The translations under genes and the position numbers were made by a program. Positions 1 to 64,000 of a stretch of DNA of 64,000 bases are shown one piece after another (positions within the stretch are counted from its first letter, which is position 1; each line of letters starts with the position of its first letter). Location of the stretch: the sequence record OR757454.1. One strand, written 5' to 3'. This DNA is from Escherichia phage BYEP02. The notes under the pieces are model-generated. The model did not search any database and was not told where the DNA came from. It saw only the letters and a program-made list of their open reading frames with translations.

Positions 1-228
1 CGATTTGAAAATGGCATCACGGTTTCAATCACAATGGAAGGTTCCAACTTCAAAATTGCTTTGGATGATGATTTTCGTCAACGCGATTTAGGGACTCATC
101 CTTGCTGGAATGGCGTTAATCGCAAGCTTCTGGTTAAAACTTGGATTCGTCATATTCTGAGTAACAGAGCTAAACCTGAGCATCTTGAAGCAATCTTTGA
201 TGTAGTTCTTAACGAATTTGATATTTAA
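1..228 (+). CDS. hypothetical protein, 3' part (open reading frame runs off the left edge)
   Basis: Frame open from nt 1 to stop at 226-228; followed by GGGGCTTCGGCCCC hairpin. Confidence 0.4.
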   Translation, partial: RFENGITVSITMEGSNFKIALDDDFRQRDLGTHPCWNGVNRKLLVKTWIRHILSNRAKPEHLEAIFDVVLNEFDI

Positions 229-238
229 AATAAAAATG

Positions 239-254
239 AGGGGCTTCGGCCCCT
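239..254 (+). terminator. stem-loop AGGGGCTTCGGCCCCT (UUCG tetraloop)
   Basis: Perfect 6-bp GC stem after ORF stop; no strong U-tract. Confidence 0.4.
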
Positions 255-269
255 ATTGAGGAAAATATT

Positions 270-557
270 ATGTTTATGACTACTTATTTTGATACCCGCA
301 AAAATTTCTGTGAAGTTGTTTTCTCTAAGGCGCCTAAAGACCTTCCTGCACATTTGCAACCTACTAGCGAATCGATTAAAAACTACGTTGATGTGGTTTG
401 TCCTTTAGAGTTTCGTACTGTAAATGGGCGCGATACTTTAGCTATCACTAAACTCAATCGTGAAATTGACATTGACCCTTCAATTGCGCGCGAAATTAAT
501 ATCTCTGATATTGGTGGCGGTAATGTTAAATCGCACGGTTTTCAGATGAGGTTCTAA
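270..557 (+). CDS. hypothetical protein (95 aa)
   Basis: ORF with upstream GAGG RBS; position in small-gene cluster upstream of ligase. Confidence 0.5.
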   Translation: MFMTTYFDTRKNFCEVVFSKAPKDLPAHLQPTSESIKNYVDVVCPLEFRTVNGRDTLAITKLNREIDIDPSIAREINISDIGGGNVKSHGFQMRF

Positions 558-754
558 TGAAATTCTTTTTAGGTCAAACTGTTGAATTAAAGGGAGTTGG
601 TATACCTGGATTAATTTCTAAGGTTCTACCTCCATTTAAATGGAGTGGTATTCAAATAAAAGAGGCTTATATTGTTTCCTGGGTAGATGGAAATGAAGAC
701 CTTCGTATGGGTGATGAATTATCTCCTATCTACGGATTAAAGGAATTAGTATGA
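557..754 (+). CDS. hypothetical protein (65 aa)
   Basis: ORF; start overlaps previous stop (ATGA-type coupling). Confidence 0.45.
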   Translation: MKFFLGQTVELKGVGIPGLISKVLPPFKWSGIQIKEAYIVSWVDGNEDLRMGDELSPIYGLKELV

Positions 755-957
755 ATATAATTAATAAGATTTTTGGAATTCAGTACATTAAGGTCACATA
801 TAAAGTAACAGATAAAAATCCATATACTGATGAACATGAAGAACCACGAGTTGAGTCTATTATATTAGAAAAGGACCCTAACTGGCCAGTTGAATTTCGT
901 CTTCCTTGCTATGGTCATTGGGCTGATGTTGAAATTATAAGCATTGAAAATGTCTGA
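751..957 (+). CDS. hypothetical protein (68 aa)
   Basis: ORF overlapping previous stop. Confidence 0.45.
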   Translation: MNIINKIFGIQYIKVTYKVTDKNPYTDEHEEPRVESIILEKDPNWPVEFRLPCYGHWADVEIISIENV

Positions 958-1485
958 GTTAGAGATTAGAAGCAATTTTAGGTGGCCATCATGTGCATTA
1001 AGTAATTTCGCCCAATGGCCTTTCGTTATGGATGGTATTCAATTTGGAGGTCTTGAAGGATTCCTCCAAGGATGCAAGGTGAAAAACGTTGAACAACAAC
1101 GTCGTATATTTGGGTTATCTGGGCTTGCCGCTCAACAAGCTGGAAGGTCTTATGCTAGAGCTCAGGACCGTGGGACCCTCTTCTGGCTTGGAGTTCCGTT
1201 TTCAAGATACTCCCCGGCGTGGAAAGAATTATACACAAATGCATATTTTGAAGCAGCGTTCCAAAACAAGGGTTTTCGCGATGCATTACAAGCCTCGAAA
1301 GGAAAAGTTTTGAAGCACAGCATGGCTAGTGGTCTAACAAAAGATGATACTTTCGTGATGCATTACAAGCCTCGAAAGGAAAAGTTTTGAAGCACAGCAT
1401 GGCTAGTGGTCTAACAAAAGATGATACAATACTAACCGAAGCTGAATTTATTGATGTGTTAAACCTATTAAGAGACTCTCTATGA
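944..1485 (+). CDS. NADAR-like (YbiA/DUF1768-like) domain protein, frameshifted by a 77-nt duplication
   Basis: LSNFAQWPFVMDGIQFGGLEGFLQGCK resembles the NADAR motif FSNFA.WP..DG..W..EH.FQA.K from memory; reading one duplicate copy restores the frame to stop at 1483-1485. Confidence 0.4.
1274..1427. repeat. 77-nt tandem duplication
   Basis: Copies 1274-1350 and 1351-1427, 1 mismatch; in NADAR-like ORF. Confidence 0.9.
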
Positions 1486-2321
1486 AGCCTACTATTTTAA
1501 CTGATATTGATGGAGTGTGTTTAAGCTGGCAATCAGGCCTTCCTTATTTTGCTCAGAAATATAATCTTCCGTTGGAACATATTTTAAAAATGATCCAAGA
1601 TGAAAAATTTATTTCTCCTGGTAAACTTTTTAATTGTGATGAAGAACTTGGTGTCAAGTTAATTGAAAAATACAATCGTTCAGATTTTATTCGTTACTTG
1701 TCTCCATATAAAGATGCTCTGTGTGTAATTAACAAATTAAAAGAAGATTATAATTTTGTAGCTGTTACAGCGCTGGGTGATTCTATTGACGCTCTGCTGA
1801 ATCGTCAATTTAATTTGAATGCTCTTTTTCCTGGTGCCTTCTCAGAAGTACTGATGTGTGGTCATGATTCTTCAAAAGAAGAGTTGTTCAAAAAGGCAAA
1901 AGAGAAATATAACGTAATTTGTTATATTGACGATCTCGCTCACCACTGCGATCACGCGAGTGAAATATTAAGTGTTCCTGTTTATTGGATGGCTCGAGGG
2001 GAACGTGACAGTATTCCAAAAACTGCTCAGCGAGTTTATACATGGAACGATGTAGAGAATAAGCTTTTTTCACCAAAGGAAAATAAAGAAAGTTTTGATA
2101 GTGAAAAAGCTATAAAAGATGTAATTGAAAAGATGATTAAAAACGATTCTTTTCGTTGGAACACTACCTGGAGAACTCCTGGATTTAATCCTTATAATCA
2201 TCTATATCATCCATATCAGACACATCCGTTTCAGACATGGAACTATATTAAACCCGGCGGTATAGAGTATTTGTATAATAGACTTACTAGTGGTGATAAT
2301 ATTTTCCAAGGAGCATTCTAA
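1482..2321 (+). CDS. HAD-superfamily hydrolase-like protein (279 aa)
   Basis: N-terminal ILTDIDGV matches HAD motif I (DxDxT/V); later YIDD motif. Confidence 0.5.
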   Translation: MKPTILTDIDGVCLSWQSGLPYFAQKYNLPLEHILKMIQDEKFISPGKLFNCDEELGVKLIEKYNRSDFIRYLSPYKDALCVINKLKEDYNFVAVTALGDSIDALLNRQFNLNALFPGAFSEVLMCGHDSSKEELFKKAKEKYNVICYIDDLAHHCDHASEILSVPVYWMARGERDSIPKTAQRVYTWNDVENKLFSPKENKESFDSEKAIKDVIEKMIKNDSFRWNTTWRTPGFNPYNHLYHPYQTHPFQTWNYIKPGGIEYLYNRLTSGDNIFQGAF

Positions 2322-2587
2322 TGTTTGTCGTTCACACTATTTATGAAAATGAAGGTAATACTACACGTGATTACGGTCACGTAAATCAATTTTTTAGATG
2401 CAATCCAGAATTCCGAGCTCAAAAAGACGAACGAATTTTTAAAAAATGTGTAGAGCAAGGTTTCATTTACGTCAAGCACTGGATGCAAGGAAATAAAGTT
2501 AGAACTACATATCATAAGTCTTTGCCTGAGCTTAATGATGAATTGATTTATAATAGAGCTGTAAACCAAACTCTGAAGGATGAATAA
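2321..2587 (+). CDS. hypothetical protein (88 aa)
   Basis: ORF immediately upstream of ligase. Confidence 0.5.
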   Translation: MFVVHTIYENEGNTTRDYGHVNQFFRCNPEFRAQKDERIFKKCVEQGFIYVKHWMQGNKVRTTYHKSLPELNDELIYNRAVNQTLKDE

Positions 2588-4050
2588 TGATTCTTAAAAT
2601 TCTGAATGAAATAGCATCTATTGGTTCAACTAAGCAGAAGCAAGCAATTCTTGAAAAGAATAAAGATAATGAATTGCTTAAACGAGTATATCGTCTGACT
2701 TATTCTCGTGGGTTGCAGTATTATATCAAGAAATGGCCTAAACCTGGTATTGCTACCCAGAGTTTTGGAATGCTGACCATTACCGATATGCTTGACTTCA
2801 TTGAATTCACGTTAGCTACTCGGAAATTGACTGGAAATGCTGCAATTGAGGAATTGACTGGATATATCACCGATGGTAAAAAGGATGATGTTGAAGTTTT
2901 GCGTCGAGTTATGATGCGAGACCTTGAATGCGGTGCTTCAGTATCTATTGCAAACAAAGTTTGGCCAGGTTTAATTCCTGAACAACCTCAAATGCTGGCA
3001 AGTTCTTATGATGAAAAAGGCATTAGTAAGAATATCAAGTTTCCAGCTTTTGCACAGTTAAAAGCAGATGGAGCTCGGTGTTTTGCTGAAGTCCGAGGTG
3101 ATGAATTAGATGATGTTCGTCTTTTATCACGAGCTGGTAATGAATATCTAGGATTAGATCTTCTTAAGGAAGAATTAATCAAAATGACTGCTGAAGCCCG
3201 CCAGATTCATCCAGAAGGTGTGTTAATTGATGGCGAATTGGTATACCATGAGCAAGTTAAAAAGGAACCAGAAGGACTAGATTTTCTTTTTGATGCTTAT
3301 CCTGAAATTAGTAAAGCTAAAGAATTCGCCGAAGTAGCGGAATCTCGTACTACTTCTAATGGAATCGCCAATAAATCCTTAAAAGGAACCATTTCTGAAA
3401 AAGAAGCTCAATGTATGAAGTTTCAGGTCTGGGATTATGTCCCGTTGGTAGAAATATACGGTCTTCCGGCGTTTCGTTTAAAATATGATGTACGTTTTTC
3501 TAAACTAGAACAAATGACATCAGGATATGATAAAGTAATTTTAATTGAAAACCAGGTAGTAAATAACCTAGATGAAGCTAAGGTAATTTATAAAAAGTAT
3601 ATTGACCAAGGTCTTGAAGGTATTATTCTCAAAAATATCGATGGATTATGGGAAAATGCTCGTTCAAAAAATCTCTATAAATTTAAAGAAGTAATTGATG
3701 TTGATTTAAAAATTGTAGGAATTTATCCTCACCGTAAAGACCCTACTAAAGCAGGTGGATTTATTCTTGAGTCAGAGTGTGGAAAAATTAAGGTAAATGC
3801 TGGTTCAGGCTTAAAAGATAAAGCCGGTGTAAAATCGCATGAACTTGACCGTACTCGCATTATGGAAAACCAAAATTATTATATTGGAAAAATTCTAGAG
3901 TGCGAATGCAATGGTTGGTTAAAATCTGATGGCCGCACTGATTACGTTAAATTATTTCTTCCGATTGCGATTCGTTTACGTGAAGATAAAACTAAAGCTA
4001 ATACGTTCGAAGATGTATTTGGCGATTTTCATGAGGTAACTGGTCTATGA
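2587..4050 (+). CDS. 30: ATP-dependent DNA ligase (487 aa)
   Basis: Translation recognised as T4 gp30; KADGAR adenylation motif (KxDG); length 487 aa. Confidence 0.93.
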   Translation: MILKILNEIASIGSTKQKQAILEKNKDNELLKRVYRLTYSRGLQYYIKKWPKPGIATQSFGMLTITDMLDFIEFTLATRKLTGNAAIEELTGYITDGKKDDVEVLRRVMMRDLECGASVSIANKVWPGLIPEQPQMLASSYDEKGISKNIKFPAFAQLKADGARCFAEVRGDELDDVRLLSRAGNEYLGLDLLKEELIKMTAEARQIHPEGVLIDGELVYHEQVKKEPEGLDFLFDAYPEISKAKEFAEVAESRTTSNGIANKSLKGTISEKEAQCMKFQVWDYVPLVEIYGLPAFRLKYDVRFSKLEQMTSGYDKVILIENQVVNNLDEAKVIYKKYIDQGLEGIILKNIDGLWENARSKNLYKFKEVIDVDLKIVGIYPHRKDPTKAGGFILESECGKIKVNAGSGLKDKAGVKSHELDRTRIMENQNYYIGKILECECNGWLKSDGRTDYVKLFLPIAIRLREDKTKANTFEDVFGDFHEVTGL

Positions 4051-4235
4051 AAGCTTACTTAGAAACAATTGTCGTGGCTCAAAAAGAAGGTGGAGATGTT
4101 TCTACTTCTGTATCACAAGTCATTCTCGAATTTGTAGATGCATACGCTTATAATAAATTTACAGAAACATTTGATGCTTATGAAAAAGGTCCAAAGTTTG
4201 AAATATATCGTACTCTCTTACCTATAGATTATTAA
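4047..4235 (+). CDS. hypothetical protein (62 aa)
   Basis: ORF between ligase and alt; followed by AAGGCCTTCGGGCCTT hairpin. Confidence 0.45.
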   Translation: MKAYLETIVVAQKEGGDVSTSVSQVILEFVDAYAYNKFTETFDAYEKGPKFEIYRTLLPIDY

Positions 4236-4250
4236 AGGCCTTCGGGCCTT
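4235..4250 (+). terminator. stem-loop AAGGCCTTCGGGCCTT with downstream T-rich tract
   Basis: Between ORF 4047-4235 and alt. Confidence 0.45.
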
Positions 4251-4256
4251 TAATTT

Positions 4257-4264
4257 TATAAATA
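4257..4264 (+). promoter_or_regulatory. T4-type late promoter core TATAAATA (alt)
   Basis: Exact TATAAATA 21 nt upstream of alt ATG. Confidence 0.6.
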
Positions 4265-4284
4265 GAATAAACACTAGAGAGGAT

Positions 4285-6612
4285 ATGATGGAACTAATTA
4301 CAGAATTATTTGACGAAGATACTACTCTTCCGATTACAAACTTAAATCCAAAGAAGAAAATACCACAAATTTTTTCAGTTCATGTTGATGACGCAATTGA
4401 ACAACCAGGCTTTCGTTTATGTACCTATACATCTGGAGGTGATACTAATCGTGATTTAAAGATGGGCGATAAAATGATGCACATTGTTCCTTTTACATTA
4501 ACTGCTAAAGGTTCAATTGCTAAATTGAAAGGTCTTGGTCCAAGCCCAATTAATTATATCAATTCAGTTTTTACTGTTGCAATGCAAACAATGCGTCAGT
4601 ATAAAATTGATGCCTGCATGCTTCGTATTCTTAAGTCTAAAACCGCTGGTCAAGCTCGACAAATTCAAGTTATTGCTGATAGACTTATCCGTAGTCGTTC
4701 AGGTGGCAGATACGTCCTTCTTAAGGAACTCTGGGATTATGATAAAAAGTATGCATATATTCTTATACATCGCAAAAATGTATCACTAGAAGACATTCCA
4801 GGAGTTCCGGAAATTAGTACCGAGCTCTTTACTAAAGTTGAATCGAAGGTCGGTGATGTTTATATCAATAAAGATACTGGAGCTCAAGTAACTAAAAATG
4901 AGGCAATTGCAGCATCTATTGCAAGGTCGGTGATGTTTATATCAATAAAGATACTGGAGCTCAAGTAACTAAAAATGAGGCAATTGCAGCATCTATTGCA
5001 CAAGAAAACGATAAACGTTCTGACCAAGCTGTAATCGTTAAAGTTAAAATTTCCCGTAGAGCAATTGCACAAAGTCAATCATTAGAGTCTTCTAGATTTG
5101 AAAGTGAATTATTCCAGAAGTATGAATCTACAGCAGCTAATTTTAATAAACCAGCTACTGCACCTTTAATTCCCGAAGCAGAAGAAATGAAAATTGGAAT
5201 TAATTCATTAGCTTCTAAAACTAAGGCAGCAAAAATCATTGCCGAAGGAACTGCAGATGAACTTCATTATGACTATAAATTCTTTTCAAAAAGTGAGGTT
5301 AATGAAGTTTCTGAAAAAATTAAAGATGTAATTCTTAATGCGATTAAAAATGAACCAACCACTTCAATAAAATGTTTAGAGAAATACGCAGCAGCTGTTA
5401 ATCAATTCTTTGAAGAATATAAAGATAATTGGCTTGATAAACATAATAAAACACGTAAAGGACAGCCAGATGAAGTCTGGGAAGAAATAACTAAAAATTC
5501 CTGGAACGCGACAAAAACTAAATTCCTCAAAAGAATGATTTATAGTTTCTCTGGAATTGGTGCAGGTCCAATGATTGATATTACTATTGCCCGTGATGGT
5601 TCTAAATATACTCCATCACAAAAGCGCGGCATTAGAGAGTATTGCGGTTCAGGATATACTGACATCAATAATCTTCTTTTAGGACGCTACAATCCAGAAC
5701 GATATGATGTAATGAGTGAAAAAGAAATTGAATCTGCTATAAATAACTTAGATTCAGCTTTTGAAAATGGTGACCGCATACCGGAAGGCATCACAGTTTA
5801 TCGTGCTCAAAGCATGACTGCTCCTATATACGAAGCATTAGTTAAAAATAAAGTATTCTATTTCAGAAATTTTGTATCTACTTCTTTAACTCCTATCATT
5901 TTTGGACGTTTTGGATAGTTAAAAATAAAGTATTCTATTTCAGAAATTTTGTATCTACTTCTTTAACTCCTATCATTTTTGGACGTTTTGGAATTACACA
6001 TGCTGGTATTGGTCTTTTAGAACCAGAAGCTCGCAATGAATTAACAGTTGATAAAAATGAAGAAGGAATAACTATTAATCCAAACGAAATAAGAGCGTAT
6101 AAAGAAAATCCTGAATACGTTAAAGTTCAAATAGGATGGGCAATTGATGGAGCAATCCAAACGAAATAAGAGCGTATAAAGAAAATCCTGAATACGTTAA
6201 AGTTCAAATAGGATGGGCAATTGATGGAGCTCATAAAGTTAATGTTGTATATCCAGGAAGTCTCGGAATAGCAACAGAAGCTGAAGTTATTCTACCGCGT
6301 GGATTGATGGTCAAAGTTAATAAAATAACTGATGCTTCTAATAATGACGGAACAACATCTAATAATACAAAACTCATTCAAGCTGAAGTTATGACCACGG
6401 AAGAGCTCACCGAATCGGTAATCTATGATGGAGACCATTTAATGGAAACTGGTGAATTGGTTGCAATGACAGGTGATATTGAAATAGAAGACAGAGTTGA
6501 CTTTGCATCATTTGTTTCATCAAATGTTAAACAGAAAGTAGAATCATCTCTTGGAATTATTGCGTCTTGCATAGATATTGCAAACATGCCTTACAAGTTC
6601 GTTCAAGGATAA
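4285..6612 (+). CDS. alt: ADP-ribosyltransferase Alt, interrupted by three 77-nt duplications
   Basis: N-terminus MELITELFDEDTTLPITNLNPKK recognised as T4 Alt; TATAAATA late promoter 21 nt upstream; total length fits about 682 aa plus three 77-nt inserts. Confidence 0.8.
4846..4999. repeat. 77-nt tandem duplication
   Basis: Period 77 verified; in alt. Confidence 0.9.
5841..5994. repeat. 77-nt tandem duplication
   Basis: Period 77 verified; in alt. Confidence 0.9.
6075..6228. repeat. 77-nt tandem duplication
   Basis: Period 77 verified; in alt. Confidence 0.85.
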
Positions 6613-6615
6613 ATC

Positions 6616-7001
6616 ATGGAACTTATTACATAATTATTTGACGGCGCTTCGGCGCCGGTTGTTAACTTAAATCCTAAGCATAAAATACCACAAATTTTTG
6701 CTATTCAAGCCGGCGAAGAAAGCGTGCTTCCTGGATTTAGATTTTGTACATACACCTCTGGCGGTGATACAGATAAAACGTTAAACCAGGCGACAAAATG
6801 ATGCATATCGTAATGATAGGTGTTAATGAGAAACTATCATTAGTTAAGCTTAAAAACTTGGGTGGAAATCCAATTGGTGTCATTAATGCTGTTTTTGATA
6901 CTGCTCTTCAAACAATGAAACAGTATAAAATCGACGCATGCCTATTACGCGTACTAAAAAGTTCAAAATGTAGTTTACAAGTCCCTCGTGTTGTGTTATA
7001 G
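6616..7001 (+). pseudogene. decayed paralogue of the alt N-terminal region
   Basis: Starts MELIT then TAA at codon 6; GGCGCTTCGGCGCC hairpin replaces codons; frameshift near codon 55; downstream ORF 6798-7001 (MMHIV...QYKIDACLLRVLKS) parallels Alt residues about 63-125. Confidence 0.5.
6643..6656 (+). terminator. stem-loop GGCGCTTCGGCGCC after alt
   Basis: GC stem with UUCG loop 31 nt after alt stop. Confidence 0.45.
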
Positions 7002-7033
7002 TAGTCTTACTGACATAACATGAGGAACACAAA

Positions 7034-7324
7034 ATGAAATCTTCTTTACGCTTTTTAGGTCAAGAACTTGTAGTTGAAGGCGTTATTCCTGCTGATAATG
7101 CTTTTAATGAAGCAGTTTATGATGAATTTATCAAAATTTTCGGAACAGATAAAAAGTTTGGAATTTTTCCTTCTGAAAATTTTTCAAAGCCAGAACAGAC
7201 TGAAAGTATTTTTCAGGGTGTAGTAACAGGTAAATTTGAGTCAGAAGCTCCGGTAAAAATTGAAGTTTATATTGAAGACAGTTTAGTTGCTTCAGTTGCT
7301 GCTTTCATTTCATTCCGTAAATAA
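7034..7324 (+). CDS. hypothetical protein (96 aa)
   Basis: ORF with GAGGAA RBS; ends at bidirectional terminator. Confidence 0.5.
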   Translation: MKSSLRFLGQELVVEGVIPADNAFNEAVYDEFIKIFGTDKKFGIFPSENFSKPEQTESIFQGVVTGKFESEAPVKIEVYIEDSLVASVAAFISFRK

Positions 7325-7330
7325 AAATAT

Positions 7331-7348
7331 GGGGACCGAAAGGTCCCC
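7331..7348. terminator. bidirectional hairpin GGGGACCGAAAGGTCCCC between convergent genes
   Basis: Between + ORF end 7324 and gp54 stop 7397; A/T-rich flanks both sides. Confidence 0.6.
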
Positions 7349-7396
7349 GTTGTTATATTGCTCCTAATATTTTACTCTGCGAATTGACAATCCCTG

Positions 7397-8320
7397 TCAT
7401 AGTATACTAATATTTGAAATGCTTCCTGAGGTTCCTCCTAGTCTACTAAGTCGTGAAAGCGAATTAGATAGTCCAGTAACACCTCCACTATTTCCGAGAA
7501 CGCTTTGAATACCATTTATAGCAGCAGATTCAAGCCATTCAAGCGCAGCTTGCCTATCAACTGCTCCAGCCTGCATCACTCTGTACGCAAAAGTAACATC
7601 AAATGTAGTTATTTGGTTATCTCCATCATATGATAACTCAGGAGCGCTCACTGATATTGGAATGCATCCGGTGAACATCACAGCAGTATGAGGTAATCCA
7701 TTGCGAGAATGAAGATTAACCTGAATGTCTGCCTCGACATCTTGTGGCAAAGCGCGTAATCCAGTTACTGGGTCTTGAACGGAGTTAACCCAGTCTTGCA
7801 TTGCACGATAGTTACAAGCTTCTGAATCCATTCTAAATGAAATAACCAAAGGGTCTAATTCTCTCCCAGTTATACGAATATTAGGAGAATTATAGTTCCA
7901 GTCAGTTTCATAGGATAATCTATTCTCTGGCATTTTTACAGAATATATCATCAATCCAGATGAGTTATATGCCATGTTAAAGAAGTCAATTAAATATGTA
8001 CCAACTGTAAATGAGCCCAATAAACTTTGAACTGTACGTTGACTCATGGCACCAATAAGATATTTACTAACCCCTGATTTTCTTATCAGTTTTTGTGTGC
8101 CAGCTGTAATTAGCGTGGTAATTCCCTGATTAATATCACCTTGAGTTAATCCTAACCAATTTGAATTTAGGCCCAAGTTATTATAAGAAAAGTTGCTAAT
8201 TGAACTTATCAACGAAGAGCTTTTAGTTGATGGAGTTGTTGCAAAAACGCAGCTAAACATATTATTACGTTGGAAATCTGCGTTTATTGCTTGATTATTA
8301 AATTCCTCTAAAGAATACAT
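7397..8320 (-). CDS. 54: baseplate tail-tube initiator
   Basis: Position after gp48 in conserved order 29-48-54; 307-aa ORF; start overlaps gp48 stop. Confidence 0.8.
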   Translation of the reverse strand: MYSLEEFNNQAINADFQRNNMFSCVFATTPSTKSSSLISSISNFSYNNLGLNSNWLGLTQGDINQGITTLITAGTQKLIRKSGVSKYLIGAMSQRTVQSLLGSFTVGTYLIDFFNMAYNSSGLMIYSVKMPENRLSYETDWNYNSPNIRITGRELDPLVISFRMDSEACNYRAMQDWVNSVQDPVTGLRALPQDVEADIQVNLHSRNGLPHTAVMFTGCIPISVSAPELSYDGDNQITTFDVTFAYRVMQAGAVDRQAALEWLESAAINGIQSVLGNSGGVTGLSNSLSRLSRLGGTSGSISNISIL

Positions 8321-9414
8321 TAAAAAGTCCCCGCATATAAAGAAGCACGGTTTAACGTGATAATTTCTCTCATAGTAATCTCGAGAGTAAATGTACTAGG
8401 GAGGTTTGGAGCAATAGCTAATCCGTTAAAGTTACCATTAGGTGTTTTATCAAATCTAATGCTCTGTATTTGGCATGGACCAAATATTTCCGTTTTTCCA
8501 TCAAACTTAGATGTTGCACCAAAGTTTTTCACCATCCAAACTGTCGGGTTTGAAACTACAAGAACGTTCGTTAAACTTGCTGTCATTTTCTCAAATAGTG
8601 TTTTATTTTTAGCTGCGTCTTCCGGAGATAAAGGTTCAATTAACGTAGAACGATACCAATCATCCAAATACCCCTTTATTTCAGCAGCGTATTGAGATTT
8701 ACCTGTTTCGCCATAAGAAAAATAGTTAAAATATTGATAGATATTAATAATAGCCATTAAATCTTCTGTTGAACGTGGAGTCAAATCCCATGTAAACACT
8801 TTAGTTCTATTTTCAGCACCACCATACATACTTCTGGCTGTCGTATAAATCTGTTCATTATTATCAGCCATTATACCTTGTGTTATACTTTCCAGTGCCC
8901 CAAATACTGCGGTTGAAGCAATATTACTTAGCACACCAGTAGCAGTACCTCCGCCTCTACTGATAAGGCTTTCTTGAACATCATTAAATCTATGTGTTGA
9001 TGTATCAACATCAGATTTAGATCTCGGTAAAAGAATGTTTGCGACAGGAGCTTTACTTATTGTTCCTGAATTATTATTTGATATTAATCCATTTGATAGT
9101 TTTGATACTGTACTACTAATAGTGTTTCTAGCTGTACTTAAAATACTCGAAGATGAAGAAGAGTAGTTAGATCTCATCGATCTAAGACTTCCAGAATCCC
9201 TAGATGACATATTGTATGCAGTAAATAATAATCCATTCTTATATAGATCTGTTACCTGGAAGTCCCCTGTAGTGTCATTACCACTAGCACGCCCAGTTGG
9301 AAACTGGGCAGTGTATGTTTTAGTTACTACTTCTGATTTAGTGCTCTGTCCGGCTGAAATTTTCTCACCGGACTTTTTAATTAAATCAGTAGTTATTTCT
9401 TTAACAATTGCCAT
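8320..9414 (-). CDS. 48: baseplate tail-tube cap (364 aa)
   Basis: 364 aa matches T4 gp48 length; gene order. Confidence 0.8.
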   Translation of the reverse strand: MAIVKEITTDLIKKSGEKISAGQSTKSEVVTKTYTAQFPTGRASGNDTTGDFQVTDLYKNGLLFTAYNMSSRDSGSLRSMRSNYSSSSSSILSTARNTISSTVSKLSNGLISNNNSGTISKAPVANILLPRSKSDVDTSTHRFNDVQESLISRGGGTATGVLSNIASTAVFGALESITQGIMADNNEQIYTTARSMYGGAENRTKVFTWDLTPRSTEDLMAIINIYQYFNYFSYGETGKSQYAAEIKGYLDDWYRSTLIEPLSPEDAAKNKTLFEKMTASLTNVLVVSNPTVWMVKNFGATSKFDGKTEIFGPCQIQSIRFDKTPNGNFNGLAIAPNLPSTFTLEITMREIITLNRASLYAGTF

Positions 9415-9422
9415 ATTATTCC

Positions 9423-11272
9423 TTAATTAACTCCAGTCGCATCAAATACACCAGGAGCAGTTGTGCTTGTGACAGGTGTCATATTATGAACGACAGTATT
9501 TTTCTTAATAACATTATTAGTATTATTGATTGAAGGAGATGCTTGCTGAACAGGAGCTTGCTGTGCTTTGTTCTTTTCAATAACCTGGACCTGTTTCGCT
9601 TCTGGCGATTTAGCAGAAGTTTCAGGTTTGGCATTAGGCTGATTTTTCTTGAGCTCTTGATAAGTAGCATCAATTTTAGAAAATCTAGCAGCAAGTTCTT
9701 TTTTAACTGCCGGTGAATTGTTTAAATCCGGGTCATCCATCCGTTTTTTAAGGTCTTCATAGGCAGATTCAACAGATTTAACCGTTGAGTCTTTACTCAT
9801 ATCAGCTGAATCAGCATATTTTTCAAAACGAATCATCGCGGCACGTGCTTCATTAGCCTTCATTAAAGCATTTTTTCTTTCTTCAGGTGAAAGCTGCTTT
9901 AATTTTTCTTCTTCTGCTGCACGTTCTTCGTCGGTAGTTAGTGCTTCTTTATTATCAACACCGCGAATCCAATTAGATGCACGAGTTTTCCAATTAGCAA
10001 TTTTATCTAATCCTTTTGCTATCGGACCAAGGTCTCCGTTCATTCGTTTATCTTGATAATTTGCAACTTTTTCTTGGTCTTCTTTATTGAGAGATGCTCC
10101 AGTAGAATTTTGGAAATTTTCCAATGCTCTTCCTTCTACTTCATCAGCAGTATCCTTCATACCAGGAATGACTCGAAGAATTGCTGCAGATAATTTAGCC
10201 ATACCTAATTGAATAAGCTCTCCTAAATTAAAAAGAACACTTCCAAGTCCTTCTATGATAGCTGTTGTCAATCCACCCCAATCTCCCGCTTCCCAAAGTT
10301 GTTTAATTTTATCAATAGAATCAAAGATGCTCTGTAATAAAGGACCCCACCACCCCAATCTCCCGCTTCCCAAAGTTGTTTAATTTTATCAATAGAATCA
10401 AAGATGCTCTGTAATAAAGGACCCCATGTTCCGGTTTCGCTAGAGAATTTAGTAAAATCAGTACTATATAAATCCCAGGCTTTTGAAAATTTATCTGACC
10501 AGTATTTAAAATGAACCATCAACAGGTCTATTCCAACAACAACAGCCAATATCATTGCAGTCATTTTAGCAGCTTCAATAGCAGCACTAACGGTATACTT
10601 AAATAGCATGCTTGATATTTTATCAGTAATTGAAATAGATTTCTTAAATCCAAAATCAACTGTCTTTGTTAATTTATCTAAAGCTTGAGATAATTTTAAG
10701 TTAAATGCTTCTTTTTTCTGTTTTTCTTCTGGTGATTCTTGTTTGGGTTCAACTGGTTGAGGGGTAGGGAAAAAATCAGCGTCAGGATCATTATTAACTG
10801 CTTCGGGAGCTGGTAATAAAGGACCCACAGATTCGGCAGTATCATCCTCAACGACTTTAACAGGAATAGCGCTTTCAACCGTGGCTAAACTAGTTCCCGT
10901 CTGTTGAATTCCAGCTGTCTGAATTTTTTGCTCTAGTAAACTTGTTAATTTATCTAATTTGCTTCCGAGTGATTCACCGATTTCTTTATTAATATTGTTG
11001 CCAATTTCGACAGTTTCAGCAATTAACTCAGAACCAGCAGTAGTATCACTCACTGCGCTTTCTACGTTATCAATTGCTCCAATTATTTCATTCGATTTTT
11101 CTTCGACAGTTTGAGCTATTAATTCAGAAGCAGCTTGAGCATCATCCAATTTCGTAGAAATGTCATTAAGCCCAGATAAAGTATTAGAAGCGGATTTAGC
11201 CGCTTCCTGTGTTGGTTTATTATCTGAAATAACTTTTCTACGCATCGTTTGCATTTCTTGTGGCTTTTTCAT
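9423..11272 (-). CDS. 29: tail tape-measure / baseplate hub protein, one 77-nt duplication inside
   Basis: Length 1850 nt = 590 aa + stop + 77; gene order 28-29-48. Confidence 0.8.
10273..10426. repeat. 77-nt tandem duplication
   Basis: Period 77 verified; in gene 29. Confidence 0.9.
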
Positions 11273-11802
11273 TCAAATAATCCAATAATATTGCCAATTC
11301 CAGTTATTGGACCATTAGGGCCAGGAATTGCTAAAGTTGTAAAAATATCATTTGCCCATTTTAAAACGAATGCTGGCATCTCAAGAAAATTAATTTCTTT
11401 AACTTCATCATTGACCTTAAGCAAGCATTTGGATAACATATCGCTCACAGTTAAAAATTGTTCAAATTTTCCAGGCGGTCTAAAATAAAATGTATTTCCT
11501 TGGTATTGAAATTCTAATCTTTGGCATACATAAACATCATTAATGTCATAAGTATAACCATCTATTTCTTTACGAGATTTAATCTTTCCATTAAATTCCA
11601 ATAAATGAATAGAAACGAAATCAACTTCTGCTGGTGATAAATTCGGACAAATAGAATCGATCAAAAGTTTTAAATTTTCATCAGGACCTTTAACATCTTT
11701 TAAAATGTTATAATGTTTAAGACCCATTTTAGGAATAGAAACTTCTTTATTGCTTATTGGAAGAACTACTTTCTTCAGTGGTAGTATCAGATTTAAATTC
11801 AT
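11269..11802 (-). CDS. 28: baseplate hub distal subunit (177 aa)
   Basis: 177 aa as in T4 gp28; gene order. Confidence 0.8.
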
Positions 11803-12999
11803 TTTTAACCTTAACTGGGTCTATTGTTTCCAGTTTCGTTGCATTAGTGAACATATATAGATGAGTTACTGAATTATTATTGGATAATTCATGGATAACT
11901 TCATCAACGTAAAATTCTGTTTTAAATTGGTTTTTACTATCATTAAAAATAATTTTAACGATAATTCATGGATAACTTCATCAACGTAAAATTCTGTTTT
12001 AAATTGGTTTTTACTATCATTAAAAATAATTTTAACACCAGGAGTCAAGTTAAAATTACCGACAGTAGAACATTTAGCATAGCCATCATATTGCGCCATA
12101 GTTTGAAGACGAATAGCTTCTTCATATCCATTCCTATAAGTCATTTCAGAATAAGCACCTGACCTTGACACTACAATAGAGTTTTCTCCCTTTCCTGTAG
12201 TAATCATTGGCAATGAAGAATCTAAAAATGAATGAGCATAGATAGTAGCGTTTTTCATTGGGTCACGTTTGTGAGGATTCGATTTAGTCAACCAAACGAA
12301 ATCATATGCTAATGGATATTTTAATTCTTGGATGAATTGACCTATTAAAGATGGCTCACCGACAATCATTGGATACGGTTCTTGATTTATCATCATATCA
12401 TAGTCCATCATGTTAACTCCCATGATGTCTTGCCACACAAATACAAATTTGTCACTTCCTACAGCTAGAGCAACTTCTCTAACATACGACAAATAGTTTT
12501 CAAATGTGCTAGTCCATGGAATATCAGGAACATAAGCATTTATAGCATTTATTGCTGGAGTTAATAATGTACGGTCTTGATAAATGACGCCAAGCATTTC
12601 TTTTATAGATTCACCTGCATCAGGGAAAAATGGTCTACCAAATTTAAGATTTTCTATAGAATGAATAGTTCCCAATTCAATAGCAATGATGTTATCGCCT
12701 TTTGAATCGACTGACACGGAAAAATGCTTACATCCATAAATTCGTGTTTTAACATTATTAATATCATTTGCATTAGCTACAGAAATCTGAATTATTTCAT
12801 TTCCATCCATTTTTGTATGGATGTTTTTAGAATCATAAAACTGCAGCATTCCTTCATTTCGGCCATAAAGAGAATCCCGCATAGTTAATGTGGTAATAGT
12901 AGCAGCTAATTCAACAAATCTATTATTACTCCAAGCGTCGTAGCTATCAAATAATTTAACGCTGAGATTTGGATATCCGGGGCGTTGCAACATACTCAT
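11757..12999 (-). CDS. 27: baseplate hub protein, one 77-nt duplication near the 3' end
   Basis: Recognised gp27-like translation; with one copy removed the frame continues ...[15 protein letters not shown]...SSSSNKQ to a stop near 11758, overlapping the gp28 start. Confidence 0.8.
11888..12041. repeat. 77-nt tandem duplication
   Basis: Period 77 verified; in gene 27 3' region. Confidence 0.9.
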
Positions 13000-13748
13000 T
13001 ATTGTTTATCCTTCTCAATCAGTTTTAATACGAATCCGCGCTCAGCAGGAATCATTTTCATTATTGAATTTAAGCTATAATTACTTTTTACGAGTGTGTG
13101 ATTAATTTGATAAAAAGTAAATATCTCATCTGGGTTAACTAATAGCTTAAACACGTCTACTATATCAGTGTATTTTTTAATGTACTTATTACAGCATGAC
13201 ATATGTAGAGTTAAATTAATAGGATTCATTGCATCGAGAATTTTTTCTAATGTTTCTATCTCGATGGCGTCAACGAGTTCTATTTGACTGGACTCGCTAA
13301 TTTCCTTCCAATCATACCAAGTTTCATCTACTTGAACAGAATGAATATTTTCAGTAATCATCTTTGCTTTATTTTCATAAAACTCAGAAGGAAACTTTAA
13401 TTTAATTTTAACATTAGCTACATCAAAAACAGGTTCCTTTAATTCTTTTTGATATATTTCAAATGGAACTGTCTTTTCTTTTTTACATTTTGGACATACG
13501 AATGTGACTGGTACTTTTGTTTTACCTATCGACCCTACAAATACCTGCAAAAATATAAATGGTTGCCAAGTCTTCGGATAGTCTCCAAAATAATCATCAA
13601 TTAAATCAGTAATTATTTCTTTTTGTTCTTGTGGTGACCGATGTTCTATATCGTTTCGAACTAACAAAAAATCTCGATAATCTTCTACCGTAAATGGTTT
13701 AAAACGATGAACACCATCTGGTAATTTACAACGAATAATGTTTGCCAT
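12999..13748 (-). CDS. 51: baseplate hub assembly protein (249 aa)
   Basis: 249 aa matches T4 gp51; divergent from gp26 with shared late-promoter palindrome. Confidence 0.75.
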
Positions 13749-13765
13749 AGATGCTCCTTTTATTC

Positions 13766-13773
13766 TATTTATA
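13766..13773 (-). promoter_or_regulatory. late promoter core TATAAATA (gene 51)
   Basis: Reverse-strand TATAAATA overlapping the gene 26 promoter; 18 nt upstream of gp51 ATG. Confidence 0.6.
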
Positions 13774-13777
13774 AATA
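13770..13777 (+). promoter_or_regulatory. late promoter core TATAAATA (gene 26)
   Basis: Exact motif 22 nt upstream of gp26 ATG; part of palindrome TATTTATAAATA. Confidence 0.65.
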
Positions 13778-13798
13778 TGATAAATAAAGGAGCTAAAT

Positions 13799-14425
13799 AT
13801 GTATGAATACAAATTTGATGTGAGAGTTGGTTCTAAAATAATCAATTGTCGCGCATTCACGCTTAAAGAATATCTAGAACTTATTACTGCCAAAAATAAT
13901 GGTTCTGTAGAAGTAATTGTTAAAAAGCTAATCAAAGACTGCACAAATGCAAAAGATTTAAACCGCCAAGAATCAGAACTATTATTGATTCATTTATGGG
14001 CACATTCTCTCGGCGAAGTTAATCACGAAAACTCCTGGAAGTGCACCTGTGGAACTGAAATACCAACCCATATAAATCTATTACATACACAAATAGATGC
14101 ACCAGAAGACCTCTGGTATACACTGGGTGACATTAAAATTAAATTCCGATACCCTAAAATTTTTGATGATAAAAATATAGCCCACATGATAGTATCATGC
14201 ATAGAAACGATTCATGCTAACGGGGAAAGCATTCCAGTTGAAGACTTAAATGAAAAGGAACTAGAAGATTTATATTCTATCATCACAGAGTCAGATATTG
14301 TAGCTATAAAAGATATGCTTTTAAAACCTACCGTTTATTTGGCTGTTCCAATTAAGTGTCCAGAGTGTGGAAAAACCCATGCTCACGTAATAAGAGGCCT
14401 CAAAGAGTTCTTTGAGTTACTATAA
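13799..14425 (+). CDS. 26: baseplate hub subunit (208 aa)
   Basis: 208 aa; order 51/26/25/uvsY; TATAAATA 22 nt upstream. Confidence 0.8.
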
Positions 14426-14823
14426 TGGCAAATATTAATAAGCTTTATTCTGATATTGACCCGGAAATGAAAATGGATTGGAACAAAGATGTTTCCAGAT
14501 CACTTGGATTAAGGTCAATTAAAAACAGTCTTTTGGGAATTATTACAACAAGAAAAGGTTCAAGACCGTTTGACCCTGAATTTGGATGTGATTTGTCCGA
14601 CCAGCTTTTTGAAAATATGACTCCTCTTACTGCTGACACAGTTGAGCGCAATATCGAAAGCGCAGTAAGAAACTATGAGCCACGTATTGATAAATTATCA
14701 GTTAATGTAATACCAGTTTATGATGATTATACTCTGATAGTAGAAATACGCTTTTCGGTCATCGATAACCCCGATGATATTGAGCAGATAAAACTGCAAC
14801 TGGCTTCCAGTAATAGAGTATAA
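14425..14823 (+). CDS. 25: baseplate wedge protein gp25 (132 aa)
   Basis: 132 aa; recognised translation [19 protein letters not shown]; start overlaps gp26 stop. Confidence 0.85.
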   Translation: MANINKLYSDIDPEMKMDWNKDVSRSLGLRSIKNSLLGIITTRKGSRPFDPEFGCDLSDQLFENMTPLTADTVERNIESAVRNYEPRIDKLSVNVIPVYDDYTLIVEIRFSVIDNPDDIEQIKLQLASSNRV

Positions 14824-14889
14824 TGCTTCACGTTAAAACGTGGTATAATGAATCTAAGTCCATCCAATAACAATTGAATAGAGAACAAT

Positions 14890-15303
14890 ATGAGATTAGA
14901 AGATCTTCAAGAAGAATTGAAGAAAGATGTGTTTATAGATTCGACTAAATTGCAGTATGAAGCAGCTAATAATGTGATGTTATATAGTAAATGGCTTAAT
15001 AAGCATTCAAGTATTAAAAAGGAAATGCTTAGAATTGATGCACAGAAAAAAGTTGCTCTTAAAGCTAAATTAGACTACTACTCGGGACGAGGAGATGGTG
15101 ATGAATTTAGTATGGATCGTTACGAGAAATCAGAAATGAAGACAGTTCTATCAGCTGATAAGGATGTTTTAAAGGTTGATACCTCGCTGCAGTATTGGGG
15201 GATTTTATTGGATTTCTGTAGCGGAGCTCTTGATGCTATCAAATCACGTGGATTTGCTATTAAGCATATTCAAGACATGCGGGCATTTGAGGCTGGAAAA
15301 TAA
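14890..15303 (+). CDS. uvsY: recombination mediator UvsY (137 aa)
   Basis: 137 aa; translation MRLEDLQEELKKDVF recognised. Confidence 0.9.
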   Translation: MRLEDLQEELKKDVFIDSTKLQYEAANNVMLYSKWLNKHSSIKKEMLRIDAQKKVALKAKLDYYSGRGDGDEFSMDRYEKSEMKTVLSADKDVLKVDTSLQYWGILLDFCSGALDAIKSRGFAIKHIQDMRAFEAGK

Positions 15304-15527
15304 TGAGATATAGCATTGATGATGCTTTTAATTATGAAGAAGAATTTGAAACGGAAATTCAATTCTTAATGAAAAAGCATAATCTTAAGCGTCAGGATAT
15401 TCGTATCCTGGCCGATCACCCGTGTGGTGAAGATGTCCTTTATATTAAAGGAAAATTTGCCGGATATCTTGATGAATATTTTTATTCTAAAGATATGGGC
15501 ATTGATATGCATATGAGAGTTGTATAA
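15303..15527 (+). CDS. hypothetical protein (74 aa), uvsY-downstream
   Basis: ORF overlapping uvsY stop; its 3' end is duplicated by a 77-nt repeat. Confidence 0.5.
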   Translation: MRYSIDDAFNYEEEFETEIQFLMKKHNLKRQDIRILADHPCGEDVLYIKGKFAGYLDEYFYSKDMGIDMHMRVV

Positions 15528-15616
15528 ATAGATATATAGGATATCTTGATGAATATTTTTATTCTAAAGATATGGGCATTGATATGCATATGAGAGTTGT
15601 ATAAATAGATATATAA
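15463..15616. repeat. 77-nt tandem duplication
   Basis: Period 77 verified; 3' end of ORF 15303-15527. Confidence 0.9.
15600..15607 (+). promoter_or_regulatory. late promoter core TATAAATA (small ORF 15633)
   Basis: Exact motif about 26 nt upstream; a second copy at 15523-15530 lies in the duplicate. Confidence 0.4.
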
Positions 15617-15632
15617 TTCAGAGGAGACAATC

Positions 15633-15800
15633 ATGTCAGATAAGATTTGTGTTGTCTGTAAAACTCCAATCGATTCTGCATTGGTTGTTGAAACAGACAA
15701 AGGTCCTGTACATCCTGGGCCTTGCTATAATTACATTAAAGAACTACCAGTTTCAGAAAGTTCGGAAGAACAATTAAATGAAACACAACTTTTGCTATAG
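15633..15800 (+). CDS. small Cys-containing protein (55 aa), possible zinc ribbon
   Basis: MSDKICVVCKTP...GPCYNY; GAGGAG RBS; below the ORF-track size cutoff; TATAAATA about 26 nt upstream. Confidence 0.4.
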   Translation: MSDKICVVCKTPIDSALVVETDKGPVHPGPCYNYIKELPVSESSEEQLNETQLLL

Positions 15801-15820
15801 TGTGACCTTTAGTCTATAGT

Positions 15821-15850
15821 TTTGGCCCTTCCTTTTTGGTTGGGCCTTTT
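15821..15850. terminator. hairpin GGCCC...GGGCC plus T6 between convergent ORF 15633 and uvsW.1
   Basis: Stem GGCCC/GGGCC followed by TTTTTT. Confidence 0.45.
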
Positions 15851-16165
15851 TTAATTTAAAAGCTTTCTTCTACTTCATCGTCTGAATCTTCTAATTCAGC
15901 TCTTTTTCCTGCCAAAGCATCTCTCACAGAGATGTCATCAGTATCTTTTAATTCAGTTTCTTTGACTCTTTTCTTGTAATAAGCTTCAAGTTCTTCTAAA
16001 CCTTCTAATGTTTGACAAGAGGCAATTTTACCCATAAATTCATCAATAGAAGCTTCATAAAGAAATTGTTTAAATTACCTTCTAATGTTTGACAAGAGGC
16101 AATTTTACCCATAAATTCATCAATAGAAGCTTCATAAAGAAATTGTTTAAATCCTAGTAACATCT
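15846..16165 (-). CDS. UvsW.1-like small acidic protein, one 77-nt duplication inside
   Basis: MLLGFKQFLYEASIDEFMGKIASCQTLEG...; lies just downstream of uvsW after a hairpin. Confidence 0.5.
15999..16152. repeat. 77-nt tandem duplication
   Basis: Period 77 verified; in uvsW.1-like ORF. Confidence 0.85.
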
Positions 16166-16174
16166 TTTTCTCCA

Positions 16175-16190
16175 AAGGGCCGAAGCCCTT
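16175..16190 (-). terminator. hairpin AAGGGCCGAAGCCCTT after uvsW
   Basis: GC stem with GAAG loop immediately after uvsW stop. Confidence 0.5.
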
Positions 16191-17854
16191 ATAAATTAAC
16201 TGTTTTCATTACGTAATTAAATTTTTCATCTGCGTAGCGCTGAATACGATCAATGCCGTGTTTTAAAAGATAGTTCAAATGAACATATTTCTTTTTCGTA
16301 TTAGCAGATTTTGGCTTAACACCACAATCATCTATGAGGTCCCAGACTGTTGCGACTGTTTTAGAACCATGCTTACGTAATACACGACCGATTGTTTGTA
16401 ATACAATGATTTTTGATTTAACGCCGTGCGCTATGTCTTAGAACCATGCTTACGTAATACACGACCGATTGTTTGTAATACAATGATTTTTGATTTAACA
16501 CCGTGCGCTAAAACAACATGATGCAGATTTTTAACTGAAATACCAGTAGAAAATACACCATAACTCGCTACTATAATTATTCCTTTACCATTTTCAGCTA
16601 AGGTTTTCATTACGTTGCGGGTTTCGGTATCAACTTCCCCTGATACGTAATAAACTTTATCGTATTCATTTTTAATTAAATCGAAAATAGCTTTACCATG
16701 CGATACATGTTTAAACATGACAAAAGCGTTTTCATCTTTTTGTCATTTTTAATTAAATCGAAAATAGCTTTACCATGCGATACATGTTTAAACATGACAA
16801 AAGCGTTTTCATCTTTTTGTGCAAGCTTAATAGCTAATTTAGCGATCCATTTATTTCTTTTACTGAGCCCAGTAATAATTTTTATTTCTTCTTGGTAAGT
16901 TTTTCCCTTTAATTTAGTAGTGAACTCATCGGGATAGCGAAGAAAAATACTATTAATTTTTAACTCAGTTACTTGTCCATCTTCCATTAATTTAGAGGTC
17001 GTTACTGGCTTAAATATTTCACCAAACATTCCAACATACTGCATGATATTGGCTTTGCCGTCACGTAATGAACCAGACAAACCAAATTTAAACATGCAGT
17101 TATTTAAACCTGATATGATAGATGAAATACTTTTTCCTGTAGCAAGATGGCATTCATCATTCATCATCATTCCAAACTGTGAGAACCATTCTTTCGGTTG
17201 TTTAACTACAGTTTGCCATGTACCAACGACGACTGGTGCATCATTTTTATATTTATCATCTTTTGATGCTCCGCCACCAATTTTCTTTATCATTGCATGA
17301 CTGAATAAACGATAGTCAACAAAGTCATCAGCCATCTGAGTTGTCAGAGCAGTTGTTGGAACAATGATAAGAATTTTACCTTCATAATTTTCCAAATAAT
17401 ATCGCGCAAGCAAAGCTTGAATTAAAGATTTACCAGCAGATGTTGGAAGATTAAGAATTCTACGACGATTAACTAATCCTTCGAACACTGCATCTTTTTG
17501 ATACCAGTGCGGTTCAATTCTTTTATTTCCTGAATAGATTTCTAATTTAGAAAGCCATTCATCAAAATCTTTTCTTGATAATTCTTCTTTTTCGTTAATT
17601 TGTGGGTCAATCCAGGCTTTATAGCCAAAGTTATCACAGAACTTTTTAATTTGCCCGACTAAGCCGAATGGAAGAAGACGATTATAATCTAAAAGACGGA
17701 TTCGTCCATCCCAGTGGCCATATCTGTACTTCGGATTAAAACGATACCCATCAGCTTCAAAGCTAAAGAAATCACGGAGTTCATGAAATGTACTTTCTTC
17801 GCAATCAATTCTCACGTGACTAAAATCATAAAAATGTACTTTAATGTCAGTCAT
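16189..17854 (-). CDS. uvsW: SF2 helicase UvsW, two 77-nt duplications inside
   Basis: Walker A PTSAGKS and DECH box; about 503 aa once 154 nt of duplicate is removed; TATAAATA about 30 nt upstream. Confidence 0.85.
16358..16511. repeat. 77-nt tandem duplication
   Basis: Period 77 verified; in uvsW. Confidence 0.85.
16667..16820. repeat. 77-nt tandem duplication
   Basis: Period 77 verified; in uvsW. Confidence 0.85.
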
Positions 17855-17883
17855 GTCTAAATACCATGTAATAAATATATCTA

Positions 17884-17891
17884 TATTTATA
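17884..17891 (-). promoter_or_regulatory. late promoter core TATAAATA (uvsW)
   Basis: Reverse-strand motif about 30 nt upstream of uvsW ATG. Confidence 0.55.
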
Positions 17892-17904
17892 CTGAGGAAA
17901 TATT

Positions 17905-18661
17905 ATGATAGATAAAGATTATATTGCAGAGCTGAAGGCTCTTGATGATAATAAAGAAGCTAAGGCTAAATTAGCTGAATATGCTGAACAGTTTGGTATA
18001 AAGGTCAAAAAGAATAAATCTTTTGATAATATCGTTATTGATATTGAAGAAGCCCTCCAGAAGCTCGCTAGTGAACCTATGCCAGAGACTGATGGGTTAT
18101 CTATTAAAGACTTAATTGATGCTGCTGATGCCGCAGAGGGATTAAAATATGACGATGAAGAAGTCAATCCAGAAGCAGCACTTCTGATTGATTCTCCGGT
18201 TAAATCTGACATTAAAATTGAAGTAGTAGAAATGGATAAAATTCCCGAAAATACCGATGTTTTGATTGAAGATACTCCTTTTGTTGAAGAAAAATTTGAA
18301 CAGGCTGTAGCTGAGATTATTGAATCTGAAAAGCCGTCTGTATTTACTCTTCCGGAAAACTTTAGTCCGAATCTTCAGCTGATTGGAAAAAATCCAGGAT
18401 TCTGCACTGTTCCTTGGTGGATTTATCAATGGATAGCTGAAACTCCGGATTGGAAATCTCACCCAACTAGTTTTGAACATGCACTGTTCCTTGGTGGATT
18501 TATCAATGGATAGCTGAAACTCCGGATTGGAAATCTCACCCAACAAGTTTTGAGCATGCGTCAGCACACCAAACTTTATTTAGCTTAATTTATTACATTA
18601 ACCGTGACGGATCAGTTTTAATTCGTGAAACACGCAATTCTTCTTTCGTAACATTAAAATA
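17905..18661 (+). CDS. inh: Inh-like protein (inhibitor of prohead protease), one 77-nt duplication inside
   Basis: About 226 aa after removing the duplicate, matching T4 Inh length; position between uvsW and hoc; acidic. Confidence 0.45.
18404..18557. repeat. 77-nt tandem duplication
   Basis: Period 77 verified; in inh-like gene. Confidence 0.9.
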
Positions 18662-18671
18662 AGGATAACTT

Positions 18672-20167
18672 ATGACTTTTACAGTTGATATAACTCCTAA
18701 AACACCTACTGGAGTTATAGATGAGACTAAGCAGTTTACTGCTACGCCCAGTGGTCAAACTGGAGATGGACCTATTACCTATGCTTGGACTGTTGATGAT
18801 GCACCGCAGGAAGAAACGTCTGCAACTTTTAGTTATGTACTAAAAGGTCCTGCTGGACAAAAGACTATTAAGGTAGTTGCAACAAATCCAGTTCCTGATT
18901 CTGAAGCTGAAACAGCTGAAATTAGTACAACTATCACAGTTCAAAATAAGACACAAACAACTACTTTAGCTGTAACTCCTGGTAGCCCTGATGCTGGAGT
19001 GATTGGAACTCCAATTGAATTTACCGCTGCCTTAGCTTCACAGCCATCAGGTGCAAACGCTACATATCAATGGTACGTTGACGGTTCTCCTGTGGGCGAA
19101 GCAACTGGCACTACATTCAATTACACTCCTGACGCAAGCGGAGTTAAAACAATTAAGTGTGTAGCTCAAGTAACCGCGACAGATTATGATGCAAAGGAAG
19201 TTACTTCTAATGAAGTGTCACTGACTGTTAATAAGAAAACACAGACAACTACGTTAGCCGTAACTCCTGCTAATCCTCCAGCAGGAGTTATTGGAACCCC
19301 AGTTCAATTTACTGCTACCTTGGCTTCACAGCCACCAGGAGCGTCTGCTACGTATCAGTGGTATGTTGACGGTTCTCTGGTCGATGGAGAAACTACTACT
19401 ACATTTAACTATACTCCTACCACAGTTGGAGCTAAAACAGTTAAGTGTGTAGCGCAAGTAACTGCAGAAAATTACAATGAAAAGGAAGTTACTTCTAATG
19501 AAGTATCATTGACTGTTAATAAGAAAACAATGAATCCACGGGTTACATTGACTCCTCCTTCTATTAACGTTCAGCAAGATGCTTCGGCTACATTTACTGC
19601 TAATGTTACGGATGCTCCAGAAGAAGCACAAATCGAATATTCATGGAAGAAAGATTCTTCTCCAGTAGAAGGGTCAACTAATGTATACACTGTTGATACA
19701 TCATCTATTGGAAGTCAAACTATTGAAGTTACTGCAACTATTACTGCAACTGATTACGATAGCAAAACTATTACAGCAGAAGGTCAAGTTCAGGTAACTG
19801 ATAAAGTTGCTCCGGAACCAGAAGGTGAATTACCTTATGTTCATCCTCTTCCACATCGCACTTCAGCTTATATCTTGATAAAGTTGCTCCAGAACCAGAA
19901 GGTGAATTGCCTTATGTTCATCCTCTTCCACATCGCACTTCAGCTTACATCTGGTGCGGTTGGTGGGTTATGGATGAAATCCAAAAAATGACCGAAGAAG
20001 GTAAAGATTGGAAAACTGAAGATCCAGATAGTAAGTACTACTTGCATCGTTACACTCTTCAGAAGATGATGAAAGACTATCCAGAAGTTGATGTCCAAGA
20101 ATCGCGTAATGGATACATCATTCATAAAACTGCTTTAGAAACTGGTATCATCTATACCTATCCATAA
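18672..20167 (+). CDS. hoc: outer capsid protein Hoc with four Ig-like domains, one 77-nt duplication inside
   Basis: Ig-like repeats (TFTVDITPKTP...; QTTTLAVTP...) and capsid-binding C-terminus ...GIIYTYP; about 472 aa after removing the duplicate. Confidence 0.85.
18949..19542 (+). repeat. diverged in-frame 297-nt tandem repeat inside hoc (two Ig-like domains)
   Basis: Two 99-codon units NKKTQTTTLAVTP...EVTSNEVSLTVNKK, roughly 80-85% identical. Confidence 0.8.
19800..19953. repeat. 77-nt tandem duplication
   Basis: Period 77 verified; 3 mismatches, all synonymous; in hoc. Confidence 0.9.
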
Positions 20168-20172
20168 TCATA

Positions 20173-20192
20173 AGGGGCTTCGGCCCCTTTCT
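20173..20192 (+). terminator. intrinsic terminator AGGGGCTTCGGCCCCT + TTCTTCATTTT after hoc
   Basis: GC hairpin with UUCG loop and T-rich tail. Confidence 0.65.
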
Positions 20193-20256
20193 TCATTTTG
20201 AAAGCACACAAAACACAATCAGAAAATGATGTATATAATGGCACCAACTCGATAAC

Positions 20257-20472
20257 ATGAGATTGATTATGAGAACTGAGGTTGTGGTGTTTACTCTTCA
20301 TGAGTCTGGAAAGTCATTCATTGAAATTGCTCGTGAATTAAACTTACAGGCAAAAGAAGTGGCTGTATTATGGGCTCGAGCTATGACTGCTAAGAATAAA
20401 TTTGAAACTCGAGAAAAAGTTGTCTATAGAAAAAGACATATTAATAAAAAGGTGAAAAATGGAACAGTATGA
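20257..20472 (+). CDS. hypothetical protein, possible helix-turn-helix (71 aa)
   Basis: ORF; ESGKSFIEIARELNLQAKEV looks like an HTH. Confidence 0.4.
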   Translation: MRLIMRTEVVVFTLHESGKSFIEIARELNLQAKEVAVLWARAMTAKNKFETREKVVYRKRHINKKVKNGTV

Positions 20473-20737
20473 TCTTTATGAAAATGAATCTTTTGCTAAT
20501 CAATTACGCGAAAAAGCATTCAAAAGTAAACAGTTTAAGCTAGAGTGTTTTATTAAAGATTTTTCGGAACTTGCTAATAAAGCAGCTGAACAAGGTAAAA
20601 CACATTTTAATTATTATTGTATTGCTCGTGATAAATTGATTACTGAAGAAATTGGTGATTGGCTGAGAAAAGAAGGATTCAGCTTTAAAGTCAATAGTGA
20701 TCAGCGTGATGGTGATTGGTTAGAAATTACATTTTGA
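20459..20737 (+). CDS. hypothetical protein (92 aa)
   Basis: ORF overlapping previous gene. Confidence 0.5.
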   Translation: MEQYDLYENESFANQLREKAFKSKQFKLECFIKDFSELANKAAEQGKTHFNYYCIARDKLITEEIGDWLRKEGFSFKVNSDQRDGDWLEITF

Positions 20738-20746
20738 GGATTAATT

Positions 20747-21828
20747 ATGTTTAAAAAGTATAGCAGTCTTGAAAATCATTACAATTCTAAATTCATTGAA
20801 AAACTTTATAGTTTAGGATTGACTGGCGGCGAATGGGTAGCTCGTGAAAAGATTCATGGTACAAATTTCTCGTTGATTATTGAGCGCGATAAAGCAACTT
20901 GTGCTAAACGTACTGGACCGATTCTTCCTGCTGAAGATTTCTTTGGGTATTGATTATTGAGCGTGATAAAGTAACTTGCGCTAAACGTACTGGACCAATT
21001 CTTCCTGCTGAAGATTTCTTCGGTTATGAAATTATTTTAAAGAATTACGAAGATTCTATTAAAGCTGTCCAAGAAATTATGGAAACTTCAGCTGTTGTGA
21101 CTTATCAAGTTTTTGGCGAATTCGCTGGACCTGGCATTCAGAAGAATGTCGATTATGGCGATAAAGATTTTTATGTATTTGACATTATTGTTACTACCGA
21201 AAGTGGTGATGTAACTTATGTTGATGATTACATGATGGAATCGTTTTGTAATTCATTTGGGTTTAAAATCGCTCCACTTTTGGGTCGTGGTAAATTTGAA
21301 GATCTTATTAAACTTCCAAATGATTTGGATTCTGTTGTTCCGTCTTATAATTTTACCGTAGATAATGCAGGTTTAATTGACGCTAACAAATGTGTTTGGA
21401 AAGCTGAAGCCAAAGGCGAAGTATTTACCGCTGAAGGATATGTATTGAAACCTTGTTATCCTTCTTGGCTGCCTAATCGCAATCGTGTAGCCATCAAATG
21501 CAAGAATTCTAAATTTAGTGAAAAGAAAAAGTCTGATAAGCCTATTAAAGCTAAAGTTGAACTGTCAGAAGCTGATAACAAATTGGTGGGGATTTTAGCT
21601 TGTTACGTTACACTAAACCGAGTAAATAACGTTATTTCTAAAATTGGCGAAATTGGTCCAAAAGATTTTGGAAAGGTGATGGGACTAACTGTTCAAGATA
21701 TTTTGGAAGAAACTTCTCGTGAAGGTATTACTCTAACTCAAGCGGATAATCCTTCTTTGATTAAAAAGGAATTAGTTAAAATGGTACAAGATGTACTTCG
21801 TCCGGCTTGGATTGAATTGGTAAGTTAA
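20747..21828 (+). CDS. rnlB: RNA ligase 2, one 77-nt duplication inside
   Basis: EKIHGTNFS adenylation-lysine motif; 334 aa + 77 nt. Confidence 0.85.
20874..21027. repeat. 77-nt tandem duplication
   Basis: Period 77 verified; 6 mismatches, 5 synonymous; in rnlB. Confidence 0.9.
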
Positions 21829-21833
21829 ATAAA

Positions 21834-21861
21834 AAGGGACCGAAAGGTCCCTTTGTTTTAT
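21834..21861. terminator. bidirectional terminator AAAGGGACCGAAAGGTCCCTTT between rnlB and gene 24
   Basis: Perfect hairpin flanked by A-run and T-run. Confidence 0.7.
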
Positions 21862-23218
21862 TCATCAATGATAATTTTTGGTAGCTTAACACCTAATAAA
21901 ACAGACAAATCTGAACGACCCGCCATTTTATCCATGTCTCCACCATCAATTACTCTTGCTTCTTTTTCATCTTTTGCTACGGTGTAAGGATTTGCTGATA
22001 AAGCATATCTAACTAATAAACCGATAGATGGCTGCAAACTTTCTGGGTCAACTACAACTTTAAATGCACCTACATGTTCAGGGTCATCTAAGTCAAGACC
22101 TTCTGTATACGGAGCATAGAAAATTGATCCAACAATTTCTTTTTCACCGATATTTTCTACTACGCCAACGATTACATAATCTAATGGGCTGTTAGTATCG
22201 CAATAAAGCGGTAAACCATTAGCTAAGAACCCGTAGGCATTTTGTGAAAGATATTTGTCATCTTCTGGTTTATGTTTTAACCAACCTGATGCAGCAAGAA
22301 TCGCAGCGGCACGAGCTTTTGTGAAAGATATTTGTCATCTTCTGGTTTATGTTTTAACCAACCTGATGCAGCAAGAATCGCAGCGGCACGAGCTGAAGCA
22401 ACACAGAACGTTGCCGTATAAGTTGATTCTTTTTGGATATGCGAAACCATTTCACATACCATTCGGTATAATGAACGACCAGCTTCAGGAGCAGATGCAT
22501 AACTCAAATCGATGAATCCAGTATCAGTAATTCCTGTAACTTTATAGCGTTTTGACACTGTAATCAAAGACTGCAGAATGTCTTTATTGATTTCATCTGC
22601 CATTTCAGTTGCAAGCAAATCTTCCAAGAAATTAGGAGCATCGAATCCATTTGCTTCTAAATCTTGTGCTAATTCAACTGTGATGCCAGTTTTAAGTTTA
22701 CGAGATTTAACTGCGGTTTGCCATTTATTAATCTGGAATCTAGCATCCGCAATTTCACTATCAGAGCTTTCAAATTTGCTTGTTGACGCTGCATCAGAAA
22801 ATAGACGAACCTTTAAAAGAACAATTGCAATCTGAAGAGCTAACTCTAAGTCGCTTTCTTCAATATCAGCAAATGGTGTATCTTCTAATACTTTATAAAC
22901 GATATTATTATATTTGAATAAATCGCCTTTATTGAGAGTTAATTTAGACTCTTCTGTTAATTCTGTGATTTGTTCTCGGTCTACATATCCAGCTTCGCCA
23001 GCGTAAGTAGCACCCGTTTTAAACGTAAATTCGTTATCTGGGTTAAGGTATTTGATACCATAAAAAGCAGCAACAGGTTGATTAGTTCTTTGCGTTGCTA
23101 CAATGTCAGAATATATTAATTTAGTGGTAGCGCGAGTCAAAGCAACGAGATTTGGGCGACCGATTGAGTTGCTATTCGTTGTGGTTGATTCGCGCAGAAG
23201 TTCGTTGATTTTAGCCAT
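21858..23218 (-). CDS. 24: head vertex protein gp24, one 77-nt duplication inside
   Basis: Immediately downstream of gp23; 427 aa + 77 nt; TATAAATA 28 nt upstream. Confidence 0.85.
22240..22393. repeat. 77-nt tandem duplication
   Basis: Adjacent copies; in gene 24. Confidence 0.85.
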
Positions 23219-23245
23219 TGCGCTTTCCTTTTGGTTTATATGATT

Positions 23246-23253
23246 TATTTATA
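23246..23253 (-). promoter_or_regulatory. late promoter core TATAAATA (gene 24)
   Basis: Reverse-strand motif 28 nt upstream of gp24 ATG. Confidence 0.6.
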
Positions 23254-23269
23254 CCATAAAAACAACTAA

Positions 23270-23287
23270 AGGGACCCGAAGGTCCCT
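23270..23287 (-). terminator. hairpin AGGGACCCGAAGGTCCCT after gene 23
   Basis: GC hairpin between gp23 stop and the gene 24 late promoter. Confidence 0.6.
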
Positions 23288-23301
23288 TAAATCGTCAAAG
23301 A

Positions 23302-24867
23302 TTAGATACCTTTAACATATACACGGCGGAAGTAAGCGTTTTTACCAAGGCTATTCAGAATAGAAGGCATACCGCTCTGGATGCGAGAAGCCGGAGCCTG
23401 AGCAGCGGATTCTGCAAATGGGTTGATACCGATACCGTAACGAGTTTTGAATCCCATTACTGGTTGGAAGTTCTTCGGATCGGAACCACGCAGCGGAGTC
23501 AGAGCTACATATGGAGCATAGTAAATACCAGCATCCATTTCGTTCGGACCTTTATAACCTACAGTGAAATAATCCTGTTTAGCATACTGGTCGATATATA
23601 CACGGTATTTACCACCCAGAACACCAGCAAATACTGACTTGGTAGTATCAGTGTTAAAGCCAGTAGCCAGACCCTGTGCAGCATAAGAAATGCCAGTATC
23701 AACTGAAGCCAGAACGTTAACTACGTTACGGGAAGCGATAATGAAGTTACCTTCGCCGCGACCAGTCTGACGAGCAATTTCAACTGCTTCTTTGTCAATC
23801 TGGAACAACAGAGCTTTAAAGGATTCACCCGCCCAGCGAGCACCACGAATATCAATCGGATCCTGGAAGTCAAATACACCAGCTTTAGAACCCGGAGTCA
23901 GGGTCATACCAGATTTACCAACCTGAGCCGAGTAGTTAATCCAATCAACAACTTCACGGTTAATTTCCAGCATGATTTCGGTAGCCAGAATACCAGACAG
24001 TTCAGCATCAGCATCCATACCGTGAACAGCGCGGAGGTCTTGTGCTAATTCGATAGAGTAAGCAGCTTTCAGCTGGCGAGATTTAGCTTCGATAACTTGT
24101 TTATCGATACGGAAGCCCATTTCATTCCATGGGTTATCGGTAGAACCGTTGAAACTTTCCTGAAGTTCAGCGATAGAAGTAGCCATACCTTCAGCGATTT
24201 CTACCAGTACACCAGCTTCCATTTGTTTCTTAATTTCAGCATCTAATTTAGCTGCGTCAGTTGCACTAGTATCAATTTGCTTAACTTCTGTAGCTTGCAG
24301 ATACACAGTACCAGTGTCCTGGAAGAAGTGGGTGTAAATAGTTCCAACTTCAAGAGTATCACTTGCTTTCAAAGCAGCGAATTTCTTAGCAGCACCCTGA
24401 CCAGAGAACATTGCATCTGGACCATACATTGGGTGGAATGCTTCTTTAGCGCCGGAAGCGATTGGGTCTTTACCATATACTGCACGCAGTGCGAATATCT
24501 GGCCAGTCGGGCTGTTCATCGGCTGAACACCACAAATATCGAAAGCAATCAGGTTAGGAATAGCACGACGTACCATACCCATAACAGCTGGGCCAATCTG
24601 AGTTACTGCGCCAGAAGTCTGACCTGCAGCGATGTTGGTAGCATTGTAACCGTGGTCACCACCGATTTCAGCTTCTGTTAAGAAAGAACCGAATGCCTGA
24701 GCAATTTTTTCGTCTTTATATTCCGGAGCTGTCTGGAAATCTTTTTCCTGGTTTTCAAAGATTTTAGCGATAATCGCTTGTTTGCTATTAGCAATTTCCG
24801 GTAAACCTTCACCTTCCAGTAATGGCTTCCATTTGTTCAAAAGTTCAGCTTTAGTTTTGATAGTCAT
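23302..24867 (-). CDS. 23: major capsid protein gp23 (521 aa), intact
   Basis: Translation MTIKTKAELLNKWKPLLEGEGLPEIANSKQAIIAKIFENQ recognised; 521 aa. Confidence 0.95.
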   Translation of the reverse strand: MTIKTKAELLNKWKPLLEGEGLPEIANSKQAIIAKIFENQEKDFQTAPEYKDEKIAQAFGSFLTEAEIGGDHGYNATNIAAGQTSGAVTQIGPAVMGMVRRAIPNLIAFDICGVQPMNSPTGQIFALRAVYGKDPIASGAKEAFHPMYGPDAMFSGQGAAKKFAALKASDTLEVGTIYTHFFQDTGTVYLQATEVKQIDTSATDAAKLDAEIKKQMEAGVLVEIAEGMATSIAELQESFNGSTDNPWNEMGFRIDKQVIEAKSRQLKAAYSIELAQDLRAVHGMDADAELSGILATEIMLEINREVVDWINYSAQVGKSGMTLTPGSKAGVFDFQDPIDIRGARWAGESFKALLFQIDKEAVEIARQTGRGEGNFIIASRNVVNVLASVDTGISYAAQGLATGFNTDTTKSVFAGVLGGKYRVYIDQYAKQDYFTVGYKGPNEMDAGIYYAPYVALTPLRGSDPKNFQPVMGFKTRYGIGINPFAESAAQAPASRIQSGMPSILNSLGKNAYFRRVYVKGI

Positions 24868-24885
24868 TTGTGTTAACCTTTAAAA

Positions 24886-25695
24886 TTAGAAACGAGATGC
24901 GACTTTCGCATATACACTTACAATATCTTCTGCACCCTGTGCAGCTTTATCTTCTACAGCTTCAGTGACGAAATTCAGTCCGGCTGCTTCAGTATCAGGA
25001 GTATTTATACTCTCAGTAATAGTGCTTTCATCTTTATTAGATTTCTTCACCATTTCTACGATTGCACTCAATTTACTTGAGAATGCATCTGAATAATCCA
25101 TACCTTCGACCAGAGCAGAGACTTTTTCTTTTTGAGACTCAGTCAGATCTTTAGTACTTTCGCTCAATGCCACTTCACGCTGCACATAATTGATATATGC
25201 GTCACGCTTATTGAGTTCTTCGAACAGACGAGCTGATTCTTCTTTATGTTCTTGCAGCTCTTCTTCCATTTCAGCTACAATATCAACTGATTCTTCTGGA
25301 ACAACAACGTTGTGTTCAACAAAGAGCTCTTTTAATCCACCAAGCATGGATTCAAACAGTTCGGCTTTGATGCCTTTATCAACTGCTAATTTATTTTCAG
25401 CGAGCCATTCTTTTGCAAGATGGTCAATGAATTTAGAAGCTTGCTCAGCGATTTTCTTCTCAGCTTTTTCTTCGGCTTCTTCTTTATTTTTTTCTACTTC
25501 TTCTTCTGCTTTTTCAGCAATTTTAGCGATATGAGATTCAGCTAATTTAACGGCGTGCTGCTTGACGGTAGCTTCGAATACAGTGCCGAAAGTTTCTTTT
25601 GCTTCCGGAGAAATATTAACTGATTCGAAAATACTATCAAGAGCAACGGAAGCATCAATTTTTTGCGCTTCAGCAATCAGTTGTTCTTTAAGCAT
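24886..25695 (-). CDS. 22: prohead core scaffold protein gp22 (269 aa)
   Basis: Acidic coiled-coil-rich 269-aa protein upstream of gp23; TATAAATA 28 nt upstream. Confidence 0.9.
   Translation of the reverse strand: MLKEQLIAEAQKIDASVALDSIFESVNISPEAKETFGTVFEATVKQHAVKLAESHIAKIAEKAEEEVEKNKEEAEEKAEKKIAEQASKFIDHLAKEWLAENKLAVDKGIKAELFESMLGGLKELFVEHNVVVPEESVDIVAEMEEELQEHKEESARLFEELNKRDAYINYVQREVALSESTKDLTESQKEKVSALVEGMDYSDAFSSKLSAIVEMVKKSNKDESTITESINTPDTEAAGLNFVTEAVEDKAAQGAEDIVSVYAKVASRF
25002..25009 (-). promoter_or_regulatory. candidate late promoter core inside gene 22 (gene 23)
   Basis: Reverse-strand TATAAATA about 135 nt upstream of gp23 ATG. Confidence 0.35.
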
Positions 25696-25722
25696 TTTGT
25701 AGTCCTGTTGTTTAGATAATAA

Positions 25723-25730
25723 TATTTATA
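25723..25730 (-). promoter_or_regulatory. late promoter core TATAAATA (gene 22)
   Basis: Reverse-strand motif 28 nt upstream of gp22 ATG. Confidence 0.6.
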
Positions 25731-26364
25731 ACGCTTTTTTCATGGCCTCTGCGAGAGCCATATAGGCGTCATCGGCACTTGTATCGGCTTCCGCCGTCTG
25801 TGATTCGGTAATTTCCTTAGGAGTTACCCATGCATCTGGAGCACTTGGACCCCATACTGCATCAACACCTACAGTTAATTTGAATCCTTCGTTTACGATA
25901 CGATAACCTTTATTTGTGTCAGTCAATGAACCTAATCCACGAGAAGAAACTCCTGGAATCCATCCGGCACGAATATTAGCTGCTAATTTATCTCCAGGAC
26001 CGTGGTCACCTTCAATAACACGAGCTCGTCCGTATACGTCATTTCCTTTCCACCACATATCTTCTATAATGATAGCGGCTTGCATCGGGTCAACATTAGC
26101 GCGTGGAGGATGATTTAATTCTCCGAGAGCTTGTTTAGTTAAAACTTGCTCATTAATATAGTCTTTTACCGCTTTTTCTAATATGCGTTTTGGATAAAGA
26201 CGTTTATTTCTATTGACGACTTCTGCTTGCATGAATATTCCTTCGATGTATAAACCCGGTTTTAAACCTAAGTCTTTTCCATCATGGGATTCAAGCATTG
26301 GCACACCATCAATAATTTCGCCAGGTTGACCCCAAGTTTCAATTAGTAATTGGGGTTCATTCAT
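25726..26364 (-). CDS. 21: prohead protease gp21 (212 aa)
   Basis: 212 aa; recognised translation; gene order 68-21-22. Confidence 0.9.
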   Translation of the reverse strand: MNEPQLLIETWGQPGEIIDGVPMLESHDGKDLGLKPGLYIEGIFMQAEVVNRNKRLYPKRILEKAVKDYINEQVLTKQALGELNHPPRANVDPMQAAIIIEDMWWKGNDVYGRARVIEGDHGPGDKLAANIRAGWIPGVSSRGLGSLTDTNKGYRIVNEGFKLTVGVDAVWGPSAPDAWVTPKEITESQTAEADTSADDAYMALAEAMKKAL

Positions 26365-26789
26365 TAGCTTAATCCTAATGCTTTACGGCGTTTAAGAGCT
26401 TTTTTACGCTTACGCTGAGCACGAGATTGACCTGCTGGATTGGCAATCTTCGTTTTGGTAGCTTTGCGAGCAATTTGTCTACGTTTTGCTTTAGACAGCC
26501 CAGTGGTTTGAAATGCATTACGTTCGCGTGTTTTGCGGTCTTTAGTACGTGTAATTTCACCACGAGCTGAAACATGCTTAACAATGAATTCATTTAACGG
26601 CATATTTTCATTAATAGAAGCTAATGCAACTGCTAAATCAGTTTCATCATCAAGCATATTCTCGACAATTGTATTTATATCGTCTTTATTTAAAGCAGAA
26701 GACAATTCGTCAAAGCGACCCTGTGCTTCAGGAATAAGTGCTTCGACATTCTCGAGAACTAATTCATGAGTTTCAGGGATCAGAAGCAT
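26364..26789 (-). CDS. 68: prohead core protein gp68 (141 aa)
   Basis: 141 aa; gene order 20-67-68-21. Confidence 0.7.
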
Positions 26790-27030
26790 TATTCATCATC
26801 CTCGTCTTCGTCATCTTCGTCAGAGTCTTTGTCTTTTTTGTCGTCTTTATCATCACCATCTTCGTCATCATCCTCGTCTTCAGGTTCTTCACCTTCGATT
26901 AAGAAATTACGAGCGATAGCGATTTTTTCTTCTTTAATTAAATCAATCGTTCTTGCAGCCATGGCTTCAGCAAATAATTTACGAGCGGCTACGAGGTCGT
27001 TTGATTTAATAGCTTCAATTAAACCTTCCA

Positions 27031-27031
<1 letters not shown>
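26789..27031 (-). CDS. 67: prohead core protein gp67 (80 aa) with poly-acidic C-terminus
   Basis: 80 aa; [30 protein letters not shown] tail. Confidence 0.7.
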
Positions 27032-28733
<1,702 letters not shown>

Positions 28734-28742
28734 TTAAGCAGG

Positions 28743-28760
28743 ATGGGGATTTCTCCCCAT
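28743..28760 (-). terminator. hairpin ATGGGGATTTCTCCCCAT after gene 19
   Basis: Between gp19 stop and the gene 20 promoter. Confidence 0.45.
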
Positions 28761-28765
28761 TCATT

Positions 28766-29257
28766 TTATTCCCAATAATCGAGAGCGAGAGTTACTTCAA
28801 AGGTTTGGATTTCATTGTTTGAATCCCAATCTAATTGAAGTTCACCCACGTTGGTAGGCCACAGACCTTTAATTTCAATTTCTTTTGTTACTGTTTTAGC
28901 GTCACGAGCATATTGACGAACGATAGCGCTCTTTTTATACTCTGCAGGTTTTCCACCAGTAATTTCGTTTCCTTGCCCCGCAGCAATGCTTTGCCAATCA
29001 ACGAACTTCTGACGAGCATCATGAGCTTCATCGTTCATTACTGTAACAGTCCAGTCATCGAATGTACGATCGCCTGCTACATTAATTTTACGGTTCATAA
29101 ATCCGACTGGAATTTTTTCTACAATACCAGCTGGTAAAGCAGTGGCTTTACACTGAAACGTAAAATTTTGTCCAAGATAAGAAATTTCTACTTGGAATAA
29201 GTTAGGTCGAGCAAAATCACCAGATTCAAACGCTCGTGTTACATCATCTACAAACAT
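28766..29257 (-). CDS. 19: tail tube protein gp19 (163 aa)
   Basis: 163 aa; recognised translation; late promoter upstream. Confidence 0.9.
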   Translation of the reverse strand: MFVDDVTRAFESGDFARPNLFQVEISYLGQNFTFQCKATALPAGIVEKIPVGFMNRKINVAGDRTFDDWTVTVMNDEAHDARQKFVDWQSIAAGQGNEITGGKPAEYKKSAIVRQYARDAKTVTKEIEIKGLWPTNVGELQLDWDSNNEIQTFEVTLALDYWE

Positions 29258-29272
29258 ATTAGCCTCTGTAGT

Positions 29273-29280
29273 ATTTATAT
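29273..29280 (-). promoter_or_regulatory. late promoter core TATAAATA (gene 19)
   Basis: Reverse-strand motif 16 nt upstream of gp19 ATG; second copy at 29331-29338. Confidence 0.55.
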
Positions 29281-29339
29281 CCCTATGTTTAACCTAGGGC
29301 ATATAGAATTAAAGAATTAAGGATATAGTGTATTTATAT

Positions 29340-29357
29340 GGCCTGCCGAAACAGGCC
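29340..29357 (-). terminator. hairpin GGCCTGCCGAAACAGGCC after gene 18
   Basis: Between gp18 stop and the gene 19 promoter. Confidence 0.5.
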
Positions 29358-29373
29358 TTTAGAATGCACCGTA

Positions 29374-31507
29374 TTAACCTGCAAGACCAGTTAACTCGTC
29401 GAAATCTGCACCAGTAGCAGTTGCGACGAAATTAAGTTGGATATAATTTATACTTCTAGCCGGTTGGATGTAGAATGTTGCAACAAACTCATTTCTATCA
29501 ATTACTGACGGAGTGTTATTTGTTGTATCGCAAACTACACGATATTCATAAATTCCACCGAGAGCTTTAATTCCCTGTAAGTATTGGGCAGTTTCTGTGC
29601 GGAACGATGAACGGGTAAACGCGTTGTTTAATTCGAACAAACGATATTTTGAACTACGTCCGATATTCGTTTTCAACATATTAAACAGACGACGAACGTT
29701 AATACGATCAAATGGAGAAGGAACAGAAGTAGCTGTTTTATCACCATACAATACGTAACCATCACCACCTGTACCGGTTACCGGGTTGATAGCTTCTTGG
29801 TATAAACGGTCGCGCTGAGCCTGGCGAGTTTCAATAGCAAGTTTAATAACGTTAAGAATCTGACCACGATTATAACCAGCTGGAGACATCCAAGTCTGAG
29901 ATACGTTATCAGTTCTTGCGCATAAACCAGCAATATCAGCTGCTAATGGAACCCAGCGATTGACATCATTATATTTGTCATACTGATATTTGTAGTTACC
30001 ATCAATTGCTGCATAGGTTGAACTGATATTAAAGTTATTATCAGTGTATGAACCTGTTGCGGTTCTCCAATTGACTAAGTTATCAACAGCGCGAGTTACA
30101 GGAATTCCAACTACAGTTTCGCGCGGTGGTGAGCACAATACTAAGCAATCCTGGCGAGCATCCCCGATTGAAACGACGTGTTTTTGGACAGTAGATGCTG
30201 TTTCTAAAGATTCACCGGCACAAGAACCCGCAATAAACAACTGAACGTCAACAGATTCACGGTCAGCAAAGAAGTCCCAGGCTTCCATTAAATCTCCTGC
30301 TGTTACTTCAGCATTTGATGATAATCCACCAGACAGAGTTAAAATTCCAGAGAAGCCTTCTGGCCAGTTTTGTGCAGTTGCAAAAATATATTCTGAACCA
30401 CCTTTTGCGAAAAAGTCATCGATATAGATGTTACTATCGTAAATATCTTTTTCACCGCGCTTTGTTGAAAGAACAACGCTTTGAACAATAGCATCATTAC
30501 GACGAACTATAATAGCGTACTGTGAATCAGTTTGTGGTCCATATCCAAACACAGTTTTAGCAGTAGATGCACGAGTACCACCGCCTGGATAAATTGGGAG
30601 TAATGCAGAAGCACCTTTTGCATAGTCAGCTTTAGATACTATTTCAATTTCAATTTTATCGCCTAATTCGCCTGGATAAAGCGCTACTACTCCTGGAATT
30701 CCGTATTTTTCGAGATTTGCTTGAAAGCCAACCTCTGTCATAGCAGCTTCAGCATTTTCAATTTCAGCTAATAAAATACCAGAATCAGTAATAATTTTTC
30801 CAAGAGTTATTACTGCAGCTAAACCAGAGCATTTTCAATTTCAGCTAATAAAATACCAGAATCAGTAATAATTTTTCCAAGAGTTATTACTGCAGCTAAA
30901 CCAGAGGAAGATGAAGAAATTTCCGCAGTCCAGTTAGAACCTAATTCCGGATATTCACCGACTTCTTTAGCTTTAGCGATAATTTTTGCAGTAGGAATAT
31001 TAATTTTCTTAATTTTTCCATCTACGTCTACTTCAGTAATTTTACCTTCAGTTTCAATAGCATCTGAAACATATTTGACCGTGATTTTATCTCCAACTGC
31101 GTAGTTACTACCTGGGGTAGAAATTGTGTATTCAATATTACCGGCAATCGGAGATGAGTTTTTAGCGGTATCTCTATCGACAGCACGCACAACTCGCAAA
31201 TCATTTCCATATTGTAAGAAATTCATTGCAGACATAAAATAGTCAGCAGTTTCAGCTGTAGGTTGACCAAAAGTATTAACTAAATCTACTTCATTTGTAA
31301 CCTGTTTGATCTGAAAAGCAGGACCCCACTGGAATTTACCGGCCAAAGCTGCTGTACCAGTAGAGTTATTAACCACGGTGCTTTGAACTGAAAAGCAGGA
31401 CCCCACTGGAATTTACCGGCCAAAGCTGCTGTACCAGTAGAGTTATTAACCACGGTGCTTTGAACCGTAGTTTCTTTGAGCTCAATGCCCGGAGATAATA
31501 AAGTCAT
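29374..31507 (-). CDS. 18: tail sheath protein gp18, two 77-nt duplications inside
   Basis: MTLLSPGIELKETTVQSTVVNN recognised; 659 aa + 154 nt. Confidence 0.9.
30753..30906. repeat. 77-nt tandem duplication
   Basis: Adjacent copies; in gene 18. Confidence 0.85.
31311..31464. repeat. 77-nt tandem duplication
   Basis: Adjacent copies; in gene 18 5' region. Confidence 0.85.
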
Positions 31508-31535
31508 TTTTAATCCTCTTTAATATGCTTTAATA

Positions 31536-34165
<2,630 letters not shown>

Positions 34166-34195
<30 letters not shown>

Positions 34196-34984
34196 TGTTG
34201 GTCTATTTACATTGCTAGTGAAAGTTTGTTTTACTGTTCCATCCCAGTCTTCTGGGTTAATATCTCGAGGAACAACTTCGTTATCGACAGATTCAAAAAC
34301 ACCTTCGCCATCAGGCAAATCTCTTGTATTGGCGTGAAAATCTGTATAAGTAGTACGAATTAATCCTTCTGCATCATCTACCGGAGGATACATCCATCCA
34401 TTTACTTCAAATGTTAGTGACCATTCAATTCTACGACGAGATAAATTATCTCCATCTATAGATTCGTCTATAGCAGCAGACATCAGTACAATTTTAATAT
34501 CCCTTTTAAATGGAATATCATTTCCAAACTGTTCGTACATAGTTGTATTAAAATGAGGTTGAAAATATGGAAGAATCTGTTCAACTATTTGAAACATATC
34601 ATCTTCGTAGCGAGTAAAGATACTCAATTCATAAATCATTTTAATAGGAGATGGATTATACTGCGATACTACAGAAGTTGCACCTTTTTGCAGTAAATTC
34701 TGATTTAAAATGTTTGTTTTAAATGGAGCATTATAGCTAAAATCAACTAAATGTAAATTTATACGAGGTAGAATGGTTTCAACTTTAGCTACATCTTCTT
34801 GTGAATTTATTGATGTCCATTTATTCAATTTCATCATAAAGTGTTCCTTTGATGCATACGTAATAGGAACACGTATAAACTTATCACCAGATTCTAACTG
34901 ACGTTTGATTTGGATATTTGAAAACAAATCGCCCATCAAGGTAGCATATCGTCTAAAAGACGAATTATAAAAATAACCAAACAT
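34166..34984 (-). CDS. 15: tail sheath stabiliser / tail terminator gp15 (272 aa)
   Basis: 272 aa; gene order 13-14-15-16. Confidence 0.85.
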
Positions 34985-35025
34985 GACTTCTCCTAATCTG
35001 GGTTTTAATTAATTTATAATATTTA

Positions 35026-36958
<1,933 letters not shown>

Positions 36959-36971
36959 TTAAAAATCCTTT

Positions 36972-36987
36972 GGGGCCTTGCGGCCCC
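36972..36987 (-). terminator. hairpin GGGGCCTTGCGGCCCC after wac
   Basis: GC hairpin followed on the minus strand by a U-rich tract. Confidence 0.55.
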
Positions 36988-36991
36988 ATGT

Positions 36992-38531
36992 TATGCTGGT
37001 GATAAAAAGGTAGAAAGTAATACCCATTCGCCGTCTTTACGAACGTAAGCTTGGCCATCTTTTGGAGCTTCAGGAATATAACCTGCTTCTTGAGTAATAC
37101 CCATTCGCCGTCTTTACGAACGTAAGCTTGACCATCTTTTGGAGCTTCAGGAATATAACCTGCTTCTTGTAGAGCTTGAACATCACCTTGCAGAGAAGAT
37201 ATACTACCTTTGGCTGTATTCACTTCTTGTGTAACTGATGCAATGTTGGTTTCGTTAGCTTTTATTGAATTGGTTAATCCGCGTTCTTCGACAGTTGAAC
37301 CGTTTGGGTTAGTTCCATTTACTAAAGTATTTAACGCTACAACTTGCCCTTTAATTCCTGTGCTGTTATTACCAATTTCTACCTGTAGGTTTTGAACATC
37401 GTTATTCAAGCCTGAAACAGAAGTTTCAATTGTAGAAACTCGGTTTAAAAGAGACCCAGGAGGAGACGGTTGTCCACCGCTAGAATCAGTTCCAACAATT
37501 TGGTTTAACCATGAAACATTCGCTCTTAAACCAGATGAAGTGTTTTCACCGACGATTCCATTCAGAGATTCGATTGAAGTTGTATTATCTTTAATTTGAC
37601 CTTTAATACTCGAAGGAATATCATCTGAACCAATGGAAGTTTCAATAACTGTTAAACGCTGTTTAATACCTCCACTTTGATTTAGCTCTAAATTAATAGA
37701 TGCAATATTATCAGTGTTTGTATTAACACTCGTGATAATCGAATTATTTCCTGGATATCCTATTGAGGTCTTAATAGCACTAATGTCAGATTCAAATGTT
37801 GTCTGTTTAGTGTCAATTTCATTTAAACGACTATAAACGTTTTGTGAAAATGATGGTGGTTTCGGTCCAAGCTCTTCACGAAGATTACCAACTTCAATAG
37901 TCAAAGAACCTACATCAGATTCAATAAATTTTGTTTCTAATTCGCTTAAACGTATTCCCTGTGAAGTAATGGCATCAGTATTATTAATAATGCGATGCTT
38001 CATTCCACTACTAGGATTTCCTACAACAGGAAGACCATTAATATCTTGACCTGCGTATTGTCCAAGTTCACGCTTTATCCACAGTAAATCATTTCTGATC
38101 GTTCTGTATACAGAGTTGGCCTCGGAGTTAAATGGACCAATATCAGCAAGAATACTGTCAACCGTACTATTAGTTCCATTTAATATTTCTGTATGTTCAC
38201 TGGTTAGCGTTTTGAGGTCAGAAATATCCTTTTTATTGATACCTATTTGGGCCAAAGCTTCAATATCACCAGATACATCTAAGATGCCCTGAATTGTTTT
38301 AATATCACTATTTGCGGTTTCTAAAGATGTTTTAAGTATTCCAATGTTTTTATCAAGAACTTCAACATTTCTTAGTACAGAAACTGTAGGTCTATTCATT
38401 GAACCTTCGCTTCCATACTGCGTGTCAGCTCCTAATATTTCTTCGCCGTTTTTAATCCAGGAAATGCGGCTCTGGCCCTCTGCAGGAGGGCCGTCAACGA
38501 ATGGTAAGTCATTCAGTACAATATCTGTCAT
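36992..38531 (-). CDS. wac: fibritin (whisker), 77-nt duplication in the C-terminal foldon
   Basis: Foldon [23 protein letters not shown]; true end ...LSTFLSPA then stop near 36992; the 528-aa track ORF is a duplication read-through. Confidence 0.85.
37018..37171. repeat. 77-nt tandem duplication
   Basis: Adjacent copies; duplicates the wac foldon-coding segment. Confidence 0.85.
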
Positions 38532-40188
38532 TCTTTTACCTTAATTATGTAGTTTAAAGAAATGTTCCATGGACGTGTTTCATTTCCAATTAATTCAGGA
38601 CGATTTAATGTATATTTGGAATTACGCTGCGATTCTGGGTCAATTTCATATCCGTCATTGGTGAAGTATGAACGGTTATCCCAGTCAAGTCCTTTACGTG
38701 TACCAACAAAATTTGATCTACGGGTATTACCGAATGCCCCAGAATCATCATGCTCACCAAATCCACCAGCATGTTTATGATAAGACATCTGCTGTTTTTG
38801 TACTTCACCAACATATCCACCGGTACAACCTACACCTAATCTAGGCTTACCAAATTGGTCATTACCATTAACGTTTGGATTTGTTAAGTGAGAGCCACGA
38901 CCAGAGCCACGAACAAAAAGACCACGCATATCAGGTAATCCAGGATTTGATGAGCTTCCGCCGTATCTTGTTCCAATTCTGAGCCGCGAACAAAAAGACC
39001 ACGCATATCAGGTAATCCAGGATTTGATGAACTTCCGCCGTATCTTGTTCCAATTCTAGAAGCATATAATGGACAATCTGATGCTGAAACAGTTCCACCG
39101 TGGCAAAAACGCCAAGCATCACTAGGAAGACTATCAGCGGCCCACATCATAATAGCTCCGACAGGAATAGTTCTATCAATTTCATTTTGTGTTACGACAC
39201 GCTTACCTTGAATATAACCACCGGTCATGTTAACTGTTCCGGTAATATTTGCTCCACCTGAAGCTATTGTAAGCGTGTTATTAATGCGGAGTGTTCCATT
39301 AATAGTTTGACCGCCTCTTTGATGGATAACGTCAGCATTCCAAGCTAGTGCTGATGAAGCATCACCTCCACTCTGTGAGCCGGCAGTTGTAGTTAATTTA
39401 ACTACGCCTCTCATTGACGTTGTAGAACCACGACCATTAAGAGTTGCACCAGTAACAGCAACAGAAGCATTATTCGAGTTAACTTCTGACTGTGTTCCTA
39501 ATTTAATTACGCCTTTATATTCTTCAGTAGCAGATGAATTCATAAACGTATAAGGAGAAATTGCATAGCCTTCTCTTAAAGTTCCCTGACGAACCTGCGC
39601 TACTGTTGCTAATTGAACAACACCTTGGTCCGATTCGGTAGCTGTGGTTTCAGAAGGAGCAATTTGCGCAATTAATTTAATAGCTAACTGCTGCGTTTTT
39701 AATGGAGTCATTGCAGTAGTATCATCTGCACCAGCTAATGCTTGCGGTAGAGATGATAACTTAATAACGCCAAGTGAACTTTCAGAAGAAATTCGTGTAT
39801 CAAAAATGTGATTAATTGCTGTAGTAAATTTAGCCGGAGTTATAGATGATTCATTATTAACACCAGCTACAGCTTCATCGTCTGTTGAATAACGTGTAAG
39901 TCCATAAACTTCTTCGGTAGCATTTGGATATGATAATCTTGTTGCCAACGTTGCCGGTGTAACTGCTTTGGTATTATTAGTTCCATCTATAACTTCCTGT
40001 TCAGTGGCAAGAAATAAAATTCCCTTTGTTGTTGACGATGCATCAGGAACTCCATTTACGCCAGCAGGAGAAATGGCTGCTATAGCAGCTTGAACATCAG
40101 TAATCTCTTCCGGAAAATTTGTACCAGTTGGATCAAATTTTACATAACGAGATTCATTAGAAACGTGTTGATATGTATTATTACTCAT
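38528..40188 (-). CDS. 12: short tail fibre gp12, one 77-nt duplication inside
   Basis: [28 protein letters not shown]...; 527 aa + 77 nt. Confidence 0.9.
38904..39057. repeat. 77-nt tandem duplication
   Basis: Adjacent copies, 2 mismatches; in gene 12. Confidence 0.85.
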
Positions 40189-40844
40189 GCTGTTCTCTCA
40201 AAATGATAAAGTACTGTAGGAGTCTGCTGATTATCTAAAGTTACAGTTTGTGCGCCTAATAAATTCCATGTACCATAGCCAGGTTTAGACTCAGAAATAA
40301 TTTCCTGCGAAATAGTTATTCCATATGTAGAATATGTGCTTAATACATGTTTTTGATTGTCTAAATAAGTAACTTCTAATTTACTACCATCTGTTGGATG
40401 GTCTTTATATGAATTGATAGCAGTAAATGACGCAATAGCTTCTTGTAGTGCAACACGAACTTTGGCAACAAACTCGATAGCTGTCATTCCGGTTGTTGCT
40501 GAAACTGGAAGACCAAATACTAATACAGTAACAGGAGAACCAGGAGGAAGCGAATCATCTGTCACAGTTCCTGAAAATGCCCAATAATCAGTTTGAGAAA
40601 CACCCTCAGGAGAAACACCAGTTTTATTAGTAATAATTGTACCAACGTCTTTTATAGAAAAATTATGAACGTCATTAATAGCTGATTCTACGTTTGGTTC
40701 ATAAAATCCTTTCGCTAATTGAGAAATTGTCACTGACCCAACTGATTGACGATTCATTACATCTATATTACCAGCTTTAGGTCTAAAACCAAGAAAATCG
40801 GCTAAGCGGGAAATAACTCCCGCTTTATTATTAAGTAAACTCAT
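40185..40844 (-). CDS. 11: baseplate wedge / short-fibre attachment protein gp11 (219 aa)
   Basis: [20 protein letters not shown]...; start inside copy 1 of a junction duplication. Confidence 0.85.
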
Positions 40845-40953
40845 TATGCAATCCTTATCCAACGATAAACTGTAATAGCTAAGCGGGAAATAACTCCCGC
40901 TTTATTATTAAGTAAACTCATTATGCAATCCTTATCCAACGATAAACTGTAAT
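40800..40953. repeat. 77-nt tandem duplication
   Basis: Spans gene 10 stop and gene 11 start. Confidence 0.85.
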
Positions 40954-42729
40954 ATATGGTTGAATGTTAGTTATTGATGTTGGCGGAGTGTGAGTAGAGT
41001 TAGTAGATGCTTTAGCTTCACGGTATTTAGTGTAGATTGGACCGGATTCATCTGGATCGTATTGACACCCACCAACAATGACTGATCCATTTTCATCAAC
41101 TATTAGAACTTCTTCATCTGTTTCAGTTGCAGGAAGATTAGCATTTTCCAATGTAACAGAAGTAGAACCACCTGTTCCACCTGCAGTATGTGAAGGATTT
41201 CCACCCGAATCTAAATCGTTGTTATTTAGAGCAAAGTTAGGGTCCGAAATATCTTCATTCCATCCAACTAAAACTTTTCCTTGCCCAAATAATTTCCATG
41301 AGCCGAATCCCATATATGTAACAGGGTTATTTGGATTAACAGCGTTTTCATATATAGTTCCAATAGGATAAATCGTATCAAAGATATTTGAAACAGCATT
41401 AAATTCGCGTTGGTAAGATTGAACTGCTTCTACATTTGGCCAACCAATTTTATCGAAGTCTGTTAAATTTACATCACCAGAAATATCTACTCCCGGTCCT
41501 TGCGATACATAAAGATTATCAGTTTCATCAATAATCTCATCTTTTGTTAATAATGTACCCAAATCATTATTAAACCAGGTGATATTGATAATGTCACCAT
41601 GCTCAAATACTCTATCGAAATGTAAAATTTCCGGTATGCCGTTTTCATCAGTTTCAACTGAATAATCGGTATGAGATTGTTCCCAAGTTCCACCTAAAAC
41701 AGAGCATTCTACTTCATCGTCTGAATCGGCACCAACACAATGAAATAATGGCATTCCAACTGTTCCAGCCAATTCCTGCAAAATCCCGTTAAAACGAACC
41801 TCAAGAGAATTAGGATTAATAGGTTCTCCTGGAATTAATCCAAAAGCAGAAAATGGAATTGATTTCATTGTTGATAAATCAGTAACGTAAATACTTCCTT
41901 CTAAAGAAGTTTTTGACGTTAATTTTGAATCTAACAATCTAATTTGACGTCTTGTATATGAACTTCTCCACTGCGATACACCATCCATAAATGTTTCAAT
42001 TTGAACAGTGTCACCAATATTACAAGGCTGTCTTAATCGAATATTAAATCCATCAAGAGGAACTAGTTCTCCTTCATTTTCGCCCGGAGAGCCAAAATCG
42101 CTGTTTTCGCTAAACACATCGCCGTAATACAATTCGTTACCACGATGTTTTACTCTGATGTTATTTACATTATAACTGGTTCCACGGAAAACATCTAAAA
42201 AGTCTGTTTGTCCTTGGACTTCGACTAAAAATTCTTTACGAGCTACATTACTAATGTCTGAACTGGTAATTTTGTCAATTTGTTTATTTTTGACATATTC
42301 CCAACGTCCTGGGGCACAATACACTAGTTCTAAATCGCTGAATTGAACATTAATTTCAACTGGTACTGCAGACCCTTTAATCGTATCGCCGGAAGCAGCT
42401 ACTAGTGTAACTGGGTTGACGTTCCATGTAGCAAATACGTCTCTAGCTCTAATTACCTTGTTGTAATCATTAACTGTACCCTTTGGAAGATTTATAGTCA
42501 CTCTTCCAGAAGATGTATTAATAGCGTATGATTTTCCCCATTCTGCTGTTAATGTTTGTCCTGATGAAGCATTATAAGTTTTCCAGGCACCAGCTGAATA
42601 TGGAACATCACCATCACCGAGTTCATAATAAAGCTCATCAAAGTTTTCATTTATTTTTATACCACCTTTACGCAGGTAGTCACCGGTACCATCATCTACA
42701 ACATTACCGATATTAATATTTTGTTTCAT
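40921..42729 (-). CDS. 10: baseplate wedge protein gp10 (602 aa)
   Basis: 602 aa; gene order 9-10-11. Confidence 0.9.
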   Translation of the reverse strand: MKQNINIGNVVDDGTGDYLRKGGIKINENFDELYYELGDGDVPYSAGAWKTYNASSGQTLTAEWGKSYAINTSSGRVTINLPKGTVNDYNKVIRARDVFATWNVNPVTLVAASGDTIKGSAVPVEINVQFSDLELVYCAPGRWEYVKNKQIDKITSSDISNVARKEFLVEVQGQTDFLDVFRGTSYNVNNIRVKHRGNELYYGDVFSENSDFGSPGENEGELVPLDGFNIRLRQPCNIGDTVQIETFMDGVSQWRSSYTRRQIRLLDSKLTSKTSLEGSIYVTDLSTMKSIPFSAFGLIPGEPINPNSLEVRFNGILQELAGTVGMPLFHCVGADSDDEVECSVLGGTWEQSHTDYSVETDENGIPEILHFDRVFEHGDIINITWFNNDLGTLLTKDEIIDETDNLYVSQGPGVDISGDVNLTDFDKIGWPNVEAVQSYQREFNAVSNIFDTIYPIGTIYENAVNPNNPVTYMGFGSWKLFGQGKVLVGWNEDISDPNFALNNNDLDSGGNPSHTAGGTGGSTSVTLENANLPATETDEEVLIVDENGSVIVGGCQYDPDESGPIYTKYREAKASTNSTHTPPTSITNIQPYITVYRWIRIA

Positions 42730-43672
42730 TATTGAGCCACCCCGATTTTCTGCGTAGCGATAACTTTAACTGCTGCTCTCATACCGACAGTTGAAGAACT
42801 TATAGTCGCCGTTCCACCCCGATTTTCTGCGTAGCGATAACTTTAACTGCTGCTCTCATACCGACAGTTGGAGAACTTATAGTCGCCGTTACATAATTTT
42901 CTTTAATACTAAATGCAATATTAGCGATTTCGTCTTCTTCGGTTTCATTCCCAACTCGCATGACAGCATATTCAGAAGAAATGACCTCTGAATTAACAGT
43001 ATCCACAAGAATATTTATTTCTGCCGTTTTAATTTTTCTTCCATCTACTGATTGGCACGTAACTAGCAATTTAGCCATATTGTATTCAGTGCGATGAAAT
43101 AATGGAATGTCAACTGATCCAGATGTAGAAATATTCCATGTACCTTCAGCTGGTGATTCCTTTTGTCCAAACATACTTTCAATAGAATAATTCCAAACCG
43201 ACGTAGAATTATCAGATGAAATACAGCGTAAAGTTACTTTACTATATGGACTAGTTACTACTAAATTACCCGAAACACCTTTAATTGAATCAATAGCTTG
43301 AATTGTTAAAGGATTAGTAACTGATATTGATCCATTTGAGTTAATGAATTCAACACAATCGCCGAGTTCGCCTCTTTCAATGATAACTTTAACACCTACA
43401 GTAGAGGTATCAATATCATGTCTAGTGCCAACTTTCACTGGAGTTGCGTACTCTGCAATAGAGTGTTTTTGATAATATCCAGTAGCATGAATAATTTGAC
43501 CATCTGCTCCAGTGCCGTTTGCTACTGCCATTTTACGCTGATCGCCAAACGCATTATAAATTGCGTTAAAATCACTATTAATTTTATTACCACCGTCGAA
43601 TAAGATATCACCAGTAGAAGCGTTACCAATTTCGCCGGTATCAATCAATTTCTTTGGTTCTTGAATGAACAT
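42729..43672 (-). CDS. 9: baseplate wedge / long-fibre socket gp9, 77-nt duplication at the 3' end
   Basis: 288 aa + 77 nt; TATAAATA 25 nt upstream; stop overlaps gp10 start (TAATG). Confidence 0.85.
42738..42891. repeat. 77-nt tandem duplication
   Basis: Adjacent copies; gene 9 3' end just upstream of gene 10 start. Confidence 0.85.
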
Positions 43673-43696
43673 AGCGGTTTCCTTATGAGTTTATAG

Positions 43697-43704
43697 TATT
43701 TATA
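43697..43704 (-). promoter_or_regulatory. late promoter core TATAAATA (gene 9)
   Basis: Reverse-strand motif 25 nt upstream of gp9 ATG. Confidence 0.6.
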
Positions 43705-43712
43705 AAGAAAAA

Positions 43713-43730
43713 GGGAGCCCATGGGCTCCC
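43713..43730 (-). terminator. hairpin GGGAGCCCATGGGCTCCC after gene 8
   Basis: Perfect palindromic hairpin upstream of the gene 9 late promoter. Confidence 0.55.
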
Positions 43731-43735
43731 TTAAT

Positions 43736-44817
43736 TTAAAATGTAAACAGAATATTGATTTCTTCTGTTTGATCCATTGCCATGATAATAGGTGGCCTAT
43801 TTTCCATATAAATCATTTCGCCCGAATGCCTCATTAAATCTTCCGGATCATAATAATCCTTTTCAGCTTTAACGTTTGGGTCATTTGGATGAGCTTTAGC
43901 TTCAAGAGGATTCGTGATTATTGATATTTGCCTAAATCCTTTATTTCCCGGCAGTGCAGCTTCAGGAAAATAAACTGAATCTAAATATGCTTTAAAACGG
44001 ATAGTATTTGCCTTAACACGGTAAATTAATCCAAAATCATCTTGTTGCCATGTGAGATTATCTTCATATCCCCATCTAGTCGGGTCTTCTTTTAATTCCT
44101 CAGGCCAAGGAACCACGATATATTCATTCGTGCATCTATTTATAGATACATCAGGCGGAATCTCAAAAAGGTATTCCCAAACATATCCGTCTCCATATAT
44201 TCATTCGTACATCTATTTATAGATACATCAGGCGGAATCTCAAAAAGATATTCCCAAACATATCCGTCCCCAGGTTCAATTGTTCCTTCAGCATCTCCTC
44301 GACCTTCAGGAGGAGTCATTGACCTAGCAGAAGGAGTCCATTTTCCACCTAACTTAAGGCATTCATCCTTATCAGTTAAAGATGCGATTGAACACATTCC
44401 GGTATCAGGAACATCTAAACAACGATATACTAACCAGCCTGCGCCTGATTCAGTAGCGTTGTAAGGAGCTGAGTTACACACTACAATATCGTTAATTCTA
44501 AATGTGTATGGATCCGGATATCTAGTATCTCCCCAATCTCTACGAGGAATAACAGCATCAAGCATTGATGGAAGAACCTTTACTGTTCCCATCATATGCG
44601 TCCACATGTCAGTTACACCTAATACAGAATCAGTGGGATAAGGCGGGGCAAAGCCCGCCTCATTTTCATTTGATGACCACGGTTCTGATCTTCCAAATGT
44701 GATAAAGATAGTGTTTTTATCCGGACCACTTCCAATTGAATTATAAAAATTCAACATTTTTTCTGTTCTAAATTTTGAAGTAACTATCGCACGATAGATA
44801 ACACTTGAATCATTCAT
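43736..44817 (-). CDS. 8: baseplate wedge protein gp8, one 77-nt duplication inside
   Basis: 334 aa + 77 nt; followed by GGGAGCCCATGGGCTCCC hairpin. Confidence 0.85.
44119..44272. repeat. 77-nt tandem duplication
   Basis: Adjacent copies; in gene 8. Confidence 0.85.
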
Positions 44818-47800
44818 CTATTTTAACCTGTGTTGGATTTTCAGGGTCTCTTGGATTTCCTATATTATCTTTTAGACGTTTATTAACTAAATCTCTAAAT
44901 TGCGCAAATGTTGTTCCAGATGCATCAAATAAAGGACTCATTAATTTACGTCGTTCAGACGGCAATTGACCTTGAAATATTGAATTATTATTTTCAGCAT
45001 TATAGTCATCAGGAAGAGGATATTTTACGCCAGCCATTGGGCCAGGCTCATAAATTGCTTCGCCTGTTACTGAATCATGCTCAATTTCACCGGTTGGAGT
45101 CAATTTAGCTACTCTATCAGCGTATTCAGTAGGCAATCCAGAATCCCATTTATAGTTTTTGTATTTATTAATTATAGTCTCTGTATGTTTAAGAGTTAAA
45201 CCGACATTAATAAACATTGTTAAAAGGGTAATTGCTATAAATCCAAATCCTACTGGATGAACAAAACGAATAACGTCAGATTTCCAGCGGGAAGAAGGTA
45301 AATTGGATTTAATTTTCATTACATAGTATGATCTACTTCTATTAATATAGTCTATATTGTTTTGAAGCAAATCCTTTCCTTTAACGCCACGAATAATTTC
45401 GCCTTCAAAACCAGGGAGTCTTTCTGCTTTAACTTCTTGACCAGCAATTAATCGTCCCAAAAGATTATGAATAGTTACGGTCCATTGCAATTTACCATTA
45501 GAATAGCTTCTTTCTATATAAGTAACATTACATCTTCCTGTTGCCGTATAAATCGTTTGTCCTACTAATTACCATTAGAATAGCTTCTTTCTATATAAGT
45601 AACATTACATCTTCCTGTTGCCGTATAAATCGTTTGTCCTACTAAATCTTCAGTCAAAGAATCAGATTGAACGATTATGTCATATTCAGTACCAGCCCCA
45701 GATTCAATTTCAATTTCAACTTCTTCATTATAAAGAACTTTAAAAAGAAATTTGTATGATGCTTCAATTCCTTTAGTAGAATAAAAATCATAGCTACGTG
45801 ATTCAAAGAATCTCGCAACAGCATCGCGTTTGTCAGCATTTAAATAAATGTTTCTTTTATATATCTCTGACCACAAATATTCCCATGCATGCTCTTCTCG
45901 TGGATATTGGTTACGAATTAAATTTCGTAAATTGTTATACTGAGTTCCATATCCATCAGAAAGATATTGAATATATGCTTCGCAAAATGCTTCAAAATTC
46001 GAATCCTGTAACAAATAAGAATCAGGCATCATTGTGCCAATTAATGGTCTTAAATCAGGGTCAGCTAATCCACGCTCTTCTTCTGGTGACCAAGGAGTCT
46101 CATGCTCTTGGTTTTGTAAAAATGCTTTTAAAAATACTTCAGTTGGCTTCCAAATAATTTCTACTGTATCTCTCACACGATAGTTAAAATCATAGTAAGA
46201 AATTATTTCACCGGAGGCTTTGTAGAAAAGCATTCCTGATGCGTATTTTTTAAATCCAGTGAATTTGACATTTGGCATTACTATAGTGCAATCACCATCA
46301 TCCCAGTATTCATGAACTAATCTATCTGGTGATGTTTCCGGAATATTTTCTATAACTTTAGTGTATTTTAAATCGGCATAAACTACTACAGCTCTATCAG
46401 AGTTGTTTATCCAACAACGTGTGTTAGATTTTTTAGACCAATTAAAGAACGGTTCTGCGTAGTATTTCATCGGTTGAGGAGTAAAAGTCTCCCAATCAGA
46501 TTTTTCATCCGCTATAAACGCCATCATATGATAATGTTTATCAGCTAACCATTCACGAGGAAATTCATATTTAACAGCACCGATTAACTGGTATTTTACA
46601 GCAGTTTCAGGGTCATTAACAACGTTATCACTTAAAAATTTAAAATTACTCGAAGACAGAGAAACTAATTTACCATCAGTTGACATATTCGCATATCCGG
46701 GTTGAATACGTCTTCTTTCTTCTTCGGTATTACCAAAAACTCTTTTCCATGTTTTTTCATCATGATTTAAAACATATATTCCTTTATCAGCGGAATCAAT
46801 TATTTTTGATGTTCTAGGATTAGCATTTAATGTTTCAACTTCACCAATAATAAGAGCAAAAACTTTATCACCTCAATTATTTTTGATGTTCTAGGATTAG
46901 CATTTAATGTTTCAACTTCACCAATAATAAGAGCAAAAACTTTATCACCGATAGAATCCATTTTATAACATACTGCTTTAGGATTTCCGGTTATAGTCAT
47001 GGTATCAGGTTCAAAAAGTCTTTCCGAATATGTTGGAGATAATGGATCAGAATCTATAGGTGCATTACTCGTTTTTATGTATCTAACTTTGTCTCTGGCG
47101 ACAACGTAAATGTAATCATCGGTGCAAGTAATAGCTTCTGCAATGCGGTATACATTAGCTGGCAAAGTCGCGTAAGTGGCAAAAATTTCTACATCAAATC
47201 CTAAATGAAGTTGGTCTCCTAATTTAGCAAATGTTATATCCTGTGAACTGAATCTGACATCATCTGCTGACCATCTAACATCAGTAGATTTGCGGCCATA
47301 GAAAATCTTGTCGTATCCTAGAACGTATGTTGTGTTCGCAGATTGGTAATATACTGTCTTAGATAAAGGATATCCTACGCGGTCATTGAAGAGCTTTACA
47401 GCTTTCCAAGTTTGTCCTTTATCATTGGATACTTTAACTACAGGTTGATAGCGCTCAAAAAGGTATAGAATCCCTTCTGATTCCATCAAATAAACTCGGT
47501 TAATATCCTTACATACTTGCTGAATAGAACCTTGTATTTCATGATACTCATTTTCACCAATAATAAAATTACTTATTGATGAAACATCAACATATGATGA
47601 ATAGAACCTTGTATTTCATGATACTCATTTTCACCAATAATAAAATTACTTATTGATGAAACATCAACATACGATGGGCTGAATTGAAATGATTCATTCA
47701 TCAATGCAGCCATTATGGTGTCATTATTAAAATTAACATAATCAGAATTATTAAGAGTGAACTTTTCCTGAATGAATTTATTAGCTAATTGCATTTCAAT

Positions 47801-48139
47801 CATGTTTTGAAATGTGTAAGCATTCGTAGCAAAAGTTTCAAACTCTTCAGTATAAATCCAATCAGACTGCTCAAAATCTTGCGCAGCTGTGGCTACTCTA
47901 ATAATGTATGATGTCAATGGATCAGCATCATCAAAAAAGAAGCTGTTATTTGCAGTATATCCTAAATTAATCCAACGATATTGATTACTCGGGAGATTTT
48001 CCCCCGAGTCTGTTTTTGTCTCAGCGATTTCTACAAAATAGTAGAAATTAGCACCAACGTCATCCCAGCGTACTTGCACCTGATTTGCGGATAACTTGGA
48101 AATTCTGAGACTAGTGACTGAAGGTGCTTTTACTGTCAT
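44810..48139 (-). CDS. 7: baseplate wedge protein gp7, three 77-nt duplications inside
   Basis: 3330 nt = 1032 aa + stop + 3 x 77; gene order 6-7-8. Confidence 0.85.
45492..45645. repeat. 77-nt tandem duplication
   Basis: Adjacent copies; in gene 7. Confidence 0.85.
46797..46950. repeat. 77-nt tandem duplication
   Basis: Adjacent copies; in gene 7. Confidence 0.85.
47524..47677. repeat. 77-nt tandem duplication
   Basis: Adjacent copies; in gene 7. Confidence 0.85.
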
Positions 48140-50195
48140 TGTGATATAGGCTCCAAATCGATAGTTAAGTATTGTGGACGTAAGTCATTTTCAAATACAA
48201 TCAGTGAACCATCGCGAGTAAAGATAACATCATCGGTTGGGTCAGAATATAATTCAATAGTCTGAACTTCAAATTTTTCAGATGTTAAATTAATTTTAGC
48301 GATATTCCAGTAAATCACATCAGCTGGATAATTTATTTCACCGATAACATAGTATTTGTCACGTCCATCAGAATTTGCTAATTTGTTAAAATCGTTGCCT
48401 GTATACGGCTGAATGTTTTCATTTTCTGTAACATCACCCGAAGCAAATGGACCAATAATAACTTTACCAATTCCTTTAGAATCTCGGTCTGTTGATACTA
48501 TGCGAACGTCATATAATACATCTTCTTCTAAACCAGTATCAGGATTTACAACCTTTCGTCCAGAATTAAATGAAAACGTATTAGATTCCATAGAACGGTC
48601 TTTTATTTGATTATTGTATTTAATACCTGCTTCAGGTGTTTTATAGAAGTTTTGTACTTCACGAACAATTTGAATTGTCGCTAATGAACCAATGATAGAA
48701 TGATCTGCATCATCTACATATGTCAACATCTTAGATTTAGCGAAAGATGAGTTAAAAATTTCTACGTCTTCGGTATAATAACGATCAATTTTATCAATTA
48801 TTTGACCTTCGAGCCACTGTTCGGATTCTTGCAGCTTATTTAAAGCATATGTGACTTTTAAATTAGTCTTAATAAAAAGATAATTAGGAGAAATAATTGA
48901 TGGCGTAATAGGAGCTAAATTATAGTCTTTGAGATAATTTTTAATATCTTCGCGCTGTACAGTAGTTAAATACAACCCTGATTTAGGTTTAGCAGCAATA
49001 AATGCATAACCAGGTTTAGTAGAATCAGTGAACGTCTGAACTGCTTGAATAATAGAACCAAATCTCTCTGAAACGAATGTATCATAGTCAGTTGCAGTTA
49101 CGCAGCGTTGCTGGGTTTCGCGTTTAATAGTACCCAATTCGCGAATACGTTCAATATCTTCTGGATCACCGCCGCCATCTGCCCCAACAAAATCTGGGTC
49201 ATCGTTTGGATTTTCATTAATGTTGATGACAGTTATATTTGTTAATGTATCTGCATATGAAAATCCGACTGCGCCATTCGCATCTGCACCGTTAGTACTG
49301 ATGTACTCAATAACAATCGTAGAGTTCTGGGTAGGTTTAAGACCTCCAATATAATTAGCAGTCAATGCTCCTTCTGCCGCATTAACAGAAATCTCGCCTT
49401 CACCAAAATAAAACTCAGTATTTCCATCAATAGTTTCACGCATGTAGTAAATTGTTGATGTAGAACCAGCATGAACCATTGACTTTCTTGTCCAGTTAAT
49501 CCATTCTGCTCCATCAACATATAGTTTAACTTGGTTTCTATCTATATTTTTGTCATAAATGATAATAGGTGTTAATTTATCATAAATGATTTCAGTTCTT
49601 ACTATACGTCCCTGGGCTCAATATTTTTATCATAAATGATAATAGGTGTTAATTTATCATAAATGATTTCAGTTCTTACTATACGTCCCTGGGCCAATTT
49701 TAAACGTGGAAAATATTGGTTATTTTTATCACGAATAGCAATAACGTCTTCGGTAGAAACGAAGTTATATGGATTAACAGAAGTATCTTTTGCATATGCT
49801 AAAAAGCGAGTTCCGCGAGGAATAGTAATGTAATTTCTATTCAATGCATCTGTGCATGTTAACATAATTTCGGTCTGCGCAGCGGATTTTGAAGTAGGTA
49901 AATATCCGTTATCTTGCGCAGCTTGAACAACTGAACTTCGTAAGTTAGCAGTACGCATAAAGCTTTCATACACAGCAGCATTACCAAACTGCTGAATGTA
50001 CAGCGTATTATAAGCCAAAAGGTCACACAGAACGTTTAATCTTGAGCCTTCAAAATCATAATCCAAAAATTCATTTTGGCCATTAAGCCATTCAATGAGG
50101 TTTTGTTTTATTTCAGCAAATGTACCCCCGACGAATATCTCGGGAATAGCATTTGCTGTTCTTGTTAATTGATAATTTACAGGGGTATTTGCCAT
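48136..50195 (-). CDS. 6: baseplate wedge protein gp6, one 77-nt duplication inside
   Basis: MANTPVNYQLTRTANAIPEIFVGG recognised; 660 aa + 77 nt. Confidence 0.85.
49541..49694. repeat. 77-nt tandem duplication
   Basis: Adjacent copies; in gene 6. Confidence 0.85.
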
Positions 50196-50203
50196 TTTAA
50201 ATC

Positions 50204-50574
50204 CTATTTAATGAATACTTTAGATGATGCCTGAGCCACAGTATCACCGCATGATATTGGATCAGCCATTTGAACAGCTTTCTTTCCAGTGACATATACC
50301 TTAGAAGTTCTAGGTTGTGTCACTCCGCCATGTGTTTCATATGGCTTTTTAATTTCTGTATGTTCTGTAATTGGATCACCTGCTACGAGAACAGCAATTC
50401 CTCCAGTGAATACTTTACTTTGTGTAGCATTCACAACTGTTGGAGGCCAGGATCGCCTGCTACTAGAACAGCAATTCCTCCAGTGAATACTTTACTTTGT
50501 GTAGCATTCACAACTGTTGGAGGCCACGCTTCATGGCCAGCAGTAACACACTTATCATAACTTAATCCTGACAT
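50204..50574 (-). CDS. 5.4: PAAR-repeat spike-tip protein gp5.4, one 77-nt duplication inside
   Basis: [29 protein letters not shown]...; 97 aa + 77 nt; between gp5.1 and gp6. Confidence 0.7.
50373..50526. repeat. 77-nt tandem duplication
   Basis: Adjacent copies, 2 mismatches; in gene 5.4. Confidence 0.85.
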
Positions 50575-51171
50575 TTATGGCCTCTCATACACATAGCTTC
50601 TCAGTTTATTAGCCCAACGACTCCAATTTCCAACTATAGTTTTAGTATAATTTTTAACGAGAGTTTTTCTTATTGGAGCAGGAGGATCCGTTGGTTCAGT
50701 AGTATCAGAAGATGACCTAGAATTACTGCCAGAACCTCCAGATTCACTTTGTTCTTGGTAGTCATATATTAATGTTACTTCGTAAGTGAATGTCTTCTGG
50801 AGGTTTTGAGGAGCTTTCCATAGATTTGTTCTTGGTAGTCATATATTAATGTTACTTCGTAAGTGAATGTCTTCTGGAGGTTTTTAGGAGCTTTCCACAA
50901 ATACAACTGAGTGTCAGAATCAGTAGGAAGTTCTTCCCATGAAGCAGCAGTTTTAAATTCATCACCTAAACGATATTTCAACGCGTCATTTCCAAATCCA
51001 AACACAGATTCATACGTTCCATATAAACGATTTTCTTCTACTAAAACCCCAGGAGTTTCTTCGTAACTAGTTATATTTATAGATACTAACGTTTCACCTG
51101 TTTCTAATTGAGCGGTAAAGGTGACGTCGATAGAAGAACCTTCCATGGATTCTCCTAAATCAGCGCTCATT
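50575..51171 (-). CDS. 5.1: gp5.1-like protein, one 77-nt duplication inside
   Basis: Starts MSADLGESMEG 10 nt after gp5 stop; ends ...YVYERP directly before gp5.4 ATG. Confidence 0.5.
50749..50902. repeat. 77-nt tandem duplication
   Basis: Adjacent copies; in gene 5.1. Confidence 0.85.
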
Positions 51172-51180
51172 GGAAGTATA

Positions 51181-53293
51181 TTAGCCAATGTCAATCCTCG
51201 ATCCATCAATTGTGTATTGACCAGATGAAATAGAACTCATAGATGCCATTTTTTCTGTCCAATCACCACCAACGTCCCAATCAACTGTCCCAGCAACTTT
51301 CCAAGAAAGATTTCCATTTACTGTATTAGTTTGATTTCCTTCCCACCAACGTCCCAATCAACTGTCCCAGCAACTTTCCAAGAAAGATTTCCATTTACTG
51401 TATTAGTTTGATTACCTTCAACTAAAGTGGTAGCATCTCCTTTAACTGTAATGTCAGCATTACCTTCAACTACAATAGTAACATTACCTTTAACTAGGAT
51501 AGTTCCATTACCTTCAACCGTCTTAGTTTCATCGCCTCTAACAAATATCGTATTGCTTCCATCTATTTGGTGAAGACGATTATCCATGTTGTAATAAATT
51601 TCTGATCCACCGACGTTAGTCTTTTTATCGCCGGCTACCAAAAAATTACCATCAGCATTTGTTATATCATACAAATTATCAACAGTTTTTCTTGTTCTTC
51701 TTCCTGACCGGCTACCAAAAAATTACCATCAGCATTGGTTATATCATACAAATTATCAACAGTTTTTCTTGTTCTTCTTCCTGACGGTGATACTTCCTCA
51801 TACGTTCCAGTCGGATGAACTAATCTGTATCGTTCTTGCCCAGGGGTATCATCAAATTCCTGAATATGCCCACTTTCAGTTTCCATTGTATGCACATAAG
51901 GATATTCGCCTTTATATGAAGAAACTGGTTCTTTGAATAAAATTCTCGAGTCATTTGGAATAGGAGGGTCAGCCGGGTCAGAAGACTTTGCTACAGTAGC
52001 AGCCATTGCTGACAAAGACCTAGCCGGTGTTTTCACTTCAATACCGTATGATTCTCAGAAGATTTAGCTACAGTCGCAGCCATTGCCGATAAAGACCTAG
52101 CTGGAGTTTTCACTTCAACACCATATGATTCCAAATTCCCCGTAAGAATAATCATGGTAACACGGGATGCACGGCCTTTTGTTTGTTGATACCACAATGA
52201 ATCACGACCGGCTTTATATGCTTTTTCCCAATCTCCTGCTAACATAGCAGTTAACATTGTGTTAAATTTAGCTACACCGCCAACACCCATCTGAAATGCC
52301 ATATTTTCTAATGCCATTTGGCGAGAACGGTTGACAGCTTGCCAGACTGGTCCTACTTTAGAATGTGATTTAATGTCGCGTTGCATATCAGCCAAATCAC
52401 GTTCAAATAGAGTCGTCGCTTCTTCCATTGTAATAGAACCTGGATTTCCGGTAATTTCACGACCAACTTGTTTTGATAAAACTTTATTAATTTGGGCCAT
52501 ATCACGAACTGGCTGCTTCATGATAAGATGACCAATACCAATTGTCGGATATCCTTCAGTATCCCAATAAACTTTTAGTCTTAATCCTTCATCACGGCGA
52601 AGCATTTCAGCCATTGACATATTTGGATTATCATCAGTTGGAATCTCTGATAGTGGTCTATCATCGGGTCACGGCGAAGCATTTCAGCCATTGACATATT
52701 TGGATTATCATCAGTTGGAATCTCTGATAGTGGTCTATCATCGGGATTTATTGCGGTGTCTAAGTTACTATCTTGAATAACATTAGAAGAGGAATCATAT
52801 CCTACATCACCACCTTGGTTTAATACGTTCGTATCATTTCCTAAACGTCTAGGATATTGCCCAGTTGGGTCAGAAAATCCTTCAAGTCTATTCGGTTTTT
52901 CGCGAACTATTCCACCATACGTGCCAAGGACAATTCCGTTAGTTTTCCATTTGTCTAAAAAATGACCATAAACTCTAGTTCCTTCTACCGGTCCAGTAAC
53001 AGAACCTCCAATTCCAGACATTGCTGCAGAAGTTATAGGTTGAATAACTGACATCCATGGTAATTTTTCAGTTGGAATACCCATTACATCACCTTGCGCT
53101 CTTTGTGGTGGATGCAGACCAACCACACGAACACGAACACGACCTAATTTTAATGGGTCCATTCTATCTTCAACAACACCAACAAACCAATTGAACCAAC
53201 CACACGAACACGAACACGACCTAATTTTAATGGGTCCATTCTATCTTCAACAACACCAACAAACCAGTTGAGGTTATTACTTATCATTTCCAT
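51181..53293 (-). CDS. 5: baseplate hub + tail lysozyme gp5, five 77-nt duplications inside
   Basis: MEMISNNLNWFVGVVED start; lysozyme domain MSMAEMLRRDEGLRLKVYWDTEGYPTIGIGHL; VxGxxx beta-helix repeats; C-terminus SGQYTIDGSRIDIG; 575 aa + 5 x 77. Confidence 0.9.
51266..51419. repeat. 77-nt tandem duplication
   Basis: Adjacent copies; gene 5 beta-helix region. Confidence 0.85.
51631..51784. repeat. 77-nt tandem duplication
   Basis: Adjacent copies; in gene 5. Confidence 0.85.
51980..52133. repeat. 77-nt tandem duplication
   Basis: Adjacent copies with many third-position differences; in gene 5. Confidence 0.85.
52591..52744. repeat. 77-nt tandem duplication
   Basis: Adjacent copies; gene 5 lysozyme-domain start. 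Confidence 0.85.
53118..53271. repeat. 77-nt tandem duplication
   Basis: Adjacent copies; gene 5 N-terminal region. Confidence 0.85.
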
Positions 53294-54021
53294 AAGATTT
53301 CTCCATTATACGTATAAGGTCGTTCATAAATGAATTGATGTCTGATTTTGCTATTATTTTTATTTGACGAAGTTTTTCATTTTCAAGAACAGCAGCTTCA
53401 TACGTATCGACCGCAGCAAGTGCTCCTTCATATTGAGGATATTTTCTAGCTTTATCGCCTTTAGAACAGCAGCTTCATACGTATCGACCGCAGCAAGTGC
53501 TCCTTCATATTGAGGATATTTTCTAGCTTTATCACCTTTGTCATACCAAACATATGGATTATCATCGTATGATATTAAATTATAAAATTTTTCACCATTC
53601 TCATTCACATGATATACTATTTGGTCTCCACCTACGTTTTTGTATTTTTGTATAGATGCTTGATAAGCAGCTTCTTGCGAAGTAATCCATCCATAATACG
53701 GATCATAATTATCATTACACATCAATAAAACCCAATACAACTGGCAGCTTCTTGCGAAGTAATCCATCCATAATACGGATCATAATTATCATTACACATC
53801 AATAAAACCCAATACAACTGCGGATTTCCATATATAGTATTTGCTAATTCTTCCGGGCGTGGTGAACCTTTAATATAATAAGTACGTAAGCGGTATCCCG
53901 CAAGAGCGCGTTTAAAATAGTCTTTATAGTTTCTAAAAATATCTGTCATAGGAATAGTCGGCGCGTTTTTATTCACCGTTTTGGCCGCATATTCAATCGG
54001 ATCAAAAAATGTAAAGAGCAT
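53277..54021 (-). CDS. 53: baseplate wedge protein gp53, two 77-nt duplications inside
   Basis: 196 aa + 154 nt; C-terminus ...IRIMEKSYGNDK overlaps gp5 start; late promoter upstream. Confidence 0.8.
53387..53540. repeat. 77-nt tandem duplication
   Basis: Adjacent copies; in gene 53. Confidence 0.85.
53667..53820. repeat. 77-nt tandem duplication
   Basis: Adjacent copies; in gene 53. Confidence 0.85.
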
Positions 54022-54034
54022 GGGCCCTCCTGTT

Positions 54035-54042
54035 TATAAATA
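54035..54042 (+). promoter_or_regulatory. late promoter core TATAAATA (gene 4)
   Basis: Exact motif 27 nt upstream of gp4 ATG. Confidence 0.6.
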
Positions 54043-54049
54043 TATTATC

Positions 54050-54057
54050 TATTTATA
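54050..54057 (-). promoter_or_regulatory. late promoter core TATAAATA (gene 53)
   Basis: Reverse-strand motif 29 nt upstream of gp53 ATG; divergent from the gene 4 promoter. Confidence 0.6.
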
Positions 54058-54068
54058 AGGAGAATCCA

Positions 54069-54521
54069 ATGGCATATTCTGGAAAATGGGTTCCTAAAAA
54101 TATATCAAAATATAGAGGTGACCCTAAAAAAATTACGTATAGATCAAATTGGGAAAAATTCTTTTTTGAATGGTTAGATAAAAATCCAGAAATTATTGCA
54201 TGGGGTAGTGAAACAGCAGTAATTCCTTATTTTTGTAATGCAGAAGGGAAAAAACGTAGATACTTCATGGATATTTGGATGAAAGATTCTTCTGGACAAG
54301 AATTTTTTATTGAAATAAAGCCTAAAAAAGAAACACAACCACCAGTTAAACCAGCACATCTAACAACTGCAGCGAAGAAAAGATTTATGAATGAAATTTA
54401 TACATATTCCGTTAATACTGACAAATGGAAAGCAGCTCAAGCTTTAGCTGAAAAGCGTGGAATAAAATTTAGAATTCTAACAGAAGATGGATTACGAGCT
54501 CTTGGCTTTAAGGGGGCATAA
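54069..54521 (+). CDS. 4: head completion protein gp4 (150 aa)
   Basis: 150 aa; divergent from gp53; TATAAATA 27 nt upstream. Confidence 0.8.
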
Positions 54522-55422
54522 TGGCTATTTTTCAAATAATTAATGAAAGCACTCCCCAAGTTCCAAAGGTTAAGCAATCATTAAACGAAAAGAAATGGAT
54601 TCAGATAGGTCTTGAATACAGAAAGGCCAAAGCAAAAGGAATGACAGGAAAGCAATTTGCTGAAGAAAGAGGAATCAAATACTCTACGTTTACTTCGGCA
54701 ATGTCAAAATATGCTTCAGGAATTAAAACGGCTGAAAAGATTCAAAAGCTTGAATCAAAACCAATGAATAAACTCAATAAGCAAGAAAGACAACTGCTTA
54801 TGATAAATTCATTCAGGCAAACATTGCGTGATAAAATTCGTAATGAAGGTGCAGCAATTAATAATAAAACCAGAAAGTGGTTTGCTGAAACTATTAAGCA
54901 AGTAAAAGGACATAAAGTTGTTCGCCCGCAGCCGGGACGAATATATGCTTTTGCTTATGATGCTAAACACAAGGAAACTCTTCCTTACTGGGATAAATTT
55001 CCTTTGATAATTTACCTTGGTTTAGGTAAACATAATTTAATGTACACAAGGAAACTCTTCCTTACTGGGATAAATTTCCTTTGATAATTTACCTTGGTTT
55101 AGGTAAGCATAATTTAATGTACGGATTGAACTTGCACTATATTCCACCTAAAGCTCGTCAGCAATTCCTAGAAGAGCTTTTAAAGCAATATGCAAATACA
55201 CCTACTATTACTAATAAAACGAAATTAAAAATTGATTGGAGTCAAGTGAAAGGATTTAGGGGTGCAGACCAAATGATTAAGGCATATATACCTGGTAATA
55301 TTATGGGTAGCCTTGTTGAAATCGCCCCGAAAGACTGGGCGAACGTTGTGTTAATGCCACTTCAGCAGTTCGTTTCAAAAGGAAAACGTTTCTCTGCAAA
55401 CAAAGTCTGGTCAAATATCTAA
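54521..55422 (+). CDS. 2: DNA end-protector protein gp2, one 77-nt duplication inside
   Basis: 274 aa + 77 nt; gene order 4-2-3-1. Confidence 0.7.
54969..55122. repeat. 77-nt tandem duplication
   Basis: Adjacent copies, 1 mismatch; in gene 2. Confidence 0.85.
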
Positions 55423-55573
55423 TTCTATTATCTTCCATTCTTTTCTATTGTTTGTTCTAATTGGAATTGAATGGAAGGGACTTAGACCCATTATACTAAT
55501 TCTATTATCTTCCATTCTTTTCTGTTGTTTGTTCTAAATGGAATTGAATGGAAGGGACTTAGACCCATTATAC
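55420..55573. repeat. 77-nt tandem duplication
   Basis: Adjacent copies; gene 2 stop and the 2-3 intergenic region. Confidence 0.85.
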
Positions 55574-55605
55574 CACCAACAGTTATAAAGCATTATGAGG
55601 AATAT

Positions 55606-56213
55606 ATGTCGCAAGCACTACAACAAATTTTTAACCAAGCAAATACAACTAACTTTGTAGTATCAATACCGCATAGTAATACTACATCTGCTTTTACTTT
55701 AAATGCTCAGTCAGTTCCTATTCCGGGAATTAGGTAGTATCAATACCACATAGTAATACTACATCTGCTTTTACTTTAAATGCTCAGTCAGTTCCTATTC
55801 CAGGAATTAGAATACCTGTTACTGATACCGTGACTGGGCCGTTTGGACTGGGCCGAGCACAGCGTCCAGGTGTTACATTTGAGTATGATCCACTCATTGT
55901 GAGATTTATAGTTGATGAAGAACTTAAGTCGTGGATAGGAATGTATGAATGGATGCTAGGAACTAGCAACTATCTTACAGGTGAAAATACTGCTCAAAAA
56001 ACAGGTCCTGAATACATTACGCTTTACATCTTAGATAATAGTAAAACTGAAATCGTGATGTCAATAAATTTTTATAAGCCTTGGGTTTCTGACCTGTCTG
56101 AAGTAGAATTTAGCTACACGGAAGATTCAGACCCAGCTTTAGTATGTACAGCAACGATTCCTTATACGTATTTTCAAGTAGAAAAAGATGGCAAAATTAT
56201 AGCAGAAGTTTAA
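55606..56213 (+). CDS. 3: tail completion / sheath stabiliser gp3, one 77-nt duplication inside
   Basis: 176 aa + 77 nt; GAGGAA RBS; gene order. Confidence 0.7.
55657..55810. repeat. 77-nt tandem duplication
   Basis: Adjacent copies; in gene 3. Confidence 0.85.
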
Positions 56214-56247
56214 TGCTTCAGTTTCATGTGTTATAATCTTAACTAAA

Positions 56248-56401
56248 TTTGAGGAGAAACATATGAAACTAATCTTTTTAAGTGGTGTAAAGCGTAGTGG
56301 AAAAGATACTACTGCAGATTTTATTTTGAGGAGAAACACATGAAACTAATCTTTTTAAGCGGTGTAAAGCGTAGTGGAAAAGATACTACTGCTGATTTTA
56401 T
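56248..56401. repeat. 77-nt tandem duplication
   Basis: Adjacent copies, 3 mismatches; duplicates gene 1 RBS and start. Confidence 0.9.
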
Positions 56402-57052
56402 CATGAGCAATTATTCTGCAGTTAAATACCAACTTGCTGGTCCTATTAAGGATGCATTGGCTTATGCATGGGGAGTATTTGCAGCAAACACTGACTATCC
56501 TTGCTTAACTCGTAAAGAGTTTGAAGGAATTGACTATGATCGTGAGACTAATTTAAATCTGACTAAATTAGAAGTAATTACGATTATGGAACAAGCATTT
56601 TGCTATCTTAATAGTAAAAGCCCAATTAAAGGTGTGTTTGTTTTTGATGACGCAGTTAATTTCGTAGCATTTAACAAGATTGCTGACGTTATAAATAATA
56701 TTGAAGATCAATGGTCAGTCCGTCGTCTGATGCAAGCCCTAGGTACGGATTTGATTGTTAATAACTTCGACCGCATGTATTGGGTAAAATTATTTGCTTT
56801 AGATTATCTTGATAAATTTAACTCAGGTTATGATTATTATATCGTTCCTGATACTCGTCAAGATCATGAAATGGATGCGGCTAGGGCGATGGGTGCTACA
56901 GTAATTCATGTAGTTCGTCCTGGTCAAAAATCCAATGATACTCATATTACAGAAGCTGGATTGCCAATTCGTGATGGTGATTTAGTAATTACAAACGATG
57001 GTTCTCTTGAAGAACTTTTTTCTAAAATTAAAAATACACTAAAGGTACTATA

Positions 57053-57053
<1 letters not shown>
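56340..57053 (+). CDS. 1: deoxynucleoside monophosphate kinase gp1
   Basis: P-loop LSGVKRSGKDT; recognised gp1-like translation; duplicated upstream start copy at 56263 dead-ends after 26 codons. Confidence 0.88.
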
Positions 57054-57904
<851 letters not shown>

Positions 57905-57916
57905 TTTCACAAAGTT

Positions 57917-57947
57917 GTTTACACGTTGATGAGGTAGTGATACTATT
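57917..57947 (+). promoter_or_regulatory. T4-early-type promoter (GTTTAC, 18 nt, TACTAT) upstream of ipI
   Basis: -35 GTTTAC with conserved upstream TTCACAAAGTTG; -10 TACTAT. Confidence 0.5.
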
Positions 57948-57976
57948 ATCTCATCAAAATTAATTAGGAAAATAAA

Positions 57977-58341
57977 ATGAAAACTTTCAAAGAGTTTACT
58001 ACAAAAACTACCCCGGTTTCTACTATTACTGAAGCTACTCTTACTTCTGAAGTTATTAAAGCAAATAAAGGACGAGAAGGTAAACCAATGATTAGTTTGG
58101 TTGATGGCGAAGAAATCAAAGGTACTGTTTACCTAGGTGATGGGTGGTCTGCTAAAAAGGATGGTGCTACAATCTGGTTGATGGCGAAGAAATCAAAGGT
58201 ACTGTTTACCTAGGTGATGGGTGGTCTGCTAAAAAGGATGGTGCTACAATCGTTATCTCTCCTGCTGAAGAAACTGCGTTGTTTAAAGCTAAACACATTT
58301 CTGCGGCACATCTCAAGATTATTGCTAAAAATCTTTTGTAA
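57977..58341 (+). CDS. ipI: internal protein I (capsid-packaged, injected), one 77-nt duplication inside
   Basis: MKTFKEFTTKTTPVSTITEA|TLTSEVIKANKGREGKPMISLVDGEEIKGTVYLGDGWSAKKDGATIVISPAEETALF...; capsid-targeting N-terminus with gp21-type L/I-x-E site. Confidence 0.8.
58100..58253. repeat. 77-nt tandem duplication
   Basis: Adjacent copies; in ipI. Confidence 0.85.
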
Positions 58342-58359
58342 TAAATATTTCACAAAGTT

Positions 58360-58389
58360 GTTTACATAGGGTTTTAGTTGTGATACTAT
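58360..58389 (+). promoter_or_regulatory. T4-early-type promoter upstream of the membrane-protein ORF
   Basis: Near-identical to the 57917 promoter (TTCACAAAGTTGTTTACA ... GTGATACTATTA). Confidence 0.5.
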
Positions 58390-58417
58390 TACCCTATCAA
58401 CTACTGAGGAGAATAAA

Positions 58418-58680
58418 ATGAAACGTTGTGAATTAATTCGAAATGTTGCTATTGCAATTTCTGCTTCTGCTTTTAGTTTTTCAATGTTTGTTGGATTTAT
58501 ATGTGGATTATTAACTACAGCAGAAAATGTGTTTTCACTTGTAGTAGCATTTTTAATTGGTTTAATGTTGGATTTATATGTGGATTATTAACTACAGCAG
58601 AAAATGTGTTTTCACTTGTAGTAGCATTTTTAATTGGTTTAATTGCTGTCGTTATGGATAAAATTTCTAAAGGTGAATAG
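58418..58680 (+). CDS. small hydrophobic (membrane) protein, one 77-nt duplication inside
   Basis: MKRCELIRNVAIAISASAFSFSMFVGFICGLL...; two predicted TM stretches; early promoter upstream. Confidence 0.45.
58490..58643. repeat. 77-nt tandem duplication
   Basis: Adjacent copies; in small membrane-protein ORF. Confidence 0.85.
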
Positions 58681-58681
58681 A

Positions 58682-59065
58682 ATGTATAAAGTGTACGCGG
58701 ATTATCAGGCTAATCCATCTGAAAAGCCAGGTTGTCAAATTGGATGGGCTCATGATACTTTGCTTGAAGCAGTAGATGCTGCTCAAAAATTAGGATATAA
58801 ATATGTAGAGATTGTTCAACTACCATCAGGAACAGTTATTACTCTTGAAGAGTTCAATAACATTAAACCAAACTTTTTACTTTTTGCAGGTGATAATTAT
58901 TATCCTCGTGGTGGATATGCTGATTTAATCGCGAAAGCCGCTACTGAAGATGAACTTCGTGATATTATCAAAGAAAATGAAAACAAACCGATGTATGGTT
59001 CTAATCGCTTTGATTGGTGGCAAATTGTAAATGCCCATACTCATACTATTGTTGATGAAGGTTGA
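58682..59065 (+). CDS. hypothetical protein (127 aa)
   Basis: ORF with AAAGGTGAA RBS (the track's upstream start at 58643 is less likely). Confidence 0.5.
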   Translation: MYKVYADYQANPSEKPGCQIGWAHDTLLEAVDAAQKLGYKYVEIVQLPSGTVITLEEFNNIKPNFLLFAGDNYYPRGGYADLIAKAATEDELRDIIKENENKPMYGSNRFDWWQIVNAHTHTIVDEG

Positions 59066-59355
59066 TAATGATTCTTTATGCTAAAGTATCATCCATTGAA
59101 AATGGATATAAATATGATCAAGAAGCAGTTAAAGCCTTGATTGATGATTATGGCATTTTAACATGTTTTGAAGTTGAAAAGGTTTATGTTGACCGTTCAT
59201 CTTCTCAAGTTAAATTAGTGAAGGAAGACCGTAAATTTAATACAGTAAATTTTGATTTCTTTATTGAAACAGAAAAAGGTCCTCTTGAATATGATATTTT
59301 CAAGAATCCTTTGGGTCTTGAATGCATCGTAAATATGTATTATCATAAATGGTAA
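59062..59355 (+). CDS. hypothetical protein (97 aa)
   Basis: ORF overlapping previous stop (ATGA). Confidence 0.5.
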   Translation: MIMILYAKVSSIENGYKYDQEAVKALIDDYGILTCFEVEKVYVDRSSSQVKLVKEDRKFNTVNFDFFIETEKGPLEYDIFKNPLGLECIVNMYYHKW

Positions 59356-59506
59356 ATATGCTTTAAGAATTATTTGTTATTATTAACTCATATCGCACTG
59401 ATTAATACCCTCTATCATCAAGGGTTCTTTAAATATGCTTTAAGAATTATTTGTTATTATTAACTCATACCGCACTGATTAATACCCTCTATCATCAAGG
59501 GTTCTT
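59353..59506. repeat. 77-nt tandem duplication
   Basis: Period 77 verified; intergenic, duplicates the MotA-box promoter. Confidence 0.9.
59436..59460 (+). promoter_or_regulatory. candidate MotA-dependent middle promoter upstream of the HNH gene
   Basis: MotA-box-like ATGCTTTA followed about 12 nt later by TATTAT; an identical copy at 59359-59383 lies in a 77-nt duplicate. Confidence 0.4.
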
Positions 59507-59542
59507 GTTTGAGAGCCTTTGTTAATAATTGGGAATCATATT

Positions 59543-60151
59543 ATGGATACTAAATTAGCTGAAATTTTTGAAGGAAAACATCCAAATTTTAGTACAGGAA
59601 AGCTGAAAGATAAAATAATAAAAGAAAATATTTTTCCATATGAGTGTGCAATTTGTAAAATTTCAAAATGGCAAAATAAGCATATTGTTCTGCAATTAGA
59701 CCATATTGACGGAAATAACAAAAATCATCTTAAATCAAATTTAAGATTATTATGTCCAAATTGCCATTCGCAAACTGATACTTTTGCTGGTAAAAATATT
59801 AAAAATAATAAAAAGCGTTATAATGTTAGTGATGAAGAAATTTTAAACGCATTATTAAATTCTGCTACTATATCATCTGCAATTACTTCATTAGGTTTAA
59901 GTAAAGGCGGAAACTATAAAAGATTCATTAAAATTGCTAATGATAATAAATTATATCATTTACTGGTAAATATTAATGAAAACATTTTAACTGATGAAAT
60001 TTACGAAGAATTAGTTAAAATTGATTATTCTAAATTTGGATGGGTTAGTAAAGCTGCTAAAATAATAGGTATAAGCCCACAAAAAGCTAGAAAATGGATA
60101 GAACGAAAGTGTCCAGAATTGATAGAACAATCTTTTTCACGTAATAAATAA
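59543..60151 (+). CDS. HNH homing endonuclease
   Basis: HNH motif HIDGNNKNHLKSNLRLLCPNCH; sits directly upstream of the tRNA cluster; MotA-box promoter upstream. Confidence 0.75.
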   Translation: MDTKLAEIFEGKHPNFSTGKLKDKIIKENIFPYECAICKISKWQNKHIVLQLDHIDGNNKNHLKSNLRLLCPNCHSQTDTFAGKNIKNNKKRYNVSDEEILNALLNSATISSAITSLGLSKGGNYKRFIKIANDNKLYHLLVNINENILTDEIYEELVKIDYSKFGWVSKAAKIIGISPQKARKWIERKCPELIEQSFSRNK

Positions 60152-60157
60152 TATAGA

Positions 60158-60244
60158 GCGAGAATGGTCAAATTGGTAAAGGCACAGCACTTAAAATGCT
60201 GCGGAATGATTTCCTTGTGGGTTCGAGTCCCACTTCTCGCACCA
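60158..60244 (+). tRNA. tRNA-Leu (anticodon TAA), type II
   Basis: Cloverleaf read by eye: anticodon loop CTTAAAA, long variable arm, GGTTCGAGTCC T-arm, CCA encoded. Confidence 0.8.
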
Positions 60245-60249
60245 AATTT

Positions 60250-60323
<74 letters not shown>

Positions 60324-60477
60324 ATTTAATTTACTCCGTGTAGCTCAGTTTGGTAGAGCGTCTGCTTTGGGAGCAGAATGTCGCAGGTTCAAATCCTGCA
60401 ATTTAATTTACTCCGTGTAGCTCAGTTTGGTAGAGCGCCTGATTTGGGATCAGGAGGTCCAAGGTTCAAATCCTTGT
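60324..60477. repeat. 77-nt tandem duplication (diverged copies) over tRNA-Pro
   Basis: Period 77; 10 mismatches in the 3' 40 nt, arranged as compensatory pairs in the anticodon and T stems. Confidence 0.85.
60334..60400 (+). pseudogene. truncated tRNA-Pro-like copy lacking the 3' acceptor strand
   Basis: Copy 1 of a 77-nt duplication; 5' 37 nt identical to tRNA-Pro, anticodon and T stems differ by compensatory changes. Confidence 0.6.
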
Positions 60478-60484
60478 ATGGAGA
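60411..60484 (+). tRNA. tRNA-Pro (anticodon TGG)
   Basis: Acceptor CTCCGTG/TATGGAG (G-U pairs); anticodon loop TTTGGGA; T-arm GGTTCAAATCC. Confidence 0.75.
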
Positions 60485-60486
60485 CT

Positions 60487-60576
60487 GGAGGCGTGGCAGA
60501 GTGGTTTAATGCACCGGTCTTGAAAACCGGCAGTCGCTCCGGCGACTCATAGGTTCAAATCCTATCGCCTCCGCCA
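60487..60576 (+). tRNA. tRNA-Ser (anticodon TGA), type II
   Basis: Acceptor GGAGGCG/CGCCTCC; anticodon loop CTTGAAA; long variable arm; CCA encoded. Confidence 0.8.
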
Positions 60577-60685
60577 GTTTTGCTGATTTAGCTCAGTAGG
60601 TAGAGCACAGTCGCTCCGGCGACTCATAGGTTCAAATCCTATCGCCTCCGCCAGTTTTTGCTGATTTAGCTCAGTAGGTAGAGCA
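60532..60685. repeat. 77-nt tandem duplication over the tRNA-Ser/tRNA-Thr junction
   Basis: Period 77; one T indel between copies; makes a chimeric pseudo-tRNA. Confidence 0.9.
60583..60653 (+). pseudogene. chimeric tRNA fragment (Thr 5' part fused to Ser 3' half)
   Basis: Created by the 77-nt duplication at 60532-60685; no matching acceptor stem. Confidence 0.6.
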
Positions 60686-60735
60686 CCTCACTTGTAATGA
60701 GGACGTCGGCGGTTCGATTCCGTCAATCAGCACCA
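60660..60735 (+). tRNA. tRNA-Thr (anticodon TGT)
   Basis: Acceptor GCTGATT/AATCAGC; anticodon loop CTTGTAA; T-arm GGTTCGATTCC; CCA encoded. Confidence 0.8.
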
Positions 60736-60736
60736 A

Positions 60737-60811
60737 GGCCCTGTAGCTGGAAGGTTCAAGCAAGCGACTCATAATCGCCAGATGGTGGTTCAATTCCACC
60801 CAGGGCCACCA
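60737..60811 (+). tRNA. tRNA with anticodon CAT (Ile2-type or Met)
   Basis: Acceptor GGCCCTG/CAGGGCC; loop CTCATAA; T-arm GGTTCAATTCC; D-arm atypical. Confidence 0.6.
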
Positions 60812-60820
60812 AATTAATTT

Positions 60821-60907
60821 GGGGAGTTATCCCGTAGAGGTAGCGGTGTGGACTGTAAATTCATTGTCATTGCGACTCGGGTGGTTCGACTCCACCACTC
60901 CCCACCA
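60821..60907 (+). tRNA. tRNA-Tyr (anticodon GTA), type II
   Basis: Acceptor GGGGAGT/ACTCCCC; anticodon stem GTGGA/TTCAT with two G-U pairs; loop CTGTAAA; long variable arm; T-arm GGTTCGACTCC. Confidence 0.55.
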
Positions 60908-60911
60908 ATTT

Positions 60912-60986
60912 GGATGTGTAGCTCAATGGCAGAGCGATCGCCTGTTAAGCGATTGGTTATAGGTTCGAATCCTATCACGTCCGCCA
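60912..60986 (+). tRNA. tRNA-Asn (anticodon GTT)
   Basis: Acceptor GGATGTG/CACGTCC; D-arm GCTC..GAGC; anticodon stem ATCGC/GCGAT, loop CTGTTAA; T-arm GGTTCGAATCC. Confidence 0.65.
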
Positions 60987-61100
60987 AATTTGTGACAACT
61001 GTCACATTAATATCTACTTGACGCGATTATAGGGGTTGAACTGATCACTCTTCTCTTAATTTCGTGTGAAGACATCTTGATTGTTGGAGTAGGTATTAAT

Positions 61101-61176
61101 GTGGCCGTAGTTCAGTTGGTAGAACTCGAGATTGTGATTCTCGTAGTCATGGGTTCGACTCCCATCGGTCACCCCA
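61101..61176 (+). tRNA. tRNA-His (anticodon GTG)
   Basis: Acceptor GTGGCCG/CGGTCAC; anticodon stem CGAGA/TCTCG, loop TTGTGAT; T-arm GGTTCGACTCC. Confidence 0.7.
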
Positions 61177-61180
61177 ATTA

Positions 61181-61256
61181 CGGGGCATAGCTCAGAAGGA
61201 AGAGCAAGGACCTTCTAAGTCCTAGGTCGTAGGTTCGATCCCTACTGCCTCGACCA
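61181..61256 (+). tRNA. tRNA-Arg (anticodon TCT)
   Basis: Acceptor CGGGGCA/TGCCTCG; anticodon stem AGGAC/GTCCT, loop CTTCTAA; T-arm GGTTCGATCCC. Confidence 0.75.
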
Positions 61257-61274
61257 ATTATAAGTGAGGAAAAT

Positions 61275-61625
61275 ATGAAAGGTAATGTTTATTTAGTAGT
61301 TCATGATTTAACATTTTACTTCAATGAATATGAAAAACATATCTCATTTCGTGAAATTAATTTACTTTATCAACATGCGGATTATATTTATATTCAAAAC
61401 GAATTTGGTCATTGGCAATTTCTCAAAAATCGTTCATTTGGCTTAGATGGTTACGAATACTTTGAACGTAAAGACCTTTTAGATAAAATTCCGTTATCTA
61501 CGCAATATCAAAATCACAAATCTTTATATAAATGCCGTCCAATTCGAAATGTTGAATCCGCGTATGAAGCAATTGATTTATGGCGTGAACGCCGTAAACA
61601 GATTGATGCTTTAAAAGAATATTAA
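61275..61625 (+). CDS. hypothetical protein (116 aa)
   Basis: ORF with GAGGAAAA RBS directly after tRNA-Arg. Confidence 0.5.
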   Translation: MKGNVYLVVHDLTFYFNEYEKHISFREINLLYQHADYIYIQNEFGHWQFLKNRSFGLDGYEYFERKDLLDKIPLSTQYQNHKSLYKCRPIRNVESAYEAIDLWRERRKQIDALKEY

Positions 61626-61885
61626 GAAACCGGGTCGCTACCGGTAAGTCGTCGGACTGATGTTCCCTGAGTAAGGAATTGCGTTAATAATCTTTGCGTT
61701 TATTGATGCCCTCTTACATCACAGCAGAAACGGCGCACCGAATTATCGATTCGAGGAAATATCTTTGCCGTAAGCCGAGTAGCGTTTTTGACGGAACGTT
61801 CGGATATGGTCGAGATATGGCCTTTTAAAAATATTGAGTAGCGTCAACTGCTTAATAACCGGGTTCGAATCCCGGCGTTTCGTAC
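61626..61885 (+). ncRNA. candidate structured RNA with a tRNA-like T-arm at its 3' end
   Basis: About 260 nt with no ORF of 60 aa or more on either strand; 3' CCGGGTTCGAATCCCGG T-arm followed by CGTTTC complementary to the 5' GAAAC. Confidence 0.3.
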
Positions 61886-61934
61886 AAACACTTGCCTTAG
61901 CAGGTGGAACCCCGACAAGGTTGCCGCAAGGCTT

Positions 61935-61962
61935 AGCCCCGACCGAAAGGTTGGGGCTTTTT
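61935..61962 (+). terminator. terminator-like hairpin AGCCCCGACCGAAAGGTTGGGGCT + T5 (81-nt unit, copy 1)
   Basis: GNRA-loop hairpin plus U-tract. Confidence 0.55.
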
Positions 61963-62015
61963 GGTATAACACTTGCCTTAGCAGGTGGAACCCCGACAAG
62001 GTTGCCGCAAGGCTT

Positions 62016-62043
62016 AGCCCCAGCCGAAAGGTTGGGGCTTTTT
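62016..62043 (+). terminator. terminator-like hairpin, 81-nt unit copy 2
   Basis: Same hairpin with two substitutions, plus U-tract. Confidence 0.55.
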
Positions 62044-62045
62044 AG

Positions 62046-62053
62046 TATAAATA
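62046..62053 (+). promoter_or_regulatory. late promoter core TATAAATA (internal-protein-like gene)
   Basis: Exact motif 37 nt upstream of ATG 62090. Confidence 0.55.
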
Positions 62054-62089
62054 AGTATATTAAATCTACAAATTAAAACAGGAAATAAG

Positions 62090-62563
62090 ATGAAATCATA
62101 TGCTCAATTTTTAAATGAAGCGGTGTTAAATGAAGCATCTAGCACTGAAATTCAAGCTGTTGCAAAAGCTGCCATTGCCGCGGGTAAATATTCCTATAAA
62201 GATGCTTCCGATGAATCACGATTCCAATTTGCTCGTGATATGAAAGCCGAAGGATTTACAGGGAATGCAGTTAGTATGGCTTGGAAAAGTTTAGTTGCTA
62301 CTGGAGCTGCTTTTGCAAAGGCTTCAGGTAAACCTGCTCCTAAGGCTGACCCTAAAGCAGCACAAGAAAAAAATATTGCTAAAGGAATTATCTCTAGGTA
62401 TGAAGCAATTCTTAAAGAACTTTTGATAATTAAGACCGAAGGCCAGAAACTTGCGCGTGCTTATAGTTTCAAAGATAATCCACATGCTCATGACCTAGAG
62501 TATGTTGAAGACCTCCAAAAAATCATCAAAGACCGCATTTGGTCTGCTAAACAAATCAAATAA
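62090..62563 (+). CDS. internal-protein-like (IPII/IPIII-type) capsid-targeted protein (157 aa)
   Basis: N-terminus MKSYAQFLNEA resembles the T4 internal-protein capsid-targeting sequence with an L-x-E protease site; TATAAATA 37 nt upstream; terminator downstream. Confidence 0.5.
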   Translation: MKSYAQFLNEAVLNEASSTEIQAVAKAAIAAGKYSYKDASDESRFQFARDMKAEGFTGNAVSMAWKSLVATGAAFAKASGKPAPKADPKAAQEKNIAKGIISRYEAILKELLIIKTEGQKLARAYSFKDNPHAHDLEYVEDLQKIIKDRIWSAKQIK

Positions 62564-62570
62564 CATTCTT

Positions 62571-62599
62571 AGCCCCGACCAAAAGGTTGGGGCTTTTTG
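62571..62599 (+). terminator. intrinsic terminator AGCCCCGACCAAAAGGTTGGGGCT + T5 after the internal-protein-like gene
   Basis: Third copy of the same hairpin family 8 nt after the stop. Confidence 0.65.
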
Positions 62600-62731
62600 G
62601 TATCTAGGCCTTTCCGGGCCTCTCTAGGCATCATTTAGTTTATACCCTTTATAATATATTATCCTACCTTTTAATTGCCCCTCCTGACCCTAGAATTCCC
62701 TAAAACTTTTTAAAAATTTTTTCACAAAACT

Positions 62732-62761
62732 GTTTACATCCCTGTTCTTCCATGGTACTAT
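62732..62761 (+). promoter_or_regulatory. T4-early-type promoter upstream of ORF 62805
   Basis: TTCACAAAACTGTTTACA, 18 nt, TACTAT. Confidence 0.5.
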
Positions 62762-62804
62762 ACAACTATCAACTACTGATACAGAAAATAACTTGGAGAA
62801 TGAA

Positions 62805-63145
62805 ATGGATAATTACGGCGAACTGTTCAACTTCTTTATGAAATGCGTTTCAGAAGATTTCGGTCGTACAGTGAATGATATTAAAGTCATCGGTCCTGAC
62901 CATCCAACTTCTTTATGAAATGTGTTTCAGAAGATTTTGGTCGTACAGTGAATGATATTAAAGTTATCGGTCCTGATCATCCGATGTTTGAAACTTACGC
63001 AGTAATGGGTAATGAAGATGGTCAGTGGTATACTGTAAAGGTTGTGATTAACATGTTCACTGCTGAAGGTTATGTTAAACTGTCTTCTAAAGTTTACCAT
63101 GATAACGATGAAATCGCAGAAGAATATTTCAATAATATGAAATAA
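62805..63145 (+). CDS. hypothetical protein (about 88 aa), one 77-nt duplication inside
   Basis: MDNYGELFNFFMKCVSEDFGRTVNDIKVIGPDHP...; early promoter upstream. Confidence 0.5.
62828..62981. repeat. 77-nt tandem duplication
   Basis: Period 77 verified; 4 C/T differences, all at third codon positions; in ORF 62805. Confidence 0.9.
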
Positions 63146-63175
63146 GTTTACACAGGCTCATGATTGAGATATTAT
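63146..63175 (+). promoter_or_regulatory. T4-early-type promoter upstream of ORF 63202
   Basis: GTTTAC, 18 nt, TATTAT. Confidence 0.45.
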
Positions 63176-63201
63176 GAGCCTATAACTTTGAGGAGAACAT
63201 T

Positions 63202-63537
63202 ATGAAACGTAACTTTAGTAAAGCTTTTTGTAATAGAAATTATTATCCTGAAGAGCTTTTTGAATCTAAGGACTTTAAAGAGTTTAACGAACGTTCTCAA
63301 AACATGCCTGTACAATGGGTGTTAGATTATGCCAAACGTATCTTTGAAGGTGTACGTTGGTTCAGTCCTGATGATGAAGCCCCATATTTTCAAAGGGCAT
63401 GGTCTATAGTCAATCAAGCTTATATTGATGCTTTAGAAAATATTAATATTATGGATGATGATGATGCTTTGTTAATCATCGATGAGTCTATTAATAGTAG
63501 TATCGATAAATTTATTGATGAATTGGACGAAGAATAA
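63202..63537 (+). CDS. hypothetical acidic protein (111 aa)
   Basis: ORF with GAGGAGAA RBS; early promoter upstream. Confidence 0.5.
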   Translation: MKRNFSKAFCNRNYYPEELFESKDFKEFNERSQNMPVQWVLDYAKRIFEGVRWFSPDDEAPYFQRAWSIVNQAYIDALENINIMDDDDALLIIDESINSSIDKFIDELDEE

Positions 63538-63559
63538 GTTTACAAACTCTTGGGAGTAG
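63530..63559 (+). promoter_or_regulatory. T4-early-type promoter upstream of ORF 63613
   Basis: GTTTAC, 18 nt, TATAAT; the -10 sits inside inverted repeat GGGAGTA...TACTCCC. Confidence 0.5.
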
Positions 63560-63612
63560 AGTATAATACTCCCACGGATTATAAAAACCCTTAATTAACT
63601 AAAGGAAATGCT

Positions 63613-64000
63613 ATGAACATGCTGAAGAAAATTGTTGAGTTTATTCGCACTAAACTTGGTTCTGCTATGGCTAAAAATTTATCTGTTGAAGAACAGTATA
63701 CTGCTGCGGCAGCAAAACTACTTGATAAGATTAAAGATCTAAAAACTGCTTCTGTTAAATCTATTAATGAAGAAAAACGTATTCGTGAACTTATTGTCGA
63801 AAAGAATCGACAGGCCGAATCAAAAGAGCGTGAAATTCGCAAGCTTCTTTCTGAAGGTCAAGATGTAACAATGCATGCTAAACTCGGCTTGCTATATCGT
63901 CGAACAGCTGAACAGTTGACTACTAAAGCTGATGGTTATGCTGAAATGCGAATTGAAATCGCCAAGAAAGTAGTTGAATTGGATGATGCTCGCCAAGAAC
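63613..64000 (+). CDS. hypothetical coiled-coil protein, 5' part (runs off the right edge)
   Basis: [43 protein letters not shown]...; no stop before the window end; early promoter with TATAAT upstream. Confidence 0.45.

Follow-up and report, generated by a model that had tools for sequence, protein, structure and literature searches.

The two short duplications in the tRNA cluster of the window (the whole stretch of DNA that was analysed, 64,000 nucleotides of record OR757454.1 from Escherichia phage BYEP02) are almost certainly computational stitching artefacts with a k of 77, derived from a mixed-genotype dataset and, judged from the sequence, forming no feature of a phage genome. Both repeats are untrimmed overlaps at joins, and nothing about them is particular to the tRNA cluster. 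The window consists of about 56 consecutive Tequatrovirus pieces, each starting about 77 nt before the end of the previous one with the overlaps left unmerged, and a two-copy 77-nt tandem repeat therefore stands at every join. At the first join in the cluster, the outgoing piece, with a tRNA-Pro of the PP01/PST type, halts after the T arm, and the incoming one resumes inside the Gly-Pro spacer as slur03/T2-type sequence. At the second, the outgoing piece halts 27 nt into tRNA-Thr and its successor resumes within the variable arm of tRNA-Ser.

The tRNA cluster and its two repeats

The T4-like (Tequatrovirus) tRNA cluster is located at the right end of the window, where ARAGORN identified ten tRNAs on the + strand between 60158 and 61256: Leu, Gly, Pro, Ser, Thr, Met(CAT), Tyr, Asn, His and Arg. 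Most of them have been recovered with the Rfam tRNA model; tRNA-Tyr (60821-60903) was kept only under the related tRNA-Sec model, with 30.9 bits against a gathering score of 47. Tandem Repeats Finder (TRF) places two repeats of period 77 and 2.0 copies within this cluster, one at 60322-60474 with 90% matches and one at 60531-60686 with 98% matches and one indel. The features concerned are as follows:

60322-60398, + strand: copy 1 of the first 77-nt repeat, equal to the last 77 nt of the upstream piece
60399-60475, + strand: copy 2 of the first repeat, the initial 77 nt of the next piece; slur03/T2-type, running on into the complete tRNA-Pro
60411-60485, + strand: complete tRNA-Pro (TGG), slur03/T2-type allele; ARAGORN, and Rfam at 66.8 bits
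60487-60576, + strand: complete tRNA-Ser (TGA); ARAGORN and Rfam; its 3' part lies inside copy 1 of the second repeat
60531-60607, + strand: copy 1 of the second repeat, 77 nt, with the 3' part of tRNA-Ser, a TTTT spacer and the 5' part of tRNA-Thr; ends a 212-nt piece
60608-60685, + strand: copy 2 of the second repeat, 78 nt, spacer TTTTT; opens the next piece
60660-60735, + strand: complete tRNA-Thr (TGT); ARAGORN and Rfam

Copy 1 of the first repeat (60322-60398) contains the Gly-Pro spacer and positions 1-65 of a tRNA-Pro of the PP01/PST-type allele, and at 60398/60399 the junction is formed by CAAATCCTG directly followed by CAATTTAATTT. The two copies differ at eight positions (60361, 60365, 60373, 60377, 60379, 60383, 60384 and 60398); an apparent ninth difference at 60399, the final base of the T stem, is base 1 of copy 2. 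The differences are arranged in four compensatory pairs, at tRNA positions 27-43 and 31-39 in the anticodon stem and 49-65 and 50-64 in the T stem, together with one change in the variable loop. The anticodon TGG is the same in both copies. In the preliminary description ten differences in compensatory pairs had been given, with the anticodon TGG kept; the pairing and the anticodon stand, and the count has to be lowered to eight or nine.

The first Pro copy had also been described as lacking a 3' acceptor strand, and this is what the tRNA models return. ARAGORN calls the second copy alone (60411-60485) and not the first (60334-60399), so that a tRNA search of the window reports only one Pro copy, not both, as complete. 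With the Rfam tRNA model the first copy yields a local match at 60341-60399, covering model positions 8-63 of 71 with 49.6 bits, and when folded alone it lacks an acceptor stem, its D, anticodon and T arms being well formed. As no seven-base-pair acceptor stem closes the cloverleaf, the first Pro copy is not a functional tRNA.

The copies of the second repeat (77 and 78 nt) differ by one indel in the T-run of the spacer, and their junction reads GTAGAGCA directly followed by CAGTCGCTCC at 60607/60608. The supposed fusion of a tRNA-Thr 5' part to a tRNA-Ser 3' half was correctly recognised: 27 nt from the 5' end of tRNA-Thr (60582-60608) are followed without a gap by 45 nt from the 3' end of tRNA-Ser (60609-60653). 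ARAGORN makes no call in this fusion (60582-60653), and the Rfam tRNA model matches it at 60589-60642 (model positions 8-63) with 25.3 bits, below the gathering score of 29. With a sub-threshold score and an incomplete cloverleaf, the fusion is likewise not a functional tRNA. Both extra copies are thus non-functional as written, as had been stated, neither being called complete by ARAGORN or by the Rfam model.

Two natural alleles meet at the first join. The 66 nt of the truncated Pro copy match, at 100% (66/66), the tRNA-Pro of 52 Tequatroviruses in GenBank, among them PP01, PST, HY03, fPS-90 and Lutter, and most of these records annotate a tRNA-Pro; the gene of PP01 itself is a complete tRNA-Pro(TGG) according to ARAGORN. 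The earlier reading of the variant as a naturally evolved homologous tRNA is therefore upheld, and its arms, when compared with those of other T4-like phages, are those of the PP01/PST-type allele of complete tRNA-Pro genes. In contrast to the PP01/PST-type gene, the copy in the window lacks the final 9 nt (CGCGGAGAC in PP01), because the piece ends there. The 75 nt of the complete copy, of the slur03/T2 type, are found with at least 99% identity in 241 GenBank records. In a four-way alignment the upstream piece is PP01-type at every variable position and stops after CCTG, where PP01 goes on with CGCGGAGAC, and the next piece restarts within the Gly-Pro spacer with slur03-type sequence. The upstream haplotype, composed of the HNH gene, Leu, Gly and the PP01-type Pro, is present in GenBank at 99.0-99.5% in S2_01, UTI-E4, Lutter and Killian. 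The proposal of two sources is in agreement with these data, the piece ending at 60398 being PP01-type and the piece starting at 60399 slur03/T2-type. The compensatory changes reflect true covariation that arose in nature between two alleles already known; a bad join falling within the gene has set these side by side. The Ser/Thr join is the same phenomenon at a place where the copies differ in the length of the T-run (TTTT or TTTTT).

The closest GenBank records are those of Escherichia phages slur03, slur08 and slur14, with 99.3% identity over the tRNA region. These three span 1047 nt, against 1201 nt in the window query, and the shortfall equals 2 x 77. The cluster of the slur03/ACG-C40 type comprises, in this order, HNH, Leu, Gly, Pro, Ser, Thr, Met(CAT), Tyr, Asn, His and Arg. 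When both repeats are collapsed by removal of copy 1, an ordinary cluster of ten tRNAs is obtained, identical to slur03 at 944 of 945 positions and corresponding to this type in all ten tRNAs and their order, whereas the window as written holds an additional truncated Pro and an additional Thr-5'/Ser-3' fusion. Junction 1 was not found in IMG/VR, and junction 2 was not found in JGI metagenomes or GTDB genomes.

The truncated Pro and the Thr/Ser fusion could alternatively be natural tRNA pseudogenes, or genes of tRNA-derived small RNAs kept by the phage, and the well-formed D, anticodon and T arms retained by the truncated Pro would suit such a role. These arms, on the other hand, come from no more than a PP01-type allele truncated by the join, the period is the same as at all other joins, and the extra copies occur in none of the closest matches listed, from 950 matching GenBank phage records. 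This explanation is regarded as having virtually no chance of being correct.

Directly upstream of tRNA-Leu lies an ORF of an HNH-type endonuclease (59544-60151, + strand) with the motif CPNCHSQT, whose counterparts are annotated as HNH homing endonucleases in some GenBank relatives. Clusters of the PP01 type have a tRNA-Gln at the place of this ORF and carry segB further downstream. Tequatrovirus clusters are known to vary in this manner.

The 77-nt period across the window

The 64-kb window was scanned for two-copy repeats at every period from 20 to 199, with a cut-off of at least 85% identity over one period. Period 77 accounted for 53 gapless repeats and period 81 for one; all remaining periods in this range yielded nothing. 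Duplication on this scale greatly exceeds what chance would give, and its constant length is the main point. Exact copies were found in 21 of the 53 repeats of period 77; the others contain 1-9 mismatches, whose distances from one another are often divisible by three, a pattern that synonymous divergence of related strains would produce. Together with the repeat of 77/78 nt within the cluster, the following set is obtained:

1274-62982, no strand: span of the 55 join duplications, namely 53 gapless ones of period 77, one of 77/78 nt (at 60531) and one of 81 nt (at 61887)

The 55 joins cut the window into 56 pieces of 212-5649 nt, the median spacing of the joins being about 850 nt. In agreement with the scan, TRF reports more than 50 repeats of period 77 over the whole window with 1.9-2.1 copies at each, including a third one (59353-59506) a short way upstream of the two in the cluster. 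When the window is aligned to slur03 by blastn, it falls into 56 collinear blocks; from one block to the next the reference position moves back by 77 nt (73-89 as aligned). The identity of the blocks to slur03 ranges from 100% down to about 96%, with a lower value for the piece with a hoc-like gene.

That piece, about 89-91% identical to slur03, is the most divergent part of the window. Its gene, annotated in slur03 as 'phage capsid and scaffold protein' and read here as hoc-like, contains a natural two-copy tandem repeat of 288 nt (18951-19529, 80% matches), unrelated to the 77-nt joins. The sole overlap of 81 nt (61887-62050) is situated in non-coding sequence downstream of tRNA-Arg, and a 4-nt indel between the window and slur03 is present just past it. 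A tRNA-like T-arm motif, GGGTTCGAATCCC, occurs near this join at about 61862-61874; the join region has no Rfam match at E <= 1.

The effect of the repeats on the coding content is considerable. By tblastn against the window, 33 of 70 slur03 proteins are split between reading frames with overlaps of about 25 aa, as the repeats frameshift the genes because 77 is not a multiple of three. Among the split genes, some of them baseplate genes, are those of gp20 (portal), gp17 (large terminase, two joins), gp16 (small terminase), gp18 (sheath), gp5 (five joins), gp6, gp7, gp8, gp12, gp13, gp14, gp24, gp27, gp29 and UvsW. After removal of either copy at all 55 joins, 31 of the 33 split genes return to a single frame; the two that are not restored are affected by no join. 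A phage with the genome as written could not be viable.

Of the proteins peculiar to the artefact, two have no counterpart on record: the frameshifted piece of the terminase (32413-33525, minus strand) and that of gp16 (33700-34080, minus strand). For a third, the portal fragment of 304 aa encoded at 27031-27945 (minus strand), records exist, all of them in three fragmentary and unrelated metagenome scaffolds of ENA.

These three T4-like scaffolds, ERZ28582680, ERZ28563777 and ERZ28599095, carry the same 304-aa C-terminal portal product. They were considered as kin of the artefact in the window and rejected: no period-77 repeats were found in them, and the truncation of the portal gene has different causes there, namely an N gap, the end of a contig or further defects.

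The duplications might instead be genuine tandem duplications in phage DNA, generated by homing-endonuclease-driven amplification or by illegitimate recombination between co-infecting phages. The homing endonuclease SegB is reportedly needed for the T4 tRNA gene region to be inherited preferentially in co-infection, T-even tRNA regions are swapped between co-infecting phages, and an HNH endonuclease gene is located just upstream of the repeats. Tandem amplification of a tRNA locus has been documented in phage T6, where a 718-bp unit containing a full-length tRNA-Tyr and segB is amplified under Septu pressure in a SegB-dependent manner, giving copy ladders (PMC13096335). The window resembles that system in showing tandem repetition within a T-even tRNA cluster. 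In T6, however, many identical copies arise at a single selected locus (PMC13096335), whereas the window has two copies at each of 55 sites. Its units are 77 nt long, compared to 718 bp in T6, and contain no complete tRNA gene. The Pro copies, which differ at eight positions, are different alleles, whereas amplification would yield identical copies, and a SegB homologue, looked for in the window, was not found. Moreover, the same length of 77 nt recurs at 53 other sites, some of them inside essential genes, which it frameshifts. Real tandem duplication is strongly disfavoured by this genome-wide period-77 pattern, and its probability is considered very low.

Should the 77-nt step-back repeats nevertheless be physically present in the DNA, as in a chimeric or engineered construct or after template switching when two T4-like phages infect together, the tRNA-Pro junction would record a real inter-strain recombination. 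Such a case is judged to be extremely improbable.

Origin of the joins

The pieces carry, as their alleles indicate, sequence from at least two related T4-like genotypes, and the joins have a direction. Of the two copies, copy 2 is the one nearer to slur03 at 28 joins, compared with 5 joins for copy 1 (p = 7e-5). Summed over the pieces, the mismatches to slur03 number 11 in the first 77 nt (copy 2) and 78 in the last 77 nt (copy 1). A piece typically opens with several hundred bases identical to slur03 and diverges toward its 3' end. In five pieces a mismatch stands exactly at position -78, and the piece ends cluster just past variant sites; a mismatch at position +78 occurs in no piece. When a second parental genome was looked for in GenBank, the non-slur03 pieces matched no phage above about 98.2-98.8%. 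The directional joins suggest a reference-seeded or a seed-and-extend process.

One known class of assembly or scaffolding artefact is the untrimmed k-mer overlap between contigs or graph edges that follow each other, for example from a SPAdes K=77 graph, in which adjacent edges have 77 nt in common. For reads of 150 nt, SPAdes goes up to a k of 77 by default, and the graph edges overlap by k. The joins of the window share with this class: (i) one fixed length, equal to a common k; (ii) two copies per join, with flanks that are collinear and step back in the reference; (iii) a position anywhere, in genes, tRNAs or spacers; (iv) their absence from related genomes; (v) the restoration of genes when a copy is deleted. 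In contrast to an exact k-mer overlap, 34 of the 55 overlaps are inexact, one measures 81 nt, and the restart copy is systematically slur03-type; therefore a mixed-strain or reference-seeded step must be involved. Since 32 of the 53 gapless overlaps are not an exact shared k-mer, a strictly exact-graph origin is excluded. Plain concatenation of de Bruijn unitigs has accordingly been rejected as a full account, the lack of any mismatch at +78 being a further point.

For an artefact of stitching, the following course may be proposed. The value of 77, given its fixity, would be a k-mer or seed length. The process probably ran one way, the restart copy being almost always slur03-type and the variants lying on the outgoing end. 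In a sample or dataset of mixed T4-like strains, this could be the work of a restart of the seed-and-extend or reference-seeded kind, or of graph pieces being naively strung together. Extension from 5' to 3' would drift from slur03-like sequence into another genotype and stop; the stopped extension would then be taken up again from the homologous slur03-like 77-mer that corresponds to its final 77 nt, and this seed would be written again.

A computational artefact of another origin than direct assembler output is possible, although doubtful: a deliberate or semi-manual mosaic, in which segments of at least two aligned Tequatrovirus genomes or contigs were joined by coordinates with a fixed step-back of 77 nt. 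The result of such a procedure would resemble that of the drifting extension. The overlap length is fixed in reference coordinates despite up to nine differences or an indel, as a coordinate rule would make it, and an exact k-mer graph would not give inexact overlaps of fixed length. The restart copy that is nearly always slur03-type, and the absence of the sequence and its junctions from the collections searched, are also compatible with such a construction. Against it stand the irregular piece lengths, the clustering of ends just after variant sites together with the five mismatches at -78, which looks data-driven, and the non-slur03 stretches, which match no GenBank genome beyond the level given above.

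Meaning for the window and for Tequatrovirus tRNA genes

The reading of both duplications as stitching artefacts implies that the window is a stitched mixed-genotype sequence with 55 spurious duplications, the main value of which would lie in quality control. Other findings in the window that concern tandem repeats, frameshifted, truncated or chimeric genes, or 'two sources' are probably due to the same artefact. The tRNA-cluster duplications contain no new biology; the biology behind them, that Tequatroviruses carry at least two tRNA-Pro alleles with compensatory stem differences, is already known.

Follow-up and report, generated by a model that had tools for sequence, protein, structure and literature searches.

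The question raised by this locus is what is encoded in the 260 nucleotides at 61626-61885 of the window (the whole 64-kb stretch of DNA that was analysed). A preliminary description had proposed one stable RNA with paired ends, forming with a T-arm a tRNA-like terminal domain around an insert of about 200 nt. The elements on which this proposal was built are all in place: GAAAC at 61626-30, the 5' hairpin CCGG-GTCGCTA-CCGG at 61630-44, the T-arm CCGGG-TTCGAAT-CCCGG at 61859-61875 and CGTTTC directly after it at 61876-81. The location after the tRNA cluster also stands, ARAGORN giving ten tRNAs on the + strand (60158-61256) and neither tRNA nor tmRNA within the 260-nt region. The absence of a tmRNA-style tag frame agrees with ARAGORN and Rfam, which give no tmRNA. 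ORFs of 60 aa or more are absent from the region, with the caveat of an 80-aa mechanical ORF that starts at 61834 (TTG), leaves the region and runs out through a duplicated terminator module.

The stretch 61600-61900 was compared by BLASTN with 50,697 phage records, where about 800 records matched, 74 of them at 99% identity or more. The matches listed were mostly Tequatrovirus and related Tevenvirinae, and the source of the window is a T4-like phage of the genus Tequatrovirus. T4 and its relatives have been known since the 1970s to make two stable RNAs from the end of the tRNA gene cluster. The T4 tRNA-region record X03016 (Broida and Abelson, 1985) is 98.5% identical to 61622-61883 and carries annotations of species 2 RNA (4615-4734) and species 1 RNA (4741-4877). 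Phage Aplg8, 100% identical, has in this stretch the ncRNAs rnaD ("species 2 RNA") and, after it, rnaC ("species 1 RNA"), and both are annotated at the homologous position in RB68 and in the T4 RefSeq. The ends of the two RNAs were carried over by homology, through alignment to X03016, and annotations vary by about 1 nt at these ends. The rnaC alignment to 4741-4877 is gapless with 2 substitutions, and that of rnaD to 4615-4734 contains one 1-nt indel and a few substitutions. A profile match identified one copy of each RNA in the window. The locus is laid out as follows.

61622..61740, + strand: rnaD (species 2 RNA), about 119 nt, assigned by X03016 homology and by the annotations in Aplg8, RB68 and the T4 RefSeq
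61741..61746, + strand: A/U-rich spacer AAUUAU, 6 nt, between rnaD and rnaC
61747..61883, + strand: rnaC (species 1 RNA), 137 nt encoded, CCA not encoded, assigned by X03016 homology and annotations
61887..62050, + strand: 81-bp module present twice in tandem, with an intrinsic-terminator hairpin at the end of each copy (TRF and terminator scan)

The region almost certainly comprises two separate known stable RNAs, at the tail of the + strand tRNA operon and in a unit that ends at the terminator or terminators from 61935. A stable processed RNA "in the manner of the T4 tRNA-region stable RNAs" had been suggested, and by homology and annotation these are exactly those RNAs. The rnaD and rnaC of T4-like phages were already known and the stretch contains no single new RNA.

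The elements of rnaC are listed next, including the two apical loops discussed further below.

61747..61753, + strand: 5' strand of the acceptor-like stem, CGAUUCG, pairing with 61876-61882 (CGUUUCG), 7 bp
61754..61823, + strand: arm I, a long interrupted hairpin, 14 of 20 pairs covarying
61788-61793, + strand: arm I apical loop UUGACG, 6 nt, invariant in 25 of 25 sequences
61824..61831, + strand: A-rich single-stranded linker (UUUAAAAA)
61832..61857, + strand: arm II, a 10-bp hairpin, always 26 nt, 8 of 10 pairs covarying
61842-61847, + strand: arm II loop CGUCAA, 6 nt, invariant in 25 of 25 sequences
61859..61875, + strand: T-arm CCGGG-UUCGAAU-CCCGG
61876..61887, + strand: 3' strand of the acceptor-like stem (61876-82), discriminator U (61883) and trailer ACAA (61884-87), invariant across six genera

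The rnaC alignment drew on six genera and on viral contigs and comprised 25 distinct sequences. Pairs were counted on a curated structure after RNAalifold, and the controls were partners slid by 1-3 columns and 500 shuffles. In this structure 98.7% of the cells were paired versus 36-45% with slid partners, and 24 of the 46 pairs changed on both sides versus 2-6 when slid; none of the 500 shuffles matched the result. The minimum free energy (MFE) of rnaC was -50.1 kcal/mol (z = -4.4). The structure has strong covariation support and is new here.

The acceptor-like stem contains two invariant U-U mismatches, and its third pair (61749/61880) is split between A-U (12) and G-C (13) among the 25 distinct sequences. 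Arm I measures 69-71 nt in all homologues, including four sequences which are only 42-44% identical to the window in this arm. The linker is 7-10 nt long and contains an AAAA run in 24 of the 25 distinct sequences, the exception being PG7 (UCAUAAGA), and arm II corresponds to the 'pot. stem-loop' of X03016. The helix AGG/CCU is invariant and so gives no covariation signal. The middle pair of the T-arm is G-C, U-A or A-U among homologues, a compensatory variation which places this arm beyond chance, and the T-loop presents 5 variants. Two of these, UGCAUUC and UGCAUGC, replace UUCGAAU while the T-stem is kept, as identified in Kc304 (L004, 1512-1649), L032, L036 and L038. The whole is a tRNA-derived scaffold, with an acceptor-like stem stacked on the T-arm and with a 70-nt arm and a 26-nt arm where a tRNA has the D and anticodon arms.

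The second RNA, rnaD, is built from the following elements.

61629..61645, + strand: P1 hairpin, in which a 5-bp stem (ACCGG/CCGGU) closes a 7-nt loop, GUCGCUA, that is invariant
61648..61654, + strand: 5' strand of P2, GUCGUCG, pairing with 61731-61738 (RNAalifold)
61661..61664, + strand: 5' strand of P3, pairing with 61723-61726
61668..61721, + strand: P4, variable apical domain, 4 of 6 basal pairs covarying
61723..61738, + strand: 3' strands of P3 (61723-26) and P2 (61731-38), with an invariant GAAA between them

Twenty-four distinct sequences were aligned for rnaD and treated by RNAalifold and pair count, giving 97.9% of cells paired versus 29-50% when slid, 9 covarying pairs of 22 and 0 of 500 shuffles as good. 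The structure of rnaD is thereby strongly supported by covariation and, like that of rnaC, is new here. In P1, where all cells are paired (100%), three of the five pairs changed on both sides, so that this hairpin is also beyond chance; its pair 61629/61645 is A-U in 15 sequences, G-C in 5 and G-U in 4. P2 is almost invariant and hence without covariation signal, and in P3 two of the four pairs covary (U-A, A-U, G-C). Invariant junction strands are GGACUGA (5' of P3), UCCCUG (between P3 and P4), UCAC and GAAA (61727-30). P4 occurs in at least four or five unrelated versions in different phages. The 3' end reads ...GCGCACCA in T4 versus ...CACCG in the window, where the terminal A is not encoded. 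The fold of rnaD differs from that of rnaC and consists of a 5' hairpin, a conserved P2/P3 core, a freely replaceable apical domain and an ...ACC(A) end.

Two known motifs were considered for the rnaD core and discarded. A hammerhead reading of CUGAUG...GAAAC is contradicted by position 9, which is U or G and not A, by G8, which is not conserved in A5-4, and by the strands before CUGA and after GAAA, which pair together (P2) and give a two-way junction; no hammerhead hit was obtained in Rfam at E <= 10. A K-turn reading of the internal loop GACUGA/GAAA was rejected as not canonical. An obligatory pairing of CGCUAC in the rnaD loop with GUAGCG of rnaC is unlikely, since the RNAs occur independently.

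These structures bear directly on the proposal of a single stable RNA of about 260 nt, tmRNA-like or tRNA-like, with 5' GAAAC and 3' GUUUC paired by the T-arm around a 200-nt insert. The ends are indeed complementary and the MFE fold of the 264-nt sequence uses a long-range helix between them, as a matter of thermodynamics only; this helix would break the covarying T-arm. The 3' CGTTTC finds its partner not in the 5' GAAAC but in 61747-61753 of rnaC itself, to which 61876-61882 pair with a compensatory change from A-U to G-C. The last two bases of GAAAC sit in the rnaD hairpin, 61629 covarying with 61645, and the whole of 61629-61633 is taken up by the covarying P1, although the A-to-G variation at 61629 would still permit a G-U pair with the 3' end. 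A transient dimeric precursor of both RNAs is probable given their co-transcription, whereas T4 is annotated with two RNAs, one of about 120 nt and one of about 140 nt, each RNA is found without the other in other phages, the T4 Northern blot used an rnaC-specific probe (PMC9697503) and a tmRNA was not found by ARAGORN or Rfam. Pairing of the ends into a single RNA is rejected because of the covariation and of the independent occurrence of rnaC and rnaD, and this proposal is highly improbable. The comparison across homologues that had been recommended as a check gave conserved structures in two RNAs (24 of 46 pairs in rnaC and 9 of 22 in rnaD) with a 6-nt spacer between them. Of the tRNA-like terminal domain, the T-arm and acceptor part stands, within rnaC; its formation from the ends of the whole 260-nt stretch does not.

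The same substitutions bear on the reading of the region as a hidden small protein-coding gene. There is a mechanical ORF of 44 aa that starts with TTG (61694-61828), and one of 34 aa on the minus strand. The former spans the spacer and both RNAs and crosses the rnaD domain that is swapped for unrelated sequence in other phages, and the substitutions are compensatory in RNA helices and not codon-like. The probability of such a gene is close to nil.

Returning to the two-RNA reading, the apical loops of the two rnaC arms are perfectly complementary (UUGACG and CGUCAA, a chance of about 1 in 4096), and both 6-nt loops are fixed in the 25 distinct sequences while their closing stems covary. The two loops probably kiss, closing the body of rnaC into a ring, as judged from their complementarity, their invariance and the fixed lengths of the arms. 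As both loops never vary, the contact gives no covariation. Searches of viral contigs, metagenomes and bacterial genomes for more divergent homologues, in which the loops might covary, yielded only close T4-like relatives, false hits in coding sequence or nothing. The single-sequence MFE fold of VPA32 presents an extended duplex of 17-19 bp between arm I and arm II; as a general structure this duplex was rejected, being not conserved in K305 or L025 and in conflict with the covariation of the hairpins, and of the pairing between the arms only the complementarity of the 6-nt loops was retained.

The comparison with T4 is the closest. The same genes are found in the same order (rnaD then rnaC) and in the same place, closing the tRNA cluster on its 3' side and followed by the terminator, with minor differences in the window: an inserted 116-aa ORF, the terminal A of the rnaD CCA not encoded and the terminator module doubled.

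Known RNA families were searched with Rfam, another check that had been recommended. Only tRNAs were identified in the window with Rfam 15 families at the gathering threshold, and in 61622-61885 neither a tmRNA nor any other credible family was obtained at E <= 10, neither RNA matching any family. The best tRNA-type alignment in the region was tRNA-Sec with 16.6 bits (E = 2.9, gathering score 47). Of the records listed among the approximately 800 matches, most have no annotation for the rnaC/rnaD stretch or label it 'hypothetical protein', and in a few GenBank records rnaC is labelled tRNA-Met (PG7, 95 nt), tRNA-Lys or tRNA-OTHER. Finding rnaD and rnaC in the window is no discovery as such, being known RNAs annotated in X03016; the lack of an Rfam match means that in most of the roughly 800 genomes automatic annotation either misses the two RNAs or labels them as odd tRNAs or 'hypothetical protein'.

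The likeness of rnaC to tRNA (RF00005) comprises the 7-bp acceptor-type stem, the 5-bp T-arm, the UUCGAAU loop and the discriminator base, along with a gene embedded among tRNA genes and an arm that abuts the T-arm as the variable arm of class II tRNAs does. In contrast with tRNA, rnaC has 137 nt, no D-arm or anticodon arm and two invariant U-U mismatches in its acceptor, it is missed by ARAGORN and falls below the Rfam tRNA threshold, and in some lineages its T-loop is replaced by UGCAUUC or UGCAUGC. A tRNA identity was rejected, there being no cloverleaf call and a covariation-supported structure without anticodon arm. As in the tRNA-like domain of tmRNA, the ends of rnaC build an acceptor/T-arm module that encloses a large insertion, a likeness of topology only. 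The tmRNA identity was also rejected, with ARAGORN and Rfam negative and acceptor pair 3 being A-U or G-C; rnaC lacks G3-U70, the tag frame and the series of pseudoknots, and has about one third of the size of a tmRNA. YrlA and other Y-RNA-like RNAs of bacteria and phages and the viral tRNA-like structures are comparable in concept, as stable non-coding RNAs, in some cases encoded by phages, with a module that mimics tRNA. In YrlA the module lies within the RNA and the Ro-binding helix is made by the ends, whereas the ends of rnaC form the acceptor stem.

Both RNAs are co-oriented with the tRNAs (60158-61256, +) and lie upstream of the terminator hairpins, identified by the terminator scan at 61935-58 and 62016-39. 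The tRNA/stable-RNA transcription unit ends with these modules, which number two in the window and one in T4 and in RB68. The T4 tRNA cluster is presumably one primary transcript of about 1.75 kb, with a presumed end 3' of the species I gene (PMC2330249). In T4 rnaC and rnaD are classed as late RNAs, with a Northern blot with an RNAC probe as support, and this blot shows the accumulation of a stable species 1 RNA of about 140 nt (PMC9697503). The terminator hairpin (AGCCCC..GGTTGGGGCT and a T-run) occurs in three near-identical copies within 700 bp (61935-61958, 62016-62039 and 62571-62594), the third being 3' of a 157-aa ORF at 62090-62563 (phrog_2280).

The AAUUA of the spacer is conserved in genomes that contain both RNAs, and AAUUAU is a candidate endonuclease site that would separate the two halves of a dimeric precursor. 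A transient dimeric precursor holding both RNAs is plausible. It would be the species 2-species 1 dimer that is reportedly cut by RNase E (1980s literature), and the AAUUA spacer fits the RAUUW preference of this enzyme. The tRNA maturation machinery needs, at a minimum, an acceptor stem with a T-arm as its substrate. The rnaC minihelix could be recognized as such a substrate, with RNase P acting at the 5' end, trimming at the 3' end and CCA addition, and this would account for the excision of rnaC next to the tRNAs and for its stability. On the rnaD side, a 116-aa ORF (phrog_3355, 61275-61625) lies between tRNA-Arg and rnaD, while in T4 tRNA-Arg abuts rnaD; RB68 carries this ORF too (RB68_139). 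With this ORF in between, the 5' end of rnaD is here independent of the 3' end of an adjacent tRNA.

Each RNA was also identified alone. Phages of Karamvirus, Winklervirus and Kanagawavirus contain rnaC without rnaD, whereas rnaD without rnaC was found in DK-13, Providencia phage PSTCR6, CLB_P2 and two Vequintavirinae phages. Wherever tRNA genes are annotated or detected, the RNA found alone adjoins them or sits among them: in the Karamvirus records rnaC is flanked by tRNA-Trp and tRNA-Gly, in Kc304 it immediately precedes tRNA-Trp, and the rnaD copy of LTH01 is directly 3' of tRNA-Met. The occurrence of rnaD in Vequintavirinae is new here, with full-length homologues in the rV5-like phages A5-4 (L019, 602-720) and LTH01 (L020, 606-705); this is a myovirus lineage unrelated to the T4-like phages. 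The P4 version of A5-4 is the same as that of the Dhakavirus phage CLB_P2, and this common apical domain suggests that the rnaD gene was transferred horizontally between phage families. Scans of viral contigs, metagenomes and bacterial genomes returned close T4-like relatives, protein-coding false positives or nothing.

The spread of the two RNAs is also relevant to the view that they are decayed tRNA remnants or spacer with no function of their own, conserved through their operon, processing or terminator context. The tRNA region is dispensable in laboratory hosts, rnaC clearly descends from a tRNA-like ancestor and partial tRNA duplications are found nearby (60341-60399), all of which speak for decay. 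Decay is hard to reconcile with loops that stay invariant, arms of fixed length and 24 compensatory pairs, all kept despite an arm I at 42% identity, with the movement of rnaD between phage families as a unit or with the accumulation of the RNAs as stable species in T4 (PMC9697503). This view is very unlikely.

The function of both RNAs was called unknown in 2010 (PMC3014915), 2022 (PMC9697503) and 2025 (PMC12685909). In the T4-like phage BW1 all three lines that adapted to ECOR34, a new E. coli host, reportedly share a single SNP, which is in rnaD (PMC12685909); this sole functional clue hints at a role in host range. It is proposed with low confidence that the two RNAs act as mimics of tRNA-pathway substrates, binding or titrating a tRNA-binding factor of the host or the phage; in neither RNA is there a clear imitation of the anticodon loop of a particular tRNA. 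Such a mimic or decoy would be a host-specific accessory rather than an essential function. The full reading, in which rnaC is a tRNA-derived, kissing-locked ring with tRNA-like processing and takes part with the mobile rnaD in a host-specific interaction, as decoy or trigger towards a tRNA-directed factor or defence, is possible but doubtful. If it were true, rnaC and rnaD would be well-defined, covariation-supported families without an Rfam match. The comparative structures offer experimental handles: in rnaC the minihelix and the two length-locked arms with complementary loops, in rnaD the core and the swappable domain.

Some further observations concern the neighbourhood. The SegB homing endonuclease recognizes the DNA of the conserved T-psi-C motif (PMC2330249). 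This motif is replaced in some rnaC T-loops, and its loss might for that reason affect endonuclease targeting. The tRNA-Gln that is directly 5' of tRNA-Leu in T4 and Aplg8 is missing at 60100-60160, and a coding region ends in its place, just upstream of tRNA-Leu in the window. Four two-copy tandem duplications of 77-81 bp were identified by TRF within the tRNA cluster or close to it, at 60322-60474, 60531-60686, 61887-62050 and 62828-62982. The first comprises a diverged, 3'-truncated second copy of a tRNA-Pro-like gene (Rfam partial tRNA at 60341-60399), the second repeats the 3' half of tRNA-Ser and the 5' half of tRNA-Thr, and the third doubles the terminator module 3' of rnaC. In slur03, the closest genome, the segment 60140-62100 is 231 bp shorter, and the three duplications located in this segment appear to be absent there. 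The duplications are probably real recombination products and not assembly artefacts, because their copies are only 90-98% identical.

Follow-up and report, generated by a model that had tools for sequence, protein, structure and literature searches.

An 81-nt repeat stands twice in tandem beyond the stable RNA genes of Escherichia phage BYEP02, and the question it raises is whether this doubling belongs to the phage genome or only to the sequence record (OR757454.1). Our window, meaning the whole stretch of the record that was analysed, was 64,000 nt long, and the stable RNA genes, repeat units, terminators, late promoter and 157-aa gene described below all lie on its + strand. The preliminary description had presented the repeat as a possible tandem terminator or RNA-stability cassette flanking the gene of a late-expressed, injected protein, and as different in kind from the 77-nt duplications seen elsewhere in the window. 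That two tandem copies are present in the letters of the window was confirmed in two ways. Tandem Repeats Finder reported one array at 61887-62050 (period 81, 2.0 copies, 96% matches, 0 indels), and a direct scan found 78 of 81 positions identical between 61887-61967 and 61968-62048, within a matched stretch of 83 nt. Copy 1 has GA where copy 2 has AG (unit positions 55-56) and G where copy 2 has A (position 77), and the longest exact stretch common to both copies was 54 nt.

The surroundings of the repeat identified what one copy of it is likely to be. Positions 61600-62700 matched 761 phage records, nearly all of them from Escherichia, Shigella or Yersinia T4-like phages. Ten tRNA genes were located at 60158-61256, and two stable RNA genes were assigned by homology: rnaD (species 2 stable RNA, 61621-61739), which showed no difference to the annotated rnaD of phage Aplg8, and rnaC (species 1 stable RNA, 61746-61884), homologous to the annotated rnaC of Aplg8 and T4 and carrying a tRNA-like 3' domain (GGTTCGAATCC). 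The order in the T4 annotation is identical (tRNA-Arg, rnaD, rnaC), and the 81-nt unit starts 2 nt past the annotated 3' end of rnaC. The transcript of the T4 tRNA cluster is described, in a statement citing Broida and Abelson 1985, as covering the whole cluster and terminating after the species I RNA gene (PMC2330249). Judged by position and homology, a single-copy unit is the predicted 3' trailer and rho-independent terminator of the T-even tRNA/stable-RNA operon, at which transcription would end. In the real unit an invariant 34-nt core comes first, a small tetraloop hairpin second, and last a GC-rich 10-bp stem that has a GAAA loop and is followed by T5.

The terminator hairpin of the unit had the stem-loop and T-run of a canonical intrinsic terminator in our terminator scan, as had been proposed. 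In unit 1 it occupies 61935-61963 (10-bp stem at 61935-61958, GAAA loop, T5) and corresponds to an annotated terminator in Aplg8. The same terminator in unit 2 occupies 62016-62044 (stem at 62016-62039), where the GA to AG difference turns G.U/A-U into A-U/G.U. A third copy of the hairpin had been noted after the next gene, and this was borne out: we located it at 62568-62603 (stem at 62571-62594) as a 36-nt direct repeat of 61932-61967, with 35 of 36 positions identical. A 30-nt probe for the hairpin gave exactly three matches in the 64-kb window (61933, 62014 and 62569) and none in 100 shuffles. Of the 10 bp in each of the three stems, 7 are G-C pairs; the loop is GAAA or AAAA, a T-run follows the stem, and each stem was valued at about -20 kcal/mol. 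Covariation within the terminator consisted of one C-G to G-C change across genera (4 sequences).

The copy number of the unit in other genomes, a comparison that the preliminary description had itself suggested, was one in every case. A 55-nt probe from the 5' half of the unit matched 600 GenBank phage records at 600 places, and a 35-nt probe for the conserved core matched 735 records at 735 places, giving one copy in each record. The three closest annotated relatives carried one unit each, as did T4, and the 15 IMG/VR contigs with a real match to the unit were all single copy. Two contigs encoding a protein identical to that of the downstream 157-aa gene, ENA scaffold_49 (168,997 nt) and Logan SRR22877749 (22,367 nt), also had one unit each. 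The passage from copy 1 into copy 2 was searched for directly: a 34-nt megablast probe across it found no match among 50,697 phage records, exact junction patterns were absent from IMG/VR, JGI metagenome contigs and GTDB genomes, and a gapped pattern for two unit copies 55-85 nt apart found none in IMG/VR. It had been stated that read data with a single copy would speak against a repeated cassette; the single unit in all 600 and all 735 related records and in both same-protein contigs is that result by proxy, and with the tandem absent from the related records the reading of the repeat as a tandem terminator or RNA-stability cassette fails.

Sequence ancestry was then compared to the left and to the right of the point where the second copy begins. 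The left block (60608-61969) was 99.93% identical to phage slur03, and within it 60690-61967 matched phage vB_Eco_QOTSP at 100% (0 mismatches in 1278 positions), including the G at 61963, which is unit position 77. The right block (61968-62905) was 96.6% identical to slur03; its part 61968-62827 was 94.9% identical to QOTSP (40 mismatches in 864 positions) and had its best GenBank phage match in ADUt, at 97.7%. Copy 1 (61887-61967) forms the last 81 nt of the left block, from a QOTSP-like strain, and copy 2 (61968-62048) forms the first 81 nt of the right block, from a different strain. The junction between them at 61967-61968 (GGTAT followed by AACACTTGCC), to which no strand applies, is the point of the ancestry switch, which thus falls on a block boundary exactly where the second copy begins. 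Copy 1 ends the block of one strain and copy 2 starts that of another; the three differences between the unit copies are allelic. Each allele was also observed in a single-copy unit, the copy-1 G at position 77 in QOTSP and the copy-2 AG in an IMG/VR contig (L029). After its unit QOTSP continues with AAATATAGTAG, into the late promoter, and not with AACACTTGCC, which would open a second unit.

This boundary was one of many. The window is T4-like (Tequatrovirus) and consists of about 57 blocks of different strain ancestry. BLAST comparison with 62 kb of slur03 yielded 57 collinear pieces, with identity jumping (95.7%-100%) at every duplication. Successive pieces overlapped in slur03 coordinates by 77 nt (49 times), 78 nt (3 times), 79, 75 and 81 nt, and the single remaining transition between pieces corresponded to a natural 288-nt repeat in hoc. 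Counted in the window itself, 53 tandem duplications had a length of exactly 77 nt and no gaps, one further duplication had an indel, and there was the single 81-nt case. Many of the 77-nt duplications lie inside essential genes; because 77 is not a multiple of 3, those in head, tail and baseplate genes cause frameshifts, which is incompatible with a viable phage. The one that was tested against relatives, inside the alt gene, was missing from all 497 matching records. The mismatches between 77-nt copies are for the most part transitions at distances that are multiples of three, the pattern expected of strain polymorphisms, and the alleles in either copy are those of the block to which it belongs. 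Non-identical copies were found in about half of the overlaps in the record, and 1 or 2 overlaps contain an indel. The 81-nt repeat shares this signature and differs from the 77-nt duplications in length alone, so the distinction in kind drawn earlier does not stand.

On these comparisons, the record reads as a composite of several T4-like strains, a chimera that retained the two homologous ends at each join. The main value of the analysis is accordingly a warning: repeats, frameshifts and split genes in this record need to be checked against the block boundaries first. A probe for one of the 77-nt junctions found no match elsewhere. Around the junction near 62828-62982, a truncated 37-aa ORF had no match in an exact-protein look-up. 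A 76-aa ORF near the same junction was found to be a natural alternative gene call in other records and is not diagnostic.

The tandem 81-nt duplication is very probably an artefact of a join in the record and not a feature of the phage genome. As its products suggest, the process that built the chain of blocks would have retained, at each join, the closing stretch of one block together with the homologous opening stretch of the block after it, leaving a 77-nt direct duplication at 53-54 joins and the 81-nt one at the rnaC-side junction. Copy 1 would then be the end of the QOTSP-like block and copy 2 the start of the other strain's block. Exact k-mer overlap at k=77 was rejected as the sole cause, because about half of the overlaps differ at strain-polymorphic sites and 1-2 carry an indel. 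One observation counts against an artefact at this site: the overlap here is 81 nt, with no indel between the copies, and not the record's usual 77 nt. An indel polymorphism of 4 nt (TAGT) is found 9 nt to the right, and we considered it as the source of 81 versus 77 under fixed-length, right-anchored tiles; this was rejected as well, since overlaps of 77/77 persist at other blocks that have net indels against slur03. Viability does not argue against the 81-nt duplication, which at its non-coding site would not be lethal, unlike the 77-nt ones.

Two other accounts take the doubling as genuine. In one, two T4-like phages infecting the same cell recombined illegitimately or unequally, using a 2-nt microhomology (AA) at what is now the junction, so that one parent's unit was linked by its end to the start of the other's, and the assembler happened not to break there. 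The period of 81 that departs from the record's standard 77 speaks for such an event, as do the intact terminator stem in both copies and the fact that 81 is a multiple of 3 at a non-coding site and would be tolerated. A k=77 graph would moreover not be tangled by copies that share at most 54 nt in one stretch, and this duplication is therefore not what a standard k-mer overlap would produce. We nevertheless regard a real duplication as quite improbable. It was found in none of the 735 related records and in none of the IMG/VR, metagenome or GTDB contigs, and contigs encoding the identical downstream protein hold one unit. The ancestry switch lies exactly on the junction, as it does at the other 54 artefactual joins, and if the junction were inside a contig, 60608-62905 would need a natural recombinant breakpoint at the very same base. 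The other account, that of the preliminary description, goes further and holds that the doubling was selected, as a terminator or RNA-stability module insulating the late gene for an injected protein from the tRNA operon. Tandem terminators do occur in nature and raise termination efficiency, terminator copies lie on both sides of the gene, and pairing is preserved by the GA to AG change. This last point is uninformative, since the UU on the opposite strand pairs with A or G. The absence from relatives, the ancestry switch and the single-copy contigs weigh against a functional doubling just as they do against a chance one, and if the arrangement had been selected, it would be expected again in the roughly 400 phages with the same gene, where it never occurs; we find a selected doubling hardly credible. 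The join artefact remains our reading of the tandem copies.

In contrast to the doubling, the elements that underlie it are real and of known kinds: a terminator, a late promoter, and an internal-protein-like gene with a second copy of the terminator behind it. A T4-type late promoter motif, TATAAATA, had been placed at the 3' edge of copy 2 and was located there at 62046-62053, where it abuts the T-run of the terminator and precedes the ATG at 62090 by 37 nt, the position of a T4 late promoter. The motif occurs at 26 sites in the window against 8.9 expected, and the homologous site in phage SA20RB is annotated as a late promoter. TATAAATA would drive the following 157-aa gene (157 codons, 62090-62563).

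The 157-aa product belongs to phrog_2280, whose function is not assigned, and it gave no Pfam hit. Its likeness to the internal proteins, claimed earlier, finds some support at the N-terminus, which resembles the capsid-targeting sequence of T4 IPII/IPIII: MKSYAQFLNEA and MKTYQEFIAEA are identical at 7 of 11 positions, with conservative S/T and L/I changes. BLASTP against T4 IPIII found no similarity past the N-terminus. These features make the protein a candidate internal (injected) protein, which would be packaged in the head, cut by the prohead protease and injected along with the DNA. The same slot in other phages holds different genes beginning MK[TS]Y, a different gene, or nothing.

The late promoter, the 157-aa gene and the second terminator together constitute an insertion relative to T4, and of the 614 records that matched, about 400 covered the gene. 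The two 36-nt direct repeats (35 of 36 identical) bound a 555-nt insertion/deletion cassette that T4 is without. The single terminator of T4 continues with the sequence that in the window is found past the third hairpin, placing the breakpoints inside the terminator repeat. The second terminator copy aligned in 3 of the 3 closest gene-carrying relatives, and in most of the gene-carrying relatives that were fetched an exact-pattern search returned two terminator matches 535-559 nt apart. Aplg8 and one further relative (L034) contained the exact pattern once; in Aplg8 the second copy could be aligned, with two changes in the stem-loop. The observation that a terminator lies on both sides of the next gene therefore describes a real arrangement of about 400 related phages. 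The continuation of the T4 terminator into the sequence beyond the third hairpin is consistent with a gene that was gained or lost as terminator copies recombined, and homologous recombination between these copies is the most likely origin of the cassette.

The favoured fold for the 5' part of the unit differs from the one described earlier. The first hairpin proposed there (GCCTT...AAGGC around GGAACC...GGTT) had an energy of -26.9 kcal/mol, compared with -36.5 kcal/mol (z = -3.4) for the minimum free energy fold. The latter is made up of a 7-bp hairpin (CACUUGC/GCAGGUG), a weak AACC/GGUU helix, a mini-hairpin (GCC-GCAA-GGC) and the terminator. The outer helix GCCUU/AAGGC is disfavoured: it is about 10 kcal/mol worse, the fold that contains it reaches just -20.4 kcal/mol in T4, and two natural variants have lost its 3' strand. 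Covariation cannot choose between the folds, the 5' part of the unit with its first hairpin being invariant. The mini-hairpin (61923-61932 and again 62004-62013) was observed in variant forms, ACC-CUA-GGU and CCG-CAA-CGG, is deleted in 2 sequences, and has its closing pair changed from G-C to A-U in 3 sequences.

The invariant 34-nt core of the unit, AACACTTGCCTTAGCAGGTGGAACCCCGACAAGG, stands at 61887-61920 and again at 61968-62001. We aligned 16 distinct sequences from four Tevenvirinae genera (Tequatro-, Gapriver-, Dhaka- and Roskildevirus), Erwinia phage IT22 included, and found the core (AACACTTGCC-loop-GCAGGTGGAACCCCGACAAGG) invariant except for the loop and for two Roskildevirus-type sequences. 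These two, IT22 and L016, have a short insertion with a neighbouring change in the core (GGAA-AC-T/G-CCCG). The mini-hairpin and the terminator, unlike the core, vary across the 16 sequences. In phage phiE142 the core is unchanged although the flanking 789 nt are just 82.9% identical to the window. What lies upstream of the core differs: in Tequatrovirus it is rnaC and in Dhakavirus an rnaD-like 3' end; VR20 has a stop codon there, and IT22 a terminator. In a sensitive search, Gaprivervirus and Dhakavirus phages matched the 81-nt unit only, and rnaC was not matched. Searches of Rfam 15 with 61887-62050, or with the homologous units of four other phages, gave no hit at E values up to 1.

It is conceivable, if rather unlikely, that the core is an undescribed functional RNA element, invariant whatever lies upstream of it. 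Possible roles would be a 3'-processing signal of the last stable RNA, or the body of a trans-acting RNA of about 75 nt that derives from the transcript's 3' end and has the terminator as its tail. As of a 2010 review, T4 had no trans-acting small RNA with a functional characterisation (PMC3014915). Our literature search found nothing on 3' processing of species 1 RNA, and the papers mentioning rnaC or rnaD state merely that their function is unknown, as it has been for fifty years. The core at the end of the rnaC/rnaD transcript could bear on the processing of these RNAs or be an RNA itself, and it is the sole item here that might merit follow-up.

Compared with known systems, the single unit is closest to the terminator of the T4 tRNA operon. 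The T4 unit is also 81 nt long, also begins 2 nt after rnaC and has 4 differences from copy 1 of the window. In T4 the terminator is directly followed by the e.8 early-promoter region, whereas in the window the unit is followed by the late promoter, the 157-aa gene and the second terminator; two units in succession are found in this record only. The doubling itself has a parallel in genome assembly. When SPAdes contigs are joined, they may keep untrimmed overlaps at their ends, for example the 77-nt k-mer overlap. As with such untrimmed overlaps, the direct duplications of this record sit exactly at the joins of collinear pieces, number dozens per record, lie inside essential genes and are absent from relatives. 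They depart from exact k-mer overlaps in that about half of the copies carry strain alleles and that the present one measures 81 nt.

For the gene, the comparison is with the internal proteins of the T-even phages. Repoila et al. reportedly dealt in 1994 with T-even internal protein (Ip) genes that have an N-terminal capsid-targeting sequence. The pattern of these proteins is that the N-terminal capsid-targeting sequence is followed by an unrelated remainder (PMC3012670, PMC12373910). Likewise, the 157-aa gene has a late promoter, is small and non-essential, and encodes a protein alike at the N-terminus and unrelated in the remainder, as is typical of Ips; it differs in adjoining the tRNA region and not lying at either of the two T4 ip loci. 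The cassette as a whole resembles the promoter-early stem-loop (PeSL) cassettes of T4-type phages (PMC2839356; Comeau et al. 2014, PMC4122927), in which terminator/promoter direct repeats flank a non-essential gene that is gained or lost among close relatives. It departs from them in that the adjoining promoter is the late TATAAATA and not a sigma-70-like early promoter, no sigma-70-like site having been called beside the hairpins in our scan, and in that its hairpin does not form a dispersed family with many copies in hyperplastic regions (three hits in 64 kb, two of them real). While failing these two defining features, the gene cassette appears, by analogy, to work in the way that PeSL cassettes do.

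A total of 53-54 tandem 77-nt duplications were observed throughout the window, such as those at 4846-5000, 10273-10426, 40801-40954 and 58098-58251. Each of these sits where, in the comparison of the window with the T4-like phage slur03, block identity changes, and many of them interrupt essential genes. The one duplication compared with relatives, located inside alt, was absent from all 497. We infer from this sequence pattern that OR757454.1 joins several T4-like strains in a mis-stitched chimera.

Within the tRNA cluster, two 77-nt junction duplications (60322-60474 and 60531-60686) give rise to partial tRNA copies, with partial tRNA matches in Rfam at 60341-60399 and 60589-60642. A further junction duplication (62828-62982) breaks the e.8 homologue into ORFs of 41 and 76 aa; in other records the product of the latter is also called naturally as a gene.

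The 81-nt unit, present in tandem in the terminator region 3' of rnaC, contains a 34-nt core (61887-61920, repeated at 61968-62001) that was invariant in four Tevenvirinae genera regardless of the upstream sequence, and was observed as one copy in 735 of 735 records. No Rfam family matched this core. Nine nt to the right of the repeat, at 62054, strains are polymorphic for a 4-nt TAGT indel between TATAAATA and AGTATATT: slur03 and QOTSP carry TAGT, which the window, Aplg8 and ADUt lack. The indel length equals the difference between 81 and 77, possibly by coincidence. A query with the right block, the strain block starting at 61968 (61968-62827), gave 3-4 matching places per related genome, and we suspect that these multiple matches reflect extended early-promoter similarity. 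The same query covers the early-promoter region (62600-62800), which lies upstream of the e.8 homologue.

The 157-aa gene (62090-62563; phrog_2280) encodes a protein with the N-terminus MKSYAQFLNEA, which resembles the capsid-targeting sequence carried by the T4 internal proteins IPII and IPIII. By this resemblance the protein is a candidate for an internal protein that is injected; a role as an anti-restriction factor is possible by analogy.

Two additional ORFs were observed around the tRNA region: a 210-aa ORF (59519-60151) just upstream of tRNA-Leu, with a weak HNH-endonuclease match (17.4 bits, under the Pfam cut-off), and a 116-aa ORF (61275-61625; phrog_3355) between tRNA-Arg and the stable RNA rnaD. 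Aplg8 and T4 carry tRNA-Gln at the site held in the window by the 210-aa ORF, and this part of the window yielded no tRNA-Gln. T4 does not contain the 157-aa gene, and its tRNA-Arg directly adjoins rnaD with no intervening gene, whereas in the window the 116-aa ORF lies between them.
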